Source of the DNA: Candidatus Colwellbacteria bacterium CG10_big_fil_rev_8_21_14_0_10_42_22 | Lineage (GTDB): Bacteria; Patescibacteriota; Minisyncoccia; UBA6257; Colwellbacteraceae | Direction of reading: 5' to 3' | Length of the DNA stretch: 64,000 nucleotides | Assembly (NCBI GenBank): GCA_002773725.1 | Contig: PFAH01000007.1 | Coordinates: forward strand, 19,485-83,484 | In this document: piece by piece, positions 1 through 64,000 of the stretch | Layout: the number at the start of each line of letters is the position of its first letter | Numbering within the stretch: position 1 is the stretch's first letter | Translations under genes and position numbers: made by a program | Notes under the pieces: generated by a model | Seen by the model: only the letters and a program-made list of their open reading frames with translations | Database searches by the model: none | Told to the model about the DNA's origin: nothing

Positions 1-607
1 TAAAAAGATCTGCGTTCGCATCGTCTTGATTTACAAAGAACTTCTTTTCCTTCTTTGATAGAGCACCCCTTACATATCGAAAGAATTTAAGCTTGGCGTT
101 CCGGTATCTTTCAAAACTACCGTGGGATTCTATGTGCTCTGGGTGAATATTAACGAAGGCCGCTCTGTCAAAGTCGATAAAACGATGCCTATGGCGCACT
201 ACGCCCTCGGACCCGATCTCCAAAAGCACGTACTGACAACCCTTGTTAACGGCTTCTTTTATAAAGTTTTGAGCATAAAAACGTCCCGGCTGAGTATTGC
301 CCAAAAGATTGGGTTCTGTTTTTTTATCCAGTTTGATACGCACAGAGGAAAGAAGGGCGGTTTTCTTGCCCGCCTCTTCAAGGCCTGCGTTGATAAGCTC
401 TAGGGTGGTCGTTTTACCCTTAGTGCCCGTTACTCCAACCACCCTTATCTTCCTGGACGGGAACCCATAGATTAGAGCGCCCAAAAGGGCTAGGGAGTAG
501 TGATAGGCGGACGGGGCAAATGGAATTTTATAAAGTAGTTTAAATAAAGAGTTCCTTTTTGTGGCTTCTAAAATTGCGTTGATCCTGTTCCATGAAGGGC
601 TTTTCAT
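1..607 (-). CDS. Mur ligase family protein; N-terminal part in window, C-terminus beyond position 1
   Basis: Reverse-strand translation gives a P-loop ...RKIRVVGVTGTKGKTTTLELINAGL... and a Mur-ligase-like ...NIHPEHIESHGSFERYRNAK... motif. An in-frame ATG lies at 605-607, 2 bp after the ruvA stop. It is absent from the ORF track because it runs off the window. Confidence 0.6.
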   Translation of the reverse strand, partial: MKSPSWNRINAILEATKRNSLFKLLYKIPFAPSAYHYSLALLGALIYGFPSRKIRVVGVTGTKGKTTTLELINAGLEEAGKKTALLSSVRIKLDKKTEPNLLGNTQPGRFYAQNFIKEAVNKGCQYVLLEIGSEGVVRHRHRFIDFDRAAFVNIHPEHIESHGSFERYRNAKLKFFRYVRGALSKKEKKFFVNQDDANADLF

Positions 608-611
608 AGGG

Positions 612-1226
612 CTAACCCTTAATTTTTTTAAGCGCTTCTTTAAGGCGGTCTCTAACGTCTGTTATAGAAGAGTCGATCTCTCGCAAAACCTCTTCTACTT
701 TCCTCTTTTGATATCCAAGCCCCACAAGCGCCTCATATACATCCCTGTCCGACTCGGCTAACGCGGCGAACGACCCCCCTTCTACTCCACCCATTTTGTC
801 TCTAAGCTCAACTATAATTCTTTCGGCGGTTTTCTTGCCAACTCCTGAAGAGCGCCTCAGAAAGTCCGGCTCTCCACCGGCGATAGCAGCCATCAATTTG
901 TCTGCAGATGCAACGGAAAGTATGGCCATAGCCGATTTTGGGCCCACTCCCGATACCGAAACCAGTTTCTCAAAGAGCCCTAGTTTTTGTTCTTCAAAAA
1001 ATCCGTACAAATCTATGCCTCCTTCTCTGGCGTGTAAATATGTATATATCTCTAATAGTTCACCGACTTTAGGCAACTTCTCTTGGGTTACAGGAATATA
1101 GACCTTATAGCTTACTCCGCCAACGCCAATCACTATGTGGTTTAGTCCTACATCTTTTAATTCTCCCGATAATCCATGAATCATGCTCCTGGGGTTCATT
1201 ATAGAAGTCCGGAAGCGCTTTCTCAA
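612..1226 (-). CDS. ruvA: Holliday junction DNA helicase RuvA
   Basis: MIHGLSGELKDVGLNHIVIGVGGVSYKVYIP... matches the RuvA N-terminus. The true start is probably the internal ATG near 1184 (AGGAG just upstream) rather than 1226. Confidence 0.85.
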   Translation of the reverse strand: MRKRFRTSIMNPRSMIHGLSGELKDVGLNHIVIGVGGVSYKVYIPVTQEKLPKVGELLEIYTYLHAREGGIDLYGFFEEQKLGLFEKLVSVSGVGPKSAMAILSVASADKLMAAIAGGEPDFLRRSSGVGKKTAERIIVELRDKMGGVEGGSFAALAESDRDVYEALVGLGYQKRKVEEVLREIDSSITDVRDRLKEALKKIKG

Positions 1227-1254
1227 CGGCTCTTAATTTATTAAAATAATAAAG

Positions 1255-1584
1255 ATGATAAATAAAGAATTGCTCGAAAAATTAACAAAAACCCTTAATG
1301 AGGACCGGGAGCGCATTATGGATAAGTTAGAGTCCCTGCAAGACATGGACTTTGGCGACGCGCCCGGAGATGACAACGAAGAAGCGGATGAAACAGAAGA
1401 AGCGGTTAATGAACTCGTCACGGCTCAAATCCTTGAAAGGCGCTTAATGGATATCGAAGACGCCCTTAAAAGGATTGATGGAGGCACATATGGGAAATGT
1501 ATTCGTTGCGGGGAGGATCTCTCTCAAGAAATGTTAGAAGCTAGTCCCGAATCTGGTTTGTGCAAAGCGTGTAAGACGGGTTGA
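1255..1584 (+). CDS. DksA/TraR-family C4 zinc-finger protein
   Basis: 109 aa with an acidic N-terminal coiled region and a C-terminal CxxC...CxxC (CIRCGEDL...CKACK). Confidence 0.65.
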   Translation: MINKELLEKLTKTLNEDRERIMDKLESLQDMDFGDAPGDDNEEADETEEAVNELVTAQILERRLMDIEDALKRIDGGTYGKCIRCGEDLSQEMLEASPESGLCKACKTG

Positions 1585-3113
1585 TGACAAGCTCTTCGGC
1601 TAAGATTTATTCAGCTGAACTGGAGGGTATAAACGCCAAACTGGTAGAAGTAGAGACCGACCTTAATGTCGGTCTTCATTCTTTTAATATCGTGGGGCTC
1701 GCCGACAAGGCGGTTTCTGAGGCAAAAGAAAGGGTTAGCTCTGCTATTAAAAATGCCGGTTTTAAACCACCTAATCGTGAAAACAGAAAGATCACAATCA
1801 ACTTGGCTCCTGCTGATCTGAAAAAAGCCGGCACCCAATATGATTTAGCGATTGCTGTTGGTTATCTTTGTGCCACTAAACAAATTAAATCCTTTAGTCC
1901 AGATGGATTGTTGTTTTTTGGTGAACTGGCCCTAGATGGCAGGGTTCGAAAAATACCGGGCGGGTTAAACACGGCCCTTTTGGCCAAAGAGTTGGGTAAA
2001 AAGGAACTCTATCTTCCAACAGAGAACGCCAAGGAGGCAAGTTGTGTATCGGACATTGGAGTTGTTCCCATTAATAGTTTGTCTGAATTGGTCAATCATC
2101 TTGAAGGAGTTAAAACCATTGCCCCTCACCCATATCGAGAATACGCTCCCACCAACACATCTTCCGTGAACATAGATGACGTAAAGGGTCAGGCATTTGC
2201 TAAACGCGCCTTAGTTATAGCGGCCAGTGGAGGACACAACATTTTAATGATTGGTCCACCGGGGTCAGGCAAAACAATGTTGGCCAATTCCATCGTGTCC
2301 ATATTGCCACCCATGGACTTAGATGAAGCGCTCGAGGTCTCGAGAATTTGGAGCTCTGTTGGACTTTTGAAAGGGTCTTTGGTTAATGAACGGCCTTTTA
2401 GGGCTCCCCACCAAACGGCATCTCCAGCATCTGTCATGGGAGGAGGAGCGTCTCCTCGAGCGGGTGAAATAAGTTTGGCCCACAGGGGGGTATTGTTTCT
2501 GGATGAGCTTCCGGAATTCAGAAGAGATTTATTAGAATCTCTTCGTCAACCCATAGAGTCCGGCGAAGTGGTCATATCAAGGGTTAGTAATAATATTTCT
2601 TTTCCCGCTAAATTTATGCTAGTAACAGCAATGAATCCGTGTCCCTGCGGATTTTATGAGGATGTGGAGAAAGAATGTGTTTGTAGTGCCAACGAAGTTT
2701 TTAGATATCAAAAGAGAATATCGGGGCCTCTCTTGGATAGAATTGATATTCAGATAGATGTTCCTCGTCTTAAGCTGGACGACTTAAACGCGCCCACAAA
2801 CATCGGCGAGGGAGAGAATTTACAAAAACAAGTTAACGAGGCGCGACTCATTCAAAAAGCACGTTTTGCTTGGGCTGGCATCAACGCCAAAATCAATTCA
2901 GAGATGAGCTCTCGGGAGTGTGAGGATATTATTTCTATAACAAAAGAGGGGAAAGATTTTATTAAAAGTGTTTTTGATAAATCTCTACTTTCTACGCGCA
3001 GTTATTATCGTCTTTTAAAGACGGCCCAAACTATCGCTGATTTAGAAAAGAGCGAAGTAGTTGACGCCCCTCATCTTGCAGAAGCGTTCCAATTTAGAAT
3101 TAGGGGGAAATAG
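1581..3113 (+). CDS. comM: YifB/ComM-family Mg-chelatase-like AAA+ ATPase
   Basis: Lon-like N-domain, Walker A GPPGSGKTM and the LFLDELPEF box are all characteristic of YifB/ComM. Confidence 0.85.
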   Translation: MMTSSSAKIYSAELEGINAKLVEVETDLNVGLHSFNIVGLADKAVSEAKERVSSAIKNAGFKPPNRENRKITINLAPADLKKAGTQYDLAIAVGYLCATKQIKSFSPDGLLFFGELALDGRVRKIPGGLNTALLAKELGKKELYLPTENAKEASCVSDIGVVPINSLSELVNHLEGVKTIAPHPYREYAPTNTSSVNIDDVKGQAFAKRALVIAASGGHNILMIGPPGSGKTMLANSIVSILPPMDLDEALEVSRIWSSVGLLKGSLVNERPFRAPHQTASPASVMGGGASPRAGEISLAHRGVLFLDELPEFRRDLLESLRQPIESGEVVISRVSNNISFPAKFMLVTAMNPCPCGFYEDVEKECVCSANEVFRYQKRISGPLLDRIDIQIDVPRLKLDDLNAPTNIGEGENLQKQVNEARLIQKARFAWAGINAKINSEMSSRECEDIISITKEGKDFIKSVFDKSLLSTRSYYRLLKTAQTIADLEKSEVVDAPHLAEAFQFRIRGK

Positions 3114-3116
3114 ATT

Positions 3117-3156
3117 CTTCAGGGACGACACCTGTTTGGGGGTGTCGTCCCTGAAG
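3117..3156. terminator. Bidirectional intrinsic terminator between convergent comM and hpt
   Basis: Perfect 16-bp inverted repeat cttcagggacgacacc / ggtgtcgtccctgaag with an 8-nt loop. Confidence 0.7.
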
Positions 3157-3164
3157 ACGAATGG

Positions 3165-3692
3165 TCATTGAGGCGGAATTGAACAAATGTTGGGCAATGT
3201 CCGGTGACGCTCCGCAAAGTCGAGTCCGTACCCGACCACCCAAACATCCGGAATCTCAAACCCAACATAGTCGAGCCCGTTCTCAACCCGCTTGCGCGCC
3301 GGTTTGTGCAACAACGTGCACGTCCGGAGCGAACGTGGTCCGCGCGCCTCAAAAAGACGCGTGAGATATAGCAGAGTGTGTCCGGTATCGACGATGTCCT
3401 CAACAATCAGGACATCTGCATTGGCGATGTCGTGACGTACGTCCATCACCAATTTGACCCGCCCGGCCTCGTCGCTCTCCTTATCGCCATACGAGGAAAC
3501 GGCGATGAACTCGATGCGATGAGGCACCGTCAAGGCACGAGCCAAATCGGACAAGAAGATGAACGATCCCTTCAAAACGCCCACCAAGACAAGCTCTCTC
3601 GAAGAAACGTATTGCTGGTCAATCTCGGTCGCCAAGGAGGCAACTCTCTTGGCGATTTCTTGCGCAGACAACAACTCTCTCGGTTGTTCCAT
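3165..3692 (-). CDS. hpt: Hypoxanthine-guanine phosphoribosyltransferase
   Basis: PRTase motif VLIVEDIVDTGHTL and overall HPRT-like sequence. The gene is about 57% GC against roughly 40% flanks. Confidence 0.85.
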   Translation of the reverse strand: MEQPRELLSAQEIAKRVASLATEIDQQYVSSRELVLVGVLKGSFIFLSDLARALTVPHRIEFIAVSSYGDKESDEAGRVKLVMDVRHDIANADVLIVEDIVDTGHTLLYLTRLFEARGPRSLRTCTLLHKPARKRVENGLDYVGFEIPDVWVVGYGLDFAERHRTLPNICSIPPQ

Positions 3693-3758
3693 TTCCCCTG
3701 TCTCTCTTTCGATTTTGGTGTACAGATTGCGTAAGCAAAGACGCTTAGTAGAAATAAC

Positions 3759-3777
3759 ACGCGCCCTTAGGGCGCGT
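3759..3777 (-). terminator. Hairpin, candidate terminator downstream of the M23 peptidase gene
   Basis: acgcgccc-tta-gggcgcgt forms a 9-bp GC stem. Confidence 0.35.
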
Positions 3778-3908
3778 CAATCAAAAGCATTAAGGGTGTC
3801 TTTAAAAACCTTTACCGAATAAACAAAAGTTCTGATAACTCTATGTCAAAAAATATATATGCTAAAACGATTGTAAAAATAGTTGTGTTTAAGATTTTTT
3901 TAATCATC

Positions 3909-4742
3909 TTATCTGGCAAATGGATTAGACATCCCCGAAACCCCAAAGTGAACATGACATCCGGTTGAACCATGTGTCATGCCCGTATTGCCAACACGAG
4001 CAATTTGTTCACCTTGCTCCACCCCGTCTCCAACCTCAACTAAGTTTTCTGAGTTGTGAGAATAAAGCGTTCTGGAACCATTGGCATGGCTTATTAATAT
4101 ATACCCCCCATATCCTTGGTTATATAAATCAACGCTTCCTACTCTCAAAACCTTACCGGAAGCAGCGGCATAAATCGGCGATCCACACGCCTTTCCAATG
4201 TCAACAGCCGGCATGTAGCTAGTGTCGTGAAGTTGTCCCCAGTTCCAGCCACCATCTACTGGCCTTATAAAGTATCCGTCATTAGCGGGTGGCGTTTCGG
4301 ATTCTGTGCTTTTGACCACAGATCCGGAAGTTGATACGGGCAAAATAACTAACTCTTCGCCAGGTTTTATTAAGCTCGTGCCTTTGTCATTAGCTGATTT
4401 AATATTGTTAACAGACAAGCCAAAGGCAGAGGCAATACTTGAGAGGGTGTCACCGTCTTTGACAACATATGTTAATAATTCGTCCGAGCGGGCCTCGTAT
4501 TCGCCAAATGGGTTATCTTCCCCCGAGAGAGACCCTCTTTCGACTAATACGAATCCGCCAAAATCCTCGTAGGCTCCTTCGTGGTCTATCTCTGTTGTTG
4601 GTCCTGCATCGCCAAGAAATGCCCCTCCGTACGCCTGTCCAATCAAATCGTTTGCTATAAATTCGGGGTCTGGAAGAGGCGCTTGGTTTGCCAACCTAAA
4701 AAAGGCCAGATCGGCCATTATTATTCCCAAAACTATTATCAC
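3909..4742 (-). CDS. LysM-domain M23-family peptidase
   Basis: N-terminal TM segment, a LysM motif (DTLSSIASAFGLSVNNIKSAN) and a C-terminal M23 motif (HVHFGV). Confidence 0.8.
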   Translation of the reverse strand: MIIVLGIIMADLAFFRLANQAPLPDPEFIANDLIGQAYGGAFLGDAGPTTEIDHEGAYEDFGGFVLVERGSLSGEDNPFGEYEARSDELLTYVVKDGDTLSSIASAFGLSVNNIKSANDKGTSLIKPGEELVILPVSTSGSVVKSTESETPPANDGYFIRPVDGGWNWGQLHDTSYMPAVDIGKACGSPIYAAASGKVLRVGSVDLYNQGYGGYILISHANGSRTLYSHNSENLVEVGDGVEQGEQIARVGNTGMTHGSTGCHVHFGVSGMSNPFAR

Positions 4743-4854
4743 CGGCAGGGTTATCCCTTTAAACCGGCGAGGAAGCTTTTGTGGTATTCTACGAATAACA
4801 GCTATATATTAAGCTGAAATCCGTAAAAATCAAGACGAGTATTCCGCGCAAACC

Positions 4855-6588
4855 ATGAACCTAAGCGATAGTCAAATTGAAGCCGTCTCTTATGGCGAGG
4901 GGCCTCTTTTGGTAACGGCTGGAGCGGGCTCGGGCAAAACTCGCACCCTCACCCAAAGGGTCATCCAACTTATAAACTCCGGCGTAAAGCCGGAACGTAT
5001 TGTTGCCATAACCTTTACAAACAAAGCGGCCGGCGAGATGCGCGAGCGTATCTTGGAAGAAACCCACGCACATCAAAAAACACCTTTTATAGGAACATTT
5101 CACGCTTTCAGTTCTCATATTTTAAGAAAAGAGGCGCATCTGGTGGGTAGGTCTCCAAATTACGTCATATTTGACGACGCCGACTCTCTGCGAGTAATCA
5201 AAAAAATATTAAAGTCCTTTGATTTGGGAGAAGCCAAACTAAAATCCGCGCCCCTTTTTAAACACAAAATTTCCGAAGTTAAAACAGAGCTTAAGGATTC
5301 CCTCTCCCTGACGGAGATAGAAAGAGAGGTATTTCTGGAATATGAAAAAGCGCTAAAGGATCAAAACGCATTTGATTTTGATGATCTGTTGGAAAAAACT
5401 GTTCGTTTATTTCTTGAAAATCTGACAGTTTTACAAAAACATCGCAATCGTTTTGACCATGTATTGGTGGATGAGTATCAGGATATTAATAGGGTCCAAT
5501 ACGAACTAATTAAGCTTTTGGCGGGTGAACATAAAAACCTAAGCGTGGTCGGGGACGACCAGCAGTCAATCTATGCTTTCCGAGGAGCAAACATTAAAAC
5601 CTTTCTGGATTTTGAGCGCGACTGGCCCAAAGCCAAGATAGTTCATTTGGGCGAGAACTACCGTTCATCAGGAAATATCGTTCGCGCCGCCGCCGGCGTC
5701 ATAAAAAATAATCGTTTTCAAATCAAAAAAGAGCTTTGGACCCAAAACCCAGAGGGGGCGCTCGTGCAAGTGTTTGGTGCCCAGACGCCCGACGATGAGG
5801 CAAACAATATTGCGGAACGCATTTTGGCAAACGGCCTTAGAGAATCCGCTATTCTTTATCGCACCAATGCTCAATCACGAGCCCTAGAACAAGCCCTCAA
5901 TTTTCATTCCATACCCTACGAGGTTTATGGGGGAGTTAAGTTTTATGAAAGAAAAGAAATTAAAGATATCTTAGCACCCCTACGCTACGCTCTTAACCCT
6001 AAAGATATTGTTAGCAAGGAAAGGATTGAAAAGACGTTCCTCAAAGCGGTACGCGAAAAACTTATACAAGACCTTCCTGTGTTGGGTAGGGAATTAAATT
6101 TGATGGAGCTGGTGGGGTATGTGCTCAAAACAACTTCGTATTTCGAATATCTTGTTCGCAAATACGAAAACGCCGAAGATAGGACAGAAAACGTACGCGA
6201 GTTAGTTAGTTTTGCTTCGGAGTTTAAGACCCTCTCCGAGTTTATAGAGCGCGTTTCTTTACTACAGGCCAACGATAAACTTGATAAAACATCTCGAGAT
6301 GCGCCTATCAAGATGATGACTATCCATCTGGCCAAAGGGCTTGAGTTTGACGACATATATATTGCCGGTGCCAACGAGGGCTTCTTGCCCCACCATCGTT
6401 CGTATTTCTCGGAAGAAGAACTAGAAGAGGAACGTCGTCTAATGTATGTGGCTATGACGAGGGCCAAAAAGGTGCTCTATATTTTTTTCTACGGATTAGC
6501 GTCTCGCTTTCTATACGAAATTCCACCCGAGCTGGTGAAGTTCAAAACGGCCGATTCTCTAGAGGAAGAAGAAATATATCTTGATTAA
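4855..6588 (+). CDS. UvrD/PcrA-family ATP-dependent DNA helicase
   Basis: Walker A GAGSGKT, plus VDEYQD and a UvrD-like C-terminus. At 577 aa it is shorter than canonical UvrD. Confidence 0.8.
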   Translation: MNLSDSQIEAVSYGEGPLLVTAGAGSGKTRTLTQRVIQLINSGVKPERIVAITFTNKAAGEMRERILEETHAHQKTPFIGTFHAFSSHILRKEAHLVGRSPNYVIFDDADSLRVIKKILKSFDLGEAKLKSAPLFKHKISEVKTELKDSLSLTEIEREVFLEYEKALKDQNAFDFDDLLEKTVRLFLENLTVLQKHRNRFDHVLVDEYQDINRVQYELIKLLAGEHKNLSVVGDDQQSIYAFRGANIKTFLDFERDWPKAKIVHLGENYRSSGNIVRAAAGVIKNNRFQIKKELWTQNPEGALVQVFGAQTPDDEANNIAERILANGLRESAILYRTNAQSRALEQALNFHSIPYEVYGGVKFYERKEIKDILAPLRYALNPKDIVSKERIEKTFLKAVREKLIQDLPVLGRELNLMELVGYVLKTTSYFEYLVRKYENAEDRTENVRELVSFASEFKTLSEFIERVSLLQANDKLDKTSRDAPIKMMTIHLAKGLEFDDIYIAGANEGFLPHHRSYFSEEELEEERRLMYVAMTRAKKVLYIFFYGLASRFLYEIPPELVKFKTADSLEEEEIYLD

Positions 6589-7363
6589 GTATCGTCAAAA
6601 TTTGGGTCAAAATTTTTTAAAAGACGCCCGCGCTTTGGACAGAATTGTTTCCGTTTTAGAGATTGGCTCGAAAGATGTTGTGGTGGAAATTGGTCCGGGA
6701 CATGGAGAGCTCACTAGGCGCATCCTTGCTCAAGGCCCCAAGAAACTAGTCGCTATAGAAAAAGATGGGGCTCTTATAGACCATTTTTTAAAAGAATTTT
6801 TAAAGAATCATGCAAACCTAGAAGTTGTTGAAGGCGACGCCCTTAAAGAGTTGCCCAAAGTCGTTGAGGGACTAGGGGGCGAGCCCTATAAGCTGATTGG
6901 CAACATCCCTTATTACATCACGGGTCACCTCCTTCGCACATTGGGAGAATTGGAACACAAACCATCCATAATAACCCTAACGATCCAAAAGGAGGTCGCC
7001 CTACGGCTTTGTGCTACGCCTCCTAAAATGAACTTGCTCTCGGCTAGTGTGGGTATATGGGGTAATGGGAAGATCATTCGTTACATATCTAGAAAATCGT
7101 TTAAGCCATCTCCCAAGGTGGACTCTGCTATTTTGAAAATTGTCCCCAGAAAGGAGCTGGTTGACCCCAACTATTACAAATTCATTAAAGCCCTTTTTGG
7201 AAGTCCCAGAAAAACCGTTTTGAATAACCTTAAGGCGTTGAATCTGCCTAAAGAAGAGTTGGAAAAAATTCTATTTTCTATTGTCTTAAACCCAAAAGCC
7301 CGACCCCAAGATTTAACAATTAAGGAAATTAAGCGACTTTTTATTCTATTCACACACAACTAG
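6581..7363 (+). CDS. rsmA: 16S rRNA (adenine1518/1519-N6)-dimethyltransferase
   Basis: QNFLKD...EIGPGHGELT are KsgA/RsmA signatures. Confidence 0.85.
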   Translation: MIKYRQNLGQNFLKDARALDRIVSVLEIGSKDVVVEIGPGHGELTRRILAQGPKKLVAIEKDGALIDHFLKEFLKNHANLEVVEGDALKELPKVVEGLGGEPYKLIGNIPYYITGHLLRTLGELEHKPSIITLTIQKEVALRLCATPPKMNLLSASVGIWGNGKIIRYISRKSFKPSPKVDSAILKIVPRKELVDPNYYKFIKALFGSPRKTVLNNLKALNLPKEELEKILFSIVLNPKARPQDLTIKEIKRLFILFTHN

Positions 7364-7402
7364 GTCCAAAGAGCTGTATAATTAATGTAAATATCCCATT
7401 TA

Positions 7403-9682
7403 ATGAGGGAGTTTAGAAAACATATCTTAAAGGCATTATCAACGCTGGTTGTTTTGCTTGTTGTTGGTGTCAATGTTGAGCACGCGTTAGCTAAAACGTG
7501 GTGGAACCCCCTTGATTGGCCAAGTCTAATAGGGGGCAAGTTGAGTCAAATGGCGGCTGATATTGCAGAGGGTATTGCGCGGCTTATATCTGGGGTGCTA
7601 GATATAGTCGCTGGAATTTTTTATCAACTAGCGAGTATAGCGGTTGAAACCTCTGTTCAAACAAACCAGCTACTTCCCAGAAGCGAGATTATAAAAGAGG
7701 GCTTAGACATCACGTTGACCATAACTAATATGGGCTTAATCGTTGGGGTGATTGTCTATGCTTTTGCGGTTATCACTAAAGCCGATTGGATTGTTGATGT
7801 TAAAAAACAGGCGCCCAAATTCATCGCAACCCTGATACTTATCCAATTTAGTTATTTCATAACCATGCACCTCATCGTGGTTCCCTCGAACGGACTAACG
7901 GACCTTATGCACCAAGCCACCAACTATACGCCCGAAAGTTTTAGAGGAACCTTTAATCCTAATATAGATATAAATCCTGCTGTTCAACAACAGGTTGCTA
8001 TGGCAAAAATAGCGGGGGGCAACAGTGACATTACTGTGCCTGATATAGAAAACTACTTTCTGTTTAGAGAAGAGGGAATGACGGCTATAAAGGAATCTTT
8101 GGATGCATACAATAATGACGGTCTTATGGAGGGCACGGTGGTTACTGAAGCCCAAAAGCAAGCTGTGGCTAGGTCCTTTATTGACGCAAGCCTGTCTTTC
8201 GGAGGTATCTTTGAAAAAATCCTTGGAAGTGATGGTGATGCAGCTACTTATATATTCACAAGGGCACCCGATTGGTTAGTCGATAGTTTTAAAGACAAGG
8301 TTGATGAGACCTTAGGGGCAAGCGGAGCGCCGTATAAAGACCTAAATGGAGACATATTTGAAACGTCCAGCACCAAGGCCATCTTTGTAGGAAACGTTTT
8401 GGCTCCTGCTTTTGTTGAAAAAGTAAACGAGCGCTTTAGTGGGTGCGTAGATGTGTCTGGAGAAGATTATTTAGGGGCGTTTATCAACTATCTGAACGAG
8501 GGTCCGTGCGACCAGCTTATGGAAGTATATGTGGCAATAAACCAAGAGCTTCCCCCTCTCGATCGGATAACGATTGCTTTTGCGGAGGTTCTCTTTAAAA
8601 CAATTTTTGTGTTTCTGGGTGTAATATCCTTGTTAGCCATAGCAGCCCTTCTTTATGTCAGATATGTGGCTATTAGTATTTTAATTATCGTCTTTCCGTT
8701 CGTTTGGATTGCTTGGATATTTCCTAAGATTTCTTCTTTTGGTGGCGGGAGTTTGTGGAGTAAGTGGTGGACCGAATTTGTTCGTTGGGTAATCTTTGGG
8801 CCCGTTATGATGTTCTTCCTATTCCTGGCAGTTAAATTAGCTACCACCGTTGATACACCGCTATACTCGCCTTCTGCAGAAGATTTGGCTGGATTTGCCG
8901 GCAAAAGCTCTTTGGCTATAACAGGAGCGGCGGTGGGACAACTTTTGGTGGTACTTGGTTTTCTCATCGGAGGATTGTTTGCGGCCAACAAAATGGGCGT
9001 TAAGGGCTCGCAGATGTTCTATAACGCCGCCCAACAGGGGGCAAAACAAATAGCCACTAGGGGCTCTATGGCGATGGCGCGTTTGACGGCCGGCACTACC
9101 ACTAGGGTTGTTGGGCTCGGGGTGAGAACGGCTGGTCTTGCCGCAGACCCCTTAATACGTGCTGGTGGTCGTGGGGTTGCGGGGGCCGCAGCGAGAAGAT
9201 ACCAACAAGGAGGGGGTGGTGTACTAAACACCTTAATGTATCGCGGAGGACTTCGCGCATCTAGCACCAGGCCCGTAAGCGCTGTCGGCAGAAGTCTCGA
9301 AAGGTTAGGTCGGGCTAGAGGATTAGAACAAAGACAACACTTTGTCGTGGGTCAAAATGGTCAACGCATGAATAATTGGAACGTGAGAGTGGACGCCAAT
9401 GGAAACAGAACAATCAGAGAAAGAGTTGGCAACCAGTGGTTAGACAGAACAGATCAAGATTTACAAAACGCAGGGGGTAGAATTTCCAGCCAAAGACGCC
9501 TTAGGGTTTCTCCTCATATTGGCCAAAGGTTACAAAATATATATCGCGACCCGGCTCATGTAGATAGGGCCGCTCAAGAAGTAGCCGATTCCTGGCGAAG
9601 CCCGTTTAATGTATTTGGCGAGGCCTGGCGAGGAGGAGCAGGTGGTGTTATGCGTGGCTTTGGAATAAATAGAAGAAGATAA
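7403..9682 (+). CDS. Large polytopic membrane protein, VirB6/TrbL-like T4SS component (inferred)
   Basis: Signal peptide, many TM helices and a Gly/Arg-rich tail. It lies upstream of the PrgI-like and VirB4 genes. Confidence 0.45.
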   Translation: MREFRKHILKALSTLVVLLVVGVNVEHALAKTWWNPLDWPSLIGGKLSQMAADIAEGIARLISGVLDIVAGIFYQLASIAVETSVQTNQLLPRSEIIKEGLDITLTITNMGLIVGVIVYAFAVITKADWIVDVKKQAPKFIATLILIQFSYFITMHLIVVPSNGLTDLMHQATNYTPESFRGTFNPNIDINPAVQQQVAMAKIAGGNSDITVPDIENYFLFREEGMTAIKESLDAYNNDGLMEGTVVTEAQKQAVARSFIDASLSFGGIFEKILGSDGDAATYIFTRAPDWLVDSFKDKVDETLGASGAPYKDLNGDIFETSSTKAIFVGNVLAPAFVEKVNERFSGCVDVSGEDYLGAFINYLNEGPCDQLMEVYVAINQELPPLDRITIAFAEVLFKTIFVFLGVISLLAIAALLYVRYVAISILIIVFPFVWIAWIFPKISSFGGGSLWSKWWTEFVRWVIFGPVMMFFLFLAVKLATTVDTPLYSPSAEDLAGFAGKSSLAITGAAVGQLLVVLGFLIGGLFAANKMGVKGSQMFYNAAQQGAKQIATRGSMAMARLTAGTTTRVVGLGVRTAGLAADPLIRAGGRGVAGAAARRYQQGGGGVLNTLMYRGGLRASSTRPVSAVGRSLERLGRARGLEQRQHFVVGQNGQRMNNWNVRVDANGNRTIRERVGNQWLDRTDQDLQNAGGRISSQRRLRVSPHIGQRLQNIYRDPAHVDRAAQEVADSWRSPFNVFGEAWRGGAGGVMRGFGINRRR

Positions 9683-9683
9683 A

Positions 9684-10544
9684 ATGTATCAAGATTTAAC
9701 ACAAAAACAAATTGAAGAAAGGATGCACCTAGTTTCGGATGGGCTTTGGGCGGTGGCTATATCAGAAGACCTCGCCGAAGAGATAGATAGAATATCAAAA
9801 GAAGCGCCCCTAACAGATGATCAAAAAATTGCCTTAGCCAGAATCATCGGTCTTGTTTTTTTAGGATTCGTAAACAGAGCTGAATTTAGGGGTGCTGTTC
9901 TTAATGAGTTGAAAGAATTGGGAGCGGATGAGGAGTTAGTCGAAGAAGTCGGGGATATTATAGAAGAGGGGGTGTTTGATCCAATCGGCAAAGAACTTGA
10001 TGAGTTTTATAAATCTATGAATCCCGACAACAAAAACGAGGGTGGCGTCGCACCTATTCCTGAAAAAGGCGTACCGCTAGTAAGACCAAAGCCCGCTCAA
10101 GAAAAGATGCAAACAGGAGCCCCAACCCCCGAACTACAGATATCCCCTGCCCCGCCCGCACAAACGCCCCCTCCGCCGGCCACGCCATTTGTAATTCATG
10201 AGCGCGAAGAGCCCGAAGCTGTTGTTGAGGGGTCCGGCTATGTTGGGGACCTTGTGCGACCATCTTTTTATTCGGACACAGAAAAAAGTAGTGAATATAC
10301 AGAACAAACTCCCGCCGCTCGACTCGAACTAGGAAACGAGGACCCTGGGACTCAGGTCGAGCCGACCACTGCCAAAGTTGGTAAAGAAAATGCACGCGTC
10401 GTACACTACAGCGCACCCGAAGCTCCGGCCGATCCGTTCGCCCAAACCCCTATGTTAAAACCCAACTCTTCGCCCACGTCCGAAATTCCAAAGAAGCAAG
10501 TTCCAAAAAACAATGTGGTTAATCTTAAAGATTTGCCTCAATGA
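9684..10544 (+). CDS. Hypothetical Pro-rich protein in the T4SS-like locus
   Basis: ORF translationally coupled to its neighbours. No recognisable domain. Confidence 0.5.
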   Translation: MYQDLTQKQIEERMHLVSDGLWAVAISEDLAEEIDRISKEAPLTDDQKIALARIIGLVFLGFVNRAEFRGAVLNELKELGADEELVEEVGDIIEEGVFDPIGKELDEFYKSMNPDNKNEGGVAPIPEKGVPLVRPKPAQEKMQTGAPTPELQISPAPPAQTPPPPATPFVIHEREEPEAVVEGSGYVGDLVRPSFYSDTEKSSEYTEQTPAARLELGNEDPGTQVEPTTAKVGKENARVVHYSAPEAPADPFAQTPMLKPNSSPTSEIPKKQVPKNNVVNLKDLPQ

Positions 10545-11074
10545 TTCAGTTCCAAGTTCCCCAATTCATCGAAACAGAAGATAGAATAGTTGGTCCGCTT
10601 ACTTTAAGACAGTTTGTTTATGTCGGTGCGGCCGGTGCTATCTCGGGTATCTTGTTGTTTTTTTTAGAGCTGGGACTTTGGCTTTTTATAACGGCGATTT
10701 TGGGTGGTATCGCTGGTTTTTTAGCTTTTGGCAAGTTCAATGGACGCCCCATTACATACTTTCTGGTTTCTCTTTTTCAAAGCATTTGGTCTCCAAGCAT
10801 CTATGTCTTTAAACCCAAACAGAAAAATGCGCCCACCCTTCCCGAGCCCAAAGTTCAGTCCGTCAAAAAATCCCGCTCTATTAAAAAGCCCGACTTCGGT
10901 GGTGTCAAAAATCTTTGGACACAGATGAATACATCTAAAAATGCTATCCCCCACAGAGAAAAACCCCTACCCTCTAAGAAGGAGCCCTTTGGAGAAGTAG
11001 AGGACGAAAGATATCAGGCAGTTAGAAGTATTACTGGAGAAAGAGAAGTCGCAAAGAGAATAGATTACAGATAA
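10541..11074 (+). CDS. PrgI/VirB3-like small membrane protein
   Basis: Two TM hairpin (...GAAGAISGILLFFLELGLWLFITAILGGIAGFLAF...) immediately upstream of VirB4, as in Gram-positive T4SSs. Confidence 0.45.
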   Translation: MIQFQVPQFIETEDRIVGPLTLRQFVYVGAAGAISGILLFFLELGLWLFITAILGGIAGFLAFGKFNGRPITYFLVSLFQSIWSPSIYVFKPKQKNAPTLPEPKVQSVKKSRSIKKPDFGGVKNLWTQMNTSKNAIPHREKPLPSKKEPFGEVEDERYQAVRSITGEREVAKRIDYR

Positions 11075-11122
11075 TAGGTGGGGGCTATAAACTACAAACT
11101 ATAAAATATAAACTAGTAAGAT

Positions 11123-13513
11123 ATGGCAGAAATTCAAAAAGCAAGATCGCAAGACCTAATTCCCGTTAAAGATATCAAAGACGGGGTAGTGTTTATGAAA
11201 AACGGCGGAATAAGACGCATCGTTATGGTTGATGGTATTAACTTCGACCTTAAATCGGAGGATGAGCAAAAAAGCATTATCGGCGCCTATCAAAACCTAA
11301 TCAATTCTTTGGATTTTTCTCTCCAAACAAACATTCACTCTCGAAAAATGAATGTGGAGGGATATTTGGAATCGCTCAAGAAAAGACAGGCGGAGGAACA
11401 AAATCAATTAATTAAAACCCAGCTGGAAGAATATAGGACGTTTATAGAATCCTTCGTTGGCGAGAACGCCATCATGCAAAAAAGCTTCTTTGTGGTTGTG
11501 CCTTATGAGCCCACCAGCGTACCCACTAGCGTAAGCGAGGTTGCTTCCGGTTTTTCGAAACTCTTCGGGGGGAAGAAGAAGAAAGATCAGGAAGAGGGGG
11601 ATCAAGATACACAAGTTGTCGGTAATCCAAACCCCGCCCACCTAGAACAACTTGCCTTAAGGGTAGAGCAAATTGTTAATGGCCTTAGACAAATGGGACT
11701 AAGGGCTGTTCCCCTAGAGGACAAAGAGCTTTTAGAAGTTTATTTCAACACCTATAATCCATCGGCTATAGAAAAACGCGGACAAGAAATCGGTAAACAG
11801 GCGGAGGGTGGCGTTCTAGAGGTTGAAAACATAATAGCTCCCGAAGCGTTAGAGGTTAGGCCCCAAAGCGTCAAGGTTGGGAACATGTTCGCCCGCACCC
11901 TTTTTGTGTTTAACTATCCTCGTTATCTTGTTGCGGGCTGGCTCTCTCCTATTATTAACATGCCCGAACTTATAGACGTCTCCATTTTTATACACCCAAC
12001 CCAAACGGGAACTGTTTTGAGAAATCTTAGAAAAAAAGTTGCCCAGCTCGAATCCCAGATTCAAGACGAAGCAGAAAAAGGGCTTGTGCGAAACCCAACG
12101 CTCGAAACCGCCTTTAGGGACGCCGAAGAACTGCGGGACTCCCTCTTACAATCCCAAGAAAAATTCTTTGATACCGGAATATATATCACCATTTATGCCG
12201 AAACAGAGAAGGAGCTTAATAAAATAGAAAGCAATGTTGTCGAAGCTCTCGACACCAAGCTTATTAATGTTAGGGCAGCTCAATTTGAACAACTAAAAGG
12301 GTTTAACTCTACCACCCCTATTGCTAAGGACGAACTTCAGGTCCACACCCCCCTAAACTCGGGCCCCGTTTCTTCGTTTTTCCCATTCCTGTCGGTTGAC
12401 CTCACCTCTGATGAAGGAGTAATGCACGGCGTTAATCGCCACAATAATACCCTTATCATCTTTGATCGCTTCTCATTAGAAAATGCCAATATGGTTATAT
12501 TCGCCAAGGCAGGTTCGGGTAAGTCGTATGCCGCCAAACTAGAGGTTTTGAGAAGCTTGATGCTCGGAACAGATGTCATTGTTGTAGATCCCGAAAATGA
12601 ATATGAGCGCCTGGCCGATGCTATTGGCGGAAGCGTCTTTAAGATTTCTCTGGATTCGGATAGCCACATAAATCCTTTTGAAATACCCATTGTGCCAGAG
12701 GATGAGACGCCCAGCGAGGTCCTTAAAAGCCACGTAGTGAACCTGACGGGCCTTTTGAAGCTAATGTTGGGAAAGATTGAGGCGCATGAAGAAGCGCTCT
12801 TAGATCAGGCCATAGCGGCCACCTACGCCTCTAGAGATATTACTCCCGACAAAGATTTTAAGGACAAAACTCCGCCTGTTTTGGAAGATTTGGAAGCGGT
12901 TTTGAGAAACACAGATGGCGGTAAGGAGATGGCGGAACGCCTTTATCGTTTCACCAAGGGTAGCTACGCCGGCTTTACCAATAGATCCACTAATGTAGAC
13001 ATCAAGAACCGTCTGATTGTTTTCTCTATTCGAGACCTAGAAGATGAGCTTCGTCCGGTTGCAATGTATATCATCCTTAATTTTGTTTGGAGCTTAATTA
13101 GGGCCGAGCTTAAAAAACGCGTTATGGTCATAGATGAAGCATGGTTGTTAATGAAAAACGAAGATAGTGCATCTTTTCTCTTTGGGCTCGCTAAGCGTTC
13201 TCGTAAATACTATTTGGGGCTTACTACCATCACCCAAGACGTAGAGGATTTCTTGGGCTCACCCTATGGTAGGCCAATTGTGACAAACTCCTCTTTACAG
13301 CTTTTGCTTAAACAATCTCCAGTCGCGATAGATTCTATCGGCAAAGCGTTTTCTTTAACAGATGTTGAGAAAAATTATTTATTAGAGACGGATATTGGTC
13401 AGGGTCTTTTTATAGCCGGTCTTAAACACGCTGCTATTCAAATTGTTCCGTCTTATTTTGAAGACCAACTTATAACCACTAATCCCGAAGAGGTTTTGGA
13501 ACAAAAAGATTAG
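11123..13513 (+). CDS. VirB4/TrbE/CagE-family T4SS ATPase
   Basis: 796 aa with Walker A FAKAGSGKSY and DPENEY/Walker B. Overall VirB4 architecture. Confidence 0.85.
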   Translation: MAEIQKARSQDLIPVKDIKDGVVFMKNGGIRRIVMVDGINFDLKSEDEQKSIIGAYQNLINSLDFSLQTNIHSRKMNVEGYLESLKKRQAEEQNQLIKTQLEEYRTFIESFVGENAIMQKSFFVVVPYEPTSVPTSVSEVASGFSKLFGGKKKKDQEEGDQDTQVVGNPNPAHLEQLALRVEQIVNGLRQMGLRAVPLEDKELLEVYFNTYNPSAIEKRGQEIGKQAEGGVLEVENIIAPEALEVRPQSVKVGNMFARTLFVFNYPRYLVAGWLSPIINMPELIDVSIFIHPTQTGTVLRNLRKKVAQLESQIQDEAEKGLVRNPTLETAFRDAEELRDSLLQSQEKFFDTGIYITIYAETEKELNKIESNVVEALDTKLINVRAAQFEQLKGFNSTTPIAKDELQVHTPLNSGPVSSFFPFLSVDLTSDEGVMHGVNRHNNTLIIFDRFSLENANMVIFAKAGSGKSYAAKLEVLRSLMLGTDVIVVDPENEYERLADAIGGSVFKISLDSDSHINPFEIPIVPEDETPSEVLKSHVVNLTGLLKLMLGKIEAHEEALLDQAIAATYASRDITPDKDFKDKTPPVLEDLEAVLRNTDGGKEMAERLYRFTKGSYAGFTNRSTNVDIKNRLIVFSIRDLEDELRPVAMYIILNFVWSLIRAELKKRVMVIDEAWLLMKNEDSASFLFGLAKRSRKYYLGLTTITQDVEDFLGSPYGRPIVTNSSLQLLLKQSPVAIDSIGKAFSLTDVEKNYLLETDIGQGLFIAGLKHAAIQIVPSYFEDQLITTNPEEVLEQKD

Positions 13514-13524
13514 TTTTTATTTTC

Positions 13525-13911
13525 ATGAAAGACAAAAAAATTGGTTTGCCTGAGCTGGTCCTCTTAACCATTCCTATAGCCGGTCTTGAGTTATTAGAGG
13601 CAATTACTATGGACGGGTCGTCGTTAATTTTTCCAGCAGAGCTATCTATCGTTGCCGTAACTCAAATTTATTTAAACATGAAGGGCGTCCATGTAAGTGC
13701 TCAAAAAAAGCAAGCCGTTGGCAACGTTTTGGAGCTCATACCAGGAATTGGAATTTTACCGATCAGAACAATCTCTTGGTTTATGGCGGTCAGGGGCGCG
13801 AACAAAGAAGCTGAAAAAGAGGACCAAGAAGAGCAGGAGAAAAAAAGCAAGGTTGTTCAAATGAACGACCGAGCAAAAAACGCTCTTGATGGGTTGCGTC
13901 GTGCTGCCTAG
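13525..13911 (+). CDS. Small membrane protein with a K/E-rich tail, downstream of VirB4
   Basis: Hydrophobic N-terminal half followed by a charged C-terminus. Confidence 0.45.
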   Translation: MKDKKIGLPELVLLTIPIAGLELLEAITMDGSSLIFPAELSIVAVTQIYLNMKGVHVSAQKKQAVGNVLELIPGIGILPIRTISWFMAVRGANKEAEKEDQEEQEKKSKVVQMNDRAKNALDGLRRAA

Positions 13912-14348
13912 TTGTCTGCTGGATTAACAACGACGTGCCTTTCTTTGTCTTCTCCTTCACTTTCCGTATGAACATTTGGATTCATAGATAGCTCCGTATG
14001 GACCAACCTCCTTTCGTATGCATTCATAGCCGGCAAAGGCACTGCTCCGTTCGTCACGGCGGCCTTCTTGGCGGCAGCCCTAGCAAGTTTTGTTATGAGG
14101 GTTTCTCTTTCTTTGCGATAGTCGTTCACGTCCACGGATATATGGATGTGTTTCTCTTTAGCAATTTGTCTTGCTAGGTGGGTAATGGAGCTCACCAGCT
14201 CTGGAGTTCTTGTTGGAGAAACAACCCTGTCTCTAATAACAATAGTAATCTTTTCCTCTTTTTCGTCTGTTTCTATACGCAAGCTGTCGAAACCAACTAC
14301 ATCAAGCGCTTTCTGAATTTTGTTCTTTATTTCTTCCATCATTAACAA
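13908..14348 (-). CDS. jag: Jag/KhpB R3H-domain RNA-binding protein
   Basis: KH-like N-terminus plus an R3H motif (ERRLVHTEL). Conserved position downstream of yidC. Confidence 0.8.
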   Translation of the reverse strand: MLMMEEIKNKIQKALDVVGFDSLRIETDEKEEKITIVIRDRVVSPTRTPELVSSITHLARQIAKEKHIHISVDVNDYRKERETLITKLARAAAKKAAVTNGAVPLPAMNAYERRLVHTELSMNPNVHTESEGEDKERHVVVNPADN

Positions 14349-15075
14349 GTGGTGTCTTTTGTTTCTCTGCTTCCATAGATTTATCTACTATTGCCTGTTG
14401 AAATATAGAGAATATTGTAGTGGTTAGCCAGTATAGCCCTATGGCCGCCGGCAAGCTAGTCAAAATTAAGAGGGTAAAGACGGGCATAAACAATACCATT
14501 CGTTTGCCTATCTTTTCTGCGGGTGAATCGCTCGCCTTACTTCTTCCGGCACCCTTTCTAGAAAAAGCAGTTTTGCCCTGAAAGTATTGAGCTATGGCAG
14601 CCATAATGGCTACAGCTAAGCTTGGAATTGTTAGGTCTTGAATAATTCCTAAAAAATCGTGGCTGGGCACTTCGGGAAGTTGAATAAACGGGTACAGAAG
14701 GTCTAGGGCTCCGTTTTCAAAACCATTAATGAAAATTCTATATACAGCAAAAATGATGGGGAGCTGTATAAGGAGGACCAGTATCGGCGTAAGGGGATTT
14801 ATTTTGTGTCTGCCATATAGCTCTATTATTTCTTTTGCCTGTTTCTCCTTATCGTCTTTATGTTTTTTCTGGATTTTTTTTATCTCCGGCTGAAGATTTT
14901 GAGTAATACGTTGGTGCTTAACTGTTTTGTGGAAAAGAGGAAACAGTAAAAACCTCACCGCTAAGGTAAAAAGAATAATAGCAACACCTAGGTCTTGAAA
15001 AGCAACGTTTTGGTATAACCATGCTAAGGCATTAAAAAGAGGTCTGTATAAAATTTCTGTGAAGAGGGCTCTCAT
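14302..15075 (-). CDS. yidC: Membrane protein insertase YidC (short form)
   Basis: Five-TM YidC/Oxa1 core and a basic C-tail, within the rpmH-rnpA-yidC-jag synteny. Confidence 0.85.
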   Translation of the reverse strand: MRALFTEILYRPLFNALAWLYQNVAFQDLGVAIILFTLAVRFLLFPLFHKTVKHQRITQNLQPEIKKIQKKHKDDKEKQAKEIIELYGRHKINPLTPILVLLIQLPIIFAVYRIFINGFENGALDLLYPFIQLPEVPSHDFLGIIQDLTIPSLAVAIMAAIAQYFQGKTAFSRKGAGRSKASDSPAEKIGKRMVLFMPVFTLLILTSLPAAIGLYWLTTTIFSIFQQAIVDKSMEAEKQKTPLVNDGRNKEQNSESA

Positions 15076-15419
15076 TTATTTTCTTGTATTAATCGCTCCT
15101 TCAGCTTTTGCAGGTCTTCCTCTACGCCCACCCTTGTTTCGCGACTAAGCTTTATGATAGGGGCGGTTGTTATTATCAGCAAGTCCTTGCCCCTTAAAGA
15201 TTCCTGGTGCGCCTCAAAAGAAAACGCTTTATATATTATTCTTCTAAGGGCGTTTCTGGTGGCCGCCTTTTTAACTTTTCCGGCCGAAAAAGACACTCCC
15301 AATCTAAAAAGCTCAACTTCGTTTGTGGCCATTTTGGCTAAAAACGTTTGTCCCCTAAAAGCAACTTCCGCCTTTGGCGGAAAGTTGCTGATATTAAGCT
15401 TGTTTTTTTTAGGAAGCAC
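15072..15419 (-). CDS. rnpA: RNase P protein component
   Basis: RNR motif KKAATRNALRR and conserved position after rpmH. Confidence 0.75.
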   Translation of the reverse strand: MLPKKNKLNISNFPPKAEVAFRGQTFLAKMATNEVELFRLGVSFSAGKVKKAATRNALRRIIYKAFSFEAHQESLRGKDLLIITTAPIIKLSRETRVGVEEDLQKLKERLIQENK

Positions 15420-15429
15420 CGAGCTGGTC

Positions 15430-15567
15430 TTAAACGGTGAGTTTCTTTCTACCTTTTGTTCTTCTTTTTTGAAGAACGTTTTTTCCTCCAGGACTGCTTC
15501 TTCTTTTCAAAAAGCCGTGTTTCTTTGCACGTTTTCCTTTTTTGGGCTGATAGGTTCTCTTTGGCAT
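15430..15567 (-). CDS. rpmH: 50S ribosomal protein L34
   Basis: [23 protein letters not shown]...KGRKKLTV. The ORF-track N-terminal extension to 15648 is probably not translated. Confidence 0.8.
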
Positions 15568-15652
15568 AACGCGAATCATTATATCCAAAAGTTCTGTCTT
15601 TGTTAATCCCTCTTTATTGGGCGCTTCTTCTCTCCACAGATAATTCACATAC

Positions 15653-17098
15653 TTGCTCTTTGCTGGGTGTTTGACGGACGAGTTTCATCCAATAAGATAT
15701 ATGGGTATGGAAAAGCAGCTTGTAGAACCCAACAACCTGGACGAGCTTTGGAGAGCCGCTCTCTCCGAAATAGAAATTCAGGTATCTAAGCCCAGCTTTT
15801 CTACGTGGCTTAGAAACAGCAAGTTGCTCGAGAACCGCAACGGCTCCGCCTTGATTGCTCTTCCAAACAGTTTTGCTAAAGAGTGGGTCGAGAGCAAATA
15901 TCATAAATTAATTTTAGGATCTATTCGCTCGATCGACAGCGAAACTAAAAGCGTGGAGTTCGTAGTTGAGGGAAGTTTGTCTCAAAAAACTATTTCCAGA
16001 CGCCATAGAGAGGCGCGCCAACAACAAGAAGAGAGGCAATTAGTGTTTCAGGAAATGCGCGTAGATCCTGCCACCGGCCTTAATCCTAGATATAATTTGA
16101 ATACATTTATTGTCGCGTCTTTTAATGAGCTAGCCCACTCGGCCGCTCAAGCAGTCATAGAAAATGTCGGTTCTAAATATAATCCCCTGTTTATATACGG
16201 AGGCGTTGGCCTTGGAAAAACGCACCTTATCCAAGGTATGGGCAACGAAATTCGAACTCTTTCTGGCGGTAAGGTGGGGGTTAAATACGTTACTTCGGAA
16301 AAGTTCACTAACGACGTTATCTGGGCTATTAAGAATAGGCGGGCCGAAGACATTAAAAAGGCGTACAGGGAGGCGGATGTTCTTATAATCGACGATATTC
16401 AGTTTCTGGGAGGCAAAGAAACGTCTCAAGAGGAATTCTTTCACACATTTAATGCTCTTCACGAAAACAACAAGCAGATTATTATATCTTCCGATCGACC
16501 GCCCTCTGCCATTCCCCGCTTAGAAGACCGTCTCCGCTCCCGTTTCGAGGGCGGAATGATAGCAGACATTAGCTACCCTGAATATGAGGCAAGGTTTGCC
16601 ATCGCCAAAACAAAACTCCAAGAAAAAGGGGCGTCTCTGGACGATAGGGTTGTGGACTTGGTGGCTAAAAGGGTTCAAAAAAATATTCGTGAAATAGAGG
16701 GTATTCTTAACAAGCTCGTCTTTCACCAAATTACATATAAGAGACCTCTCGACATTCCTACAACAGAAAAAATTATTTCTGAGGTAACTAATCGCTCTGC
16801 TTCGCGAGCAACTCCCAGCCAAGTTCTAAAAGCGGTGTCTGGGTTCTATGAGGTTTCGGCGGTTGACATGGTCGGGCGATCTAGAAATAAAGAGTTTGTC
16901 GAGCCTCGCCAAATCTGCATGTATCTTTTAAGGGAGCTTTTAAGCATGTCCTATCCAGACATTGCCAGCAGAGTGGGTAAAAGAGACCACACAACGGCCA
17001 TTTATGCTTACAAGAAAATTGCGGACAGCGTGGAGAAAAATCCGGAGCTTAGTCGAAAGATATTGTTAATCAAAGAGGATGTTAATAAGTTTGAGTAA
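15653..17098 (+). CDS. dnaA: Chromosomal replication initiator DnaA
   Basis: AAA+ box [10 protein letters not shown] and a C-terminal DNA-binding domain. The likely true start is MEKQLV near 15707. Confidence 0.9.
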
Positions 17099-17295
17099 AT
17101 GTTGTTTATTTCCTATGACTAGCTTCTGTAAAAAAAATTACTTACTGTTAAAGAGTGGAGCAAGGAGGTTTTTTATAACACCCACGCTCACAGTTTATAA
17201 AAACTTCTTAGGTGCGCTTTCCCTTCTGTCAGAGCGGATACCTTTCGACTTGTCCACAAATCCACAGCCACTACTACTATTTAATAAATAAATAA
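17099..17295. promoter_or_regulatory. Candidate oriC segment (dnaA-dnaN intergenic)
   Basis: DnaA-box-like ttgtccaca (17250-17258) and aatccacag (17259-17267), followed by the AT-rich stretch tatttaataaataaataa. Confidence 0.4.
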
Positions 17296-18402
17296 ATGAA
17301 AATAATTATCTTAAAAGAAAGTCTCAAAAATGGTCTTGATGCTGTGGGCAGAGCTGTTGGATCCAACACGAACCTGCCAGTACTAAGTAGCGTTTTGATA
17401 AAGGCATCTGGTAGTCAAATCAAGATGTCTGCGACCAATCTAGAATTAGCTCTTACGAAAACCGTTTTTGGCAAGATAATAGAAGAAGGATCTTTGGTCG
17501 TCCCTTATGCTATTTTGGCTGGCATGGTGAACAATATATCAACAGAAAGAGTAAACCTCGAAGCAAAGGCGGGCAACCTCATCGTCAAGACGGACAACTA
17601 CGAAGCGTCTATTCAAGGCACGGACGAGAAAGAGTTTCCCATAATTCCGACCATTAAAAGTAAGAAAGAGAAGCTGGAGATAGAAAGCACGACCCTCAAA
17701 GAAGCTCTTTCTAAGACATCTTTAGCGGCCGAAATTTCGGACTTAAGGCCGGAGATAAGCGGGGTGCTTTTTTCCATAGAGCCGTCGCTTCTAAAGATAG
17801 TAGCCACCGACAGTTTTCGACTAGCAGAGGCCAGAATATCAGGTGAACAAATCAAGAGCACGTTTGAGAAGGGGTCAGATACCACCATCCCCCTCAAAGC
17901 CGCACAAGAACTCCCCAGAGTTGCTCCAGAGAAAGGATTTATCACCCTCTATACGGACGAGACACAAGCTCTTTTTGAGGCAGAGGGTGTGGAACTAATA
18001 ACAAGGGTTATCGAAGGCAAATTTCCGGACTACCAAGCGATTGTTCCTAAGGAAATAGAAACGGAGGTTCTGGTAGAGAGAGACGATTTGATAAACGGCC
18101 TCAAGTTGACGGGCTCGTTCTCTGGAAGAAGTAACGAGGTGGTGCTAAAAACAGGGTCAAAGAAAATGCTAGAACTATCTGCTAGCGACAGCGGAGTAGG
18201 TAAAAATAAATATATTATCCCAGCCAAGATAAACGGACCCGACACAGAGACAGTTTTTAATTGGCAATACCTTCTAGACGGCATACGCAATGAACGCTCT
18301 AAGAACGTATCCTTGGGAATAAACGGAGAAGAGAGGCCAACCTTGGTCAAGTCCCCCGAGAGCGGATCCTATTACTACATATTAATGCCCATAAGGGCCT
18401 AG
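17296..18402 (+). CDS. dnaN: DNA polymerase III beta sliding clamp
   Basis: 368 aa with a DnaN-like N-terminus, directly after dnaA. Confidence 0.9.
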   Translation: MKIIILKESLKNGLDAVGRAVGSNTNLPVLSSVLIKASGSQIKMSATNLELALTKTVFGKIIEEGSLVVPYAILAGMVNNISTERVNLEAKAGNLIVKTDNYEASIQGTDEKEFPIIPTIKSKKEKLEIESTTLKEALSKTSLAAEISDLRPEISGVLFSIEPSLLKIVATDSFRLAEARISGEQIKSTFEKGSDTTIPLKAAQELPRVAPEKGFITLYTDETQALFEAEGVELITRVIEGKFPDYQAIVPKEIETEVLVERDDLINGLKLTGSFSGRSNEVVLKTGSKKMLELSASDSGVGKNKYIIPAKINGPDTETVFNWQYLLDGIRNERSKNVSLGINGEERPTLVKSPESGSYYYILMPIRA

Positions 18403-18415
18403 CCCAAAAAGACGC

Positions 18416-20806
18416 CTATCTATAAACGATAATTTCCTTACGGGCTTTGCTCCCGTCTTCGTTCAAGACCTCCACAAGAAGGGCTCTTTGAAGCGACGCG
18501 CCTTTTAGTTCCACCTCCTCTTCCAGGCGGACGTTCTTGCCCAAATTTCCTGACTTGGATTTAATCAAAACGTCGTCAACGTAGACCTTAATCCCCTCAA
18601 CGTCTCTCGACGACCCAACCTCTACTACAAGCGTAAAGATGTTCGCGACCTCGTCGCCATTTTGTGGAGAAACAAAGATAATGCTTGTTTCGTTTGTGTC
18701 TTTGTCTTGAGAGAGCTCCGACACCGCGGGTATCTTAATAGATCCCTCTCCATTAACGCTTAGCCACCCCCTGACACCGGCTTCCCAATTAGCGTATTGA
18801 GAATCCCCAGTCCTGCCCAAGTAATAAAGTATGTTATGGAACTCTCCCTTTACGAGCTTTCCAGACAATACGGGGTTGTCCGAGAGCATTGGTTCTGGCG
18901 TCGGAAACGTCTCCGATGGCAGAAGCGGCTGGGCCTGCGACATAAAATCGTGCCACATAGGAATAGCAGCCAACAAACTGCTTCCCCTAGCGCCCAACGC
19001 ATTGCGATTGTTGTTACCGGCCCAAACACCAGCAACCAAGTTGGGGGTGTAGCCAATACTCCAAGCGTCTACATAATCGTTTGTAGTACCTGTTTTAAGT
19101 GCAACCTGATAGCCGGACACTTGGGTTAAGGGCAAACTTGCTGTAAAAAGCCCGGAGCGGAGACCGACGTCCGAAAGAATTTGGTTGATAATTCGTGGAT
19201 ATTGAGAATCGACAACTTGTCGCCCCCGATCTTTATATTCTTCCAGAACCCTTCCTTTTGCATCCTCTATCTTCAAAATTAGCGTTGGCTCGTGGAGCGC
19301 CCCGTCGTTGGCCAGAACAGAATAGGCAGTCAGGAGCTCCACCATTTTTACTTCTCCTCCGCCCAAAACAAGAGACAGACCAAAGCGCTCAGGATCTTTA
19401 AAAGTCGTAATCCCAAAATCTTCGGCAACCCCGATTGCATTATTTAACCCCCCTAAGTAAAGGGCCTTAACCGAGGGCACGTTGATAGATTGAGCAAGGC
19501 CTTGTTTCAACGGTACTGGTCCGCGAAAGACAAGGTCGAAGTTCTTGGGATTATAGCAATTAGGTGGACAGTTGACTGAGAATTCGGTGGGCACGTCCCA
19601 GACAATAGTATCGGGCGTTAGTCCCTGTTTAAAAGCGGAAAGATAGGCAAAGGGTTTAAATGCTGACCCCGGCTGACGTAGGGCCTGCAAAGCTACGTTG
19701 AAGTTTCCTTCAAAAGCACAATCAACGCCCTCTCGACACCCCTCCGGTTCGGATTCTGCAAAATAATCCCTAGAGCCGACCATTGCCAACACTTGGCCGG
19801 TTTTCGGGTCCATGGCCAACAGCGCGCCGTTATGACCGGCATAAAGTTCTTTGTTTCTAAGAACACCTTTTTCAACCGCCTTTTCGGCAATTTGTTGCAT
19901 ATCCCAATTAAGAGTGGTAGTTACCTTCAGTCCCCCCGTTCGCAAAGCGTCCTCGCCATACTTGTCGCGCAAATATTCCTGAACAGCAATTGCAAAATGA
20001 GGAGCAGAAATACCCATTTCAGAGCGTGGCTCAATCTCCGGCAAATCTTCGCCAGCCCCGGAGCGCTCGCCCTCGTCGATATAGCCGAGACCCAACATGC
20101 TTTCTAAGACCAGGTTTTTGCGCCTTTTAAGATCGTCCCTATGGCTTCCCCAAGGAGAATAATAACTCGGCGCTTGTGGTAGAGCCGCCAAAACAGCCGC
20201 CTCGTTCAAATCAACTTCGGACACCGGTTTGCCAAAATATGCCCGCGACGCCCCCTCAACACCATAAATATTAGGACCATATGGAACTTGGTTAAGATAG
20301 AGGTCTAGAATTTGTTCCTTTGAAAAAGCGCGTTCCAGCTTAATAGCAAGCACGGCTTCTCTTAGTTTGCGCGTAATTGTTTTCTCGGCAGATAAAAAGG
20401 TGTTTCTAGCCAATTGTTGGGTGATGGTTGACCCTCCCTGATCTAGGCGCCCCCTAACAATGTTTATGAAAAACGCCCTAACAATGCCTCGCAAATCAAA
20501 AGCGCCGTGGTAATAAAAAGAAGAGTCCTCTATAGCCAGAGTTGCTCTTCTCAAAACGTCTGGGATTTCTTCAGCCGGCACAACCGTTCTTTTCTCTTCT
20601 TTGTATATCTCGTAAAAAAGAATTTTTCCTTCACGATCATATAGCTTAGTAGATTCGGCTATATTAAAGCTTTCTATTTGGCCGGATTCCGGCAGATTAG
20701 TGGTGAAATATATAAAACCTAAATAAAGAATAGATAAGATTATAGAAGCCGACCCCAAAACGCTAATTTTTCTCAAACGCTCGTTTAGAAACATATTTTT
20801 AAGCAT
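18416..20806 (-). CDS. Class A penicillin-binding protein (transglycosylase/transpeptidase)
   Basis: TM anchor, GT51 motifs, and SAFKPF (SxxK), KTGT in the transpeptidase domain. Extra C-terminal domain. Confidence 0.85.
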   Translation of the reverse strand: MLKNMFLNERLRKISVLGSASIILSILYLGFIYFTTNLPESGQIESFNIAESTKLYDREGKILFYEIYKEEKRTVVPAEEIPDVLRRATLAIEDSSFYYHGAFDLRGIVRAFFINIVRGRLDQGGSTITQQLARNTFLSAEKTITRKLREAVLAIKLERAFSKEQILDLYLNQVPYGPNIYGVEGASRAYFGKPVSEVDLNEAAVLAALPQAPSYYSPWGSHRDDLKRRKNLVLESMLGLGYIDEGERSGAGEDLPEIEPRSEMGISAPHFAIAVQEYLRDKYGEDALRTGGLKVTTTLNWDMQQIAEKAVEKGVLRNKELYAGHNGALLAMDPKTGQVLAMVGSRDYFAESEPEGCREGVDCAFEGNFNVALQALRQPGSAFKPFAYLSAFKQGLTPDTIVWDVPTEFSVNCPPNCYNPKNFDLVFRGPVPLKQGLAQSINVPSVKALYLGGLNNAIGVAEDFGITTFKDPERFGLSLVLGGGEVKMVELLTAYSVLANDGALHEPTLILKIEDAKGRVLEEYKDRGRQVVDSQYPRIINQILSDVGLRSGLFTASLPLTQVSGYQVALKTGTTNDYVDAWSIGYTPNLVAGVWAGNNNRNALGARGSSLLAAIPMWHDFMSQAQPLLPSETFPTPEPMLSDNPVLSGKLVKGEFHNILYYLGRTGDSQYANWEAGVRGWLSVNGEGSIKIPAVSELSQDKDTNETSIIFVSPQNGDEVANIFTLVVEVGSSRDVEGIKVYVDDVLIKSKSGNLGKNVRLEEEVELKGASLQRALLVEVLNEDGSKARKEIIVYR

Positions 20807-20822
20807 ATCTTTATTTTAAAGC

Positions 20823-20852
20823 AAAGCCGCCCCTTTTTAATAGGGCGGCTTT
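20823..20852 (-). terminator. Intrinsic terminator
   Basis: aaagccgccc-(10 nt)-gggcggcttt with U-rich flanks. Lies just downstream of the acidic mini-ORF. Confidence 0.5.
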
Positions 20853-20856
20853 GTTA

Positions 20857-21003
20857 TTACATTTCTTCGTCTTCGTCCAAGTCGTCTTCGTCTTCGTCTT
20901 CGTCTTCTTCCACGTCCCCCTCGGCTACATCATCATCGTCCTCGTCGACGTCGGGGCCAAAGCCGTCGTCGTCCTGAAGAAGAACTTTTTCTTCGAAATC
21001 CAT
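20857..21003 (-). CDS. Putative 48-aa extremely acidic protein
   Basis: Minus-strand translation gives MDFEEKVLLQDDDGFGPDVDEDDDDVAEGDVEEDEDEDEDDLDEDEEM*. It is followed by a terminator. Under 60 aa, so absent from the ORF track. Confidence 0.3.
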   Translation of the reverse strand: MDFEEKVLLQDDDGFGPDVDEDDDDVAEGDVEEDEDEDEDDLDEDEEM

Positions 21004-21098
21004 ATGTGTTTCTTATATCTTGGAACGACCTTTGGTCCTTAAGAGCTCCTATAAGAAGTTCTTAAGCTAGCGAAAGTATATTCAAAGAAAGTGCGCTG

Positions 21099-21575
21099 TC
21101 AAGACGTTCCAAAACTCTTCTGAAAAAGACCCGCAAGCGCTATTGCCACCGCATCTGACACGTCGTCCGGGCCCGATATAGAATCCACCCCCAACGTCAC
21201 GCAGGCAACCTTTTGAACTTGGTCTTTTGTAGCCCCACCATCTCCAACCACAATTGATTTAATCTCATTCGGCGTCAGCTCCATCGCCTCTATGCCCATA
21301 CGCCCAACGGTCAGCATAATAACTCCGCGCGCCTCCGAGACGGAAAGGGCGGTCTTCTTGTTTTTTGTAAAAAACAGCTTTTCAACACAGACCAAATCGG
21401 GACGAGTCCTTTTAATAACCGCCCCTAACTCTTTTTCTAAGTGGATAAGTCGCTCTCCAGACGACATGCCCTGCCCACTGATTAATCCATAATCTAAAAG
21501 ATTAAGAGATTTATTTTTTTCAACCAGGCCGTAGCCAATACGGGTTGTCCCTGGATCTATACCCAAAACCTTCAT
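21099..21575 (-). CDS. ruvC: Holliday junction resolvase RuvC
   Basis: MKVLGIDPGTTRIGYGLVE... is the RuvC catalytic N-terminus. Confidence 0.85.
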   Translation of the reverse strand: MKVLGIDPGTTRIGYGLVEKNKSLNLLDYGLISGQGMSSGERLIHLEKELGAVIKRTRPDLVCVEKLFFTKNKKTALSVSEARGVIMLTVGRMGIEAMELTPNEIKSIVVGDGGATKDQVQKVACVTLGVDSISGPDDVSDAVAIALAGLFQKSFGTS

Positions 21576-22099
21576 TCCGGGAGAGAAGAATATGCGCCGA
21601 CTACATCTTCTCTTTCTTCAACCTCTTCAAGAAATGCCCCAACAATGGCTCGCGCTTCACTCGAAACGCGGTTTTTAAACTTAACGATGTAGCCCTCGGC
21701 GCTTTTTTCAAAAGCCCACATCAAACTACCCGGCTCCGCCATTTTTAAACCATGCTTTTTCAAGACAGCCCTAATTTCTGCAATGCTACGATTACGACTG
21801 TCGGTCATCACCTCTATCAAAACACCAACTCCCTCTGGTCCATAAACCTCTATAACCAAGTTCTCTAAAGGGCCAATCTCGCTAGCCCTCTTAATGGCTC
21901 GTTCAATGTTGGCATGGGGCATATTTTGATGTTTTGCCTGATCGATAGCGTTTCTAAGAGAAGGATTAAACTTGGGGTCAATTCCCTCTTTGGCTGCAAT
22001 TGATATGTTTTGAGCCAGTTTGGAAAAAAGTTTGCTTTTGCCCTGATCGACCTTAGCCTTTTTATGTTTTATTTGCGTCCATTTATTGTGACCTGACAT
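21572..22099 (-). CDS. YebC/PmpR-family transcriptional regulator
   Basis: MSGHNKWTQIKHKKAKVDQGK... is the YebC signature. The ORF-track extension to 22213 is unlikely. Confidence 0.85.
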   Translation of the reverse strand: MSGHNKWTQIKHKKAKVDQGKSKLFSKLAQNISIAAKEGIDPKFNPSLRNAIDQAKHQNMPHANIERAIKRASEIGPLENLVIEVYGPEGVGVLIEVMTDSRNRSIAEIRAVLKKHGLKMAEPGSLMWAFEKSAEGYIVKFKNRVSSEARAIVGAFLEEVEEREDVVGAYSSLPE

Positions 22100-22169
22100 A
22101 AAATTAAGAGTATTACTGCTGCACGTCTTTTGCAATTTACCCCTCCCAAAATTATTATAGAGATAGAAA

Positions 22170-23849
22170 ATGAAATTTAGCCAAGATTCTATAGGGGGTA
22201 AGCTTAAAAGCATTCAAAGAGACGCCGAAGAGCGGGACGCAAAAAGACGAGCAAAAGAGGAGGGATATCCCTACATAGATCTTCGCGCCCAAGCCATAGA
22301 CAAAACCGCCCTAGAGCTTGTCTCCGAAGGCATGGCCAAGAGTGCAAAAGCCGTAACGTTCGATAGGACCAAGAAGAGAATGGCCGTCGCCACTTTTACC
22401 TCCAAGAGTAACGAATTTGGCAAGCTGTCTTTAATATTAGAAGAAACGAAGTTGAAGCCCGTCATTTATATAGCGTCTCTTAGTAGCATCGAAGAAGCGT
22501 GGGGAAATTATGCCTCTGTCAGGGCAGAAGAAAGAGTGGAGATTGTTTCCGAAATTCGACTAGAAGAGGGCGTTTTAGAATCAAAAACGAATATTAAATC
22601 AACCGCCCAAGCGGTTGAAGACATGGCCCAAATCGATTCGGACACACAGACAACGGACGCCTTAGTTAAGGTTCTAGCCGACGCAGTTGTTTTGGGCGCA
22701 TCAGATATTCACCTAGAGGCCGAAAACAAAGAGGCCGTTTTGAGATACAGAATAGACGGAACTCTATATGAAATTGGCAGAATACCCAAAGATATACAGA
22801 GCCGACTAATTGGCAGAATAAAACTTCTGGCAAATCTTAGGTTAAATATTAAAGACGAGGCTCAGGATGGCAGATTTACTATCAGGAGAAAGGGTGGAGA
22901 TATCGAAGCAAGGGTTTCTATCATACCAGCCGAATACGGCGAATCCGCTGTCTTGAGGGTTCTCGATCCAGAAAATATAAGATTGGGCCTCAAAGACCTT
23001 GGATTAAGAGAGAGCGACGAAAAAAACTTAATGATATCTATTAAGAAGCCCAACGGCATGATTTTGGTAACAGGCCCTACTGGCTCTGGGAAAACCACTA
23101 CCCTTTACACCCTTTTAAAAATTAAGAGCTCCCCCCAATCGAAAACCATTACTATCGAAGATCCGGTCGAATACCATCTAGAAGGAATAGAACAGACCCA
23201 GGCCAATCCCAAAGAGGGATATACCTTTGCGGCGGGCCTGCGTTCTATATTGCGTCAAGATCCAGACAACATCTTAGTGGGGGAAATACGCGACAAAGAA
23301 ACAGCTAATACAGCCATAGATGCGGCTCTAACAGGGCACTTGGTTTTCTCGACCCTTCATACAAACAACGCTGCCGGAGCAATCCCCCGCTTAGTGGACT
23401 TAGGGGTTAAGACAGACAGCATAGCTCCCGCCACTAATTTAATTATTGCCCAAAGATTGGTCAGAAAACTTTGTGAAAAATGTAAAAAACCTGCCCCTAT
23501 GGATGAAGAGACAATCCTCAAGTTGCAAAAACTTTTAGAAGGATTGCCCGAAGGGAGCGTGGATAAAAAAATAAAGCCCAGATTATATTTAAAGAATAAT
23601 TGTGAGGCCTGCGAGGATGGATATAGGGGTAGAACAGGAATTTTTGAGCTTCTTTTATTAGACGAGACCTTCGAAGAAATCATCAGTCAAAAATCCGGCG
23701 AGGCGAAGATTCAAAATTACGCTCGCCAAAAAGGCATGGTGTATATACAAGAGGACGGCATTATCAAAGCCATGCAGGGCATCACCACCCTAGAAGAAGT
23801 AGAGAAAGCAACCGGCCCTATTAAATGGCCTCCACTCTCTGTAGAATAA
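22170..23849 (+). CDS. pilB: Type IV pilus / type II secretion assembly ATPase PilB/GspE
   Basis: GSPII_E N-domain, Walker A LVTGPTGSGKTTTLY and a C-terminal tetracysteine motif. Confidence 0.8.
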   Translation: MKFSQDSIGGKLKSIQRDAEERDAKRRAKEEGYPYIDLRAQAIDKTALELVSEGMAKSAKAVTFDRTKKRMAVATFTSKSNEFGKLSLILEETKLKPVIYIASLSSIEEAWGNYASVRAEERVEIVSEIRLEEGVLESKTNIKSTAQAVEDMAQIDSDTQTTDALVKVLADAVVLGASDIHLEAENKEAVLRYRIDGTLYEIGRIPKDIQSRLIGRIKLLANLRLNIKDEAQDGRFTIRRKGGDIEARVSIIPAEYGESAVLRVLDPENIRLGLKDLGLRESDEKNLMISIKKPNGMILVTGPTGSGKTTTLYTLLKIKSSPQSKTITIEDPVEYHLEGIEQTQANPKEGYTFAAGLRSILRQDPDNILVGEIRDKETANTAIDAALTGHLVFSTLHTNNAAGAIPRLVDLGVKTDSIAPATNLIIAQRLVRKLCEKCKKPAPMDEETILKLQKLLEGLPEGSVDKKIKPRLYLKNNCEACEDGYRGRTGIFELLLLDETFEEIISQKSGEAKIQNYARQKGMVYIQEDGIIKAMQGITTLEEVEKATGPIKWPPLSVE

Positions 23850-24015
23850 AAAGGAGGACTAAAGGTCTGCGGGCAAAATGGGCTCCCAAAAAGGGAATTA
23901 TAGGGTCTGTTCAGGGGATCGCTCCCGCCTAAGCCGAAACGTCCATATTCCAAAATAGACTCGGTGCCCGCAGGCCTCTAGTCCCACGCCACGAAACTAA
24001 CATATTTTCATAGGT

Positions 24016-25032
24016 TTGTCAACAGAAGAGTTAAAAAAGAATATCGAAGAGCCAAACAACGACGATCAGGCAATCGACGTTGTTCTGCGCCCTCAAAAAT
24101 GGGATGAGTACGTTGGTCAAGAGCAGGTTAAGAAAAACGCTAGAGTCATTATTGATGCAGCTAGGATTCGCAAAGAACCGGTTGACCACATTCTTCTTTA
24201 TGGCCAGGCGGGTCTTGGGAAGACCACTCTTGCAAGATTAATTGCTAGAGAAATGGGGGCGACCGTTAAAACCACGTCTGGACCAGCCATTGAGAAAGTG
24301 GGAGACCTAGCAGCCATTTTAAGCAATCTAGAAGAGGGGGAGGTTCTTTTTATAGACGAAGCTCATCGATTAAATAAGTTGATAGAGGAAATTCTTTATC
24401 CGGCCATGGAGAGCAGAAAGTTAAATATAGTTATAGGTAAGGGAACTGGCGCCAGGACTATTTCTTTAGATCTCCCCCCTTTTAGCTTGTTGGCGGCGAC
24501 TACTAGGGTCAATCTTTTATCCGCTCCCCTACGTTCACGCTTTGGAGCAACTTTTAGATTGGAATATTACACTCAAGAAGATATAGAAAAAATTGTCAAA
24601 AGATCTGCCAAGATACTTGGCATTGATATAGACGCCGATGCCGCATCTGTTTTAGCTAAGGCATCACGCAACACCCCCAGGGTCGCCAACCGCCTCTTAA
24701 GAAGAACAAGGGACTACATAGCCGTAAAAAAACACAAGCGAGTTACGGAGGGGGTCGCCAAAGAGACGCTAGCGTTTTTAGACGTGGATGAGCTTGGCCT
24801 AGAGACACACGATCGAAACTTCTTGAAAACAATTATAGAAAAGTTTGGAGGCGGTCCAGTAGGAGTTAAGACAATAGCGGCGGCCATTGGAGAGGAGGCG
24901 GCTACTATCGAAGAGGTTTATGAGCCGTATCTTATGAAATTAGGATTTATTAAGAGGACGCCAGCCGGCAGAGTGGTTGAGCTCGCTGCTTTTGAGCATC
25001 TCGGGCTCAAACCACCAAGAAAGTTGATTTAA
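24016..25032 (+). CDS. ruvB: Holliday junction branch-migration ATPase RuvB
   Basis: LLYGQAGLGKTTLARLIA is the RuvB AAA+ domain. Confidence 0.9.
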   Translation: MSTEELKKNIEEPNNDDQAIDVVLRPQKWDEYVGQEQVKKNARVIIDAARIRKEPVDHILLYGQAGLGKTTLARLIAREMGATVKTTSGPAIEKVGDLAAILSNLEEGEVLFIDEAHRLNKLIEEILYPAMESRKLNIVIGKGTGARTISLDLPPFSLLAATTRVNLLSAPLRSRFGATFRLEYYTQEDIEKIVKRSAKILGIDIDADAASVLAKASRNTPRVANRLLRRTRDYIAVKKHKRVTEGVAKETLAFLDVDELGLETHDRNFLKTIIEKFGGGPVGVKTIAAAIGEEAATIEEVYEPYLMKLGFIKRTPAGRVVELAAFEHLGLKPPRKLI

Positions 25033-25535
25033 TGGTTTACATAGAAAGCGTTCTACCAAACCCGATTGGCAAAGATAGTGGTCAAGAATGGATTAGGTTG
25101 TTAAACGAAGGCGGGTCTTTAGAGAATCTTCTCGGCTGGAGAATAGAAGATGGATCAAAAAAGGTGTTTGATTTATCTGCGGTCGGAGAAATTGAACCCG
25201 GAGAAATAGTCGAGCTTGGACACGCCTTTACGGAGATAAGCCTCAACAACGACGGAGACACGCTTTTTCTATATGACAAACAAGGGTCGTTAATAGATAC
25301 GTTAGAATACGGACCCGTAGAAGAGGGAGAAATTCTTTTAAACAAGACATTAACAGAGACACGAGAGCCCCAGAACACAAATGCCCTTGCTAACATTGCA
25401 GAGACAGGAGTTTTGAACAAAAACATTTTAAACAAAGACGTATTGGGACCAATCGAATTAGGGCTACTAGTGGCAGCAATGGCCTCTACCCTTTTTGTTT
25501 ATTTATCTATAAATATTTTTAGGAAAAATGAATAA
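25032..25535 (+). CDS. Lamin-tail-domain protein with C-terminal TM anchor
   Basis: ESVLPNPIGKDSGQEWIRLLN...LLGWRIED... is an LTD-like motif pattern. Confidence 0.45.
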   Translation: MVYIESVLPNPIGKDSGQEWIRLLNEGGSLENLLGWRIEDGSKKVFDLSAVGEIEPGEIVELGHAFTEISLNNDGDTLFLYDKQGSLIDTLEYGPVEEGEILLNKTLTETREPQNTNALANIAETGVLNKNILNKDVLGPIELGLLVAAMASTLFVYLSINIFRKNE

Positions 25536-25977
25536 AGATTATCTTACAAAGAACACAAAAGAAACGACTCAACTGGCCAAAGAATTAGCGGAAGAAATTC
25601 TAAAAAGAAAAAGCAAAAGTAGTGTTGTATTGGCGCTTGTTGGAGATTTAGGTTCGGGGAAAACCACTTTTACACAAAGCTTCATAAAAGCACTAGGAAT
25701 CAAAAAACGCATTTTGAGTCCAACCTTTGTTATACAAAAAAGGTTTAAGCTTCCACCCAGCACTAGTTTTGCAAACGTTTACCATATTGACGCCTATCGT
25801 ATTAAGCCAGTCGATTTGATAGGCCTCGGCTGGATAGGCGCCATATCGAACAATAATATATTAGTGGTCGAATGGGCAGATAAAATAAAACAAGTTTTAC
25901 CAAAGGACGCTATTTGGATAAGGTTTAAGCATGGAAAAGGAGAAACAGAAAGAAGAATTACTCTTAATAGACGCTAA
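25528..25977 (+). CDS. tsaE: tRNA t6A37 biosynthesis protein TsaE
   Basis: P-loop LVGDLGSGKTTFTQ and YjeE-like size. Confidence 0.75.
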   Translation: MNKDYLTKNTKETTQLAKELAEEILKRKSKSSVVLALVGDLGSGKTTFTQSFIKALGIKKRILSPTFVIQKRFKLPPSTSFANVYHIDAYRIKPVDLIGLGWIGAISNNNILVVEWADKIKQVLPKDAIWIRFKHGKGETERRITLNRR

Positions 25978-26860
25978 CTCTATTATTTACAGGGCCTATC
26001 ACGCCCTTCCCCCGCTTACCGGTCCGAGCGGAAGACCAACGGGCGCCCTTTATGGTTTGGCTAGTATTTTAATAAAGCTTCTTAAGGACGGGGCCCCACT
26101 ATATGCCGCCGCTGCTTTTGATAGGCCCGAACCGACTTTTCGTAAAGAAAAATATGACGACTATAAAGCCACCCGTCCCCCAACCCCAGACGACTTAATT
26201 CCTCAATTACACGAAGCCAAAAACATGCTTCAAAAATTTGGCATCCAAACACTGGAAGCGCCTGGTTTTGAGGCGGACGACATTTTAGCGACCCTGGCAG
26301 ATAAATTCCATTCCGAAGTAGATAAAACGATTATTTTATCGGGAGACCTAGACACCCTCCAGCTTGTTAGGGGAGACAGGGTGGTGGCCGAAGTGCCCAA
26401 AAGGGGCATTAGTGAAACTAAGATATATAATACCCAAGAAGTTTTCGAAAAATACGGCATTAAACCCGAACAAATGGCCGACTACAAAGGCCTAGTTGGA
26501 GATAAATCAGACAACATTCCAGGCGTCCCAGGAATTGGTCCTAAAACAGCATCTAATCTGCTTCAAAAATACAAAGACATAGAGACCATATACAAAAAAC
26601 TAGAAGACATTCACGCCGATTCATCTACTCTTGTTGATAAACTAGAACAAAATAAAGAACAGGCCTTTCTTTCTAAAGAACTCGCCGTTATTTCTAAAGA
26701 GGCGCCAACTCCTAATAAAATAGACGAATTAAAAACAAACACTTTTTTAGAAGACAGAAAGCTTCATGAATATCTGGAGGGCTTAGGATTTAAAACGATT
26801 CTAAAAAGAATTATCCCAGACAAGGAAAGAGAGAGCAGTAAAATAGGAAAACTCTTCTAA
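25931..26860 (+). CDS. Stand-alone 5'-3' exonuclease (Pol I N-terminal domain / FEN-like)
   Basis: LLIDANSIIYRAYHA... plus HhH motif GIGPKTA. Confidence 0.8.
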   Translation: MEKEKQKEELLLIDANSIIYRAYHALPPLTGPSGRPTGALYGLASILIKLLKDGAPLYAAAAFDRPEPTFRKEKYDDYKATRPPTPDDLIPQLHEAKNMLQKFGIQTLEAPGFEADDILATLADKFHSEVDKTIILSGDLDTLQLVRGDRVVAEVPKRGISETKIYNTQEVFEKYGIKPEQMADYKGLVGDKSDNIPGVPGIGPKTASNLLQKYKDIETIYKKLEDIHADSSTLVDKLEQNKEQAFLSKELAVISKEAPTPNKIDELKTNTFLEDRKLHEYLEGLGFKTILKRIIPDKERESSKIGKLF

Positions 26861-26883
26861 ACTCCATATAATTAGGTTATAGA

Positions 26884-28215
26884 ATGCTCCCTCCAAAAGA
26901 TCTTAAAAGTATTATTTATAAAGCTAAACTTCCAGAGATGGTGGTTGCCTGGATGTTTTGGTGCGTTGCTTTGTCGGTGGCATTGATTGCTCTCTTTACC
27001 GACGGAGTTGTGGAGACGTCTGGCATATCTCTTATAATGTTTGTCTTTGGGCTCTTCTTTTCTTACAAGTCATATAAGCTGGCAACTAAAAATTTAGACA
27101 AAAATATATCCTACGGTCGACTAGAGAGCATCGTTACCAATCTAGAAGACGCCGTTATTGCATACGACAACAACTTTAAAATACTTCTTTTTAATAGTTC
27201 AGCCGAGAGAATATTTAAACTAACCAAACCACAGGTTGTGGGGCAGATTATCGGCCCAGAGAGGGCTAGTGAGCCCACCCTTCGGCTTTTAACACAAACT
27301 CTATTTCCTTCTTTGGCGCCAGCGGTTGTAACTCAATCGGAGCCGGATCAATTTCCACAAATTGTAGATATAACTTTTACCAATCCTCAAAAAGAAATAC
27401 GCGTTTCAACGGATAGGATTATAGATAAAGACGGGGTTCTTTTGGGGTTTGTTAAAGTCGTCAAGGATAGAACTAGGGAGATTCAGCTTATAAAATCTAA
27501 GTCGGATTTTATATCGGTGGCCGCTCATCAACTTAGAACGCCACTCACCGCCATAAATTGGACACTCGAAGGACTTTCCAGAAACGAGAAATTAAACGAA
27601 GCCGATAGAACACTAGCCCAAAATGGCTTTACGGCCGCCACCAACCTATTAAAGACAGTTAACGACCTTTTAAACACTACTGAGATTGAAGAAGGCAGAT
27701 TTGGCTATGAGCACAAAACAATGGACTTTATAAAATTCATAGAGGAGATCTTAGCTAACGCGCAAGTAGTTGCTAAAAAATATGGACTTAAACTTTACTT
27801 CGACAAAGGAGGATACGAAAAGCTCGAGGTTAATATTGATGCGAGCAAGCTAGGCATAGCCCTATCCAATCTCTTAGATAACGGCATGAAATACAATTCG
27901 AAAGAAGGGTCGGTCACCGTAGCCCTGAGGCCGGTTAAAGACAAGCCATATGTTCAAGTTAGCGTTAAAGATACGGGCGTAGGCATTTCGCCTTCCGAGA
28001 TAGAAAACATTTTTGGAAAATTCTTTAGAGCTAGCAATGCAAGAAAGATTAAGGCCGATGGTTCTGGATTAGGACTCTACATCACCAAAAACATTATTGA
28101 ACAACACGGAGGGAGTATTTGGGTGGAGTCCACCCTTGGTAGAGGCACTACCTTTTATTTCACTCTCCCTACGGACCCCAACTTGATACCCAAAGCCGAA
28201 ATGCGCTTCATTTAG
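26884..28215 (+). CDS. Sensor histidine kinase with no adjacent response regulator
   Basis: Two TM helices, PAS-like region, H-box AAHQLRTPLT and an HATPase domain. Confidence 0.75.
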   Translation: MLPPKDLKSIIYKAKLPEMVVAWMFWCVALSVALIALFTDGVVETSGISLIMFVFGLFFSYKSYKLATKNLDKNISYGRLESIVTNLEDAVIAYDNNFKILLFNSSAERIFKLTKPQVVGQIIGPERASEPTLRLLTQTLFPSLAPAVVTQSEPDQFPQIVDITFTNPQKEIRVSTDRIIDKDGVLLGFVKVVKDRTREIQLIKSKSDFISVAAHQLRTPLTAINWTLEGLSRNEKLNEADRTLAQNGFTAATNLLKTVNDLLNTTEIEEGRFGYEHKTMDFIKFIEEILANAQVVAKKYGLKLYFDKGGYEKLEVNIDASKLGIALSNLLDNGMKYNSKEGSVTVALRPVKDKPYVQVSVKDTGVGISPSEIENIFGKFFRASNARKIKADGSGLGLYITKNIIEQHGGSIWVESTLGRGTTFYFTLPTDPNLIPKAEMRFI

Positions 28216-28220
28216 AAGCC

Positions 28221-29105
28221 ATGCCCGAGTTGCCCGAAGTTCAAACTATAGTCAACGATCTTAATCGCAAGATTATTGACGAAACCGTTGTTGATTTTTG
28301 GACGGACTGGCCAAAGCTTTTAAAGAACACCAACCTTACTCGTTTTAAAAAAGAAATAAGGGGTTTAAAAATAGAAAAAATTGTTAGGCGGGGTAAAAAC
28401 ATCCTTTTTTATTTCTCGGGAAACACAATTTTATCTTTACACCAAAAGATGACGGGGCATTTAATGGTTGGAAAATGGAAGGTGACCAAAAAGAGAACAG
28501 GGTGGAGCGTAAAGAATCTAATCCCCGGCCATCAAGACGACAGGGTCAACCAATATATCCACGCTATTTTTTATTTAAAAAGTGGAAAGATGATAGCCCT
28601 TTCTGATATGCGTAAATTTGCCAGAATAGATTTTGGCAAAGAAAAAGACGTTTTATCTCTTTCGGGAATTAGGGCGTTGGGCACAGATGCCCTAGATCCT
28701 GAACTTACACTCGATAATTTTAAAGCCGTCATTAAGCGTAGGAAAAAAAGTATTAAACAAGTTCTTATGGACCCCTCTGTGATAGCGGGTATCGGCAATA
28801 TATATGCAGACAATATTTTATGGAGCTCAAAAGTGCACCCTGCTCGCTCTGCGAAGACCTTAAAAGACAGCGAGCTTAAAAAAATTCTTGCGAATACCAA
28901 AAAGATATTGAAAAAAGCAGTTAGGTTGCGCGGAACATCCGTTGGCGACTATAGAGATACAGCTGGCAAGTCCGGCAGGTACGGCGGAGAAGTTTTAGTA
29001 TACAGAAGAACCGGCGAACCCTGTCGTAGGTGCGGTATTCCCATTAAGAAAATCGTTTTAGGACAAAGAAGCGCTCATTTTTGTCCCAAGTGCCAAAAGA
29101 GATAG
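28221..29105 (+). CDS. mutM: Formamidopyrimidine-DNA glycosylase
   Basis: MPELPEVQTIV N-terminus and a C-terminal CxxC...CxxC zinc finger. Confidence 0.85.
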   Translation: MPELPEVQTIVNDLNRKIIDETVVDFWTDWPKLLKNTNLTRFKKEIRGLKIEKIVRRGKNILFYFSGNTILSLHQKMTGHLMVGKWKVTKKRTGWSVKNLIPGHQDDRVNQYIHAIFYLKSGKMIALSDMRKFARIDFGKEKDVLSLSGIRALGTDALDPELTLDNFKAVIKRRKKSIKQVLMDPSVIAGIGNIYADNILWSSKVHPARSAKTLKDSELKKILANTKKILKKAVRLRGTSVGDYRDTAGKSGRYGGEVLVYRRTGEPCRRCGIPIKKIVLGQRSAHFCPKCQKR

Positions 29106-29160
29106 GGCTGGGGACATCCTCTGAATAGAACAAGACATTCCAAACGTCTATAATTCAAGC

Positions 29161-29961
29161 ATGATAATTACCCTTTATGGGCCCGACTCTTATAGGCGAA
29201 TTAAAAAGCTCAACGAACTAGTTAACTTGTTTATTGAAAAAAGGGGCGCCATTTCTCACGAACGTTTTGATTTGGAAACGAACGAAGACCTCGGACCACC
29301 GGAGAGATTTTTAGGCACTCCCTCTATGTTTAGTTCCAAGAAGCTGGTGGTTCTAGATAATCCATTTGAGAACGTGGACACAAGAGGGCTTAAAAAAATC
29401 TTGAAGAAATACACAGAAGACAAAGACACCAACATTATTATCAATACCCGAAAAAAGTTTACAGCCACTTTTAAATTTTTGATCCAAAGCCCTAATAAAT
29501 TTGAGGAATATCAAGAGCTCGAAGGACTGGCGCTCGATAGGTTTATAGATAAAGAAGCGACTAACTTGGGGCTTAAAATAAACATTAATGATAAAAATCT
29601 TATTAAAGAATCTTTTGGTTCGAATTCTTGGCGCATATCAACAGAGCTAGAATGCCTGGCCCTTACTTCCAAGAAGGTTGTGGGCATAAAAGAAGAGAAG
29701 ATTAGCTATTTTAACGCTATAAACACAATTAAGGGGTGGAGTGGTCCGCCTCAGAAGGTGGTTGCTCTCGAGAACTTGATGAGCATTAACAGATTGGAAG
29801 CAGAGAGGATATTTAATGGACTCGCATTTCAATTGAGAAGCCAGGCAGAAGCAAATATGTACGCCGACTATAACGCAGCTGCCCGAGCGGGACGATTGGA
29901 CTACGACGAAGCACTCGTAGCTGTAGCTTTAGGGCTACAGTTTAATCCTCTGGAGTGGTAA
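29161..29961 (+). CDS. DNA polymerase III delta subunit-like protein (HolA), tentative
   Basis: N-terminus MIITLYGPDSYRRIKK resembles HolA. Adjacent and divergent to rpsT, as in many Firmicutes. Confidence 0.4.
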   Translation: MIITLYGPDSYRRIKKLNELVNLFIEKRGAISHERFDLETNEDLGPPERFLGTPSMFSSKKLVVLDNPFENVDTRGLKKILKKYTEDKDTNIIINTRKKFTATFKFLIQSPNKFEEYQELEGLALDRFIDKEATNLGLKININDKNLIKESFGSNSWRISTELECLALTSKKVVGIKEEKISYFNAINTIKGWSGPPQKVVALENLMSINRLEAERIFNGLAFQLRSQAEANMYADYNAAARAGRLDYDEALVAVALGLQFNPLEW

Positions 29962-30265
29962 GGGTTATCTCTGGGGTGATTTCTATCGGAGCTTGTGGAG
30001 CTTGATTGGAATTAGTTAACTTTTTAGTTAAGCGCGACTTCAGTCGGCTCGCCTTGTTCTTCTTAATGAGATTTGTCTTAGCTGCCTTGTCTAGAATTTT
30101 ATATACAGTCGGTAATTTTTTGAGAGCTCCCTCTTTATCTCCTTCCTCTATAGATTTTCTGTAATCCTTAAGCGTTTTTAAAAGCCCCCTTTTCTTTTGG
30201 AGATTAATGACTCTTTTTCTCTCGCTCTGTCTTAACGCCTTTTTGGCTGATTTTGTGTTTGGCAT
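29942..30265 (-). CDS. rpsT: 30S ribosomal protein S20
   Basis: MPNTKSAKKALRQSERKR... is the S20 signature. Confidence 0.85.
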   Translation of the reverse strand: MPNTKSAKKALRQSERKRVINLQKKRGLLKTLKDYRKSIEEGDKEGALKKLPTVYKILDKAAKTNLIKKNKASRLKSRLTKKLTNSNQAPQAPIEITPEITLTTPED

Positions 30266-30311
30266 CGGTAGATAAGTATGGAGTTAGTTTGTCCAGGAGT
30301 CAACCTTTTGA

Positions 30312-30671
30312 CTATATATTCTTATAATGTCGAACCCTCGCCTCTTTACCCTCTGTCGTAATCGTTATTAGATCTATTCTCCAACTCCTATTTGATAAAT
30401 CTTTCTCGTTGTTTGCATATATTTCAGCCATCCGTCGCAATTTCTTAAGTTTTGAGGTCGTCATTTGGTCTTCGCCCGCGATTCTTGGCTCTGGTCCCGA
30501 AACCGTTTTCACTTCTACGAAAACAAGCGTTTTGTCGGGCGCTAAAGCAACGACGTCTAATTCTCCATATCTCTTTCTATAATTCCGTTCAATTATCCTA
30601 TGCCCCTCTTTTTCAAGATAATGGACAGCAATGTTCTCGCCTAATCTTCCCAACCCTATATGTTTAGACAT
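30312..30671 (-). CDS. YraN/UPF0102-family endonuclease
   Basis: GRLGENIAVHYLEKEGHRIIERNYR...ELDVVA is the YraN motif. Confidence 0.8.
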   Translation of the reverse strand: MSKHIGLGRLGENIAVHYLEKEGHRIIERNYRKRYGELDVVALAPDKTLVFVEVKTVSGPEPRIAGEDQMTTSKLKKLRRMAEIYANNEKDLSNRSWRIDLITITTEGKEARVRHYKNI

Positions 30672-30726
30672 AGTTTAGACATAGAAGATAATAAAGGGGT
30701 GTCACCTCTTCAATAATTATATCTTA

Positions 30727-30763
30727 TTTATAGTGGTGTTATACTGTATAACACCACTATAAA
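30727..30763. repeat. Perfect 17-bp-arm inverted repeat (tttatagtggtgttata-ctg-tataacaccactataaa)
   Basis: Read directly from the sequence. It lies between the divergent yraN and LAGLIDADG-like genes. Confidence 0.8.
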
Positions 30764-30795
30764 TGGGAGAGGATGTTTATCGTTTTACATAACAT

Positions 30796-31305
30796 ATGCA
30801 AAAACGAGAAAAAATAACAAAAGAATATGTTCTTGGCATCGTTGAAAGCGAAGGAAGATTCACTTTTTCTACCAGAACAAGGAAATTGGCCAACAAAACG
30901 GTTATTCAAACCAGGGTTCCTACGTTCTCAATAAACATGCACGAAGACAATAGAAATCTATTAGAGCTAGTCAAAAAACAAATGGGCTTAGAGAATAAGA
31001 TATATATCTATAAATCTAAGGATAAAGATGGTTATAATCGGGCTAAAAAAGCCCTTCTAATAGTTAGGGGGTACGGAGCTATTAAAAACATAGTAGTTCC
31101 ATATTTCTATGGACAACTTGTGGGCGGAAAAGCGATCCAATTTAAGCAATGGATAGAGAGAATGGGGGACGATCCACTGGTTGCGGACGGCTACGGACTT
31201 ATTTGTCGCCTGCACAAGAATGGATATTATGCTAAAAATCCTAAATTTTCCGACAACCTTGTAAAACGTGAAAAGTCGAAATCTCCAAAATCGACAAAAA
31301 CCTAG
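30796..31305 (+). CDS. Free-standing LAGLIDADG-type homing-endonuclease-like protein (single motif)
   Basis: KEYVLGIVESEGRF is a LAGLIDADG-like motif in the same N-terminal position as in I-CreI. The 169-aa length matches the homodimeric class. Confidence 0.45.
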   Translation: MQKREKITKEYVLGIVESEGRFTFSTRTRKLANKTVIQTRVPTFSINMHEDNRNLLELVKKQMGLENKIYIYKSKDKDGYNRAKKALLIVRGYGAIKNIVVPYFYGQLVGGKAIQFKQWIERMGDDPLVADGYGLICRLHKNGYYAKNPKFSDNLVKREKSKSPKSTKT

Positions 31306-31427
31306 TGTTTAAGCGCCAACCCGGTTCTTCGCAATTGTGAAGAAGCTGTGAAAAAGACCACGTATATACTAATTAGTCAATAAAACTGTTAGGAAACTGT
31401 GCAAAATGCCTTAATACGGAAGGTAAA

Positions 31428-31450
31428 CGGCAATGGATATGCCATTGCCG
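31428..31450. promoter_or_regulatory. Inverted repeat cggcaatgg-atatg-ccattgccg, candidate operator upstream of the DGR target promoter
   Basis: 9-bp perfect arms read from the sequence. Identical 10-mers GGAAACTGTG also sit at 31392 and 31461. Confidence 0.35.
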
Positions 31451-31533
31451 AATAACTTGTGGAAACTGTGGATTACTTCGCAACTGTACCCTTACCACAT
31501 AATCTCCGATCTCTAGGAAAAAGTATCAGATAG

Positions 31534-31562
31534 TTGACAAATAATCATTAATGTGATATTCT
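31534..31562 (+). promoter_or_regulatory. Sigma70-like promoter for the DGR target gene
   Basis: Perfect -35 TTGACA (31534-31539), 17-nt spacer, extended -10 tgaTATTCT. A 13-bp-stem hairpin at 31610-31655 lies in the 5' UTR. RBS aaggaga sits 7 nt before the ATG at 31687. Confidence 0.45.
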
Positions 31563-31686
31563 ACACACTGTAGAAGATCGTACCTTAACTTCGCTACTTG
31601 CATATATCTGTTGCAGCTTTTATTGGATAATCTCTTGTCCCATAAAAGCTGCAACAGGGCAGCTCAACAAGAAAAGGAGAATCGTC

Positions 31687-32274
31687 ATGGCTATCAAGGT
31701 CACCGGCGGTCTGTACGAGTCGCTGATGCGACAGATTGCCGAGATCATGCGGCAGATCCACCAACCCGGTGGTTACCCGTTCGATCCGGCTCGTCTTCAC
31801 CAGGGGCTCCAGCGTCTCATCGAGGGTTTGATGGACAGCGCGGCCTCTGCTACCTACCCCATCACTGTGGACTACGGCCTCTCGGTCGAAGCCATGGTGA
31901 AGGCCGGTCGGTACGACTGGGTGAACGACTACATCACATCTCGCAACTTTCCCACCAAGAAGAAGGGGAAGAAGCAGGTCGTGGTGGAGTTGATCCACCT
32001 CAACCGTTCCGTCTCGACAGACGACGCGCTCAAGGAACTCGACAAGATGGGCATGAGGCCCGCCGAGCTTCACGAGCTTCTCGCGCTCGGTCAGATGTAC
32101 CCCGAGCTCCAGCGGGAATTCCCCGTGGTTGCTCTTGGTTCCGTCTGGCAGAACCCGAACGGCAATCGCTACGTTTCGTACCTCAGCAGGGACGATTCGG
32201 AGCGGAACCTGTACCTCGACTGGTTCGAGGTCGACTGGTACGGGTTCTTTCGCTTCGCTGCCGTCCGCAAGTAG
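31687..32274 (+). CDS. DGR target (variable) protein, probable C-type-lectin/FGE-like fold with C-terminal VR
   Basis: 195 aa, good RBS, about 60% GC. The C-terminus ...WQNPNGNRYVSYLSRDDSERNLYLDWFEVDWYGFFRFAAVRK ends in a GFxRxA-like CLec motif and contains the VR. Confidence 0.8.
   Translation: MAIKVTGGLYESLMRQIAEIMRQIHQPGGYPFDPARLHQGLQRLIEGLMDSAASATYPITVDYGLSVEAMVKAGRYDWVNDYITSRNFPTKKKGKKQVVVELIHLNRSVSTDDALKELDKMGMRPAELHELLALGQMYPELQREFPVVALGSVWQNPNGNRYVSYLSRDDSERNLYLDWFEVDWYGFFRFAAVRK
32135..32269 (+). repeat. DGR variable repeat (VR)
   Basis: 135 bp aligning with the TR at 32597-32731. There are 14 differences and every one corresponds to an adenine in the TR (A->G or A->T). Confidence 0.85.
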
Positions 32275-32313
32275 CTGGTCCTTGGGACCTTTGCCCTTTG
32301 GACTCCGAAAGGG

Positions 32314-32345
32314 AAGCCTCCGGTGTGTTCGCACACCGGAGGCTT
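32314..32345 (+). terminator. Strong hairpin 45 nt after the VR (14-bp stem, UUCG tetraloop). Intrinsic terminator and/or DGR target-recognition hairpin.
   Basis: aagcctccggtgtg-ttcg-cacaccggaggctt followed by ttgcgtttc. Confidence 0.7.
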
Positions 32346-32596
32346 TTGCGTTTCTAATTGGGAAGATACAATCAAAGAGGATAGTAGGTGTGTGTGCGTA
32401 AGGTTAAGGCTTTGCGCCATCGAATTCCGGATCTTGGAAATCGGAATGTGGAAAGTTAAACTCTCCCCATAATGTATTTCTTTGTATCCTTAAAAATGAA
32501 GCTACTTGGTGCAAGATATTAAGGAACTTTAGATTCCGGATAAGATACAACCCTAAGAGTATTCAAGGGGTGGTGGCATAGATGATATTTTGTACA

Positions 32597-32731
32597 TTGG
32601 TTCCGTCTGGCAGAACCCGAACGGCAATCACAACGTTTCGTACCTCAACAGGAACGATTCGAAGCGGAACCTGAACCTCAACTGGATCGAGAACGACTGG
32701 AACGAGATCTATCGCTTCGCTGCCGTCCGCA
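32597..32731 (+). repeat. DGR template repeat (TR)
   Basis: Adenine-containing copy of the VR, rich in AAC codons. Followed by an 8-bp-stem hairpin plus T-run at 32747-32775. Confidence 0.85.
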
Positions 32732-32754
32732 GCTCGCTTCGTTTTTCTCCACCG

Positions 32755-33153
32755 CTAGTCGGTGGAGTTTTCTTTTGAAAGTTGTCTCAACCAACCACCG
32801 AGCATTTTTCCTATCTCGTTAAGTTTTTCTGATAAAGCGATATATTTTTTGTTATCGAGTGCTTTTATCTCCCAGGCAATTTGTAAGAAAAATTTGAGCA
32901 AATCTAGTTTCATAATAGCCTGCCGAACGTAAGGAACCTTCTGAGTTTTATAAAACTGACTTGCAAGAAGCGCGGATTCCATGACCTCTATGAGTAGTAA
33001 ATCTATTCTCTCACCCAATGTATATCTAGAAGTTTTTGAAAAGTGAGGCAAGAAGTTATGCCATACTTTATACGCATCAATGAGCTTTTGGATTACAGGT
33101 AAAGCCCCAGCTGGAGCAACGCGAGATTTCTTATGAGAATGAAGTTTATCCAT
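32755..33153 (-). CDS. avd: Avd-like accessory variability determinant (four-helix-bundle protein)
   Basis: 132 aa. The pattern ...LLKFFLQIAWEI...KLNEIGKMLGGWLRQL resembles Bordetella phage Avd/TIGR02436. Its strand is opposite to the RT. Confidence 0.7.
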   Translation of the reverse strand: MDKLHSHKKSRVAPAGALPVIQKLIDAYKVWHNFLPHFSKTSRYTLGERIDLLLIEVMESALLASQFYKTQKVPYVRQAIMKLDLLKFFLQIAWEIKALDNKKYIALSEKLNEIGKMLGGWLRQLSKENSTD

Positions 33154-34170
33154 ACATTCGAAGACATTATTGGGCTTGAAAATCTACTGGAGGCGTGGGG
33201 AGAATTTGTGAAAGGAAAACGTGGGAAACATGATGTGCAAGAATTTTCACTTCACTTAATGGACAATATTTTCAAGCTTCACGCTGAGCTTTTGCATCAT
33301 ACCTATAGGCACGGCGGGTATCAAGCATTTAATATCTGCGATCCCAAACCGAGAAATATCCATAAAGCGAGAGTGCGTGATAGATTGCTCCACCACGCGA
33401 TTCACAGAAAGCTTTATCCATTTTTTGATAAGATTTTTATTCAGGATTCGTACTCTTGCCGCGTTGATAAAGGAACACATAAGGCACTTAACCGATTCAG
33501 AAATTTTGCTTATAAAGTGAGTAAAAACAATACGAGGGCGTGCTGGGTGTTGAAGTGCGATATAAGAAAATTTTTCGCGAATATTAACCACACAACTTTG
33601 ATGAAAATTCTACAAAAATATATTAGAGATAAAGATATTATTTGGCTTCTTGAGGAAGTGATAGAAAGCTTTTCTGTTGGAAGAATTGATGTTGGTCTGC
33701 CATTGGGGAACCTAACCTCACAACTTTTTGTGAATGTGTATATGAATGAATTTGATCAATTTGCTAAACACAGGTTGAAGGCAAGGTATTATATCCGCTA
33801 CGCAGATGACTTTGTATTACTTTCAGAAAACAAAGAATTATTGAGAAAACAAATAAACCTAATTGGAATTTTTTTGAAAGAGAAGTTATCTCTTGAATTA
33901 CATCCACACAAAGTTTCTATTAAATCACTGGCCTCTGGAATCGATTTTTTGGGTTGGGTTCATTTCTCGGATCATAGGGTGCTGAGGACACAAACGAAAC
34001 GAAGGGTAATAAGGCGTGTAAGAGCACATCCTACACCAGAAACTTTTAACTCATACCTGGGACTTCTGCGTCATGGGAATACGTATAAGATCAGATTGGG
34101 AATCCAAAGGACATTTATTCTTTCTGGGGGTGTTCCCAATAATGTTGACGAAGATCTTAGTGGAGCCTAG
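33133..34170 (+). CDS. DGR-type reverse transcriptase
   Basis: The N-terminus aligns with Brt (ENLLEAW...GKRGK). DGR-specific motif LPLGNLTSQLFVNVY and catalytic YADDFV are present. Confidence 0.9.
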   Translation: MRMKFIHTFEDIIGLENLLEAWGEFVKGKRGKHDVQEFSLHLMDNIFKLHAELLHHTYRHGGYQAFNICDPKPRNIHKARVRDRLLHHAIHRKLYPFFDKIFIQDSYSCRVDKGTHKALNRFRNFAYKVSKNNTRACWVLKCDIRKFFANINHTTLMKILQKYIRDKDIIWLLEEVIESFSVGRIDVGLPLGNLTSQLFVNVYMNEFDQFAKHRLKARYYIRYADDFVLLSENKELLRKQINLIGIFLKEKLSLELHPHKVSIKSLASGIDFLGWVHFSDHRVLRTQTKRRVIRRVRAHPTPETFNSYLGLLRHGNTYKIRLGIQRTFILSGGVPNNVDEDLSGA

Positions 34171-35145
34171 AATTCCCAAAAGAAACGTTAGAATAAGGAT
34201 GAAGAAAATAAACTTTGTTGAACTTTTGAAGAAGGTAATAAAACATCGACTAGGCGTAAAAACCGCTCCCTGTCGTTGTGTCGATTGTTATAGTGGAAAA
34301 CAAAGCCGTCCAAGTAAGTCTGTAGATACTTCTTCGAAATAACCTTGTGGGTGCCCTTGGTGCTTCTTTTAACGTGAGACCAAAAAGATTCTAGAGTATT
34401 CGTATGAATATCGCCTTTTACAAACTCTTTTAGGTTGTGCTGAACTGTGTGGCGGTGGTATCCAATAGCAACCTTATCGTATCTATTGCTCTCATCAGTT
34501 AATAAACGCTTATTCAAGACAGGGTTTACGTTCCGATCTAGGAAGCTACCAATAGTCTTTGCCCTATCGTTTGGCGAGACTTCTGCTCTCATTTCACCGC
34601 CTCGCTCAACCGCTCCGATAATGACGGACTTGTTTTGCATAGCTTGGCTACGATTTAGGTTTTGTACTCCACCCCTTTTTCGTCCGCCATACCAAGTCTC
34701 ATCCATTTCTACATCGCCTTCTAGAAATCTTTTGTCTTGCACTAAAGACTTGCGGATGAAGTGGAGCATACGCCACGCTGTTTTATAGGTAACGCCTAGT
34801 TGTCGTTCGACCTCTTTAGCTGAAATACCGCTTTTAGCGTTAGAAAATAGGAGGATAGTATAAAACCACAAGTTAAGAGGTGTGGCGCTCTTATGGAAGA
34901 TTGTGCCCGCAGTGGGGGCTATCTGGAACCTACACTTAGAGCATTGAAACTGTCGTCTATCTTTGAGTAAGGAGTAGTCGCCACCACAAGAACACTTACG
35001 AGAATGTAGGGTGTCGAATATGAAGTCTAGGCAATTCTTTTCTGTGCCAAAATCCTTCTTTAAGTCCCTAATTCCATACTTATCTATTTGAGCCATACCC
35101 TTATTATAAGGTATGCTAATTATGTTGTCAAGGGATAGGCGTGGA
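34171..35145 (-). mobile_element. Putative IS1595-family insertion sequence; ends not defined
   Basis: The transposase gene fills the whole gap between the RT stop (34170) and the uppS stop (35146). No terminal inverted repeats could be identified by eye. Confidence 0.35.
34188..35096 (-). CDS. IS1595-family transposase
   Basis: N-terminal zinc ribbon (CSCGG...CSKC), DDE region (DETWYGG) and C-terminal YLDGFVFHYNNRHN. Confidence 0.8.
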   Translation of the reverse strand: MAQIDKYGIRDLKKDFGTEKNCLDFIFDTLHSRKCSCGGDYSLLKDRRQFQCSKCRFQIAPTAGTIFHKSATPLNLWFYTILLFSNAKSGISAKEVERQLGVTYKTAWRMLHFIRKSLVQDKRFLEGDVEMDETWYGGRKRGGVQNLNRSQAMQNKSVIIGAVERGGEMRAEVSPNDRAKTIGSFLDRNVNPVLNKRLLTDESNRYDKVAIGYHRHTVQHNLKEFVKGDIHTNTLESFWSHVKRSTKGTHKVISKKYLQTYLDGFVFHYNNRHNDRERFLRLVDVLLPSSKVQQSLFSSSLF

Positions 35146-35862
35146 TTACTTGCCGAAACGCCTTTCCCTTTGAGAATATTGCTTAATTAGTCCTAAAAAG
35201 TCCTCTTTTGTGAAGTCCGGCCAATTTTTCTTTGCAAAATGAAGAATCGCGTCTTTCGTGTGCCACATCATAAATCCAGTGCTGTTGTGTGGCACTGTTG
35301 GATCTTCTGCACCTGTTCTTATCACTAAATCAACTTGAGGCAAATCTTTGGTCCAAAGATAGTTTTTAATTGTTTCACCTGTTACTTTTTTGCCATCTTT
35401 AATTGCAGAATTCATGGCAGATACCATTTCCCTGTCGCCGTTGTATCCGATTAGGTAGGTAAGAAAATGTCTTGAGTGCTTTCTGGTCGCCCCTTCTAGT
35501 TCTTGGATGGCGTCCCTTGTTTTTTTTGAGAGAAGGATTGGCCACTCTCCAATGAGACGCACGCAAATTTCATTTTCATAAATATCCCTGTTCTTCAAAC
35601 CTCTTTGAGCCCAAGGTCTATACATGTACTCGTCAAGAAACTTTATTTCTGTCGGCGTCCGTTTTGTAAGGTTGTTATATGACCCGCCCCAGATGGTTAG
35701 ATATTTAATTCCTGCGTCTACGGCGACCCTTGATATTTCTTCAACTACTTCTGCTCCGCGAGCGTGCCCTTCTTGCGGTTTGAGTCCATGGGCTTTTGCC
35801 CAACGCCTATTCCCATCAATAATTATGGCTACATGTTTTGGTAGAGAAGAATCCTTAGACAT
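35146..35862 (-). CDS. uppS: Undecaprenyl-diphosphate synthase (isoprenyl transferase)
   Basis: HVAIIIDGNRRWA and the UPPS fold. The ORF-track start at 35952 is probably an over-extension; MSKDSS at 35862 is the likelier start. Confidence 0.85.
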   Translation of the reverse strand: MSKDSSLPKHVAIIIDGNRRWAKAHGLKPQEGHARGAEVVEEISRVAVDAGIKYLTIWGGSYNNLTKRTPTEIKFLDEYMYRPWAQRGLKNRDIYENEICVRLIGEWPILLSKKTRDAIQELEGATRKHSRHFLTYLIGYNGDREMVSAMNSAIKDGKKVTGETIKNYLWTKDLPQVDLVIRTGAEDPTVPHNSTGFMMWHTKDAILHFAKKNWPDFTKEDFLGLIKQYSQRERRFGK

Positions 35863-35960
35863 AGATTCATGTTGCCCTAAGAACGGGCTACATATCAAGT
35901 GGTTTGTTTTTAATAAAACAAAGAAACCTCTTAAAATTCCTTTAGTGCTCACGGAAACAA

Positions 35961-35985
35961 AAAGAGCTCTGGAGAGCTCTTTTTG
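35961..35985 (-). terminator. Intrinsic terminator after the basic mini-ORF
   Basis: agagctc-tgga-gagctct flanked by A/T runs. Confidence 0.5.
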
Positions 35986-35999
35986 TTAAGAAAGATAAA

Positions 36000-36140
36000 C
36001 TATCTTTTCCTCTTTTTTGAAACAGCTTTTCTCTTAGCGGGTTTCTTCTTAGCCACTTTCTTTTTAGGGGCAACTCTCTTCTTAGCCACCCTCTTTTTAG
36101 GAGCGGCTTTCTTTTTTGCCACCTTCTTTTTTGTGGGCAT
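36000..36140 (-). CDS. Putative 46-aa lysine-rich histone H1-like basic protein
   Basis: Minus-strand translation gives MPTKKKVAKKKAAPKKRVAKKRVAPKKKVAKKKPAKRKAVSKKRKR*. A terminator follows. Under 60 aa, so absent from the ORF track. Confidence 0.35.
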   Translation of the reverse strand: MPTKKKVAKKKAAPKKRVAKKRVAPKKKVAKKKPAKRKAVSKKRKR

Positions 36141-36275
36141 ATAATTCTTTATAAATGTTTGGTAGCGGTGAGTGGCGACTACCCATACCCCCTACTTATT
36201 TAATTTTCAACCCAACAACCCTTTTGTGCAATATGTTAATAAGTATTTTCCACAACGAGTTAAAATAGAAAAACT

Positions 36276-36845
36276 ATGCTGGTCATATATGCTCATCCAA
36301 ATAAAAAGGGGAACAATGGATACATTCTTAAAACCCTTCAAAGACTACTTGATAAGAAAAAGATAGAATATAAAATCCTTGATTTATACGAGATGAACTT
36401 CGGTCCCGTTTTAAAACCGAAGGAACACTATACATCTGGCGAAAACAAGATAGGGGAAGATGTTAAGAAGATTCAGGAACTGATGAAGACGGAAGACAAA
36501 TTCATATTTATATATCCAACTTGGTGGAACGGCACTCCAGCTATTCTAAAGGGATTCTTTGATAGGGTTCTTACTCCTGGGTATGCATATAGATATGTAA
36601 ACCACATCCCCCTAGGTCTTTTAAAAGGAAGAGCGGTCGTGATAACAACCACAGGAGGACCTAAAATTTATGAGAAAACATTTGCTGGTGATAAATCTTT
36701 GAGGGTAGTAATTCGAGACACCCTTTTATTCTCTGGAATTAAAGCCAAGGGATTCATGATAGATAGGGCGACCACCCTTTCCAACAGAAACAAAAGATTG
36801 ATAGAAAAAACAATTCCCAAAGCACTTAAATATTTGGGATTATAA
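36276..36845 (+). CDS. Flavodoxin-like-fold NAD(P)H-dependent oxidoreductase
   Basis: MLVIYAHPNKKGNNGYI... and ...IYPTWWNGTPAILKGFFDRV... are typical of this fold. Confidence 0.6.
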   Translation: MLVIYAHPNKKGNNGYILKTLQRLLDKKKIEYKILDLYEMNFGPVLKPKEHYTSGENKIGEDVKKIQELMKTEDKFIFIYPTWWNGTPAILKGFFDRVLTPGYAYRYVNHIPLGLLKGRAVVITTTGGPKIYEKTFAGDKSLRVVIRDTLLFSGIKAKGFMIDRATTLSNRNKRLIEKTIPKALKYLGL

Positions 36846-36867
36846 AAACACCCCGCAAGGGGTGTTT
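36846..36867 (+). terminator. Intrinsic terminator
   Basis: aaacacccc-gcaa-ggggtgttt directly after the stop codon. Confidence 0.6.
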
Positions 36868-36872
36868 CTGAT

Positions 36873-36951
36873 TGGTGGGTGCTGAGGGATTCGAACCCCC
36901 GACCTCCTCGGTGTAAACGAGGCGCTCTAGCCAACTGAGCTAAGCACCCGC
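36873..36951 (-). tRNA. tRNA-Val (anticodon TAC), CCA encoded
   Basis: The reverse complement folds as a cloverleaf with anticodon loop cTTTACAc, T-loop GGTTCGAATCC and 3' CCA. Confidence 0.85.
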
Positions 36952-37203
36952 CTCGACCCGCTCGGCGGGGCAGGCCCACACTCTCAAGATTATCCAAAAG
37001 CAGTCGTGTTTGTCTAGTTGGTTCCCCTAAATGGATGCGCCTGCCTGCCGGCAGGCAGGCCATACCTACGGTAGGCAGGTTTACTGTGTCCGCCTGAGGC
37101 GGATTGCTGTTTATTATCCAAGCAAAGCTTGGATAAACAGGGAAAACTCTGGACTGGGCGGGTATTAAGAGGGATTTGGAAAAATTCAGTTATAATTTGA
37201 CGT

Positions 37204-37533
37204 ATGGCATTCGTGCATCAGCATAAAAGAAAAAGGGTCTATAGGGATCTTGAGCCGTATCCCCATGTAAAAATCTACTATAGAGTTTTGGACAATGTTG
37301 TGTCTGTTGTCTCAGTAGTAGCGCCTCTCTCAGTTATCCCACAAATGTGGAACATTTGGGCTAATCGTCAAGCAGTAGACGTTTCATTATTAACCTGGAG
37401 TTTGTTTTTGTTATTTACCCTACCCCTACTTCTTTATTCTATTGCCCACAGAGATAAACGATTGATTACTATGTATTCCCTGAATACGCTTTTTAATATT
37501 GTAATTGTCTTGGGGATTATTCTGTTCAACTAA
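37204..37533 (+). CDS. Small 3-TM PQ-loop (SemiSWEET-like) membrane protein
   Basis: 109 aa, three predicted TM helices and a PQ motif (VIPQMWNIW). Confidence 0.4.
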   Translation: MAFVHQHKRKRVYRDLEPYPHVKIYYRVLDNVVSVVSVVAPLSVIPQMWNIWANRQAVDVSLLTWSLFLLFTLPLLLYSIAHRDKRLITMYSLNTLFNIVIVLGIILFN

Positions 37534-37536
37534 AAG

Positions 37537-37627
37537 CTCCCCATCGTGGACGACGTTAGAACCTATTTCGTTGAATTAAACCTAGAAACATGACTCCCTA
37601 GTGAACGATGTTAGAGCCCGTTTTATG
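37537..37627. repeat. Intergenic repeat copy A (core GCTCCCCatcgtGGACGACGTTAGAACCT plus gaacGATGTTAGAGCCCGTTT)
   Basis: Shared with copies at 38846-38940 and 39361-39390. Confidence 0.6.
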
Positions 37628-37631
37628 GGCT

Positions 37632-38822
37632 CTATTGTATTTTCTCAAATAGTGGTGGTGGAGTTATTACTTCATCACTCTCTAGCGCAAATCCCCTTAA
37701 CCCGCTCCTGCTCGTGATAATTCTAACTGGACCACCGTGGAAAGCGATTAATAATCTTCCGAGATTTGCGGGATCTAGCTGCCCAGCTGGCGCCCATCCT
37801 TTGCGTTCTTCCCAGGCCTTTTCAGAAATAGAATCATTATCTGGCCACCAATAAGGAATTAGTCCTGTTGTAGCACGCCTTAATTTGGGAGCTCCAATTG
37901 AACCCCTAAGAGATGGGCGAACATCGCTCTCTTCTTTTACTCCAAGAAGTGAGTATTCGAGGCCTTGGTCTACACCATTATATGCTCCTCCAAAAGAAGG
38001 CGAAGGCGGAAAACGAAATAAATCTCTATCTCGTAAAGACAATCTGAACTCATCTGCCTCGTCGGATTTATGAACACCCAAAAGGCTTTCGACTAGGGCG
38101 CTACTTTCCCCACTTTCTTTGAGGTATCTTCTTATCTCAAAAGAATAGTTAGTTTGTACTCCGGCTAGGCTTTTGCCAAGCGAATAGAGCTCTTCTCTAC
38201 TTAATCCTTCGAGTCCACCCCTTTGATCTATATATTCTCTCCTTAACTTTTCTGTGGCAGAAGAAGAAAGGCCAGCTAAACTTGCTAATACTATGTGTGA
38301 GGGGATTCCCGATTCTATCATTTCCTCCCTGAAGCGCCACGACGCTTCAGAATCTAAACTAACCAAACTCTCTGCTATGGCGAAACGCCCAGCCCTGCTA
38401 AGCAAGTGCCGTCTTATAGAATATGATCTAGGCGAATCTTCACCCGCTAGGGAGCGCAAAACAGTATCCACCAAAAAGCCCGTACTTTTCTTTCCTTTTT
38501 CGTAACTGGTGGAGTCGTCAATAGCCCCGATATCTATCGCTTCGACTATTCTATCTAACACCTGATAGAAAGTATCATCTACCTGCTCTACTGCGGTTCT
38601 CTGCCCAGTATAATCATTGGCCTCAAGTGCACCGACCCTTTTTGCCTCCCTTGTCGCCTTATTTATGATATCGCCTATTTGAAAGACGATTTGCTCCTTT
38701 CTACTAGGGATAGGAGCATCCCATAGGGGAGTTGTTTCATCTGACGACTCTTCATTGTTTTTTTCGCTTTTCCCAAAAAATCTCATTACTTTATATTCTA
38801 CTAAAAAGAATGTTATTAACAA
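37632..38822 (-). CDS. Hypothetical protein (Ser/Leu/Glu-rich, ~380-396 aa)
   Basis: Long ORF with an ATG at 38785. The upstream extension uses TTG. Confidence 0.55.
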   Translation of the reverse strand: MLITFFLVEYKVMRFFGKSEKNNEESSDETTPLWDAPIPSRKEQIVFQIGDIINKATREAKRVGALEANDYTGQRTAVEQVDDTFYQVLDRIVEAIDIGAIDDSTSYEKGKKSTGFLVDTVLRSLAGEDSPRSYSIRRHLLSRAGRFAIAESLVSLDSEASWRFREEMIESGIPSHIVLASLAGLSSSATEKLRREYIDQRGGLEGLSREELYSLGKSLAGVQTNYSFEIRRYLKESGESSALVESLLGVHKSDEADEFRLSLRDRDLFRFPPSPSFGGAYNGVDQGLEYSLLGVKEESDVRPSLRGSIGAPKLRRATTGLIPYWWPDNDSISEKAWEERKGWAPAGQLDPANLGRLLIAFHGGPVRIITSRSGLRGFALESDEVITPPPLFEKIQ

Positions 38823-38845
38823 TACGGAAGCGTGAGCATATTAAC

Positions 38846-38940
38846 GAGCTCTGTATCGTGGATGACGTTCGGACTGAGATTATGACTTTAATGCTTGAAG
38901 TGGATACGGGTAATGGGCGATGTTAGGGCCCGTTTGGGGG
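38846..38940. repeat. Intergenic repeat copy B
   Basis: atcgtGGATGACGTTcggact ... gggcGATGTTAGGGCCCGTTT, followed by TATAAT at 38941-38946. Confidence 0.6.
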
Positions 38941-39339
38941 TATAATCTCAATATGGAATCACATCAATTTAGACATTTTGCTCAAGTGCATATTGATACC
39001 ACTAGAGATATTTTCGGAGTTGAGTTAGATTTTGATGAGAAATCGATATTGGAATTAGACAATTTAATCCAGAAAGGTTGGCCAGATGAGCCTCCTATTC
39101 AGATCGATAACGTCATATTGTTAATCGGTAGTTTTCTGGGAGAAGCGATAATAAAAACACTCAATGGAGAATGGGAGGAAACCCAACAGGGATGGGGGAT
39201 AAGGGTTAAAAATGCTACCCTAATGGTGTTTTCTAAGGTTAAGAAAAGGTTATTGAATGGTATGGAAGACTCCATTTCTTTTTACTATACAAGCACGAAA
39301 AAGATGTTGGAGGATGATTTTAGGGTCATCTCAAAATAA
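38920..39339 (+). CDS. Hypothetical protein
   Basis: 139-aa ORF. An alternative start MESHQF at 38953 lies 6 nt after a TATAAT box and could give a leaderless transcript. Confidence 0.5.
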   Translation: MLGPVWGYNLNMESHQFRHFAQVHIDTTRDIFGVELDFDEKSILELDNLIQKGWPDEPPIQIDNVILLIGSFLGEAIIKTLNGEWEETQQGWGIRVKNATLMVFSKVKKRLLNGMEDSISFYYTSTKKMLEDDFRVISK

Positions 39340-39360
39340 ACAAGTAATCAGATTGATTCT

Positions 39361-39390
39361 GCTCCCCCTAATAGACGACGTTAGAACCTG
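39361..39390. repeat. Intergenic repeat copy C
   Basis: GCTCCCCctaataGACGACGTTAGAACCTgt. Confidence 0.6.
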
Positions 39391-40088
39391 TCTTCAATGA
39401 AATTGTTCAGGAAATTACGTAAGACCTGCTTAGTATGCGGTGATTCTTTAGTTTCTACTTCTGTGTTCCTCATCTTTGCCAAATTCTCTAAATGTATAGG
39501 TTTTATCTCTGGATGGAATTGAACCAACCTAATGTTGTTTCCGATAGCTATAGCTTGGTTATTACACATTTCAGACGATGCGAGCACTTTCCAATTATCT
39601 TTCAGTTCTTCTACAGAATATCCATGAGAAATTTGAGAGATAAACTTTTCTGGCATACCTTCAAATAATGGATCCTGCTTTCCATTTTCATTCAAACTTA
39701 TTACGAAAGAGCCAAACTCTTTGCCTTTTGGATTCGGAACTACCTCTGCCCCAAGAGCCCTAGCTGTGAATTCAAGTCCGCCGCATATACCTAATAAAGG
39801 CACTCCGAGGTTAACAACCCTTTTAATAAACTCATATACCTCTCTCATCCACGGCTTCTCTCGCCCCTCAATAGGCTCATATGCAGACCGTCCTATTATT
39901 ATTCCTGAATACTCAGATGGATCATCTGGGACCTCTTTTGATGCATCTACTACTACAAATCTTTCCTCGCCAATATTCATGGCATCCGCGAACATCTTTA
40001 CATAAGGCCCCTGTATTTTTTCATCATTCGCTTTCAGCTCATCGTCGTCTGAAAGAATCTCCAGTATTAATATCTTTTTCATACCCAA
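39381..40088 (-). CDS. Class I glutamine amidotransferase-like protein
   Basis: Nucleophile-elbow region LLGICGG and a GATase1-like length and pattern. Confidence 0.65.
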   Translation of the reverse strand: MGMKKILILEILSDDDELKANDEKIQGPYVKMFADAMNIGEERFVVVDASKEVPDDPSEYSGIIIGRSAYEPIEGREKPWMREVYEFIKRVVNLGVPLLGICGGLEFTARALGAEVVPNPKGKEFGSFVISLNENGKQDPLFEGMPEKFISQISHGYSVEELKDNWKVLASSEMCNNQAIAIGNNIRLVQFHPEIKPIHLENLAKMRNTEVETKESPHTKQVLRNFLNNFIEDRF

Positions 40089-40159
40089 AGTATACCAAAA
40101 CCTATTAACGTGCTCCCTGCATCGGATTCGAACTTCTAATATTTATTGAAAACTTTTGG

Positions 40160-40199
40160 TGGGCCAGGATGGATTCGAACCATCGGCCTGTCGCTTATA
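40160..40199 (-). repeat. Duplicated 3' fragment (40 nt) of the tRNA-Ile(UAU) gene
   Basis: Identical to 40239-40278 (T-arm and acceptor 3' strand). A further degenerate T-loop remnant lies at about 40105-40130. Confidence 0.7.
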
Positions 40200-40237
40200 C
40201 ATTCGTGTAGCTATATCGTTCGGGCACAATAAATATG

Positions 40238-40310
40238 TGGGCCAGGATGGATTCGAACCATCGGCCTGTCGCTTATAAGACGACTGCTCTAACCGCTGAG
40301 CTACTGGCCC
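40238..40310 (-). tRNA. tRNA-Ile (anticodon TAT), no encoded CCA
   Basis: Cloverleaf with acceptor GGGCCAG/CTGGCCC, D-arm GCTC...GAGC, anticodon loop CTTATAA and T-loop TTCGAAT. Confidence 0.75.
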
Positions 40311-40440
40311 ACATATTTATCATACCCTCACTCCTAGCTATAAGACGACTGCTCTAACCGCTGAGCTACTGGCCCACATATTTATTATACCTTCACCCAT
40401 AGCCATAAGACGACCATCCTAACTGACTGTTCCCGGTTTG
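40274..40440. repeat. 65-bp tandem repeat (about 2.5 copies) duplicating the 5' half of the tRNA-Ile plus flank
   Basis: ctataagacgactgctctaaccgctgagctactggcccacatatttat... recurs at 40274, 40339 and 40404. The third copy is degenerate. Confidence 0.7.
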
Positions 40441-40535
40441 TCTAAATTCCAATGAATTTAGTCACGAACCGCAATCCGCCGTGGCATTCTGGCGAAGGCG
40501 GAAGCTACGCACTCCCAACTAATTGGAAATATATC

Positions 40536-42377
40536 CTAGGCGGATATCTGTTTCAATCCAAACTTCTTAATTAATTTTTCAAATTGATCTTGTTCCAAGA
40601 CCTCCTGTTTCAGAAGGGTGTCCGCTATTGCTTTAAGGGCTTTTGGATTACTGGAAACTATTTTCTTAGCCGTTTTAAACGCGTTGTTTATAAACAACTC
40701 AACTTCGTTATCTATTTTTGACGCTACTTCTTCAGAATAGCCCTTACCAGCAATCATGTCTCTTCCCAAAAATACGTGGTCATCAGATCTATCAAAAGAG
40801 ACCGGACCAAGCTTCTCGCTCATGCCGAATTTTGTAACCAACATGCGTGCCAACCGAGACGCTTCTTTCAGATCACTAGATGCACCCGTGCTTATATCTT
40901 TAAATTGAATACCTTCAGCTACATATCCCCCCATTGCCACGGCTAGATCTGCTAAGAATTGAGATTTTGTTTTAAGGTGTCTATCTTCAGTTGGAAGATT
41001 AAGGGTGTATCCACCAGCGCTTCCTCGCGAAACAATAGAAATCTTGTGTACTGGGTCGGAGTGTTTAAGTCCAGCAGAGACCAAAGCATGTCCCGCTTCG
41101 TGATAAGCAGTTATTTTACGTTCTTTATCCGAAACCAACCGACTTTTACGTGCTGGTCCCAGTGTTACTTTCTCAACAGAGTCATAAATATTTTGTAAAC
41201 CAACAGATTTTTTACCTTCCTGAACGGCCAATATAGCGGCCTCATTAATAAGGTTTGCTAAATCGGCTCCCGAGAACCCTGGAGTTCTAGTGGCAATCTT
41301 TTTGAAGTCGACGTCTTTATCCAAAGGAATTTTTTGAGAATGAATTTTGAGAATTGCCTCCCTTTCCCGAATATCCGGAAGGTCTAAATACACCCTTCTA
41401 TCAAATCTCCCCGGCCTTAGAAGCGCCTGATCCAGGACATCTGGTCTATTCGTAGCAGCTAAGACAATAACCTTGGAGTCCCTATCAAATCCATCCATCT
41501 CAACCAAGATTTGATTAAGAGTTTGCTCTCTTTCATCATGTCCTCCGCCAAGACCAGTGCCTCTTTCTCGTCCAACGGCATCAATTTCATCTATAAAAAG
41601 AATAGAGGGAGCGGCCTTTTTAGCTGTATTGAAGGCATCTCGAGTTCTAGATGCCCCAACCCCCACAAACATTTCTACAAACTCGGAAGCCGATAGGTGA
41701 AAAAAGGGTACGCCCGCCTCACCAGCCACAGCTCTAGCTAGAAGAGTTTTTCCTGTTCCCGGAGGGCCCATCAGAAGTACTCCTCGTGGAATTTTGGCAC
41801 CAATACTTAGATATTTTTTGGGCTCTTTAAGGAAGCTAACAATTTCTAAGAGCTCCTGCTTGGCCTCTTTCAACCCCGCAACATCTTTAAAAGTAATTTT
41901 CTCTTTGAAGTTTGTGAAAAGATGAATATTGGCTCTGCCGAAGGTAAATGCCTGATTTACCCCACCCTTTGCTTGGCGAAAAATAAACCAAAAAATTAAG
42001 ACGAAAATCAAGATGGGCAAAAGGGTGGGCAGCAAAACGCCCATCACGAACAAAAATCCCGATTGATCAACGATTTTAATATCTACATTCTTTAAATCTT
42101 CTGCGGATATACCAAAACTTGTAAGTGTTTCTACCGCGCCCACTCCACCCTCCTTTTGAGAAGTATATTCATCACCTCCATCAGCAAGCACAATGGTTAT
42201 TTCTTCTCCGGCTACTTCCAAAGATTTCACTTCGCCTGCTTCAATCTTTGTCGCTAGCTCGCTAAGAGTTAGTACTTTGGGCTCTTGGGGAATTTGGTAA
42301 AAAAGCGAAAAAAGGAGGGTAAGCGAAAAAAGGATAACCGCTACCCTAAGAATGCTTTTATACAGATTCTTCTCCAT
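40536..42377 (-). CDS. ftsH: ATP-dependent zinc metalloprotease FtsH
   Basis: Walker [12 protein letters not shown] region and HEAGHAL zinc site. Confidence 0.9.
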
Positions 42378-43641
42378 CTATTTTGATTTCTTCTTGCGCG
42401 TTGCCTGCGTCAATATCTACTTGCGGTGGTGTAGGGGTAGAAGCAGGAGCTCCACCAGCCATTTTAAGAACAATTCTTTTTTCGTCGGGCTTGATGGAGG
42501 CGATTACAAAATCATAATTTTTGCCCGCTTCAAGATTTTGTTTTAGCTCTTCAACAGAACCAAATTCAGATACGTGGATTAGGCCCATCAAGTCGTGCCC
42601 AATTTTTACTAAAGCGCCAAACGGATTGAGCTTGTAAACTTCACCTTTTATCTTTTCACCCTCCTTAAAGCTTTCGCTAACTTTATTCCATGGATCGGAC
42701 TGAAGAGCCTTCAAAGACAAAGACACGCGCCCTTCTTTAATCTCGGCTATTTTTGCTTTAACCATATCACCGACAGCCACAACCTCTTTGGGGTTATCCA
42801 GCATGTTATGGCTCAATTCTGATATATGAATTAAGCCCTCAACCTCTGGTTGGTCGGCGAACTTAACAAATGCGCCAAAGTCAGCCACCCCAGAAACAAT
42901 ACAAGAAACTTCATCACCGACATTGTATTCCTTCAACAAGTCCTTAACATTTTCCGTCTCAACCTCTCTTTCGGAAAGAATCAGCTTATTGGTTCTAGGA
43001 TTAATATTAATGATTTTCACGTCCAAGCTTTGGCCAATAAACTCTTTTAACTCTTCAGCAACCTTTGACCTATCGCCGCTATCGCTTTGCGGGTAATGCT
43101 CATTAGAGAGTTGAGATGCGGGTAGAAATCCTTGAACACCCTTAGCGTCCAAAAGCAGACCACCAGAATTAGATCCAGTTACCTTTGCGGGGAATGGCTC
43201 GCCATTTTCTCTAAACTCCTTGAGCTCTTCCCACGCCTTTTGTTTACCCGCCTCTATTAAAGACAGCTCTATTAAACCATCTTCATTTTCTGGAGAAACA
43301 ACCTTGGCGGTTACTACATCTCCAATCTCCAATTTTTTCAAAATATCCTTGGCATTAATAAGCTCAATGCCATAAATAACACCAGTACCAACTTTGGGCA
43401 CATTAAAATATACGGCACGCCTCCCTTTTTCTATTAAGGTTACGCTAATTAACTCACCATCCCTCAAAATAGGCATCAAGCCCGGGTTTGATTTGAGCAT
43501 TTGAAGCTCAAGGGAATCTTGTTTTTTCAGATTTTGTCTCATAAAGACGTGGTGATTATAGGGAAAATAGGATTGAAAAGCAACGCCTAGAAAGGTAAAA
43601 TTAGAAAGTATGGTAATAAGCCTTTTAGGGCCATCAGGCAT
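42358..43641 (-). CDS. rpsA: 30S ribosomal protein S1 (multi-S1-domain)
   Basis: Repeated S1 domains. The true start is probably MRQNLKK near 43542. Confidence 0.8.
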   Translation of the reverse strand: MPDGPKRLITILSNFTFLGVAFQSYFPYNHHVFMRQNLKKQDSLELQMLKSNPGLMPILRDGELISVTLIEKGRRAVYFNVPKVGTGVIYGIELINAKDILKKLEIGDVVTAKVVSPENEDGLIELSLIEAGKQKAWEELKEFRENGEPFPAKVTGSNSGGLLLDAKGVQGFLPASQLSNEHYPQSDSGDRSKVAEELKEFIGQSLDVKIININPRTNKLILSEREVETENVKDLLKEYNVGDEVSCIVSGVADFGAFVKFADQPEVEGLIHISELSHNMLDNPKEVVAVGDMVKAKIAEIKEGRVSLSLKALQSDPWNKVSESFKEGEKIKGEVYKLNPFGALVKIGHDLMGLIHVSEFGSVEELKQNLEAGKNYDFVIASIKPDEKRIVLKMAGGAPASTPTPPQVDIDAGNAQEEIKIDGEESV

Positions 43642-44167
43642 TAGGTGTCAGGTGGCCGATTTTAGTCTATTAGTTGATCCCCCGACCAAAAAGAAGGGTA
43701 ATTTGGTGCTTGAAACAGAGGTTGATGTAAGCAAAAAAGATCTTCCGGAAGAGGCGGTAGTGGCGGGTGCGGGTGAATATGAGATATCCGGCGTTAGGGT
43801 TAGGGGTATAAATCTGGGCAATGGAGGAGGCGTTTTACAGACCGCCTATGCTGTTAAATTTGACGACATCCGCCTCGGGTTTTTGGCGGGTCTTAAAAAG
43901 GCGCCCAACCAAAACGCCCTTGATGAATTGGGCGAGACAGACATTCTTTTTGTGAATATAGAATCATCCGTCTTGCCAAAGAAAGAGCTTGTGTCCCTAA
44001 TAAAAAGAATAGAACCGAGCATTCTAATAGCCCCAACGGACAAAGGCGCAAAAACACTGATGGAAGAATTTGGTCAAAAGGTTAGTAGGGAAGAGAAGCT
44101 GGTAATCAAGGCAAAAGACATCAACAGAGAAGATAAGAATAAAATTATATGGCTGAAAAGCGAGTAG
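43610..44167 (+). CDS. Hypothetical protein (degenerate MBL-fold-like?)
   Basis: 185-aa ORF immediately upstream of gyrA. No clear catalytic motifs. Confidence 0.45.
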
Positions 44168-46578
44168 AAAAAGCCAAAATAAAAGAGGCCGGCATTACAG
44201 CTGAACTTAAAGAGTCATATCTTGACTATGCAATGTCTGTTATCGTCGGTCGTGCCCTCCCCGACGCCAGAGATGGACTAAAACCGGTTCATAGAAGAAT
44301 TTTGTGGGCTATGTGGAGCGCTGGCGCCACCTACGGTGCTAAGTATAGAAAGTCCGCCAACATTATAGGAGAGGTGATGGGTAAATATCATCCTCATGGC
44401 GACAGCGCCATTTATGACACCATCGTCCGTATGGCTCAATGGTTCTCTTTAAGATATCCACTCATTGATGGGCAGGGAAACTTCGGTTCTCTAGATGGCG
44501 ATCCGGCTGCTGCCCATAGATATACAGAATGTAGATTGTCTAAGGTGGCCGAACCTATGCTGGCCGATATAGAAAAGAACACAGTAGATTTTGCCCCAAA
44601 CTATGACGACACACGCAAAGAACCGTTGGTTCTACCATCCAAGTATCCAAACCTTTTAATAAATGGCTCGGATGGGATTGCGGTTGGTATGGCAACCAAA
44701 ATTCCTCCTCACAACATGGTGGAAGTTATCGACGCCACCAAAGCGCTTATAGACAAACCCAAAGCCACATCTGAAGAGTTGATGGAGTACGTTCAAGGAC
44801 CAGATTTTCCAACAGGAGGCATTATTTACGACCGCAAGGCCATTATAGATGCGTATTCGAGCGGAAGAGGGGCTATCACAATCCGCGCCAAGGTGGATGT
44901 TGGCGAAAAACAGATTGTTATTAAAGAAATTCCCTATCAGGTGAACAAGTCAGATTTACTAATAAAGATGGCGGAACTTGTGCGAGACAGGAGGGTTGAG
45001 GGAATAAAGGATATTAGAGATGAGTCGGACAAAGACGATATGGTGCGCGTTGTGGTTGACCTTAAGCAGACAGCTGTCCCGCAAAAGATAATGAATCAGT
45101 TGTGGAAGTACACAGATCTTCAGAAGGATTACCACCTCAATATGGTAGCCCTGGCCGACGGACTAAAGCCGGAAACTATGTCTTTGAGGGACGCCCTAAC
45201 CAGCTTCGTGGAGCATCGAAGCGAGGTGGTTACCCGCAGGACGAAGTACGACCTAGAAAGAGCCAAAGAAAGGGCACACATATTGGAAGGCCTTTCTAAA
45301 GCGCTCGACAACATAGATAAGGTTATTGAAACTATCAAGAAGTCCTCAGACAAAGAGCAGGCCAAAAAGAATTTAATGAGCAAATTTAAACTGACGGATG
45401 TTCAATCAACCGCCATTTTGGAAATGCGCCTTCAAACCCTAGCTGCTCTTGAGAGAAAAAAGATAGAGGATGAGCTTAAAGAGAAAAGAGCCATTATTAA
45501 AGAGTTAACAGAGCTTCTGGGGAATCCCAAGAAAATAATGGGAGTAGTTAAAAAGGAATTAGATGAGGTTAAAAAAGATTTTGGAGATGAGCGTAAAACG
45601 AAAGTGGTGACTGGCAAGCTTAGGGAGTTCGCTACCGAAGATTTAATTCCCCAAGAAGAGACAGTAATCACCATGTCAGGGGACGGGTATATTAAGCGTA
45701 TCCCCCCCACCGCCTTTAGAAGCCAAAAGAGGGGGGGCAAAGGCCTTATGGGAACCGCTATCGGCGAAGAGGATATACTCTCTCACCTTTTAAGCGCTAA
45801 TACGCACGACAACATGCTTTTCTTCACAGAAGACGGAAAAGCATTTCAGACCAAGGCCTACGAAATTCCCCAAGGAACACGCACCAGTAAGGGTAGGGCG
45901 ATACACAACTTTTTAGAGATACCAAGCGGAGAAAAGATAAGCGCCATCATTGCCTATTCCAAGGATGATATCGGTAAGGGCAACTATTTAGTAATGGCAA
46001 CCGTAGACGGCGTTATAAAGAAAACCAACCTTTCTAACTTTTTGAATGTTAGAAAGAGCGGTATCATCGCCATCAATCTAAAGAAAGACGATCAATTAAG
46101 GTGGGTGGATTTATCAGCAGAAGGAGACGAGGTTATAATGGCAACCCTCCAAGGCAGGTCTATCCGTTTTAAGGAATCGGACGTCAGGGCTATGGGCAGA
46201 ACGGCCGCCGGAGTTAAGGGCATTACTCTTAAGAAAGGAGATCGAGTAAATTCATTTGACGTGATTAAGCCCGATACCGAAGCGAATTTCCTCGTAGTCA
46301 TGGAAAATGGTTACGCCAAAAAGACATCTCTTAAGGAGTACAAAGTTCAAAGACGCGGAGGGTCGGGCATCATAACTGCCAAAATCACAGATAAAACAGG
46401 CCCCCTAGTAGCGAGCCATGTTATAATCGAAGAAGAAGAACTTTTGGCTATTTCAACGAAGGGTCAGGTTCTTAAAACAAGAATAAAAGATATTAGAAAG
46501 ATCGGCCGATCTACTCAAGGGGTCAAAATTATGACGCTCAAATCGGGAGATAAGTTGGCTGGATCTGCGGTGTTTTAG
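44149..46578 (+). CDS. gyrA: DNA gyrase subunit A
   Basis: GyrA N-terminal catalytic region (the catalytic Tyr context is present) and C-terminal beta-pinwheel repeats. Confidence 0.9.
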
Positions 46579-46585
46579 GCATCTC

Positions 46586-47866
46586 ATGCAGACACAATTT
46601 ACAAACAAACAAATACTCTTTTTAACGGGCGCGGGTTTAGTGGTGGGTTTAATAGCTCTTGTCTTGACGGGCGTTTTGCCTGGCAAACGGGTGCAAGAAA
46701 CTCAAATTGCTGAACTAGAAATTTGGGGAATAGACAGCGAAGCGGTTTGGAAAGATGTTATTAAGGGCTTTGAATCTACATATCCGGGCGTTGATGTCTC
46801 GTATAGAAAATTCAGTCATAGTAGCTACGAGGACTCTTTGATAAATGGATTGGCTGCCGGCAATGGTCCGGACATTTTGTTTTTTGACAACAACTGGCTT
46901 TTACAACATCGCGACAAGATAGTTCCGCTTCCCACAACCAAAATGGGGTTAACTACTCTCAACACGCTTTTCCCACAAACGATTGAAAAGGATTTTGTTA
47001 TAGACGGAAGAATTTATGCACTTCCTTTATATATAGATACTCTATTTCTCGCATACAATAGGAATCATTTTGATCAAGCTGGAATTGTTGCACCGCCCAC
47101 AACTTGGGCAGAGCTTGAAGAAAACATCAAAGATTTAAAAATCACTAATGAAAAAGGGTTAGAAAGGGCTGCTTTTGCGATTGGCGGGTCTTCGGCGAGC
47201 GTTAAGAATGCGCCCGACATTTTAAAGCTGATATTAATGCAGGCAGGCGCACCTATGGTTAACAGCAAGTTGTCCCAAGCAGATATTTATAGCGGAGATC
47301 GAGTGGACGTCTTCTCTGGCTACACGGCATACGCAGATCCTAAATCCTCAACATATACTTGGGATAACGACACGAGAGACAACCTTGACGCTTTTGCTAA
47401 AGGAGATGTGTCTGGTGTCTTTGTTTATTCACGCCAACTGGAAGAGATTCGCTCTAAAAACTCACTCCTAGATATTGGCATTGGGTCCATGCCACAAGCT
47501 ACTTCACAAGCGATTAATTATCCTGATTATTATGGACTAGCGGTTTCTAATAAATCTAAGGATCCAAGTATTGCTTGGGATTTTATAATCTATGCAACCA
47601 CAGATAAGCAAAGCGCTAGTTATTATCAATCAGCGATGGATTTACCACCCGCTTTGAGGTTTTTGATAGGCGAACTCAAAAATGAATCAGGTAGAATTGG
47701 TATTTTGGCTAGGCAGGCACTAACCGCTAAAAGTTGGTTGCAACCCAATCAAAAAGCGTTTGATGGTTATTTTGATCAGGCGATAGAATCCGTCTTAGAC
47801 GAAACTCTAAAAGCAAGGGATGCTTTAGAAAGATTACAAAAACAAACAACCGAACTCTATAGATGA
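46586..47866 (+). CDS. ABC transporter extracellular solute-binding protein (family 1, sugar-type)
   Basis: N-terminal TM/signal anchor and an SBP_bac_1-like pattern. Confidence 0.65.
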   Translation: MQTQFTNKQILFLTGAGLVVGLIALVLTGVLPGKRVQETQIAELEIWGIDSEAVWKDVIKGFESTYPGVDVSYRKFSHSSYEDSLINGLAAGNGPDILFFDNNWLLQHRDKIVPLPTTKMGLTTLNTLFPQTIEKDFVIDGRIYALPLYIDTLFLAYNRNHFDQAGIVAPPTTWAELEENIKDLKITNEKGLERAAFAIGGSSASVKNAPDILKLILMQAGAPMVNSKLSQADIYSGDRVDVFSGYTAYADPKSSTYTWDNDTRDNLDAFAKGDVSGVFVYSRQLEEIRSKNSLLDIGIGSMPQATSQAINYPDYYGLAVSNKSKDPSIAWDFIIYATTDKQSASYYQSAMDLPPALRFLIGELKNESGRIGILARQALTAKSWLQPNQKAFDGYFDQAIESVLDETLKARDALERLQKQTTELYR

Positions 47867-48342
47867 TTAAAGAATTTATAGTCAAAACTACTCTTGCCCA
47901 AGGATTGCCCTCTAGGATTATTCCGGAATGTGATCCAACCTTTTCTTCAGACAGCCCTCTTCCTCCATGTAATGAGTGTTTTTTGGCTCAGACCGGCTAT
48001 AACGTCATGATGGTTTTGGTGTGGTTCGCCTTTGTCATAGTTATATTTATGGCGATTTTTGGTGGCTTCAGGATGTTTATAACCCTAGGTAATCCAGACC
48101 AACTCAATAAAGCCAAGAAACAGATCACAAATGCTATCATAGGCCTTGTCATTGTTCTTTTATCGTGGACGATAATTAACGTCATTTTCACAACATTTAC
48201 AAAACTAGGGGGCAGTTGGTGGCAATTACATCAATTGGAGTGTGAAACAACCTTGCAAGATTGTCAGATAAAGTGTGAAGAGAGATATGCATCAAGTACG
48301 GACGTTTTGGAGTGTCAAAATCAGTGCCCAACAGCCAGATAG
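47863..48342 (+). CDS. T4SS pilin-like (TrbC/VirB2-type) small membrane protein with Cys-rich tail
   Basis: TM hairpin ...MMVLVWFAFVIVIFMAIFGG...KAKKQITNAIIGLVIVLL... and a C-terminal tail with 6 Cys. Confidence 0.4.
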   Translation: MIKEFIVKTTLAQGLPSRIIPECDPTFSSDSPLPPCNECFLAQTGYNVMMVLVWFAFVIVIFMAIFGGFRMFITLGNPDQLNKAKKQITNAIIGLVIVLLSWTIINVIFTTFTKLGGSWWQLHQLECETTLQDCQIKCEERYASSTDVLECQNQCPTAR

Positions 48343-49172
48343 GTTATAATAAATTAAGAATGAAGAAAGTCCTGCAAAGAACCCTTTATCCAGTCGCCCT
48401 GCTTTTGTTAGGCGCTCGAAAAGTATTTGCCGCAGATTGTCCTAGTGGAACTTTTTGCTTCTCGTCTTTTCTTAAAGAAGACACTGTTGAGGGATTGATT
48501 GGGAGCATGGTGAGTTGGCTCACCTTGGCAGCCGGCTCGGTCTTAGTAATAGCTATTTTGGTAGGCGCTTTTATGATTATGACTTCTGGCGGCAATACCG
48601 AACAAGTCACGAAGGGTAGAAAAGCAATTACATGGGCGCTGATAGGGTTTGCCGTAATCTTATTGGCTGGAGGTTTGGGCAACATCATAGCCGGATTCCT
48701 GGGAGGCACCGTAGACACTACTAATGTCGCTTCGTCTACAATTGATACGCCCGAAGGAGTTGTGGTCGCAATAGACCAAATTGCTAAATGGATGTTCAAC
48801 GTGCTTATGGCTCTTGGAACCGTTTTTGTTTTATATTCCGCCTTCCTTTATATGATATCTGCGGGCGATCAAGAAAAGATTAACCGGGCCAAAAATGCTC
48901 TGATCTATGCCATTGCCGCTCTTGTGATTGGAGTGTTAGCTGGAGGAGCTGACATGCTAATTAAAGACGCTCTCGATGTTCCGGAAAACACGTCAGCTTG
49001 TAGTGTCGGCTCATGGAAAAATGAAGCATGTCAGGGCACATATAAAGATGAAGACGAGGAGACGCACTGTGAACGACCCGGCGAAAGATTACAGACCAGA
49101 ACTACAACTCCGCCTAACTGTAAGCTAAACAGCAAGTGTTTTAGAGATACAACCTGTCAGGTGCTGGAATAA
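48312..49172 (+). CDS. T4SS pilin-like paralog (duplicated hairpin domain) with Cys-rich tail
   Basis: Two copies of the ...KWMFNVLMALGTVFVLYSAFLYMISAG...RAKNALIYAIAALVIGVLAGG pattern. C-terminal tail with 8 Cys. Confidence 0.4.
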   Translation: MSKSVPNSQIGYNKLRMKKVLQRTLYPVALLLLGARKVFAADCPSGTFCFSSFLKEDTVEGLIGSMVSWLTLAAGSVLVIAILVGAFMIMTSGGNTEQVTKGRKAITWALIGFAVILLAGGLGNIIAGFLGGTVDTTNVASSTIDTPEGVVVAIDQIAKWMFNVLMALGTVFVLYSAFLYMISAGDQEKINRAKNALIYAIAALVIGVLAGGADMLIKDALDVPENTSACSVGSWKNEACQGTYKDEDEETHCERPGERLQTRTTTPPNCKLNSKCFRDTTCQVLE

Positions 49173-49223
49173 TAAAAAAATACTGTATAATAATCTCAAA
49201 AGGTCGAGGAATTTGTCTAATAA

Positions 49224-49559
49224 ATGAAAAAGCTCACCGAAAAATCATACGCTTGGCTACTTGGCCTTAGTGTGGTCCGTGCCCAGACCCTAGAAGAGCC
49301 ACCAGAGAACGTCGCGGACATTAACAGCTTTATTAAGGCCATCGACCTCATTGCAAAATGGATGTATAACATCCTACTTGCCCTGGGTGTTGTGTTCGTC
49401 TTGTATGCCGCCTTTCTTTACATGATTTCACAGGGCAACGAAGAGAGGATGGAAAGAGCTAAGAAGGTTCTGATTTACGCCATTGTAGCTCTCGTAATAG
49501 CTGTTTTGGCTGGAGGAATCTCAAGCGTTGTTGAGGACTTTATAACTGACGTAGAATAA
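49224..49559 (+). CDS. T4SS pilin-like paralog
   Basis: ...IAKWMYNILLALGVVFVLYAAFLYMISQGNEERMERAKKVLIYAIVALVIAVLAGG is closely similar to the preceding gene. Confidence 0.45.
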   Translation: MKKLTEKSYAWLLGLSVVRAQTLEEPPENVADINSFIKAIDLIAKWMYNILLALGVVFVLYAAFLYMISQGNEERMERAKKVLIYAIVALVIAVLAGGISSVVEDFITDVE

Positions 49560-49589
49560 GGTTCTGTAAGAAACTTATTGGTTTATTTT

Positions 49590-49615
49590 AAAGCCCCGCC
49601 GTTCGGCGGGGCTTT
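49590..49615 (+). terminator. Intrinsic terminator
   Basis: aaagccccgcc-gttc-ggcggggcttt with a U-tract. Confidence 0.65.
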
Positions 49616-49716
49616 GTGTATGTAAATCTTTTCTAAGTAGTTTATGAAAATAAAGGTGGCGAACTCGGGGCAACAAGTGTTTTATACCTGCTACCCCGAG
49701 CCGCCCGGCGACTTGC

Positions 49717-50718
49717 TCATCCCGAAGCCGGGGTGAACACAACGATGGTGGCTTCAAGGCAGTCGCCGATTGCCTTGAAACTGACGGGAGCACCGTATTC
49801 CGGGTCGACCCGCTCACTCCATCCGGGTTCGACTCCGGCGTAGAGCCACCAGTGTTGGGGACTAGCCCCGACCTCGTACTCTACCCCACCGCTCTCGCAG
49901 TGGGGAAGCTGGACCATCCACAGCTCACGTGGATTGACCGTGGTATTCCGGTTCTTGGTCCAGCCACTGGCGTAGAGGTCGCTCGTGAGAGAAACCTCCA
50001 CCGTCCTCACGATGACCATCCCCGGAGGGGTGACCAACGGACGGCTGAACGCGGGGGGTGCCGGGTCGCTCTGGTAGATGGTGATGACGACCTCGTCTGG
50101 TTCGGTCCACTCGATGAAATCCCTTGTGGCCTGGTTGACCGGTGAGGACTCCACCGTCGCGGCAGACAGACCTGCCGCGATTGCCACGAACACCAACGTC
50201 AGTGCCATCATCAAGCTTCTTACGCCCGACTCCGGAGAGGCAATCAAAGCGAGAATTGCCGAGAGGATGGCAATGGCCCACAGCAACGCCGCAGTCACCA
50301 ATCCCTCGATGGGGAAGATGAGTAGCCAGCTCGCCAAAAAGACGAAACTGGCAACGGCGAGGGCAATCCGGAAAGCGATATGCGTCCGGATTGTTCTGTC
50401 GAGTGCCTTCCCCGCCTTCCCCGCTCGTCGGAGTGCAGCAGAGAGAGCGATGAACCGACCCAAGAGCCGGACGCCGAAGATGGCCAACAGAAAGGCGATG
50501 GCAATCAGGGCAATGGTCGCCCAGACAACAATCGCTGGCGTGAGCTGGCCATACCACGAGAGTATGAGGACGCTGGCCCACTCTGCTGCTACCACGGCCA
50601 TGAGGAGCTGGAACCAGCGGTCCACTACCTCCTCGAATCTGAGGACACGGTTGATAAGGTCTTGGGCACCTCCAACCCGCGCCCACCTGGCGAGCGCTAG
50701 CTGGATGCGCGGAGTCAT
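49717..50718 (-). CDS. GC-rich island gene: multi-TM membrane protein with C-terminal extracytoplasmic domain
   Basis: 333 aa with a sensible hydrophobic/soluble architecture. About 60% GC. Many overlapping antisense ORFs here are GC artefacts. Confidence 0.55.
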   Translation of the reverse strand: MTPRIQLALARWARVGGAQDLINRVLRFEEVVDRWFQLLMAVVAAEWASVLILSWYGQLTPAIVVWATIALIAIAFLLAIFGVRLLGRFIALSAALRRAGKAGKALDRTIRTHIAFRIALAVASFVFLASWLLIFPIEGLVTAALLWAIAILSAILALIASPESGVRSLMMALTLVFVAIAAGLSAATVESSPVNQATRDFIEWTEPDEVVITIYQSDPAPPAFSRPLVTPPGMVIVRTVEVSLTSDLYASGWTKNRNTTVNPRELWMVQLPHCESGGVEYEVGASPQHWWLYAGVEPGWSERVDPEYGAPVSFKAIGDCLEATIVVFTPASG

Positions 50719-51101
50719 GCCCTACCTCCTCTCAGTTCCGGGTCATCGGGCGCCGGGAGCAATCCCGGGAAGAACGCGTCGAGGAAGCCCTCGACGAGCC
50801 CCCCGATACCCGCGTCGGGTGCTGGCTCCGGGAACAGATCCGGATGCGCCTCGATGAGACGCACCATCTCCGGCAAGGTCATCCTTGCCGTCAAGGCAAC
50901 ATCGATCGCCTTGGCGAGATCCCCCGCCTCGACGGCTGTACTGATTGCCAACATGGCATCGGCGCCGGTTTTTGCCACCAACCCACGAGGGCTGGTGGGA
51001 CCGGCGAAGAAGGACTCGACCCGCTTGAGGGCCGCTTCCTCTATCTTGTCGCGAACCCTCTCTCCGAGGGAACGACGGTTGTTTGTGTTCCTCGTTGTCA
51101 T
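50715..51101 (-). CDS. GC-rich island gene: hypothetical 128-aa protein
   Basis: 4-bp ATGA overlap with the downstream gene suggests an operon. Confidence 0.5.
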   Translation of the reverse strand: MTTRNTNNRRSLGERVRDKIEEAALKRVESFFAGPTSPRGLVAKTGADAMLAISTAVEAGDLAKAIDVALTARMTLPEMVRLIEAHPDLFPEPAPDAGIGGLVEGFLDAFFPGLLPAPDDPELRGGRA

Positions 51102-51280
51102 CGCAACCTTCTCCTTTGTCTTTGTCGTTTCTTTGTCAGAAATATGATCGCGATGACGTCTCCGCCTCGCTGATTGTGAAGAACAGTATGAAAATCGGCT
51201 TCTATCCGTATCTTTAAATACACGCGAAACATACCATAATACTGGTGAAATGTCAATGTATGCATGCTTATAAAGAACTT

Positions 51281-51307
51281 GAGCCCGTAACTAGCTGTTA
51301 CGGGCTC
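51281..51307. terminator. Hairpin/terminator (gagcccgtaac-tagct-gttacgggctc, T-run on plus strand)
   Basis: 11-bp perfect stem, 25 nt downstream of the 51332..51985 gene. Confidence 0.5.
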
Positions 51308-51331
51308 ATTTTGGCTTTATCTACTCGAGTT

Positions 51332-51985
51332 TCAACGTCGAATACGTCTATACCAACGATTTTCTCGTCGGAGACGTTCTTCCTCCTCTCGAGCTTCTCG
51401 CTCGGCGACAATCTTGTCTGTGTGAGCATCAAGCCGTGTTGCCCACTCATCCAACTTGGATCCCATTCTTTCCCTGAGGGAAGAAAGGCGTTCTCCAAGT
51501 GCATTCCAATCGATTTCGACACGTTGTTCCGGAGGAAAGGCCCTTTGGAACTGTTCGTCGAGCGCTTTGTGTGCGTCGATAACGGCCTGCACTTGTGCCA
51601 GTGCCTCATTTGTGTCGCCACCATCACGACCAACCATATCAACGTGTTCGCGTGCCCACTTCTTTACTTTTGGCATCCAATGAGCATGTGCTCGAGGATT
51701 GCCATCGAAGACGCCTTGGCGAGCGTACTCCAGAAAGTCAAAGAAGCTGTCCGCCAAAGGTGAACGATCACGCATCGCCAGCTGAGCGTAGGCGTTAACT
51801 ACTCCGGTGAAGGTGTCGGCCCCTGGACCCTTCATCCAATCAGGCAACATCTCGGCGAGTTTGTGAGACATTCCTTCTGCGCCAAGCCGAAAAGGCCTTT
51901 CGCCAAAACCCCGAGCAGTAGAGAAGACGAAGTCCTTCGGATCTATATCACGGAGGACCACCGCGAGTTTATCAAACCAATCCAT
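51332..51985 (-). CDS. GC-rich island gene: hypothetical 217-aa protein with Arg/Glu-rich C-terminus
   Basis: Coherent ORF in the GC-rich segment. No recognised domain. Confidence 0.55.
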   Translation of the reverse strand: MDWFDKLAVVLRDIDPKDFVFSTARGFGERPFRLGAEGMSHKLAEMLPDWMKGPGADTFTGVVNAYAQLAMRDRSPLADSFFDFLEYARQGVFDGNPRAHAHWMPKVKKWAREHVDMVGRDGGDTNEALAQVQAVIDAHKALDEQFQRAFPPEQRVEIDWNALGERLSSLRERMGSKLDEWATRLDAHTDKIVAEREAREEEERLRRENRWYRRIRR

Positions 51986-52031
51986 TTCACGATTCCCTTC
52001 TAATCGTATGTGTTCTATTTCAATGATGCGG

Positions 52032-52115
52032 TGGGCAGGAGAGGACTCGAACCTCCAAGCCGATTAAGGCACTAGGTCCTAAACCTAGCGTGTTTACCAA
52101 TTTCACCACCTGCCC
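52032..52115 (-). tRNA. tRNA-Leu (anticodon TAG), long variable arm, no encoded CCA
   Basis: Acceptor GGGCAGG/CCTGCCC, anticodon loop tTTTAGGa, long variable arm and T-loop GGTTCGAGTCC. Confidence 0.8.
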
Positions 52116-52186
52116 TTCGGTTTCACTCAGGATAAATCCATAGGTAATATTAGCTACATTATTAAAAGCTTTATCTAATTACAATA

Positions 52187-53083
52187 CTATTCTCGTCTTT
52201 TGCCATGGAAGGCCTTATGAACGTCTCGAAGTTCTTTATTGGTAACGTGGGTATAAATTTGGGTGGTTGAGATATTGCTGTGCCCCAAGAGCTCCTGAAC
52301 GCTTCGAAGGTCCGCACCATTCATTAATAAATCGGTGGCAAATTGGTGGCGGAGCTGATGAGGAGTTACCTTATCTGGAATACCCGCTTCACGAGTGTAT
52401 TTATTAACCACCCTTTGAACTGTACGAGGATTAATCCGTCCTAAGACCTTAGGGCTTTTTCCGTGCGAGATGCTTGTAAAAAGAGCGCTTTCGGCATCCT
52501 GTCTTTTGTCCAAGTATTTTTTTATGACCTCACGAGCTCTATCAGAGAGAAACACCACCCGCACCTTTTCGCCCTTCCCCCTAACCGCTATTTCACCTCT
52601 TTGGATATTAATAAACCTATCCAGCCCACAAAGCTCTGACACTCGAAGACCTGTAGAAAAAAGAGTTTCTAGAATAGCCCTGTCTCGTAGTGCTTTAAGT
52701 CCGCTACCCTTTGGTGCTGATAAAAGACGTTCAATATCTCCATACTCCACTATTTTTATTTGCCTCGTCGGCACCTTGGGAAGTTCCACTCTGTCGGGAA
52801 GAACTGTTTTGTGCCCCTCGCGATTTAGATATTTAAGGAAATTCCTAATGACTATCACATGATATGCCTGTGTTTTCTTCTTAATTCCAGTCGAAGAGCT
52901 AGCCAGATATACTCTGAAATTATGAATAGATTTTTCTGTGATATCGCTTAGCGTTTTAAGCCCTTCTTTCTCCACAAAGCGCCTTAAACACCTTTCGTAG
53001 TTATTTCTAGTCGCCGGTGAGCGGTTTTTCTCAACATCTAAATAGTCCAAATATTCATTTATAAGTGGGTTTATCTCAGCCAT
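52187..53083 (-). CDS. xerD: Tyrosine recombinase XerC/XerD-family
   Basis: 298 aa. Catalytic region ...HQLRHQFATDLL...LLGHSNISTTQIYTHV. Confidence 0.8.
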   Translation of the reverse strand: MAEINPLINEYLDYLDVEKNRSPATRNNYERCLRRFVEKEGLKTLSDITEKSIHNFRVYLASSSTGIKKKTQAYHVIVIRNFLKYLNREGHKTVLPDRVELPKVPTRQIKIVEYGDIERLLSAPKGSGLKALRDRAILETLFSTGLRVSELCGLDRFINIQRGEIAVRGKGEKVRVVFLSDRAREVIKKYLDKRQDAESALFTSISHGKSPKVLGRINPRTVQRVVNKYTREAGIPDKVTPHQLRHQFATDLLMNGADLRSVQELLGHSNISTTQIYTHVTNKELRDVHKAFHGKRRE

Positions 53084-53148
53084 GAAAAAGATCGGTTAAG
53101 CGACAAATTCTTTTTGTTGCGTAATCCATTATAGATTTTACGACATTT

Positions 53149-53463
53149 TTGACCTTTACAAAAAGGTCGCCTTCAGCTATTATCCTGTTGCTCGAGATGC
53201 TTACTCAGCGAAAAAAGAAAAACGTCATTAAAGAGCACCAGCTCCACGAGACAGATACCGGCTCAGCCGGTATTCAAATCGCGCTTTCCACAAAGCGTAT
53301 TAATGAGTTGGCTGCCCATTTAAAAAAACACCCAAAAGATAAGCACTCGCGTAGAGGTCTTTTGGGGATGGTTAACAGGCGTCGAAAACTCTTGAAATAT
53401 CTTTCAGAGAAATCGCCGACCAACTATAAAAAACTGATTAAGAAGCTCGGGCTTAAAAAATAA
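53149..53463 (+). CDS. rpsO: 30S ribosomal protein S15
   Basis: ...[35 protein letters not shown]... is the S15 signature. Confidence 0.85.
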
Positions 53464-53474
53464 GTCCAAAAAAA

Positions 53475-54008
53475 ATGATAATACCTAACAAAGAACAGAG
53501 AGTCGGTGTTTTTATTGATATCCAAAATCTCTATCATAGCGCTAAAAATCTATATGGAAGCAGGGTCAATTTTGGTGAGTTATTAAATCGCCTAACCAAC
53601 GACAGGCGTTTAGTAAGGGCATTCGCCTATGTTGTCAGAAGCGATCCATCAACGGGGGAAGACGCTTTTTTTGAAGCCCTTGAAAAGGCGGGCATTGAGT
53701 TGAGGAGCAAAGACATCCAAATTTTTTCGAGCGGAGCCAAAAAGGCGGACTGGGACGTAGGTATCGCAGTTGACGCTATTCGAATGGCGAACATGTTCGA
53801 CGTTGTCATATTGGTTTCCGGGGACGGAGATTTTGTGCCTGCGGTTAAATACCTCCAGTGGGGCTTGGGTAAGGGCGTCGAAGTAGCGGCGTTTGGGAAA
53901 ACCACTAACGCCGGTTTGAGAGAAGCGGCCGATACATTCATCGACCTTGATACAATGCCCAAAATTATTTTTAAAGCACCAATAAGCAAAACAACTAAAA
54001 AGAAATAA
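53475..54008 (+). CDS. NYN-domain (LabA/YacP-like) protein
   Basis: VGVFIDIQNLY...VILVSGDGDFVPAV is the NYN/PIN-like motif. Confidence 0.7.
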   Translation: MIIPNKEQRVGVFIDIQNLYHSAKNLYGSRVNFGELLNRLTNDRRLVRAFAYVVRSDPSTGEDAFFEALEKAGIELRSKDIQIFSSGAKKADWDVGIAVDAIRMANMFDVVILVSGDGDFVPAVKYLQWGLGKGVEVAAFGKTTNAGLREAADTFIDLDTMPKIIFKAPISKTTKKK

Positions 54009-54017
54009 GCATAAATA

Positions 54018-56120
54018 ATGGATTTAAACAGAAAGAAGTTTACAAAAGAGATTGCGGGTAGAGAGCTTGTCTTAGAAGTGTCGGGATTAGCCGGCCAAAC
54101 AAACGGAGCGGTCATTGGAACCTACGGAGAGACGACCGTTTTGGTGACGGTGGTTATGAGCAAAGACAATCAAGACCTGGATTATTTACCCCTATCTGTA
54201 GATTATGAGGAAAAGAATTATGCTGCCGGTAAAATTTTGGGTGGCAGATTTATGAAGCGAGAAGGCAGGCCTTCCGAAGAAGCGGTTTTGTCTGGGCGTT
54301 TGGTGGATAGAGTAATCAGACCCCTTTTCAACAAGCGTATTAGGCGAGGGATACAAGTGGTAGCAACTATTCTCTCTTATGACGGAGAAAACGACCCCGA
54401 TTTTGTGACCCTAATGACCGCCTCTGCCGCTCTTTCAATATCTGATATTCCATGGGACGGACCAGTCGCCGGCATCAGAATCGCCAAACTCGGCGAAGAG
54501 TTCGTAATCAACCCAGTTAATAGCCAGATTGAAATTATCCCCGGTCAATTTGATGCCTTCATTGCCGGTACCAAAGACAGAGTCAATATGATAGAGCTGG
54601 GTGGCAACGAAACAAAAGAAGAAGATGTGCTTAAGGCATGCGAAATAGCTCTAGAGCACTTTAAGGAGCTAACTGTTTTTCAACAAGAACTGATGTCTGC
54701 GGTTGGTAAGGAAAAAATTGAGGTTAAGCTCGACTTACCTTCAGAAAAACTTGTGGAGACAGCTAAGGAATTCCTAAAAGACAAATTAGATGAAGCCGCT
54801 TATGTAGATGACAAGAAGTTAATGTCAGATAATTTAGCCAAGTTAAAATTGGACCTAGAAGAACATCTTATTAGCGCTGGCTACGAAGAGAAAGAATTAA
54901 AATATGCGGAATATATATTGGAAGAAGAACTCGATAGAGTAGTTCATAAAAATGCGCTCGAAAATGATAGACGCCCTGATGGGCGGGCCTTTGATGAAGT
55001 GAGACCTCTATATTCGGAGATTTCGCTTTTCCCAAGAATGCATGGATCGGGTCTTTTTGCTCGAGGCGACACCCAAGCATTAGCAGTTACAACCTTAGGT
55101 CCTCCCGGAGACGAGCAACTAATGGAAACCATTGAGTTTTCCGGAAAAAGAAGATTTTTACTTCACTATAATTTTCCACCCTTCTCTGTCGGTGAGGCCA
55201 GGTCGTTTCGTGGACCGGGTAGGAGAGATATCGGACATGGCGCTTTGGCAAAGAAAGCTCTTGAGCCCTTAGTGCCTTCTAAAGATCAATTCCCCTATAC
55301 CATCAGAGTTGTCTCAGAAATACTCTCATCAAACGGCTCATCTTCTATGGCTACTGTTTCAGCTGCTAGCATGAGCATGATGGATGCGGGGATTCCCCTT
55401 AAAGAGCCCGCTGCTGGTATAGCTATGGGGCTTATATTAGGAGGGGACGGATCCTATAAGATATTGACTGACATTCAAGGCCCCGAAGATCATTATGGAG
55501 ACATGGACTTTAAGGTTGCCGGCACCAAAAGCGGCGTAAACGCAGTTCAGTTGGACGTAAAAATAGACGGACTTACCCCCGAAATAATTAGAGAGACGCT
55601 CGAAAGGGCTCGAGCAGCCAGATTGCACATCTTAGATTTCACAGCTGGCGTTATAGAAAAGCCAAGAGCAGAGCTTTCTTCGTATGCTCCGCGAATTCTG
55701 ACTACTCAAATTAGTCCAGATAAGATAGGAGAGCTGATTGGTCCTGGAGGGAAGGTGATAAACGGCCTCATAGAGGAAACGGGCGTTGATTCTATAGACA
55801 TAGACGACGATGGCACCGTTTTTATTACTTCTGCAGACGCAAATAAAGCCGAAGATGCGCTGGCTAAAGTAGAAGCCATGATGAAAGAATTCGTAATAGG
55901 TGAAATAGTAGAAGGCAAAGTGGCCAAAATATTAGAGTTTGGAGCAATAGTAGAATTTCCGGGTGGCAAGTCGGGTATGATTCACGTATCCGAGCTTAAA
56001 GAAGGTTTTGTTAAGAATGTTGAGGACGTTGTTAAAGTGGGGGATCTTGTTAAAGCAAAGATAATCGGTATGGAAAACGGGCGAACAGCCCTTTCCATCA
56101 AACAGCTTCCAAAGGATTAA
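54018..56120 (+). CDS. pnp: Polynucleotide phosphorylase
   Basis: Two RNase PH domains plus KH and S1 domains. 700 aa. Confidence 0.9.
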   Translation: MDLNRKKFTKEIAGRELVLEVSGLAGQTNGAVIGTYGETTVLVTVVMSKDNQDLDYLPLSVDYEEKNYAAGKILGGRFMKREGRPSEEAVLSGRLVDRVIRPLFNKRIRRGIQVVATILSYDGENDPDFVTLMTASAALSISDIPWDGPVAGIRIAKLGEEFVINPVNSQIEIIPGQFDAFIAGTKDRVNMIELGGNETKEEDVLKACEIALEHFKELTVFQQELMSAVGKEKIEVKLDLPSEKLVETAKEFLKDKLDEAAYVDDKKLMSDNLAKLKLDLEEHLISAGYEEKELKYAEYILEEELDRVVHKNALENDRRPDGRAFDEVRPLYSEISLFPRMHGSGLFARGDTQALAVTTLGPPGDEQLMETIEFSGKRRFLLHYNFPPFSVGEARSFRGPGRRDIGHGALAKKALEPLVPSKDQFPYTIRVVSEILSSNGSSSMATVSAASMSMMDAGIPLKEPAAGIAMGLILGGDGSYKILTDIQGPEDHYGDMDFKVAGTKSGVNAVQLDVKIDGLTPEIIRETLERARAARLHILDFTAGVIEKPRAELSSYAPRILTTQISPDKIGELIGPGGKVINGLIEETGVDSIDIDDDGTVFITSADANKAEDALAKVEAMMKEFVIGEIVEGKVAKILEFGAIVEFPGGKSGMIHVSELKEGFVKNVEDVVKVGDLVKAKIIGMENGRTALSIKQLPKD

Positions 56121-56196
56121 GAATCCTTTAATTAAAAGCGTTCATTATCCACACCGCCTGAAGAGAGGCGAACTTCTGTGTGGTAATATATCTTAT

Positions 56197-57387
56197 ATGG
56201 ATAACACTACAGGCCAATTCGGAGCCGGGGGTTCTGCTCCCGAAAATCAAGGCCAAGAAAAGGTGAACCCGATGTCGCCTAGTTTTGCTTCTTCTGCTCC
56301 ACCGACTCCGACCCCTCCTCCACCGATTACCCCCCCTACTGGAGGATACCCCACTCCAACTTCGCCACCTGTGCCAACCGCCCCCTCCCCTTCACCGCCT
56401 AGCGCTTCCGCGCCATCGCCGGTACCACCACCTCCACCCAAAGAAGTGAACATAAGAACTATGATGAGCGATCAAGAGTCCTTGAAATCAAGCGGAGGCG
56501 TTGGAATTACATCGGCTAGTGTTAAGCCCCCCACTCCGATAGCGATAGATGCTAAAAAAGTGGATTCTGCAACTAAGCCAATCAAAAAACAGCTATCAGG
56601 CAACAAAAAAGCCCTCTTAATAGGATTGGGTATTGTGGTTTTCCTAGGAATTGCAGCGGCGGCTGTGGTTAATTTTGTTTTGCCGACATTTTTCTCAAAT
56701 GAAGTAGGTGTAACAGAACCAGAAGAAGCGCCCTTAGTAGAAGAAGAGCCCACCTTACCAACGCCGACTATTCCAACCTATGTACACCAAAGCTATTTTA
56801 TTGAACCAGTCGACTCGGAGGTTGAGTTAATGACAAAGGAGGTTAACACAGCTGGTATTCAAGACGCTCTAACTTTGATTGCGGCAGATGTAGTCGATGA
56901 AGAAAAAACCTTAACCGAATTTTCCGTGACAACTGGCGGAGAGGGCATACCCGTATCTGCCAGGGAGTATATAGAAGCGCTTTTACCCGATATAACAGTA
57001 GCTGTTCCACTAGAAGATGACTTCACTGGCTTTTTCTACAGTGATGGAGAAAATGTTTGGCCGGGATATATCTTGTCTCTCAACAGTGGAGAGGATGACA
57101 TTAATCTTTTAAGACAAGTCCTGAATGGAGATATCGAGAATTCGGAATTTCTTAAAAATTTGTTCCTAGAAGATCAGGGTGCCCCAAAAACAGAAACCTT
57201 CAATGACGGAAGCGCAGAGGGCGACCTCACGGGTGTACGCTATTTGTCGTACGAGAAAGGGGGTTCTATTAACTATGGATGGAAAGAAGGAAAATTAGTG
57301 ATAAGCACCTCCTATGCTGGTTTTAAGAAAGTATCAACTCTCGTGGGCGAGAAGATTGCTACCATAGAGAACGACGTTACTCCGTAG
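56197..57387 (+). CDS. Pro-rich single-pass membrane protein, hypothetical
   Basis: PT/PS-rich N-terminus and one TM helix (ALLIGLGIVVFLGIAAAAVV). Confidence 0.55.
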   Translation: MDNTTGQFGAGGSAPENQGQEKVNPMSPSFASSAPPTPTPPPPITPPTGGYPTPTSPPVPTAPSPSPPSASAPSPVPPPPPKEVNIRTMMSDQESLKSSGGVGITSASVKPPTPIAIDAKKVDSATKPIKKQLSGNKKALLIGLGIVVFLGIAAAAVVNFVLPTFFSNEVGVTEPEEAPLVEEEPTLPTPTIPTYVHQSYFIEPVDSEVELMTKEVNTAGIQDALTLIAADVVDEEKTLTEFSVTTGGEGIPVSAREYIEALLPDITVAVPLEDDFTGFFYSDGENVWPGYILSLNSGEDDINLLRQVLNGDIENSEFLKNLFLEDQGAPKTETFNDGSAEGDLTGVRYLSYEKGGSINYGWKEGKLVISTSYAGFKKVSTLVGEKIATIENDVTP

Positions 57388-57487
57388 GATCCGGTAGGAT
57401 AAGGACTTGATTTTTAGGAGGACATTATTTAAACTTGACTTGACTTGATAAAAGCCCGCCTAAAGCGGGCTTTAAAAAAAACAAAAT

Positions 57488-58798
57488 ATGGATTTAAAAG
57501 CTATCATTCAAGCAGTTGACCAAATCGCAGATGAAAAGGGCATAGACCCAAAAAACGTTATAGGCGCAATTGAAAACTCGTTAGCGGCCGCCTATAGGCG
57601 CGAATATCTAGATAGGGGTGCTAATGTCAGAGCGGAGCTTGACCAAAAAACCGGCGAAGTTAGGTTCTTTAGGATAAAAGAGGTTGTCGACGAGACAACC
57701 GTACGAATGGAAGAAGATGACGAGTTTCCACAGGGGGAAGAAAAAGTTGAAGAGAAGCAAAGCGAAGAGGGTGAAAACGAAGAGGGGCGCCTTCCTCGTT
57801 ACAATGAAGAAAGACACATTTTACTCGAAGAAGCCAAAAAAGAGAAAAAAGACGTTCAGTTAGGAGATGAGATTACGACACAGCTTCCTGCTCAGACCGA
57901 CTTCGGGCGCATAGCTGCTCAAAATGCGAAACAAGTTATCTTACAAAATCTTCGTGAGGCAGAAAGAGAATCAATATCAGACGAATTCAAAAATAAAGAG
58001 GGCGCTGTTATTAGTGGAGTAATTCAGCGTTTTGAGAGGGGCAATGTCTATATAGACCTTGGCAGAACCAGCGCAGTTATGTTTGCCAACGAATCTATTC
58101 CGGGAGAGCACTATCGAGTGGGGGACAGATATAGATTCTATATTCTAGCTGTTCAGAAAGAGTTTAAGGGCCCAGGTACGGGTATTGTATTGTCTAGGTC
58201 CCATCCTGATTTTGTGGGAGAACTTTTTGCTATGGAGATTCCGGAAATTGCAGACGGCGTGGTAGAAATCAAAGCCATTGTTAGAGAGCCCGGCTCAAGA
58301 ACTAAGATAGCAGTAAACTCCAATATGGAAGAAATAGACCCCGTTGGTAGTTGTGTCGGCCAAAGGGGCACTCGTATTATGGCTATTTCCAATGAATTAG
58401 GTCAGGAAAAGATAGATGTGGTTGAATGGAGCGAAGATATGGAAGAACTTGTCGCCAACGCCTTGAGTCCAGCCAAAATAAGATCCGTAGAAGTTAATAA
58501 TAATCAAGAAGCCAAAGTTTTGGTTGCAGACGATCAATTAAGTTTGGCGATTGGCAGAGGAGGGCAGAATGTCCGATTAGCCGCTAAGCTTACAAATCTT
58601 AAGATTGACGTTAGAAGCCAAGCGCGTCCCGATGAAGAGCTTGAGGGGGGTGTGGCCGACGTAGAGGACGAAACATCCGAAGAGGGGGATGAAAATATTC
58701 CACAGGAAGATCCAAAAGAAGAAATAAAAAAAGAAGAAAAACCAACCTCCGCCAAGAACGGAGAAAAAGATGTCGACAAAAAAAGAATAGATAAATAA
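57488..58798 (+). CDS. nusA: Transcription termination/antitermination factor NusA (with acidic insertion and tail)
   Basis: NusA N-terminal domain, S1 and two KH domains. Confidence 0.85.
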   Translation: MDLKAIIQAVDQIADEKGIDPKNVIGAIENSLAAAYRREYLDRGANVRAELDQKTGEVRFFRIKEVVDETTVRMEEDDEFPQGEEKVEEKQSEEGENEEGRLPRYNEERHILLEEAKKEKKDVQLGDEITTQLPAQTDFGRIAAQNAKQVILQNLREAERESISDEFKNKEGAVISGVIQRFERGNVYIDLGRTSAVMFANESIPGEHYRVGDRYRFYILAVQKEFKGPGTGIVLSRSHPDFVGELFAMEIPEIADGVVEIKAIVREPGSRTKIAVNSNMEEIDPVGSCVGQRGTRIMAISNELGQEKIDVVEWSEDMEELVANALSPAKIRSVEVNNNQEAKVLVADDQLSLAIGRGGQNVRLAAKLTNLKIDVRSQARPDEELEGGVADVEDETSEEGDENIPQEDPKEEIKKEEKPTSAKNGEKDVDKKRIDK

Positions 58799-60802
58799 AT
58801 GTCTCCATTAACTTTTTCTATTGGGACGGGAGTTTTGGCCATAGCTTACGCCCTGTGGCTTACATATAAAATAAATCGTTATCCTGCTGGCGATAACAAG
58901 ATGCAAGAGATAGCCCAAGCGATTCAAGAAGGGGCTAGGGCATACCTTAATCGCCAATACAGAGCTATAGGTATTGTAGCCATCGTATCAGCTGCTCTTA
59001 TCGGCTATTTTATAGGCCCCGTAGTGATGGCTGGGTTTTTGGTCGGAGCTGTCGCGTCTGGCTTGGCCGGGTACATCGGTATGAATGTAGCCGTTAGGGC
59101 CAACGTTAGAACAACAGAAGCCGCCAAAACCGGCATCCATCAAGCATTCAAGGTTGCTTTTGAGGGGGGCTCCGTGACAGGACTTTTAGTGGTGGGATTG
59201 GCGCTTGTGTCTGTGGCTGGCTTTTATGCAGTAACGGGTAATATCAACGCTCTTATAGGGCTTGGGTTTGGTGGAAGCTTGATATCTGTTTTTGCTAGAT
59301 TAGGTGGTGGGATTTTTACCAAAGGAGCTGATGTAGGAGCCGATCTAGTTGGAAAAGTAGAGGTGGGTATACCGGAGGACGACCCTCGAAACCCGGCCGT
59401 AATAGCAGATAATGTAGGCGATAATGTTGGAGATGACGCTGGTATGGCGGCGGATCTTTTTGAGACATATGCAGTGTCGGCCATCGCTACCATGATTTTG
59501 GGACACTTAGCATTTCCAGGTTTAGAAACGGCTATTATGTTACCTCTTCTTATAGGAGGAATAGCCATTATTGCTTCTATCTTAGGCACTCTCTTTGTGA
59601 AGCTTAATAAAAAAGAAAAACCATTTATTATGGGTGCTCTATATAAAGGACTTGTTGCTTCCAGCATTCTGTCCTTAATTGGTTTTGGTTGGCTTGCGAA
59701 CACATATGGAGAATCTTTTGGGGGCCAAATGTCTAGCGGTGGGATGTTGGGTTCACTTTTAACCGGTATCTTAGTAACCCTCTTTATCGTGGTTATCACA
59801 GAATACTACACATCTACCAAATTCAGACCGGTTCGTTCTATCGCTAAGGCATCTGAAACAGGACATGGAACAAATGTCATCACCGGTCTTTCGGTAGGCA
59901 TGGAATCAACCGCCCTACCTGTACTTGTTATTGTATCGGGCATCTTGGCCACATACTTTTTCGGCGGACTTTACGGTATAGCCCTAGCTGTGATGAGCAT
60001 GCTTTCCATGACTGGCATTATTGTGGCGATTGACGCCTATGGACCAATCACGGATAACGCCGGTGGTATTGCCGAAATGGCAAATCTTCCAGAATCAGTC
60101 CGCAACGTCACTGATCCGCTGGACGCCGTTGGTAACACCACCAAGGCAGTCACCAAAGGATATGCGATTGGCTCCGCAGGTTTGGCGGCGGTGGTTTTGT
60201 TCGCTTCTTATATAGAGGACTTGAGCCAAGGAGGGAATGTTGCTGATATGAATTTTGATTTAAGCGATCCCTATATTATCGCCGGTCTTTTTATAGGTGG
60301 TATGATTCCCTATCTTTTTGCTTCTATATCTATGAGGGCAGTTGGAAAAGCCGCTGGTAGTGTGGTTAAGGAAGTTCGTCGACAATTCAGGGAAATAAAG
60401 GGCATTATGGAGGGGATTACTAAACCCGACTATGCCAAGTGTGTAGACATAGTCACCAAGGCCGCCATTAAAGAGATGATAGTACCGGCACTATTACCGG
60501 TGATAGCGCCTATCCTGGTTGGATTTCTCTTAGGCCCCAAAGCTCTTGGAGGACTTTTGGTTGGCTCAATAGTTACGGGTATCTTTGTGGCTACTTCGAT
60601 GACTTCTGGAGGAGCGGCTTGGGATAATGCTAAAAAATACATCGAAGACGGTAATCTTGGGGGCAAGGGCTCTGAAGCGCACAAGGCGGCTATTACAGGA
60701 GACACAGTGGGCGACCCATATAAGGACACGGCTGGACCAGCCATCAACCCAGTTATTAAGATCATGAACATAATCGCTTTGTTGCTAGTCCCGTTCCTCT
60801 AG
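58799..60802 (+). CDS. hppA: Membrane-bound proton/sodium-translocating pyrophosphatase
   Basis: 16-TM H+-PPase pattern with GDNVGD/DxxxD motifs. Confidence 0.9.
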
Positions 60803-60809
60803 CATAGAA

Positions 60810-61406
60810 TTGAAAAGAAATATGGTGATACCAACAGTCATTGAAAAAACAAATAAAGGGGAAAGAGCTTACGATATTTATTCTCGTCTCCTTAAGGACA
60901 GAATAATTTTCATTGGTGGGCCAATAACAAATGCAGTTGCAAACGTTGTTATTGCCCAACTTCTTTTTTTAGAGAACCAAGACCCAAAGAAAGATATAGA
61001 GATTTATATCAACTCCCCGGGCGGTTCAGTGCCGGCAGGTATGGCGATTTATGACACTATGCAATATATCAAGCCGGACGTCGCTACTATCTGTGTCGGC
61101 ACAGCTGCCTCTATGGGTGCATTCTTATTAGCGGCCGGCGCCAAAGGTAAGCGCCACGCCTTACCCAATTCGGAAATTTTATTGCACCAGGTTCACATAG
61201 CCGGCGGAGTTGAGGGTCAAGCTACAGACATAGAAATTTATACCAAACAGATTGTGAAAATAAAGCAAAAGATAAATGAACTCCTTGCTAAACACACCAA
61301 ACAAACTTTGTCTAAGATAGAAAAAGATACTGATAGAGATTTTTGGCTCACAGCCGAAGAAGCTAAAAAATATGGCGTCATTGACGAGGTCATCAAGGCC
61401 AAATAA
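60810..61406 (+). CDS. clpP: ATP-dependent Clp protease proteolytic subunit
   Basis: YINSPGGSV...[18 protein letters not shown] contains the catalytic Ser. His-Asp context is present. Confidence 0.9.
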
Positions 61407-62607
61407 AAAAGCACACATAGAAAAGCTCTTAACTCGAGGGGTTGATCAGATAATAGTACGCAAGCACTTAGAGCAAGTCCTTGTTGGAAGTAAAAAGCTT
61501 AGAGTTAAGCTCGGGATAGACCCCACTAGCCCCGATCTTCATTTGGGCCACGCGGTAGTTTTAAAAAAGCTTAGAGATTTTCAACAACTTGGACACAAAG
61601 TAGTTCTTATTATAGGCGATTTCACCGCTAGAGTGGGCGATCCTTCCGGCCAATCAAAAGAAAGGCCTATTCTTAGCGAGAAGGAGATAAAAACCAATAC
61701 GAAGGATTATCTTTCTCAGGTTGGGAAAATTATAGATGTTAAAAAGGCAGAGATCAGATATAACAGCGAGTGGTTAGGAAAAGATGTTGGTGAAACTTTA
61801 GAATTAGTCAAAGTTGCTACCCTTAATCAAGTTGGTGAAAGGGCTGATTTTCAAGAGCGAATAAAGAAGGGACAGAAAGTTAGTTTGTTAGAAGCTCTGT
61901 ATCCCCTCTTGCAGGGATTTGATTCTGTAAAAGTCAAAGCAGATGTGGAATTGGGCGGTACGGATCAACTTTTAAACCTTTTGATGGGTAGGCAAGTTCA
62001 GCGTTATTTCGGTATGAAAGAACAGGATATATTAATCACCCCCCTTATAGAGGGGACAGACGGAAGCGCCAAAATGAGCAAATCAAAAGGCAATTACATA
62101 GGTTTAAAAGATTCTCCTGAAGAGATGTTTGGAAAGATAATGGCTATTCCGGATGCGCTTATATATAAATATTTTGAACTTTGTACTGACGCCAACGACT
62201 CGGAGCTGAGAGATATTAAAAAACTTCTCAAGAGTAAAAAGAAAAATCCTATGGAGCTAAAACTGCGATTAGGCAAAGAGATAGTATCTCTATATCACAA
62301 TCAAAAAATGGCCACAGACGCCGAAAAAAAATTTATTAGAGTTTTTTCCAAAAAAGAATTACCCGAAAAGATTGACCTTAAGGTCTTAGACAAAAAAATA
62401 TATGAGATTACGGAGTTGTTGGTAGCTACGGGTATGGCTCCAAGCAAAAGTGAGGCCAGACGTCTTGTCATACAGGGTGGAGTGAAGGTGGGTGGTAAAA
62501 AGGTATTAGATACAGAAAAGAAAATTAAGCTATCAACAGAAAACACTCTTTTACAGGTAGGTAAAAGGAGATTCTTAGAGGTTAGGATCCCAAAACCACT
62601 CAATTAG
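61372..62607 (+). CDS. tyrS: Tyrosine--tRNA ligase
   Basis: HLGH and KMSKS motifs plus a C-terminal S4-like domain. The annotated start overlaps clpP by 35 bp, so the true start may be slightly downstream. Confidence 0.85.
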
Positions 62608-63079
62608 AAAATTCGTTCGCGGTTATCGAGTCCAAAAGCTCCACCTCAAAAACTAGGGTCGCATTTGGTGGAATTGGTCCACCCGGCGTACCCGTTGTTC
62701 CATAGGCCAATTCAGGGGATATGATTAACTTTCTTCTTTCGCCTATCTTCATACCCTCAACCCCTAATTCCCACCCAGGAATTACTTGACCAGCTCCTAG
62801 TATAAAAGCAAATGGCTCACCCCTGTCTATGCTGGAATCAAATTTAGTGCCGTCTTCTAACCAGCCGGTATAATGCACCAAAACTGTTTCGCCTCTTTCA
62901 ACTGGACCGCCTTCGCCTTCTCTTAGAACTTCTATTTTCAATTCTTGTTGATTATTCATTTGTTGTTGCGTGTTTTTAACTTGACTTGCGGGGGAAAAAA
63001 GAAAACCCAAAGGTAAGATAAGTGCCCCTGTTAATAGAACAATTAGAGTGTTTTGAAGGAGTTTGTTCTTCGTTTTCAT
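62600..63079 (-). CDS. FKBP-type peptidyl-prolyl cis-trans isomerase (secreted/lipoprotein-like)
   Basis: [18 protein letters not shown]...[13 protein letters not shown] is the FKBP motif. Confidence 0.8.
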
Positions 63080-63091
63080 TAACTAGCGATT

Positions 63092-63493
63092 CTACTGAGA
63101 CAGAGTACCTATAAAATATTCATCAAGGGTTTTTCGAGCATTTTCAGAGTGGGGCGTGCCCGAACCCGTCGGTCTTGTCTCAAAAAGAACAGTTGCATCT
63201 TTACCGCACCCTTCTATAACCGAATCACCGCCCGGGTGAACAGAAGCGAAATGAGACAAATCGTAAACTTTGCCATTAATCGCCACCCAACAGTCCTCTT
63301 CGATTCCGTGAGTAGCAATGTCTTCTAGGGAGTAGGTTGCCTCAGACGGATCTTTCATTTCCTCAATAGCGCCTTCCTCTTCGTTGTCCACTTCTTCTTG
63401 AGCGGTTTCTATGGACATGCCTTGTTGCCAAATATAAAATCCCGCCAAAGCAACGATTATCACCCCCAACCCTATTAGCAATATCTTTTTCAT
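63092..63493 (-). CDS. Membrane-anchored cytochrome b5-like heme-binding domain protein
   Basis: N-terminal TM helix and a cyt-b5 motif (...HPGGDSVIEGCGKDAT...). Confidence 0.65.
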   Translation of the reverse strand: MKKILLIGLGVIIVALAGFYIWQQGMSIETAQEEVDNEEEGAIEEMKDPSEATYSLEDIATHGIEEDCWVAINGKVYDLSHFASVHPGGDSVIEGCGKDATVLFETRPTGSGTPHSENARKTLDEYFIGTLSQ

Positions 63494-63495
63494 CT

Positions 63496-63957
63496 TTATT
63501 GTTTTTTATTTTCTCTAAGTTTAAGCACCTGAAGAGCCCCAATCAATAGGAACCCCGTCAGAGCCATCATAGGGATTGTGATATATCCTAAATTGAAACC
63601 AAACGAAGAAGAGCATCCCAGCCCTAATTCATCAAAATTACAAAAGCTAGCTTCTGTTGCTCCTATTTGAAGAAGATAATGGTAGCCAGCCAAAAGTGCT
63701 CCCAAGAAAGAGAGAATTAAACTGTTTATATAAGTAATTTTTTTATCCCCTTTTAGGAAAAGGGCAACTCCCAGCATTACTACTTGTGGATACATTAGTA
63801 TTCTTTGGTACCAACAAAGCTGACAGGGAACATATCCTAGAATTTCTGAATAAACCAAACTACCCAAGGTTGAAATTAGGGCTACCCCAAAAGCAATTAG
63901 AATAGCGTGCGTCTTGATTAATCCGAGCCACCCATCCTTTTTTAATAAAATTGACAC
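63496..63957 (-). CDS. Disulfide bond formation protein B (DsbB/BdbC family)
   Basis: 4-TM protein with CQLCWYQR and a second Cys pair. Confidence 0.6.
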   Translation of the reverse strand: MSILLKKDGWLGLIKTHAILIAFGVALISTLGSLVYSEILGYVPCQLCWYQRILMYPQVVMLGVALFLKGDKKITYINSLILSFLGALLAGYHYLLQIGATEASFCNFDELGLGCSSSFGFNLGYITIPMMALTGFLLIGALQVLKLRENKKQ

Positions 63958-64000
63958 CCAAATAGCTAAAATCGCTAGTTGAGAAATTAAAGTCAGTGTC

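What the first reader, a model, noticed from the sequence alone, without database searches (positions are those of the whole stretch)
31687..34170. Complete diversity-generating retroelement with adenine-specific TR-to-VR mutagenesis
A 135-bp repeat occurs twice: at 32135-32269 as the last 45 codons of a 195-aa gene (VR), and at 32597-32731 in the intergenic region (TR). I aligned them by eye. All 14 mismatches fall on adenines of the TR copy, mutating to G or T in the VR, and there are no non-A differences. The TR is rich in AAC codons and its translation gives N at the variable positions.

Downstream lie an Avd-like four-helix-bundle gene and a reverse transcriptase carrying the DGR-specific LGNLTSQLFVNVY motif and YADDFV. 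A 14-bp-stem UUCG hairpin sits 45 nt after the VR, where DGR target-recognition hairpins are found. The identical GC-rich 3' block (cgcttcgctgccgtccgca) in both repeats looks like an IMH.

The target C-terminus (...WYGFFRFAAVRK) fits a C-type-lectin/FGE-like DGR variable-protein fold. The protein has no signal peptide, so it is possibly cytoplasmic.
Basis: partly seen in the sequence, partly recalled or inferred. Interest (0 to 1): 0.9.

Follow-up and report, generated by a model that had tools for sequence, protein, structure and literature searches.

The report
Complete diversity-generating retroelement, CPR type
This is a genuine, intact diversity-generating retroelement of the kind already known to be common in Candidate Phyla Radiation bacteria; it rewrites the last 45 codons of a small lectin-fold protein, and its relatives share some RNA and DNA features I could not find described.

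Summary
VR 32135-32269 and TR 32597-32731 differ at 14 positions. All 14 are adenines in the TR (chance about 1e-9), and the TR has no adenine at any third codon position.

The RT (33133-34170) matches the Bordetella phage DGR RT far better than group II intron RTs. The target models confidently as a divergent C-type-lectin fold.

The contig is from a Candidatus Colwellbacteria genome. The layout target-TR-(avd)-RT is the published "B3" architecture that makes up 90% of CPR DGRs. This is therefore a new member of a known kind, not a surprise.

The UUCG hairpin after the VR looks like an ordinary intrinsic terminator.

Comparing 80+ related loci showed three lineage-wide features absent from Rfam and from the papers I could read:
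- A covarying, roughly 220-nt structured RNA upstream of the TR, tied to the TR's 3' flank by a long-range helix.
- 8-nt-periodic CTTGG repeats after target stop codons.
- Target genes strongly GC-rich and A-poor at synonymous sites along their whole length.

VR heterogeneity in populations could not be tested.

The parts
31534..31562 (+). Promoter-like site upstream of the target gene (TTGACA-17-TATTCT with a TG extension)
   Evidence: Consensus scan, 10 of 12 matches. This is a pattern match only.
31608..31657 (+). 23-bp hairpin in the presumed 5' UTR of the target mRNA
   Evidence: Inverted repeat I1, 91% complementary. Strong hairpins sit at the same place in several related loci, e.g. L002, L043 and L052. 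Function unknown.
31687..32274 (+). DGR target gene of 195 aa: helical N-terminal part plus a C-type-lectin-like core (residues about 56-195)
32135..32269 (+). Variable repeat (VR), codons about 150-195
   Evidence: 14 differences from the TR, all at TR adenines, at codon positions 1 and 2 only.
32251..32269 (+). GC-rich invariant 3' block of the VR (IMH-like), identical to TR 32713-32731
   Evidence: Only two copies in the window. The function is inferred by analogy with BPP-1.
32275..32301 (+). Short array of CTTGG-type repeats (CTGG, CTTGG, CTTTG, CTTTGG) between the stop codon and the terminator
   Evidence: CTTGG is 18-fold enriched in the 70 nt after target stop codons of related loci, with a modal spacing of 8 nt. 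37 of 68 such clusters in 786 kb lie within 90 nt of a target stop. The arrays are also present after unrelated target genes of the same RT lineage.
32314..32358 (+). 14-bp-stem UUCG hairpin plus T-rich tail: probable intrinsic terminator of the target gene
   Evidence: Inverted repeat I10. Most related loci, DGR-linked and orphan alike, carry analogous but non-homologous hairpins followed by T-runs.
32367..32372 (+). TACAAT, the likely -10 box of the TR-RNA promoter
   Evidence: Read from the sequence. Related loci have TGnTAnAAT 7-10 nt before the conserved GGATAGTAG start of the leader. Inference.
32379..32596 (+). Conserved structured 5' leader of the TR RNA (about 218 nt). It contains the invariant ACUUGG at 32504-32509, and helix 32509-32520/32584-32595 closes at the TR boundary
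   Evidence: 23-locus alignment A2. RNAalifold predicts 46 pairs, 37 with compensatory changes. 88% of cells are paired versus 75% in shuffles and 36-49% when partners are slid, with 0 of 500 shuffles reaching the observed values. An nhmmer profile gives a single window hit at 32379-32610, E=1.6e-50. No Rfam match even at E<=10.
32597..32731 (+). Template repeat (TR), non-coding
   Evidence: 36 adenines, none at a third codon position; 10 AAC codons.
32736..32746 (+). U-rich linker just 3' of the TR (GCUUCGUUUUU). It pairs with leader 32492-32502 (AAAAAUGAAGC)
   Evidence: Cognate leader/tail duplexes average -7.1 kcal/mol versus -4.3 for non-cognate pairs, permutation p<=1e-4, with clear compensatory changes in L027, L042, L043 and L063. 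The helix is recovered by the single-sequence MFE fold and by alifold on a concatenated alignment.
32747..32776 (+). 8-bp GC-rich hairpin plus UUUUCUUUU: terminator of the TR RNA and/or counterpart of the BPP-1 Avd-binding stem-loop
   Evidence: Terminator scan. Hairpins with different sequences occupy the same position in about 23 related loci. The avd stop codon (32755-32757, minus strand) lies in the loop.
32755..33153 (-). avd (accessory variability determinant), 132 aa
   Evidence: Pfam bAvd 51.1 bits (cut-off 40). NCBIfam DivGenRetAVD 70.5 bits, below its cut-off of 80. The minus-strand orientation is conserved in 26 related loci.
33133..34170 (+). DGR reverse transcriptase, 345 aa
   Evidence: RVT_1. 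Best PDB relative is BPP-1 bRT, E=2e-42, with the aligned motifs GLPLGNLTSQLFVNVY/GIPIGSLTSQLFANVY and YADD/YMDD.

Best explanation
The locus is an intact diversity-generating retroelement of the CPR-specific lineage, with the layout target - TR - (avd, opposite strand) - RT.

Proposed mechanism:
1. The TR is transcribed as part of a roughly 400-nt non-coding RNA. Its predicted 5' end is near 32379 and its 3' end near 32776.
2. This RNA consists of a structured leader, the 135-nt template, a short linker that pairs back to the leader, and a terminal hairpin.
3. The RT, together with Avd, copies the template into cDNA and misincorporates opposite the 36 template adenines.
4. The cDNA replaces the homologous last 135 nt (VR) of the 195-aa target gene. 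About 23 codons on a C-type-lectin-like fold are recoded while the scaffold stays fixed.

What is shown: the adenine-specific TR/VR pattern, the protein identities, the fold prediction, and the conserved RNA structure. What is inferred by analogy with the Bordetella phage BPP-1 system: the transcript ends, the RNP, the priming, and the way the cDNA is integrated.
For: - TR/VR: 14 of 14 mismatches fall on TR adenines (P about 1e-9), and there is no A at third codon positions.
- RT: closest to BPP-1 bRT, carrying the DGR-type LGxxxSQ and YADD motifs.
- Avd: above Pfam's bAvd threshold.
- All ORFs are intact.
- The same architecture with A-specific TR/VR differences occurs in about 23 related CPR loci. 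One TR also matches VRs on other contigs of the same genome.
- Target fold is CLec-like.
- Leader RNA covariation, long-range helix and post-TR hairpin/terminator.
- The architecture is documented as B3 for 90% of CPR DGRs, and a CPR-restricted DGR clade is described.
Against: - There is no direct evidence of current activity. The only other public contig found (L079) is identical over the part of the VR it covers.
- The NCBIfam Avd score is below that model's cut-off.
- NCBIfam has no DGR RT model, so clade placement rests on PDB similarity and motifs, not on a phylogeny.
- No convincing sigma-70-like promoter was found for the RT.
- The priming site on the RNA could not be located.
Confidence: 0.93

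Rival explanations
1. It is a DGR that was active in the past but is now silent. The VR differences would be fossils of earlier homing events.
For: No population heterogeneity could be shown. An IS1595 transposase sits directly after the RT. Related genomes contain decayed remnants: partial leaders in L049, L055 and L071, and RT fragments in L007, L044 and L071.
Against: RT, Avd, target, TR, leader RNA and hairpins are all intact and match the family consensus. There are no non-A mismatches at all between TR and VR, whereas decaying copies such as L031 and L036 accumulate them. The IS1595 gene is also next to the RT in the closest relative L080, so it is an old neighbour rather than a recent disruption.
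Confidence: 0.12
2. The 14-bp UUCG hairpin is the DGR target-recognition hairpin/cruciform, rather than merely a transcription terminator.
For: In BPP-1 a hairpin after the VR is needed for efficient homing, and its stem sequence can vary. Almost all related targets carry a strong hairpin with a 3-4-nt loop, often GNRA or UUCG. [quoted passage not shown]
Against: Stem length (12-16 bp), distance from the VR (16-99 nt) and the trailing T-run all fit an intrinsic terminator. They lie outside the characterised 7-10 bp stem, GRNA loop and 4-34 bp distance. Family members without a cis DGR and without the CTTGG array also have such hairpins. Wu 2018 found GC-rich inverted repeats in only 34% of DGRs.
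Confidence: 0.3
3. It is not a DGR. The repeat would be an ordinary duplication next to a group II intron or retron-type RT, which is how public annotation names many of these RTs.
For: Public records call close homologues 'group II intron reverse transcriptase' or 'retron-type reverse transcriptase'. The best NCBIfam hit is the group II RT/maturase model.
Against: The NCBIfam score is 144 against a cut-off of 300. There is no maturase or endonuclease domain, and no intron RNA or Rfam group II hit. BPP-1 bRT is a much better match than any group II RT. Avd is present. An exclusively adenine-directed mismatch pattern with A-free wobble positions is not expected from duplication.
Confidence: 0.01

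Closest known systems
CPR/Patescibacteria DGRs: 'CPR set' with architecture B3, TR-(avd)-RT (Wu et al. 2018, PMC5758913); DGR clade 2 (Roux et al. 2021, PMC8144416); first described by Paul et al. 2017 (not readable here)
   Same: Host group. Gene order and the inverted avd. A small target without signal peptide, transmembrane segment or known domain. The VR at the C-terminus. Multiple or remote targets in some genomes.
   Different: Nothing at the level of kind. I could not check whether this particular locus, its target family (possibly one of Wu's unclassified 'UVR' classes), the leader RNA or the CTTGG arrays are already catalogued.
Bordetella phage BPP-1 DGR (mtd-avd-TR-brt), the mechanistic prototype
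   Same: An RT of the same clade (E=2e-42), Avd, A-specific TR-to-VR transfer, a GC-rich invariant 3' block, a C-type-lectin-fold target, a stem-loop just after the TR, and a duplex joining sequences upstream and downstream of the TR (Handa et al., bioRxiv 2023.10.23.563531).
   Different: - In BPP-1, avd, TR and brt are co-oriented, and the large essential structured RNA (Sp, Rfam RT-10) lies downstream of the TR.
- Here avd is inverted. The large structured domain (about 218 nt) lies upstream of the TR, and only about 45 nt (linker, hairpin, U-run) follow it. There is no RT-10 match.
- The BPP-1 IMH differs from IMH*. Here the two blocks are identical.
- BPP-1 has an 8-bp GAAA hairpin 4 bp after the VR. 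Here CTTGG repeats are followed by a long terminator hairpin.
Treponema denticola TvpA and other DGR variable proteins with FGE/CLec folds
Group II intron reverse transcriptases
   Same: The RVT_1 fingers/palm/thumb. These are the nearest non-DGR relatives.
   Different: No intron RNA, no maturase or endonuclease domains, the SQ-type motif 4, and partnership with Avd and a TR.

Membership tests
Diversity-generating retroelement (DGR) | Reverse transcriptase of the DGR clade (motif 4 [ILV]GxxxSQ, YxDD catalytic box) | tested here: met
   Best PDB match is BPP-1 bRT, 149 bits versus 83 or less for group II-type RTs. LGNLTSQ aligns with IGSLTSQ, and YADD is present. No tree was built.
Diversity-generating retroelement (DGR) | TR/VR repeat pair whose differences are confined to TR adenines | tested here: met
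   14 of 14 mismatches fall on A, P about 1e-9.
Diversity-generating retroelement (DGR) | VR inside an ORF (usually the 3' end), with TR adenines at codon positions 1 and 2 and AAY codons | tested here: met
   The VR covers the last 45 codons. Of the 35 As in full codons, 15/20/0 fall at codon positions 1/2/3. There are 10 AAC and 1 AAT codons.
Diversity-generating retroelement (DGR) | Accessory protein Avd (present in most DGRs) | tested here: met
   Pfam bAvd 51 bits against a cut-off of 40. NCBIfam 70.5 bits against a cut-off of 80, so below that stricter threshold.
Diversity-generating retroelement (DGR) | IMH at the VR 3' end, distinguished from IMH* at the TR 3' end | tested here: inconclusive
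   A GC-rich invariant block is present, but it is identical in VR and TR. The sequences diverge only after position 32269/32731. Wu 2018 notes that such cases exist.
Diversity-generating retroelement (DGR) | GC-rich hairpin/cruciform shortly after the VR (7-10 bp stem, 4-nt GRNA loop, 4-34 bp away in phage DGRs) | tested here: not met
   The hairpin here has a 14-bp stem, a UUCG loop, lies 44 nt away and is followed by a T-run, so it is terminator-like. This feature is not universal: 34% of DGRs have it.
Diversity-generating retroelement (DGR) | Ongoing VR diversification in a population | not testable with these tools
   No reads are available. Two metagenome scans found one identical partial contig.
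CPR DGR architecture B3 (Wu 2018) | Order TR-(avd)-RT with avd on the opposite strand, in a CPR host | tested here: met
   Coordinates. Host identified from a 100% identical protein of Candidatus Colwellbacteria. The same order occurs in 26 related loci. Definition taken.
C-type-lectin-fold DGR variable proteins | CLec/FGE-like fold with the variable residues in the C-terminal part | tested here: met
BPP-1-type DGR RNA (Rfam RT-10 / Sp downstream of the TR) | [quoted passage not shown] | tested here: not met
   No Rfam hit in 32250-32800, even at E<=10. The region between TR and RT is the antisense of avd. The conserved structure lies upstream of the TR.

The most novel reading that the evidence does not exclude
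The CPR DGR lineage to which this locus belongs may work with a differently organised RNA and a different recipient mark than the BPP-1 prototype.

- RNA organisation: a roughly 220-nt covarying domain lies upstream of the template. A long-range helix clamps the template's 3' flank back onto that domain next to an invariant ACUUGG, and the RNA ends in a hairpin plus U-run. In effect this permutes the avd-TR-Sp arrangement.
- Recipient mark: recipient genes, whatever their protein family, carry 8-nt-periodic CTTGG repeats after the stop codon. The repeats contain the same pentamer as the invariant RNA junction.
- Composition: recipient genes are also purged of A and T at synonymous sites over their whole length.

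The repeats could be the signal that tells recipient from donor, given that IMH and IMH* are identical here.
Probability: 0.35. Interest if true: 0.7.

Novelty: new member of a known kind. Interest (0 to 1): 0.42.

Why it matters
As a DGR, the locus adds one well-preserved example to a class already known to be abundant in CPR bacteria, so by itself it changes little.

The comparative by-products could matter more. How DGR cDNA finds and enters its target is still unresolved (PLoS Genet 2026, PMC12875486), and all mechanistic knowledge comes from one phage element. A second, very large lineage exists, with at least 8000 RT homologues. It has a clearly covarying but differently arranged RNA, a simple repeated motif beside every recipient gene, and an unexplained composition signature. 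These give concrete, mutable elements for testing what defines the template RNA, where priming occurs, and how the recipient is told from the donor. The lineage also supplies a compact (about 140-residue) lectin-fold scaffold able to carry about 1e20 variants.

Tried and rejected
- **Population variation.** An exact 33-mer just upstream of the VR found nothing in the metagenome collection. A TR pattern with every A replaced by N found one 1.2-kb contig (L079) identical to the window. That contig starts inside the VR, which is at most a weak hint of assembly trouble. Exact-protein look-ups of the RT and the target returned nothing.
- **Rfam.** There was no family at gathering thresholds in the window apart from three tRNAs, and only noise at E<=10 in 32250-32800.
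- **Primer/template duplex.** I looked for a conserved pairing partner for the TR 3' end, as a counterpart of the BPP-1 template:primer duplex. Alifold on a concatenated leader+tail alignment gave nothing convincing. The priming site stays unknown.
- **RT promoter.** No sigma-70-like promoter for the RT was found inside avd. Read-through from the TR RNA remains a guess.
- **Further targets in the window.** There was no other match to the TR 3' block or to the target protein. A CTTGG cluster at 49252-49270 lies inside a coding region and looks like chance.
- **Explanations rejected for the GC-rich target.** Amino-acid composition is ruled out because GC2 is unchanged. A single recent transfer is ruled out because targets are only 45-60% identical and the effect recurs across many phylum-level CPR groups and three unrelated scaffolds. 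Assembly chimerism is ruled out because the effect recurs in more than 60 MAGs.
- **Replication direction.** GC skew over the window is too weak and noisy to assign a replication direction.
- **A mistake of mine.** My dot-bracket for helix 5 was one column out of register, so that helix's low pairing there is my error. RNAalifold's own table shows that it covaries.
Full report
**1. The observation**

The repeat finder reports a two-copy direct repeat at 32135-32276 / 32597-32738. An ungapped comparison of 32135-32269 with 32597-32731 gives 14 mismatches. Every one has A in the downstream copy: 7 A>G and 7 A>T. All fall at codon position 1 or 2 of the ORF 31687-32274. With 36 A in 135 bases, the probability that 14 of 14 hit A is about 1e-9.

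In the reading frame of the target, 35 of the TR's 36 adenines lie in complete codons: 15 at position 1, 20 at position 2 and none at position 3. There are 10 AAC codons and one AAT. Twenty-three codons are variable, allowing about 1e20 protein variants. The last 19 nt of the two copies are identical and occur nowhere else in the window. The hairpin, the RT motifs and the ORFs are as described.

It is divergent from the RT (33133-34170), and the two start regions overlap by 21 nt.

**2. What the parts are**

- *RT.* It has an RVT_1 domain. Against all PDB sequences its best match is the Bordetella phage BPP-1 DGR reverse transcriptase (8ub7, E=2e-42, 149 bits). The next matches, group II intron-type RTs, reach 83 bits or less. 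The alignment places LGNLTSQLFVNVY on IGSLTSQLFANVY and YADD on YMDD. NCBIfam has no DGR RT model. Its best hit is the group II RT/maturase model at 144 bits against a cut-off of 300. This explains why public records name close homologues 'group II intron' or 'retron-type' RTs.
- *Avd.* The minus-strand ORF passes Pfam's bAvd threshold (51 bits, cut-off 40). It scores 70.5 on NCBIfam's DGR Avd model, below that model's cut-off of 80.
- *Target.* It has no Pfam, NCBIfam or PDB sequence match. It does have 332 homologues of about 200 aa, all from CPR-type organisms. The 100% match names the source as Candidatus Colwellbacteria bacterium CG10_big_fil_rev_8.

**3. Relatives and the published picture**

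A genome scan with the target alignment returned 78 loci, most of them labelled as Patescibacteria/CPR MAGs.

- In 26 loci both RT and Avd homologues lie downstream, always as target(+) - TR(+) - avd(-) - RT(+).
- In 23 of these loci the TR/VR pair can be delimited. The mismatches are overwhelmingly on TR adenines.
- About 50 loci are 'orphan' targets. Some are remote targets of a DGR elsewhere in the genome. In Falkowbacteria CG1_02_41_21 the TR of L054 matches VRs on two other contigs, with 16 of 20 and 15 of 17 mismatches on A. L043 has two tandem targets that both match its TR.

The published literature already covers this layout:

- Wu et al. [quoted passage not shown]
- Roux et al. 2021 describe a DGR clade restricted to Patescibacteria whose targets lack transmembrane or other recognisable domains.

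The locus is therefore a typical member of a documented class. The inverted avd is not new.

**4. The hairpin and the 'IMH'**

In the related loci most targets, with or without a nearby DGR, are followed by a strong hairpin. These hairpins have 12-16 bp stems, 3-4-nt loops and unrelated stem sequences, lie 16-99 nt after the stop codon, and are followed by a T-run. That is the signature of an intrinsic terminator.

The hairpins shown to matter for phage DGR homing have 7-10-bp stems and 4-nt GRNA loops, and lie 4-34 bp after the VR (Guo 2011). The window's hairpin (14 bp, UUCG, 44 nt, T-rich tail) does not fit that description. A dual role cannot be excluded.

The GC-rich 3' block is identical in VR and TR. 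Any donor/recipient discrimination must therefore lie further downstream, a situation Wu et al. also note.

**5. Things found along the way**

*(a) A structured RNA in the 'intergenic' DNA between the target's terminator and the TR.*

- Twenty-three loci align over about 220-260 nt. The aligned region starts at GGATAGTAG, a few nt after a TATAAT-like box, and ends exactly at the TR.
- RNAalifold predicts 46 pairs, 37 of them with compensatory double changes.
- For that structure, 88% of cells pair, against 75% after shuffling and 36-49% when partners are slid by 1-3 columns. No shuffle out of 500 reaches the observed values on any measure.
- A further long-range helix joins an A-rich leader segment just 5' of an invariant ACUUGG (window 32492-32502) to the U-rich linker just 3' of the TR (32736-32746). 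Cognate pairs are more stable than non-cognate ones (-7.1 versus -4.3 kcal/mol, permutation p<=1e-4), with perfect compensatory examples in L027, L042, L043 and L063. The helix is also recovered by the MFE fold of the window sequence alone and by alifold on a concatenated alignment.
- Directly after the linker comes a GC-rich hairpin of variable sequence plus a U-run (window 32747-32776). It is oriented as a terminator for the TR strand only. The avd stop codon lies in its loop.
- Rfam 15 has nothing matching, even at E<=10. Its RT-10 motif is the BPP-1 spacer between TR and RT (Weinberg 2017).
- Handa et al. (bioRxiv 2023.10.23.563531) describe, for BPP-1, an Avd-binding stem-loop just after the TR and a 'cPRT Stop' duplex between sequences upstream and downstream of the TR. 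They report similar elements in other DGRs, CPR included, after examining 40 nt upstream and 100 nt downstream of the TR. The hairpin and the long-range helix here are plausible counterparts. However, the upstream strand lies about 95 nt before the TR, and the large structured domain is upstream rather than downstream.
- I could not locate a primer site.

*(b) CTTGG repeats between the stop codon and the terminator.*

- Most targets carry 3-7 copies of a CTTGG-like motif. CTTGG is 18-fold enriched there (1.59 versus 0.09 per 70 nt), and the modal spacing is 8 nt.
- Of 68 such clusters in 786 kb (both strands), 37 lie within 90 nt after a target stop codon.
- 23 of 24 cis-DGR targets have an array, against 65% of orphans. 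Targets without an array have a smaller GC excess (p=0.008).
- The window's array is short (32275-32301).
- The TR is not followed by such repeats.

*(c) Composition of the target genes.*

- Target genes are compositionally alien along their whole length. In the window, GC is 0.60 against 0.44 for the contig.
- GC3 is 0.81 against 0.44 +/- 0.09 for other ORFs and 0.36 for RT and avd. Third-position A is 4.7%.
- Across 66 loci, GC3 is +15.6 points (p=7e-10), A3 is -9, T3 is -6, C3 is +13, and GC2 is unchanged.

*(d) All three features follow the RT lineage, not the target family.*

- Loci retrieved through RT homologues (67-71% identical) have unrelated or barely related targets: L081 with 260 aa, L082 with 211 aa and L083 with 136 aa.
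- They still show the repeats, the terminator, the leader, the pairing linker and hairpin, and GC-rich targets (GC3 0.67-0.79 against RT GC 0.36-0.42).
- A profile of the leader finds exactly one copy per DGR locus (window 32379-32610, E=1.6e-50). It finds truncated copies in a few loci that look like decayed elements.

**6. How it most likely works**

Shown:
- An RT of the DGR clade and an Avd.
- A non-coding template whose only differences from the 3' end of a lectin-fold gene are at adenines.
- A conserved RNA structure embracing the template.

Inferred from the BPP-1 system and the cited papers:
- The roughly 400-nt RNA binds RT-Avd.
- cDNA synthesis starts near the TR 3' end and stops at the structured 5' boundary.
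- The adenine-mutagenised cDNA replaces the VR.

The biological role of the target is unknown. Like other CPR DGR targets it has no export signal.

**7. What could not be done**

The public collections held only one other contig, identical to the window. Paul et al. 2017, the primary description of CPR DGRs, is not held. I therefore cannot say that the leader RNA, the repeats or the composition bias are undescribed. I can only say that they are absent from Rfam 15 and from the DGR papers I could read.

**8. Verdict**

The finding is correct and well observed. It describes an ordinary member of a known class, so the interest score is moderate rather than the 0.9 given. The lineage-wide RNA structure, the recipient-side repeats and the composition anomaly are the parts worth a specialist's attention.

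Noticed in passing
window 32379-32596, with 32736-32776; loci L002-L063 and L080-L083: A conserved, covarying structured RNA of about 220 nt lies immediately upstream of the TR. A long-range helix ties it to the linker after the TR, and a hairpin plus U-run follows. It is present once in every DGR locus of this RT lineage and has no Rfam match.
   Followed up: yes
window 32275-32301; 70 nt after the target stop codon in most of L001-L083: Tandem CTTGG-type repeats with a period of about 8 nt lie between the target stop codon and the terminator. They are 18-fold enriched and also occur after unrelated target families of the same RT lineage. They are absent after the TR. The leader RNA has an invariant ACUUGG containing the same pentamer.
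   Followed up: partly
window 31687-32274; targets in 66 related loci and in L081-L083: The whole target gene is GC-rich at synonymous sites (GC3 0.81, third-position A 4.7%) in a 44% GC contig. RT, avd and the leader RNA are AT-rich. The effect is family-wide and unexplained.
   Followed up: partly
window 31608-31657: A 23-bp hairpin lies in the presumed 5' UTR of the target gene, just before the ribosome-binding site. Comparable strong hairpins sit upstream of several related targets (L002, L043, L052).
   Followed up: partly
window 33133-33153: The avd (minus strand) and RT (plus strand) start regions overlap by 21 nt, divergently. The same overlap occurs in L017, L020, L040, L043 and L052. 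Each gene's promoter must therefore lie inside the other's coding region, or the RT is read through from the TR RNA.
   Followed up: no
window 34188-35096 (minus strand); L080 2277-3182: An IS1595/ISXO2-like transposase gene lies directly after the RT. The closest relative (L080, RT 87% identical) has the same neighbour (89% identical) but a different cis target. In L080 the orthologue of the window's target lies beyond the transposase.
   Followed up: partly
L054 with L068 and L072; L043: In related genomes one TR matches VRs of paralogous targets on other contigs or in tandem, with A-specific differences. Many 'orphan' family members are therefore probably remote DGR targets.
   Followed up: yes
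L049 6597-6766, L055 2680-2815, L071 6468-6582; L031: Truncated copies of the leader RNA, RT fragments, or a leader+TR without RT/avd lie next to some targets. These look like decaying DGRs.
   Followed up: partly
L079 (Ga0210050_1112767) = window 32214-33414: The only other public contig of this element starts in the middle of the VR. That could reflect assembly breakage at a heterogeneous or repeated region, but it proves nothing.
   Followed up: partly
window 49700-51000: A second GC-rich island (60-65% GC) has long ORFs in several frames. ORF 49717-50718 (minus strand, 333 aa, GC3 0.73) has no Pfam hit and no similarity to the DGR target.
   Followed up: partly
window 30796-31305: A free-standing LAGLIDADG endonuclease ORF (169 aa) lies about 380 nt upstream of the target gene. 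No intron or intein context is evident.
   Followed up: no
RT homologues P0121-P0240: At least 8000 homologues exist at E<=1e-30. Those listed with an organism name are all CPR and 66-87% identical. Many are publicly annotated as 'group II intron' or 'retron-type' reverse transcriptase, which is probably a systematic mis-annotation of DGR RTs.
   Followed up: partly

Follow-up and report, generated by a model that had tools for sequence, protein, structure and literature searches.

A reversed avd gene with overlapping avd and RT starts in a Candidatus Colwellbacteria DGR follows the layout typical of CPR bacteria

The prototype DGR of Bordetella phage BPP-1 has the order mtd-avd-TR-brt with avd, TR and brt co-oriented. 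In the Bordetella phage system, it is established that an adenine-mutagenized cDNA made from the TR RNA replaces the VR, and the 140-nt non-coding spacer between TR and brt belongs to the functional RNA. A different arrangement, named architecture B3, has been described for CPR bacteria. Its order is TR-(avd)-RT, where avd lies on the reverse strand, and it makes up 90% of the CPR DGR set according to the accessible portion of Wu et al. (2018, Nucleic Acids Res 46:11, PMC5758913). In that portion of the paper, we found no mention of a start overlap, of simple repeats where avd and RT meet, or of a hairpin resembling a terminator behind the TR.

We analysed a 64,000-nt stretch of DNA (the window), in which the avd gene (32755-33153, minus strand) sits between the TR (32597-32738, plus strand) and the RT gene (33133-34170, plus strand). 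The DGR runs from a target gene with a C-terminal VR through a GC-rich hairpin, the TR, a hairpin with a T-run and the opposite-strand avd to the RT, and none of its parts is missing or disrupted. The TR, avd, RT order, the reverse-strand avd and the absence of other accessory genes are those of B3. As for the host, a protein 100% identical to the window Avd is annotated in Candidatus Colwellbacteria CG10, a CPR bacterium, and the records of the relatives are nearly all from Patescibacteria/CPR. Against the B3 DGRs as they appear in the accessible portion of Wu et al. (2018, PMC5758913), the gene order and strands, the CPR host, and the upstream target with its VR on the TR strand are all shared, with no differences in layout. 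We put the probability at about 90% that the window holds a complete, apparently functional DGR in the B3 layout typical of CPR bacteria, whose start overlap was inherited in a compact family and is not the product of a rearrangement. An Rfam scan of 31400-34400 gave no credible match.

The target gene (31687-32274, plus strand, 195 aa) was recognized as the ORF containing the VR at its C-terminus; it has no Pfam or NCBIfam match, and its GC content is 55-60% versus 36-40% in the flanks. The VR (32135-32276, plus strand, 142 nt) ends at the stop codon of this ORF and is 88% identical to the TR. Fourteen of the 17 TR/VR mismatches lie opposite TR adenines (14/14 of the internal ones), and the other three sit at the very 3' edge, where the two repeats cease to be homologous. 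A 19-nt stretch, CGCTTCGCTGCCGTCCGCA, is identical between TR and VR and forms a GC-rich 3' segment that is putatively IMH-like. Downstream of the VR, a 15-bp GC-rich hairpin (32313-32346, plus strand; RNA fold of -30.3 kcal/mol, z -4.96) may, judging from its position, be the counterpart of the target-side inverted repeat in the Bordetella and Legionella DGRs. At about 63 related loci, the homologous TR is found immediately ahead of the avd stop and ends mostly 0-40 nt from it; there too the mismatches are adenine-specific, and the VR is 450-550 nt upstream.

The RT (345 aa) matches RVT_1 with an E-value of 8e-24, and its translation displays a YADD box and an LGNLTSQ motif. Its start is ambiguous between the ATG at 33133 and a second ATG at 33139. 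The best relative among solved structures is the Bordetella DGR RT (8ub7_A, E 2e-42), followed by a retron-type RT (2e-22) and a group II intron RT (4e-22). The window DGR shares with BPP-1 this same-clade RT and the four-helix Avd fold. In both, TR and VR differ specifically at adenines, the target gene carries the VR at its 3' end, and a GC-rich hairpin follows the VR. The two systems differ in the place of avd: in BPP-1 it precedes the TR and shares its strand, whereas in the window it occupies, in the opposite orientation, the 400 nt between TR and RT. They also differ in the terminator-like hairpin that follows the window TR.

The minus-strand avd gene (accessory variability determinant) begins with the ATG at 33153, ends with the TAG at 32757-32755 and encodes 132 aa. 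Its product matches Pfam bAvd PF22296 (E 2e-13, 51.1 bits with a cutoff of 40), and its 70.5 bits against the stricter NCBIfam equivalog DivGenRetAVD NF033474 are below the cutoff of 80. In the AlphaFold model (pLDDT 86.9), residues 1-16 are a disordered N-terminal extension and residues 17-128 form a four-helix bundle, for which Foldseek found the Bordetella Avd structures 8ub7 (chains B-E) and 4dwl at a probability of 1.00, with query and target TM scores of 0.72-0.77 and 0.83-0.88, respectively. Sequence-only searches of solved structures gave no significant match for the single sequence, and with a profile of 27 sequences 4dwl came up at no better than E 0.4; the Avd assignment rests on the Pfam profile and the fold comparison in place of these searches. 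We found 886 Avd homologues, and the window Avd carries 21 of the 21 residues that are invariant in the family.

The first-pass annotation had contrasted the minus-strand avd with the canonical co-oriented DGR, which is correct with respect to the Bordetella prototype, and had offered an internal inversion or a non-standard DGR architecture as explanations. The contrast with the co-oriented avd-TR-brt order is the sole support for the view that a local inversion flipped avd in the Colwellbacteria genome or that the minus-strand ORF is a decaying pseudogene. We give this view almost no weight. The RT is the opposite-strand neighbour of avd in 76/76 related genome loci with an RT match, which excludes an inversion inside this locus, and the divergent orientation was also found in 120 metagenome junctions. 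In 72 of the 76 loci, no more than about 60 nt separate the RT N-terminus from the Avd 5' end; in one more (L001), the distance is about 140 nt. A co-oriented avd was looked for in our survey of the closest CPR relatives, and none was seen. The intact ORF, the complete set of invariant residues and the confident four-helix model exclude a pseudogene. Comparison of synteny, proposed earlier as the check on the unusual layout, returned the same arrangement in relatives as a common and known variant; far from being non-standard, it has a name, B3, and is dominant in the CPR set (90% in the accessible portion of PMC5758913). The reversed avd and the overlapping starts are the standard CPR DGR layout already described, with nothing local about them. 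Because the reversed avd is the normal CPR layout, neither an inversion nor a new DGR class can be claimed.

The avd gene terminates inside a hairpin that follows the TR. This hairpin (32747-32767, plus strand) lies 9 nt from the TR and has an 8-bp stem and a 5-nt loop, CTAGT, and it is followed by the T-run TTTTCTTTT at 32768-32776. Its RNA fold has an energy of -13.7 kcal/mol (z -3.65). The earlier placement of the avd stop within the hairpin and T-run was borne out, with the stop codon located in the loop, and the junction recurs in relatives. A hairpin with a T-run was found at 49/64 related loci on the TR strand; the avd strand had one at 3/64, and the background in random windows was 4.5%. 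The stem sequences vary among the loci while the pairing is retained. The element at 32747-32776 is likely an intrinsic terminator or a 3' structure of the TR RNA. The TR would then be transcribed as a short RNA ending at the hairpin and U-run near 32776. A strand-specific conserved hairpin right after the TR suggests a short stand-alone TR transcript, lacking the long non-coding spacer required by the Bordetella RNA, and such an RNA would bear on the priming mechanism in the largest natural reservoir of DGRs. Among the points against our main reading, efficient termination at this hairpin would leave RT transcription without an accounted source. A sigma-70 consensus scan upstream of the TR at 65 loci found no positional peak and no conserved promoter.

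The coding starts of avd and RT overlap head to head at 33133-33153, as read from the sequence. The overlap is 21 nt if RT starts at 33133 and 15 nt if it starts at 33139, and all coordinates given in the first-pass annotation hold. Read on the opposite strand, RT codon 7 (CAT, His) is the avd ATG (33153-33151), and the family shows the same relation. An overlap of the same 21 nt, with the ATG or GTG in frame, was found at 12 GTDB loci, 24/105 metagenome loci, and on six contigs from a single population. The closest relative has ACG in place of the first RT ATG, which leaves an overlap of 15 nt, and in some other relatives the starts are separated by a gap of 0-18 nt with no overlap. Several database Avd proteins start with M-x-Q/K-L/F-N/H-F/S-H, a motif that corresponds to the RT N-terminus read in antisense.

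Gene annotation handles this geometry inconsistently. Identical DNA has been annotated either as a long Avd with a truncated RT or as a short Avd with a full RT, because Prodigal-type callers cannot call two opposite-strand genes that overlap at their 5' ends. Surveys of CPR DGRs will mis-set one of the two starts, avd or RT. We had considered repeat-length polymorphism as the origin of the N-terminal differences within 90% protein clusters and rejected it, as the DNA is identical and the differences are choices of the gene caller.

The coding overlap would not be real if Avd began at a non-ATG codon near residues 18-21 (for example, the ATC at codon 21) and residues 1-17 were an untranslated leader. 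Several observations fit such an internal start: the Avd profile matches begin at residues 18-21, residues 1-16 are predicted to be disordered, the gene calls of relatives often use TTG or GTG at the equivalent of residues 17-18, and no Shine-Dalgarno-like sequence precedes the ATG at 33153. However, window codons 2-57 contain no ATG, GTG or TTG, making 33153 the only such start before residue 58. The frame of the upstream ATG is open to the position of a simple repeat, described below, in 105/105 and 35/36 relatives, where shuffles lead one to expect 58 and 23, and the in-frame upstream ATG is retained in all 14 of the relatives that lack the repeat. An internal canonical start is not a general solution either, since the core frame has no ATG, GTG or TTG in 37/105 relatives. 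The short forms in the databases are encoded by DNA identical to that of the long forms. Taken with these observations, an internal start appears improbable, and the ATG at 33153 is the start that we adopt.

A candidate avd promoter (TTGATA-17-TATGAT, 33296-33324, minus strand) lies inside the RT ORF and is the sole minus-strand promoter-like site in 31500-34300. It falls within a family-wide peak of promoter-like sites, present at 34/105 loci compared with about 3.5 in shuffles. On the avd strand, the sites are concentrated within the RT ORF at 110-150 nt upstream of the avd ATG, and the peak could be a by-product of conserved RT codons. We infer that avd and RT would be transcribed divergently, each with its promoter and 5' leader embedded in the coding sequence of the other gene. 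Transcription of avd may proceed from the candidate promoter at 33324-33296, and translation from the ATG at 33153 would give Avd its disordered 16-residue extension, read antisense through RT codons 1-7. On the model of the Bordetella phage DGR, an Avd-RT complex would copy the TR RNA with adenine mutagenesis, and the cDNA would replace the VR.

The start overlap may also be a regulatory device, in which antisense avd and RT transcripts interfere by collision or RNA duplex formation and so couple or balance the two proteins. This idea is compatible with the inherited B3 layout, and the geometry itself forces each 5' leader inside the other gene. The clustered promoter-like sites and the retention of the arrangement across deep divergence also speak for it. 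We nevertheless regard it as rather unlikely: the sites may merely mirror the conserved RT codons, the gaps of 0-18 nt in some relatives imply that the coding overlap itself is not required, and the compactness of small CPR genomes is enough to explain the arrangement.

Simple-sequence contingency loci are known as poly-G/C tracts in Campylobacter, Neisseria and Haemophilus genes, as poly-C in Bordetella fim promoters, and as TA repeats between the divergent hifA and hifB genes. Most relatives of the window DGR have a C8-13 run between the avd ATG and the Avd core, often shifting the two out of frame. Junction runs of C8-12 occur in 58/80 related loci, versus three such runs elsewhere in 528,820 nt. 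The simple repeat that marks a phase-variable locus is present in relatives and absent from the window, which has no G or C run of at least 8 nt anywhere. At the site of the run, the window has Avd codons 12-17 (GTT GCT CCA GCT GGG GCT; 33103-33120, minus strand), encoding VAPAGA where relatives have PPP, and its Avd is always in frame.

An in-frame ATG for Avd was found in 17/57 tract-bearing loci versus 14/14 tract-less loci (p 1e-6), and the Avd cores of the relatives are equally intact across all three frames. Sequence comparison raises a model in which the conserved Avd initiation codon of the CPR family would be the ATG or GTG antisense to RT codon 7 (His, CAY) and a hypermutable repeat would set the frame. 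Slipped-strand length changes would then switch or throttle Avd or RT, and hence mutagenesis, and the window would be a repeat-less, permanently in-frame derivative. We hold this model at even odds. If it is true, the hypermutation machine would itself be switched on and off stochastically, which would add a regulatory layer new to DGRs. A search of the accessible literature found no paper linking DGR or Avd with homopolymers.

The relatives resemble contingency loci in having the C8-13 run inside an ORF that is open on both sides and in mixing in-frame and out-of-frame states, and they may share repeat-length polymorphism, with differences in run length within two near-identical pairs. One pair (L054/L056) has runs of 11 and 10 and is otherwise identical over 1000 nt; in the other (L123/L157), the run-length difference is accompanied by two mismatches and one gap. 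They differ from such loci in that run length varies in only 2 of the 13 clusters at 99% identity or higher and is constant in the other 11, as it is in the six-contig population, and the frame distribution is skewed to +1 and not even. On the repeat-switch model, a +1 slip of the ribosome on CCC-C, or slippage during transcription, may also play a part.

Other roles for the run were considered. A Shine-Dalgarno function of the G-run for RT is unlikely, as 8-36 nt (mostly 16-22) lie between the end of the run and the ATG, to which a separate AAAG(G/A)A is nearer. A function as promoter spacer was not supported, the following TTA-N3-G being unlike a -10 box. A prfB-like frameshift site was rejected, since the zero-frame stop is 2 to 208 nt past the run and its position is not fixed. 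In relatives, other repeat types occupy equivalent functional positions, which also supports the repeat-switch model: one locus has (CA)13 in place of the C run, and two further tract-less loci carry (AG)12-15 inside RT.

The window contains a complete diversity-generating retroelement (DGR). The target gene, a 195-aa ORF on the plus strand (31687-32274), lies upstream, and its last 142 nt form the variable repeat (VR, 32135-32276). The template repeat (TR, 32597-32738, plus strand) shares 88% identity with the VR, and all 14 internal differences between the two (14/14) fall at TR adenines. A GC-rich 15-bp hairpin with a fold of -30.3 kcal/mol is found 3' of the VR. The reverse transcriptase (RT) is a 345-aa plus-strand ORF that begins with an ATG at 33133, has a second ATG at 33139, and ends at 34170. 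Sequence reading and the ORF list for 32300-33500 place the avd gene (accessory variability determinant, 132 aa) on the minus strand, with its ATG at 33153 and its TAG stop at 32757-32755.

A hypothetical protein from Candidatus Colwellbacteria CG10, a member of the Candidate Phyla Radiation (CPR), has 100% identity to the window Avd. This Avd scores above the threshold of Pfam bAvd (E 2e-13, 51.1 bits, cutoff 40) and under that of the NCBIfam Avd equivalog (70.5 bits, cutoff 80). The AlphaFold model, built from a 27-sequence alignment, is confident (pLDDT 86.9), with four helices in residues 17-128 and disorder in residues 1-16. Foldseek groups this model with the 23S-rRNA-IVS/Avd four-helix bundles, including Bordetella Avd in the DGR ribonucleoprotein (8ub7 chains B-E) and 4dwl (probability 1.00). 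The nearest solved relative of the RT is the Bordetella DGR RT (8ub7_A, E 2e-42), with retron-type and group II intron RTs far behind (2e-22 or weaker).

The cassette is flanked by the ordinary chromosomal genes Fpg, S20, and UppS, and also by two mobile-element genes. An IS1595-family transposase gene (34188-35096, minus strand, NCBIfam 175.7 bits) is convergent with the RT and begins 18 nt past its stop, and about 380 nt separate the target gene from a free-standing LAGLIDADG endonuclease ORF upstream of it (30796-31305, plus strand, Pfam E 1e-7). Target gene bodies, beyond the VR alone, are GC-rich islands. The GC content is 55-60% in the window (31600-32300) versus 36-40% in avd, RT, and flanks; among 59 related loci the median is 52% versus 36%, with a gap of more than 5 points in 53.

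The first-pass annotation described a minus-strand avd with head-to-head starts and a stop inside a hairpin plus T-run, which the sequence and the ORF list bear out. It regarded this orientation as an anomaly, suggesting an internal inversion, unusual antisense-coupled regulation, or a non-standard DGR architecture. We scanned one genome per species and found 80 loci encoding Avd relatives, almost all in Patescibacteria records. Four of them lack an RT match, three with avd at the contig end. In the other loci (76/76), the RT is opposite in strand to avd and upstream of it. At about 63 loci, the RT strand carries a TR whose mismatches are adenine-specific and which mostly ends 0-40 nt before the avd stop, and a VR is located 450-550 nt further upstream. 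The opposed RT and the TR placement thus make the window arrangement the family's standard layout, already described for CPR DGRs as architecture B3, TR-(avd)-RT with avd on the reverse strand. Wu et al. (2018; PMC5758913) classify DGR cassettes and find B3 in 90% of their CPR set. The anomaly reading is therefore not supported. A local inversion of avd is excluded by the synteny, since the same opposed pair recurs in all related loci with an RT match. A pseudogene is also excluded because the ORF is intact, keeps all 21 invariant residues of the family, and yields a confident model. At L204/L134, the ribosomal protein operon has a related cassette (target, TR, avd, RT) between its S8 and L6 genes, in line with the remark by Wu et al. 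(2018; PMC5758913) that some DGRs of CPR bacteria are interleaved with genes for ribosomal proteins.

The coding starts of avd and RT overlap head-to-head by 21 nt, or by 15 nt counted from the second RT ATG (33139), in agreement with the overlap of about 20 bp noted at first pass. The avd ATG is the exact reverse complement of RT codon 7 (CAT, His), and the RT ATG is that of Avd codon 7 (CAT). An in-frame avd-strand ATG opposite RT codon 7, with the same 21-nt overlap, occurs at 12 genome loci and at 24/105 metagenome loci among the matches listed. Several database proteins start M-x-Q-L-N-F-H, the antisense of the RT N-terminus M-K-I-Q-L-x-H. One relative has CAC as the RT His codon and GTG as the Avd start; both His codons (CAT, CAC) yield a valid start on the opposite strand. 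The closest relative (88% identity) has ACG in place of the first RT ATG, so its RT must begin at the second ATG and the overlap is 15 nt. Elsewhere among relatives, overlaps of 2-24 nt or gaps of 0-18 nt occur. The tight apposition of avd and RT is constant in the family and the exact overlap is variable.

Public annotations disagree on these starts. Within one population, six contigs with the same DNA carry two kinds of annotation, either a long Avd with a truncated RT (139 aa and 333 aa) or a short Avd with a TTG start and a full RT (120 aa and 351 aa). Gene callers evidently disallow 5'-5' overlap, so each public annotation gets either the avd or the RT start wrong. Short database Avd forms are thus annotation artefacts and no evidence for a start further in.

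The hairpin past the TR (32747-32767, plus strand, with the T-run to 32776) has an 8-bp stem and a 5-nt loop containing the avd stop codon, followed by TTTTCTTTT. As plus-strand RNA it folds at -13.7 kcal/mol (z -3.65). A hairpin plus T-run after the TR is present on the TR/RT strand in 49/64 relatives versus 3/64 on the avd strand, against a background of 4.5% in windows drawn at random from these loci. The stems differ in sequence with pairing kept, often as CTCYCC...GGRGAG then TTTTGTTTT, and the avd stop falls within the hairpin in 26 cases among relatives. The hairpin plus T-run noted at first pass is thus a family feature. Strand-specific conservation argues against an avd terminator, which we rejected, and for a 3' structure of the TR transcript, most simply a putative intrinsic terminator. 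This implies that the TR would be made as a short stand-alone RNA ending at the hairpin and U-run, whereas Bordetella has a TR-spacer RNA.

The avd and RT genes would form divergent transcription units, the 5' region of each inside the other's coding sequence. The sole minus-strand promoter-like site found in 31500-34300, TTGATA-17-TATGAT (33324-33296), is a candidate avd promoter within the RT ORF. It coincides with a family-wide peak, as sigma-70-like avd-strand sites cluster at two fixed RT-ORF positions (34/105 and 38/105 listed metagenome loci versus about 3.5 in shuffles). These sites may be avd promoters or a mere by-product of conserved RT codons. Sigma-70 scans of related loci found no RT or TR promoter. 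The parts, integrity, and conservation of the window DGR are established directly; mutagenic retrohoming is an assumption drawn from homology to the Bordetella DGR.

In most relatives, a homopolymer tract (G on the RT strand, C on the avd strand) lies between the RT ATG and the Avd core. This tract is 8-12 nt long in 58/80 genome loci (e.g., L004, 3990-4000; window equivalent 33103-33120), and only 3 other G/C runs of 8 or more occur in 528,820 nt of loci. A metagenome scan with the pattern G8...ATGAAAATTCAATTG returned at least 120 junctions with runs of 8-13 nt, all of the same layout among the matches listed. In the Avd frame the tract encodes Pro-Pro-Pro. It often shifts the Avd core out of frame with the sole ATG upstream of it. 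With the ATG opposite RT codon 7 as reference, Avd cores among the listed metagenome matches are in frame in 24/105, +1 in 63/105, and +2 in 18/105, a distribution skewed towards +1, and in 37/105 the core frame has no ATG, GTG, or TTG. The ATG frame is open as far as the tract in 105/105 and 35/36 loci, versus 58 and 23 expected from shuffles. Cores of all three frame classes are equally intact and equally conserved. The ATG is in frame in 14/14 tract-less versus 17/57 tract-bearing loci (Fisher p 1e-6).

Run length differs within 2/13 clusters of near-identical loci. It is the sole difference in 1000 nt between L054 and L056, and is accompanied by 2 mismatches and 1 gap between L123 and L157; it is constant in the other 11 clusters and in the six-contig population. 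Other repeats also occur. In L033 (3975-4000), an in-frame (CA)13 reading HTHTHTHT stands exactly in place of the poly-C tract. The tract-less L067 and L079 carry (AG)12 (3413-3436) and (AG)15 (16-45) within the RT ORF, immediately ahead of motif 4, and the L067 repeat leaves the RT halves in two different frames. The simplest reading, we hypothesize, is that DGR genes of the relatives may be under slipped-strand control. Ribosomal +1 slippage on CCC-C and transcriptional slippage are open alternatives. Our literature search found no paper tying DGRs or Avd to homopolymers.

The slipped-strand hypothesis concerns the relatives, and the B3 layout of the window is already known. The window has no junction repeat: its Avd codons 12-17 (33103-33120) encode VAPAGA, and G/C runs of 8 or more are absent from all 64 kb. 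Its close relatives have intermediate, interrupted runs, and the window element thus looks like a permanently in-frame version. In one relative, L052, the 3' end of the RT gene holds a second run, C14 (3013-3026), which is about 1 kb away from the junction. The sequence on either side of this run (ttaCCCC...gacgcttt) is similar to avd/RT junctions at other loci, and the run may have been left behind by a second cassette.
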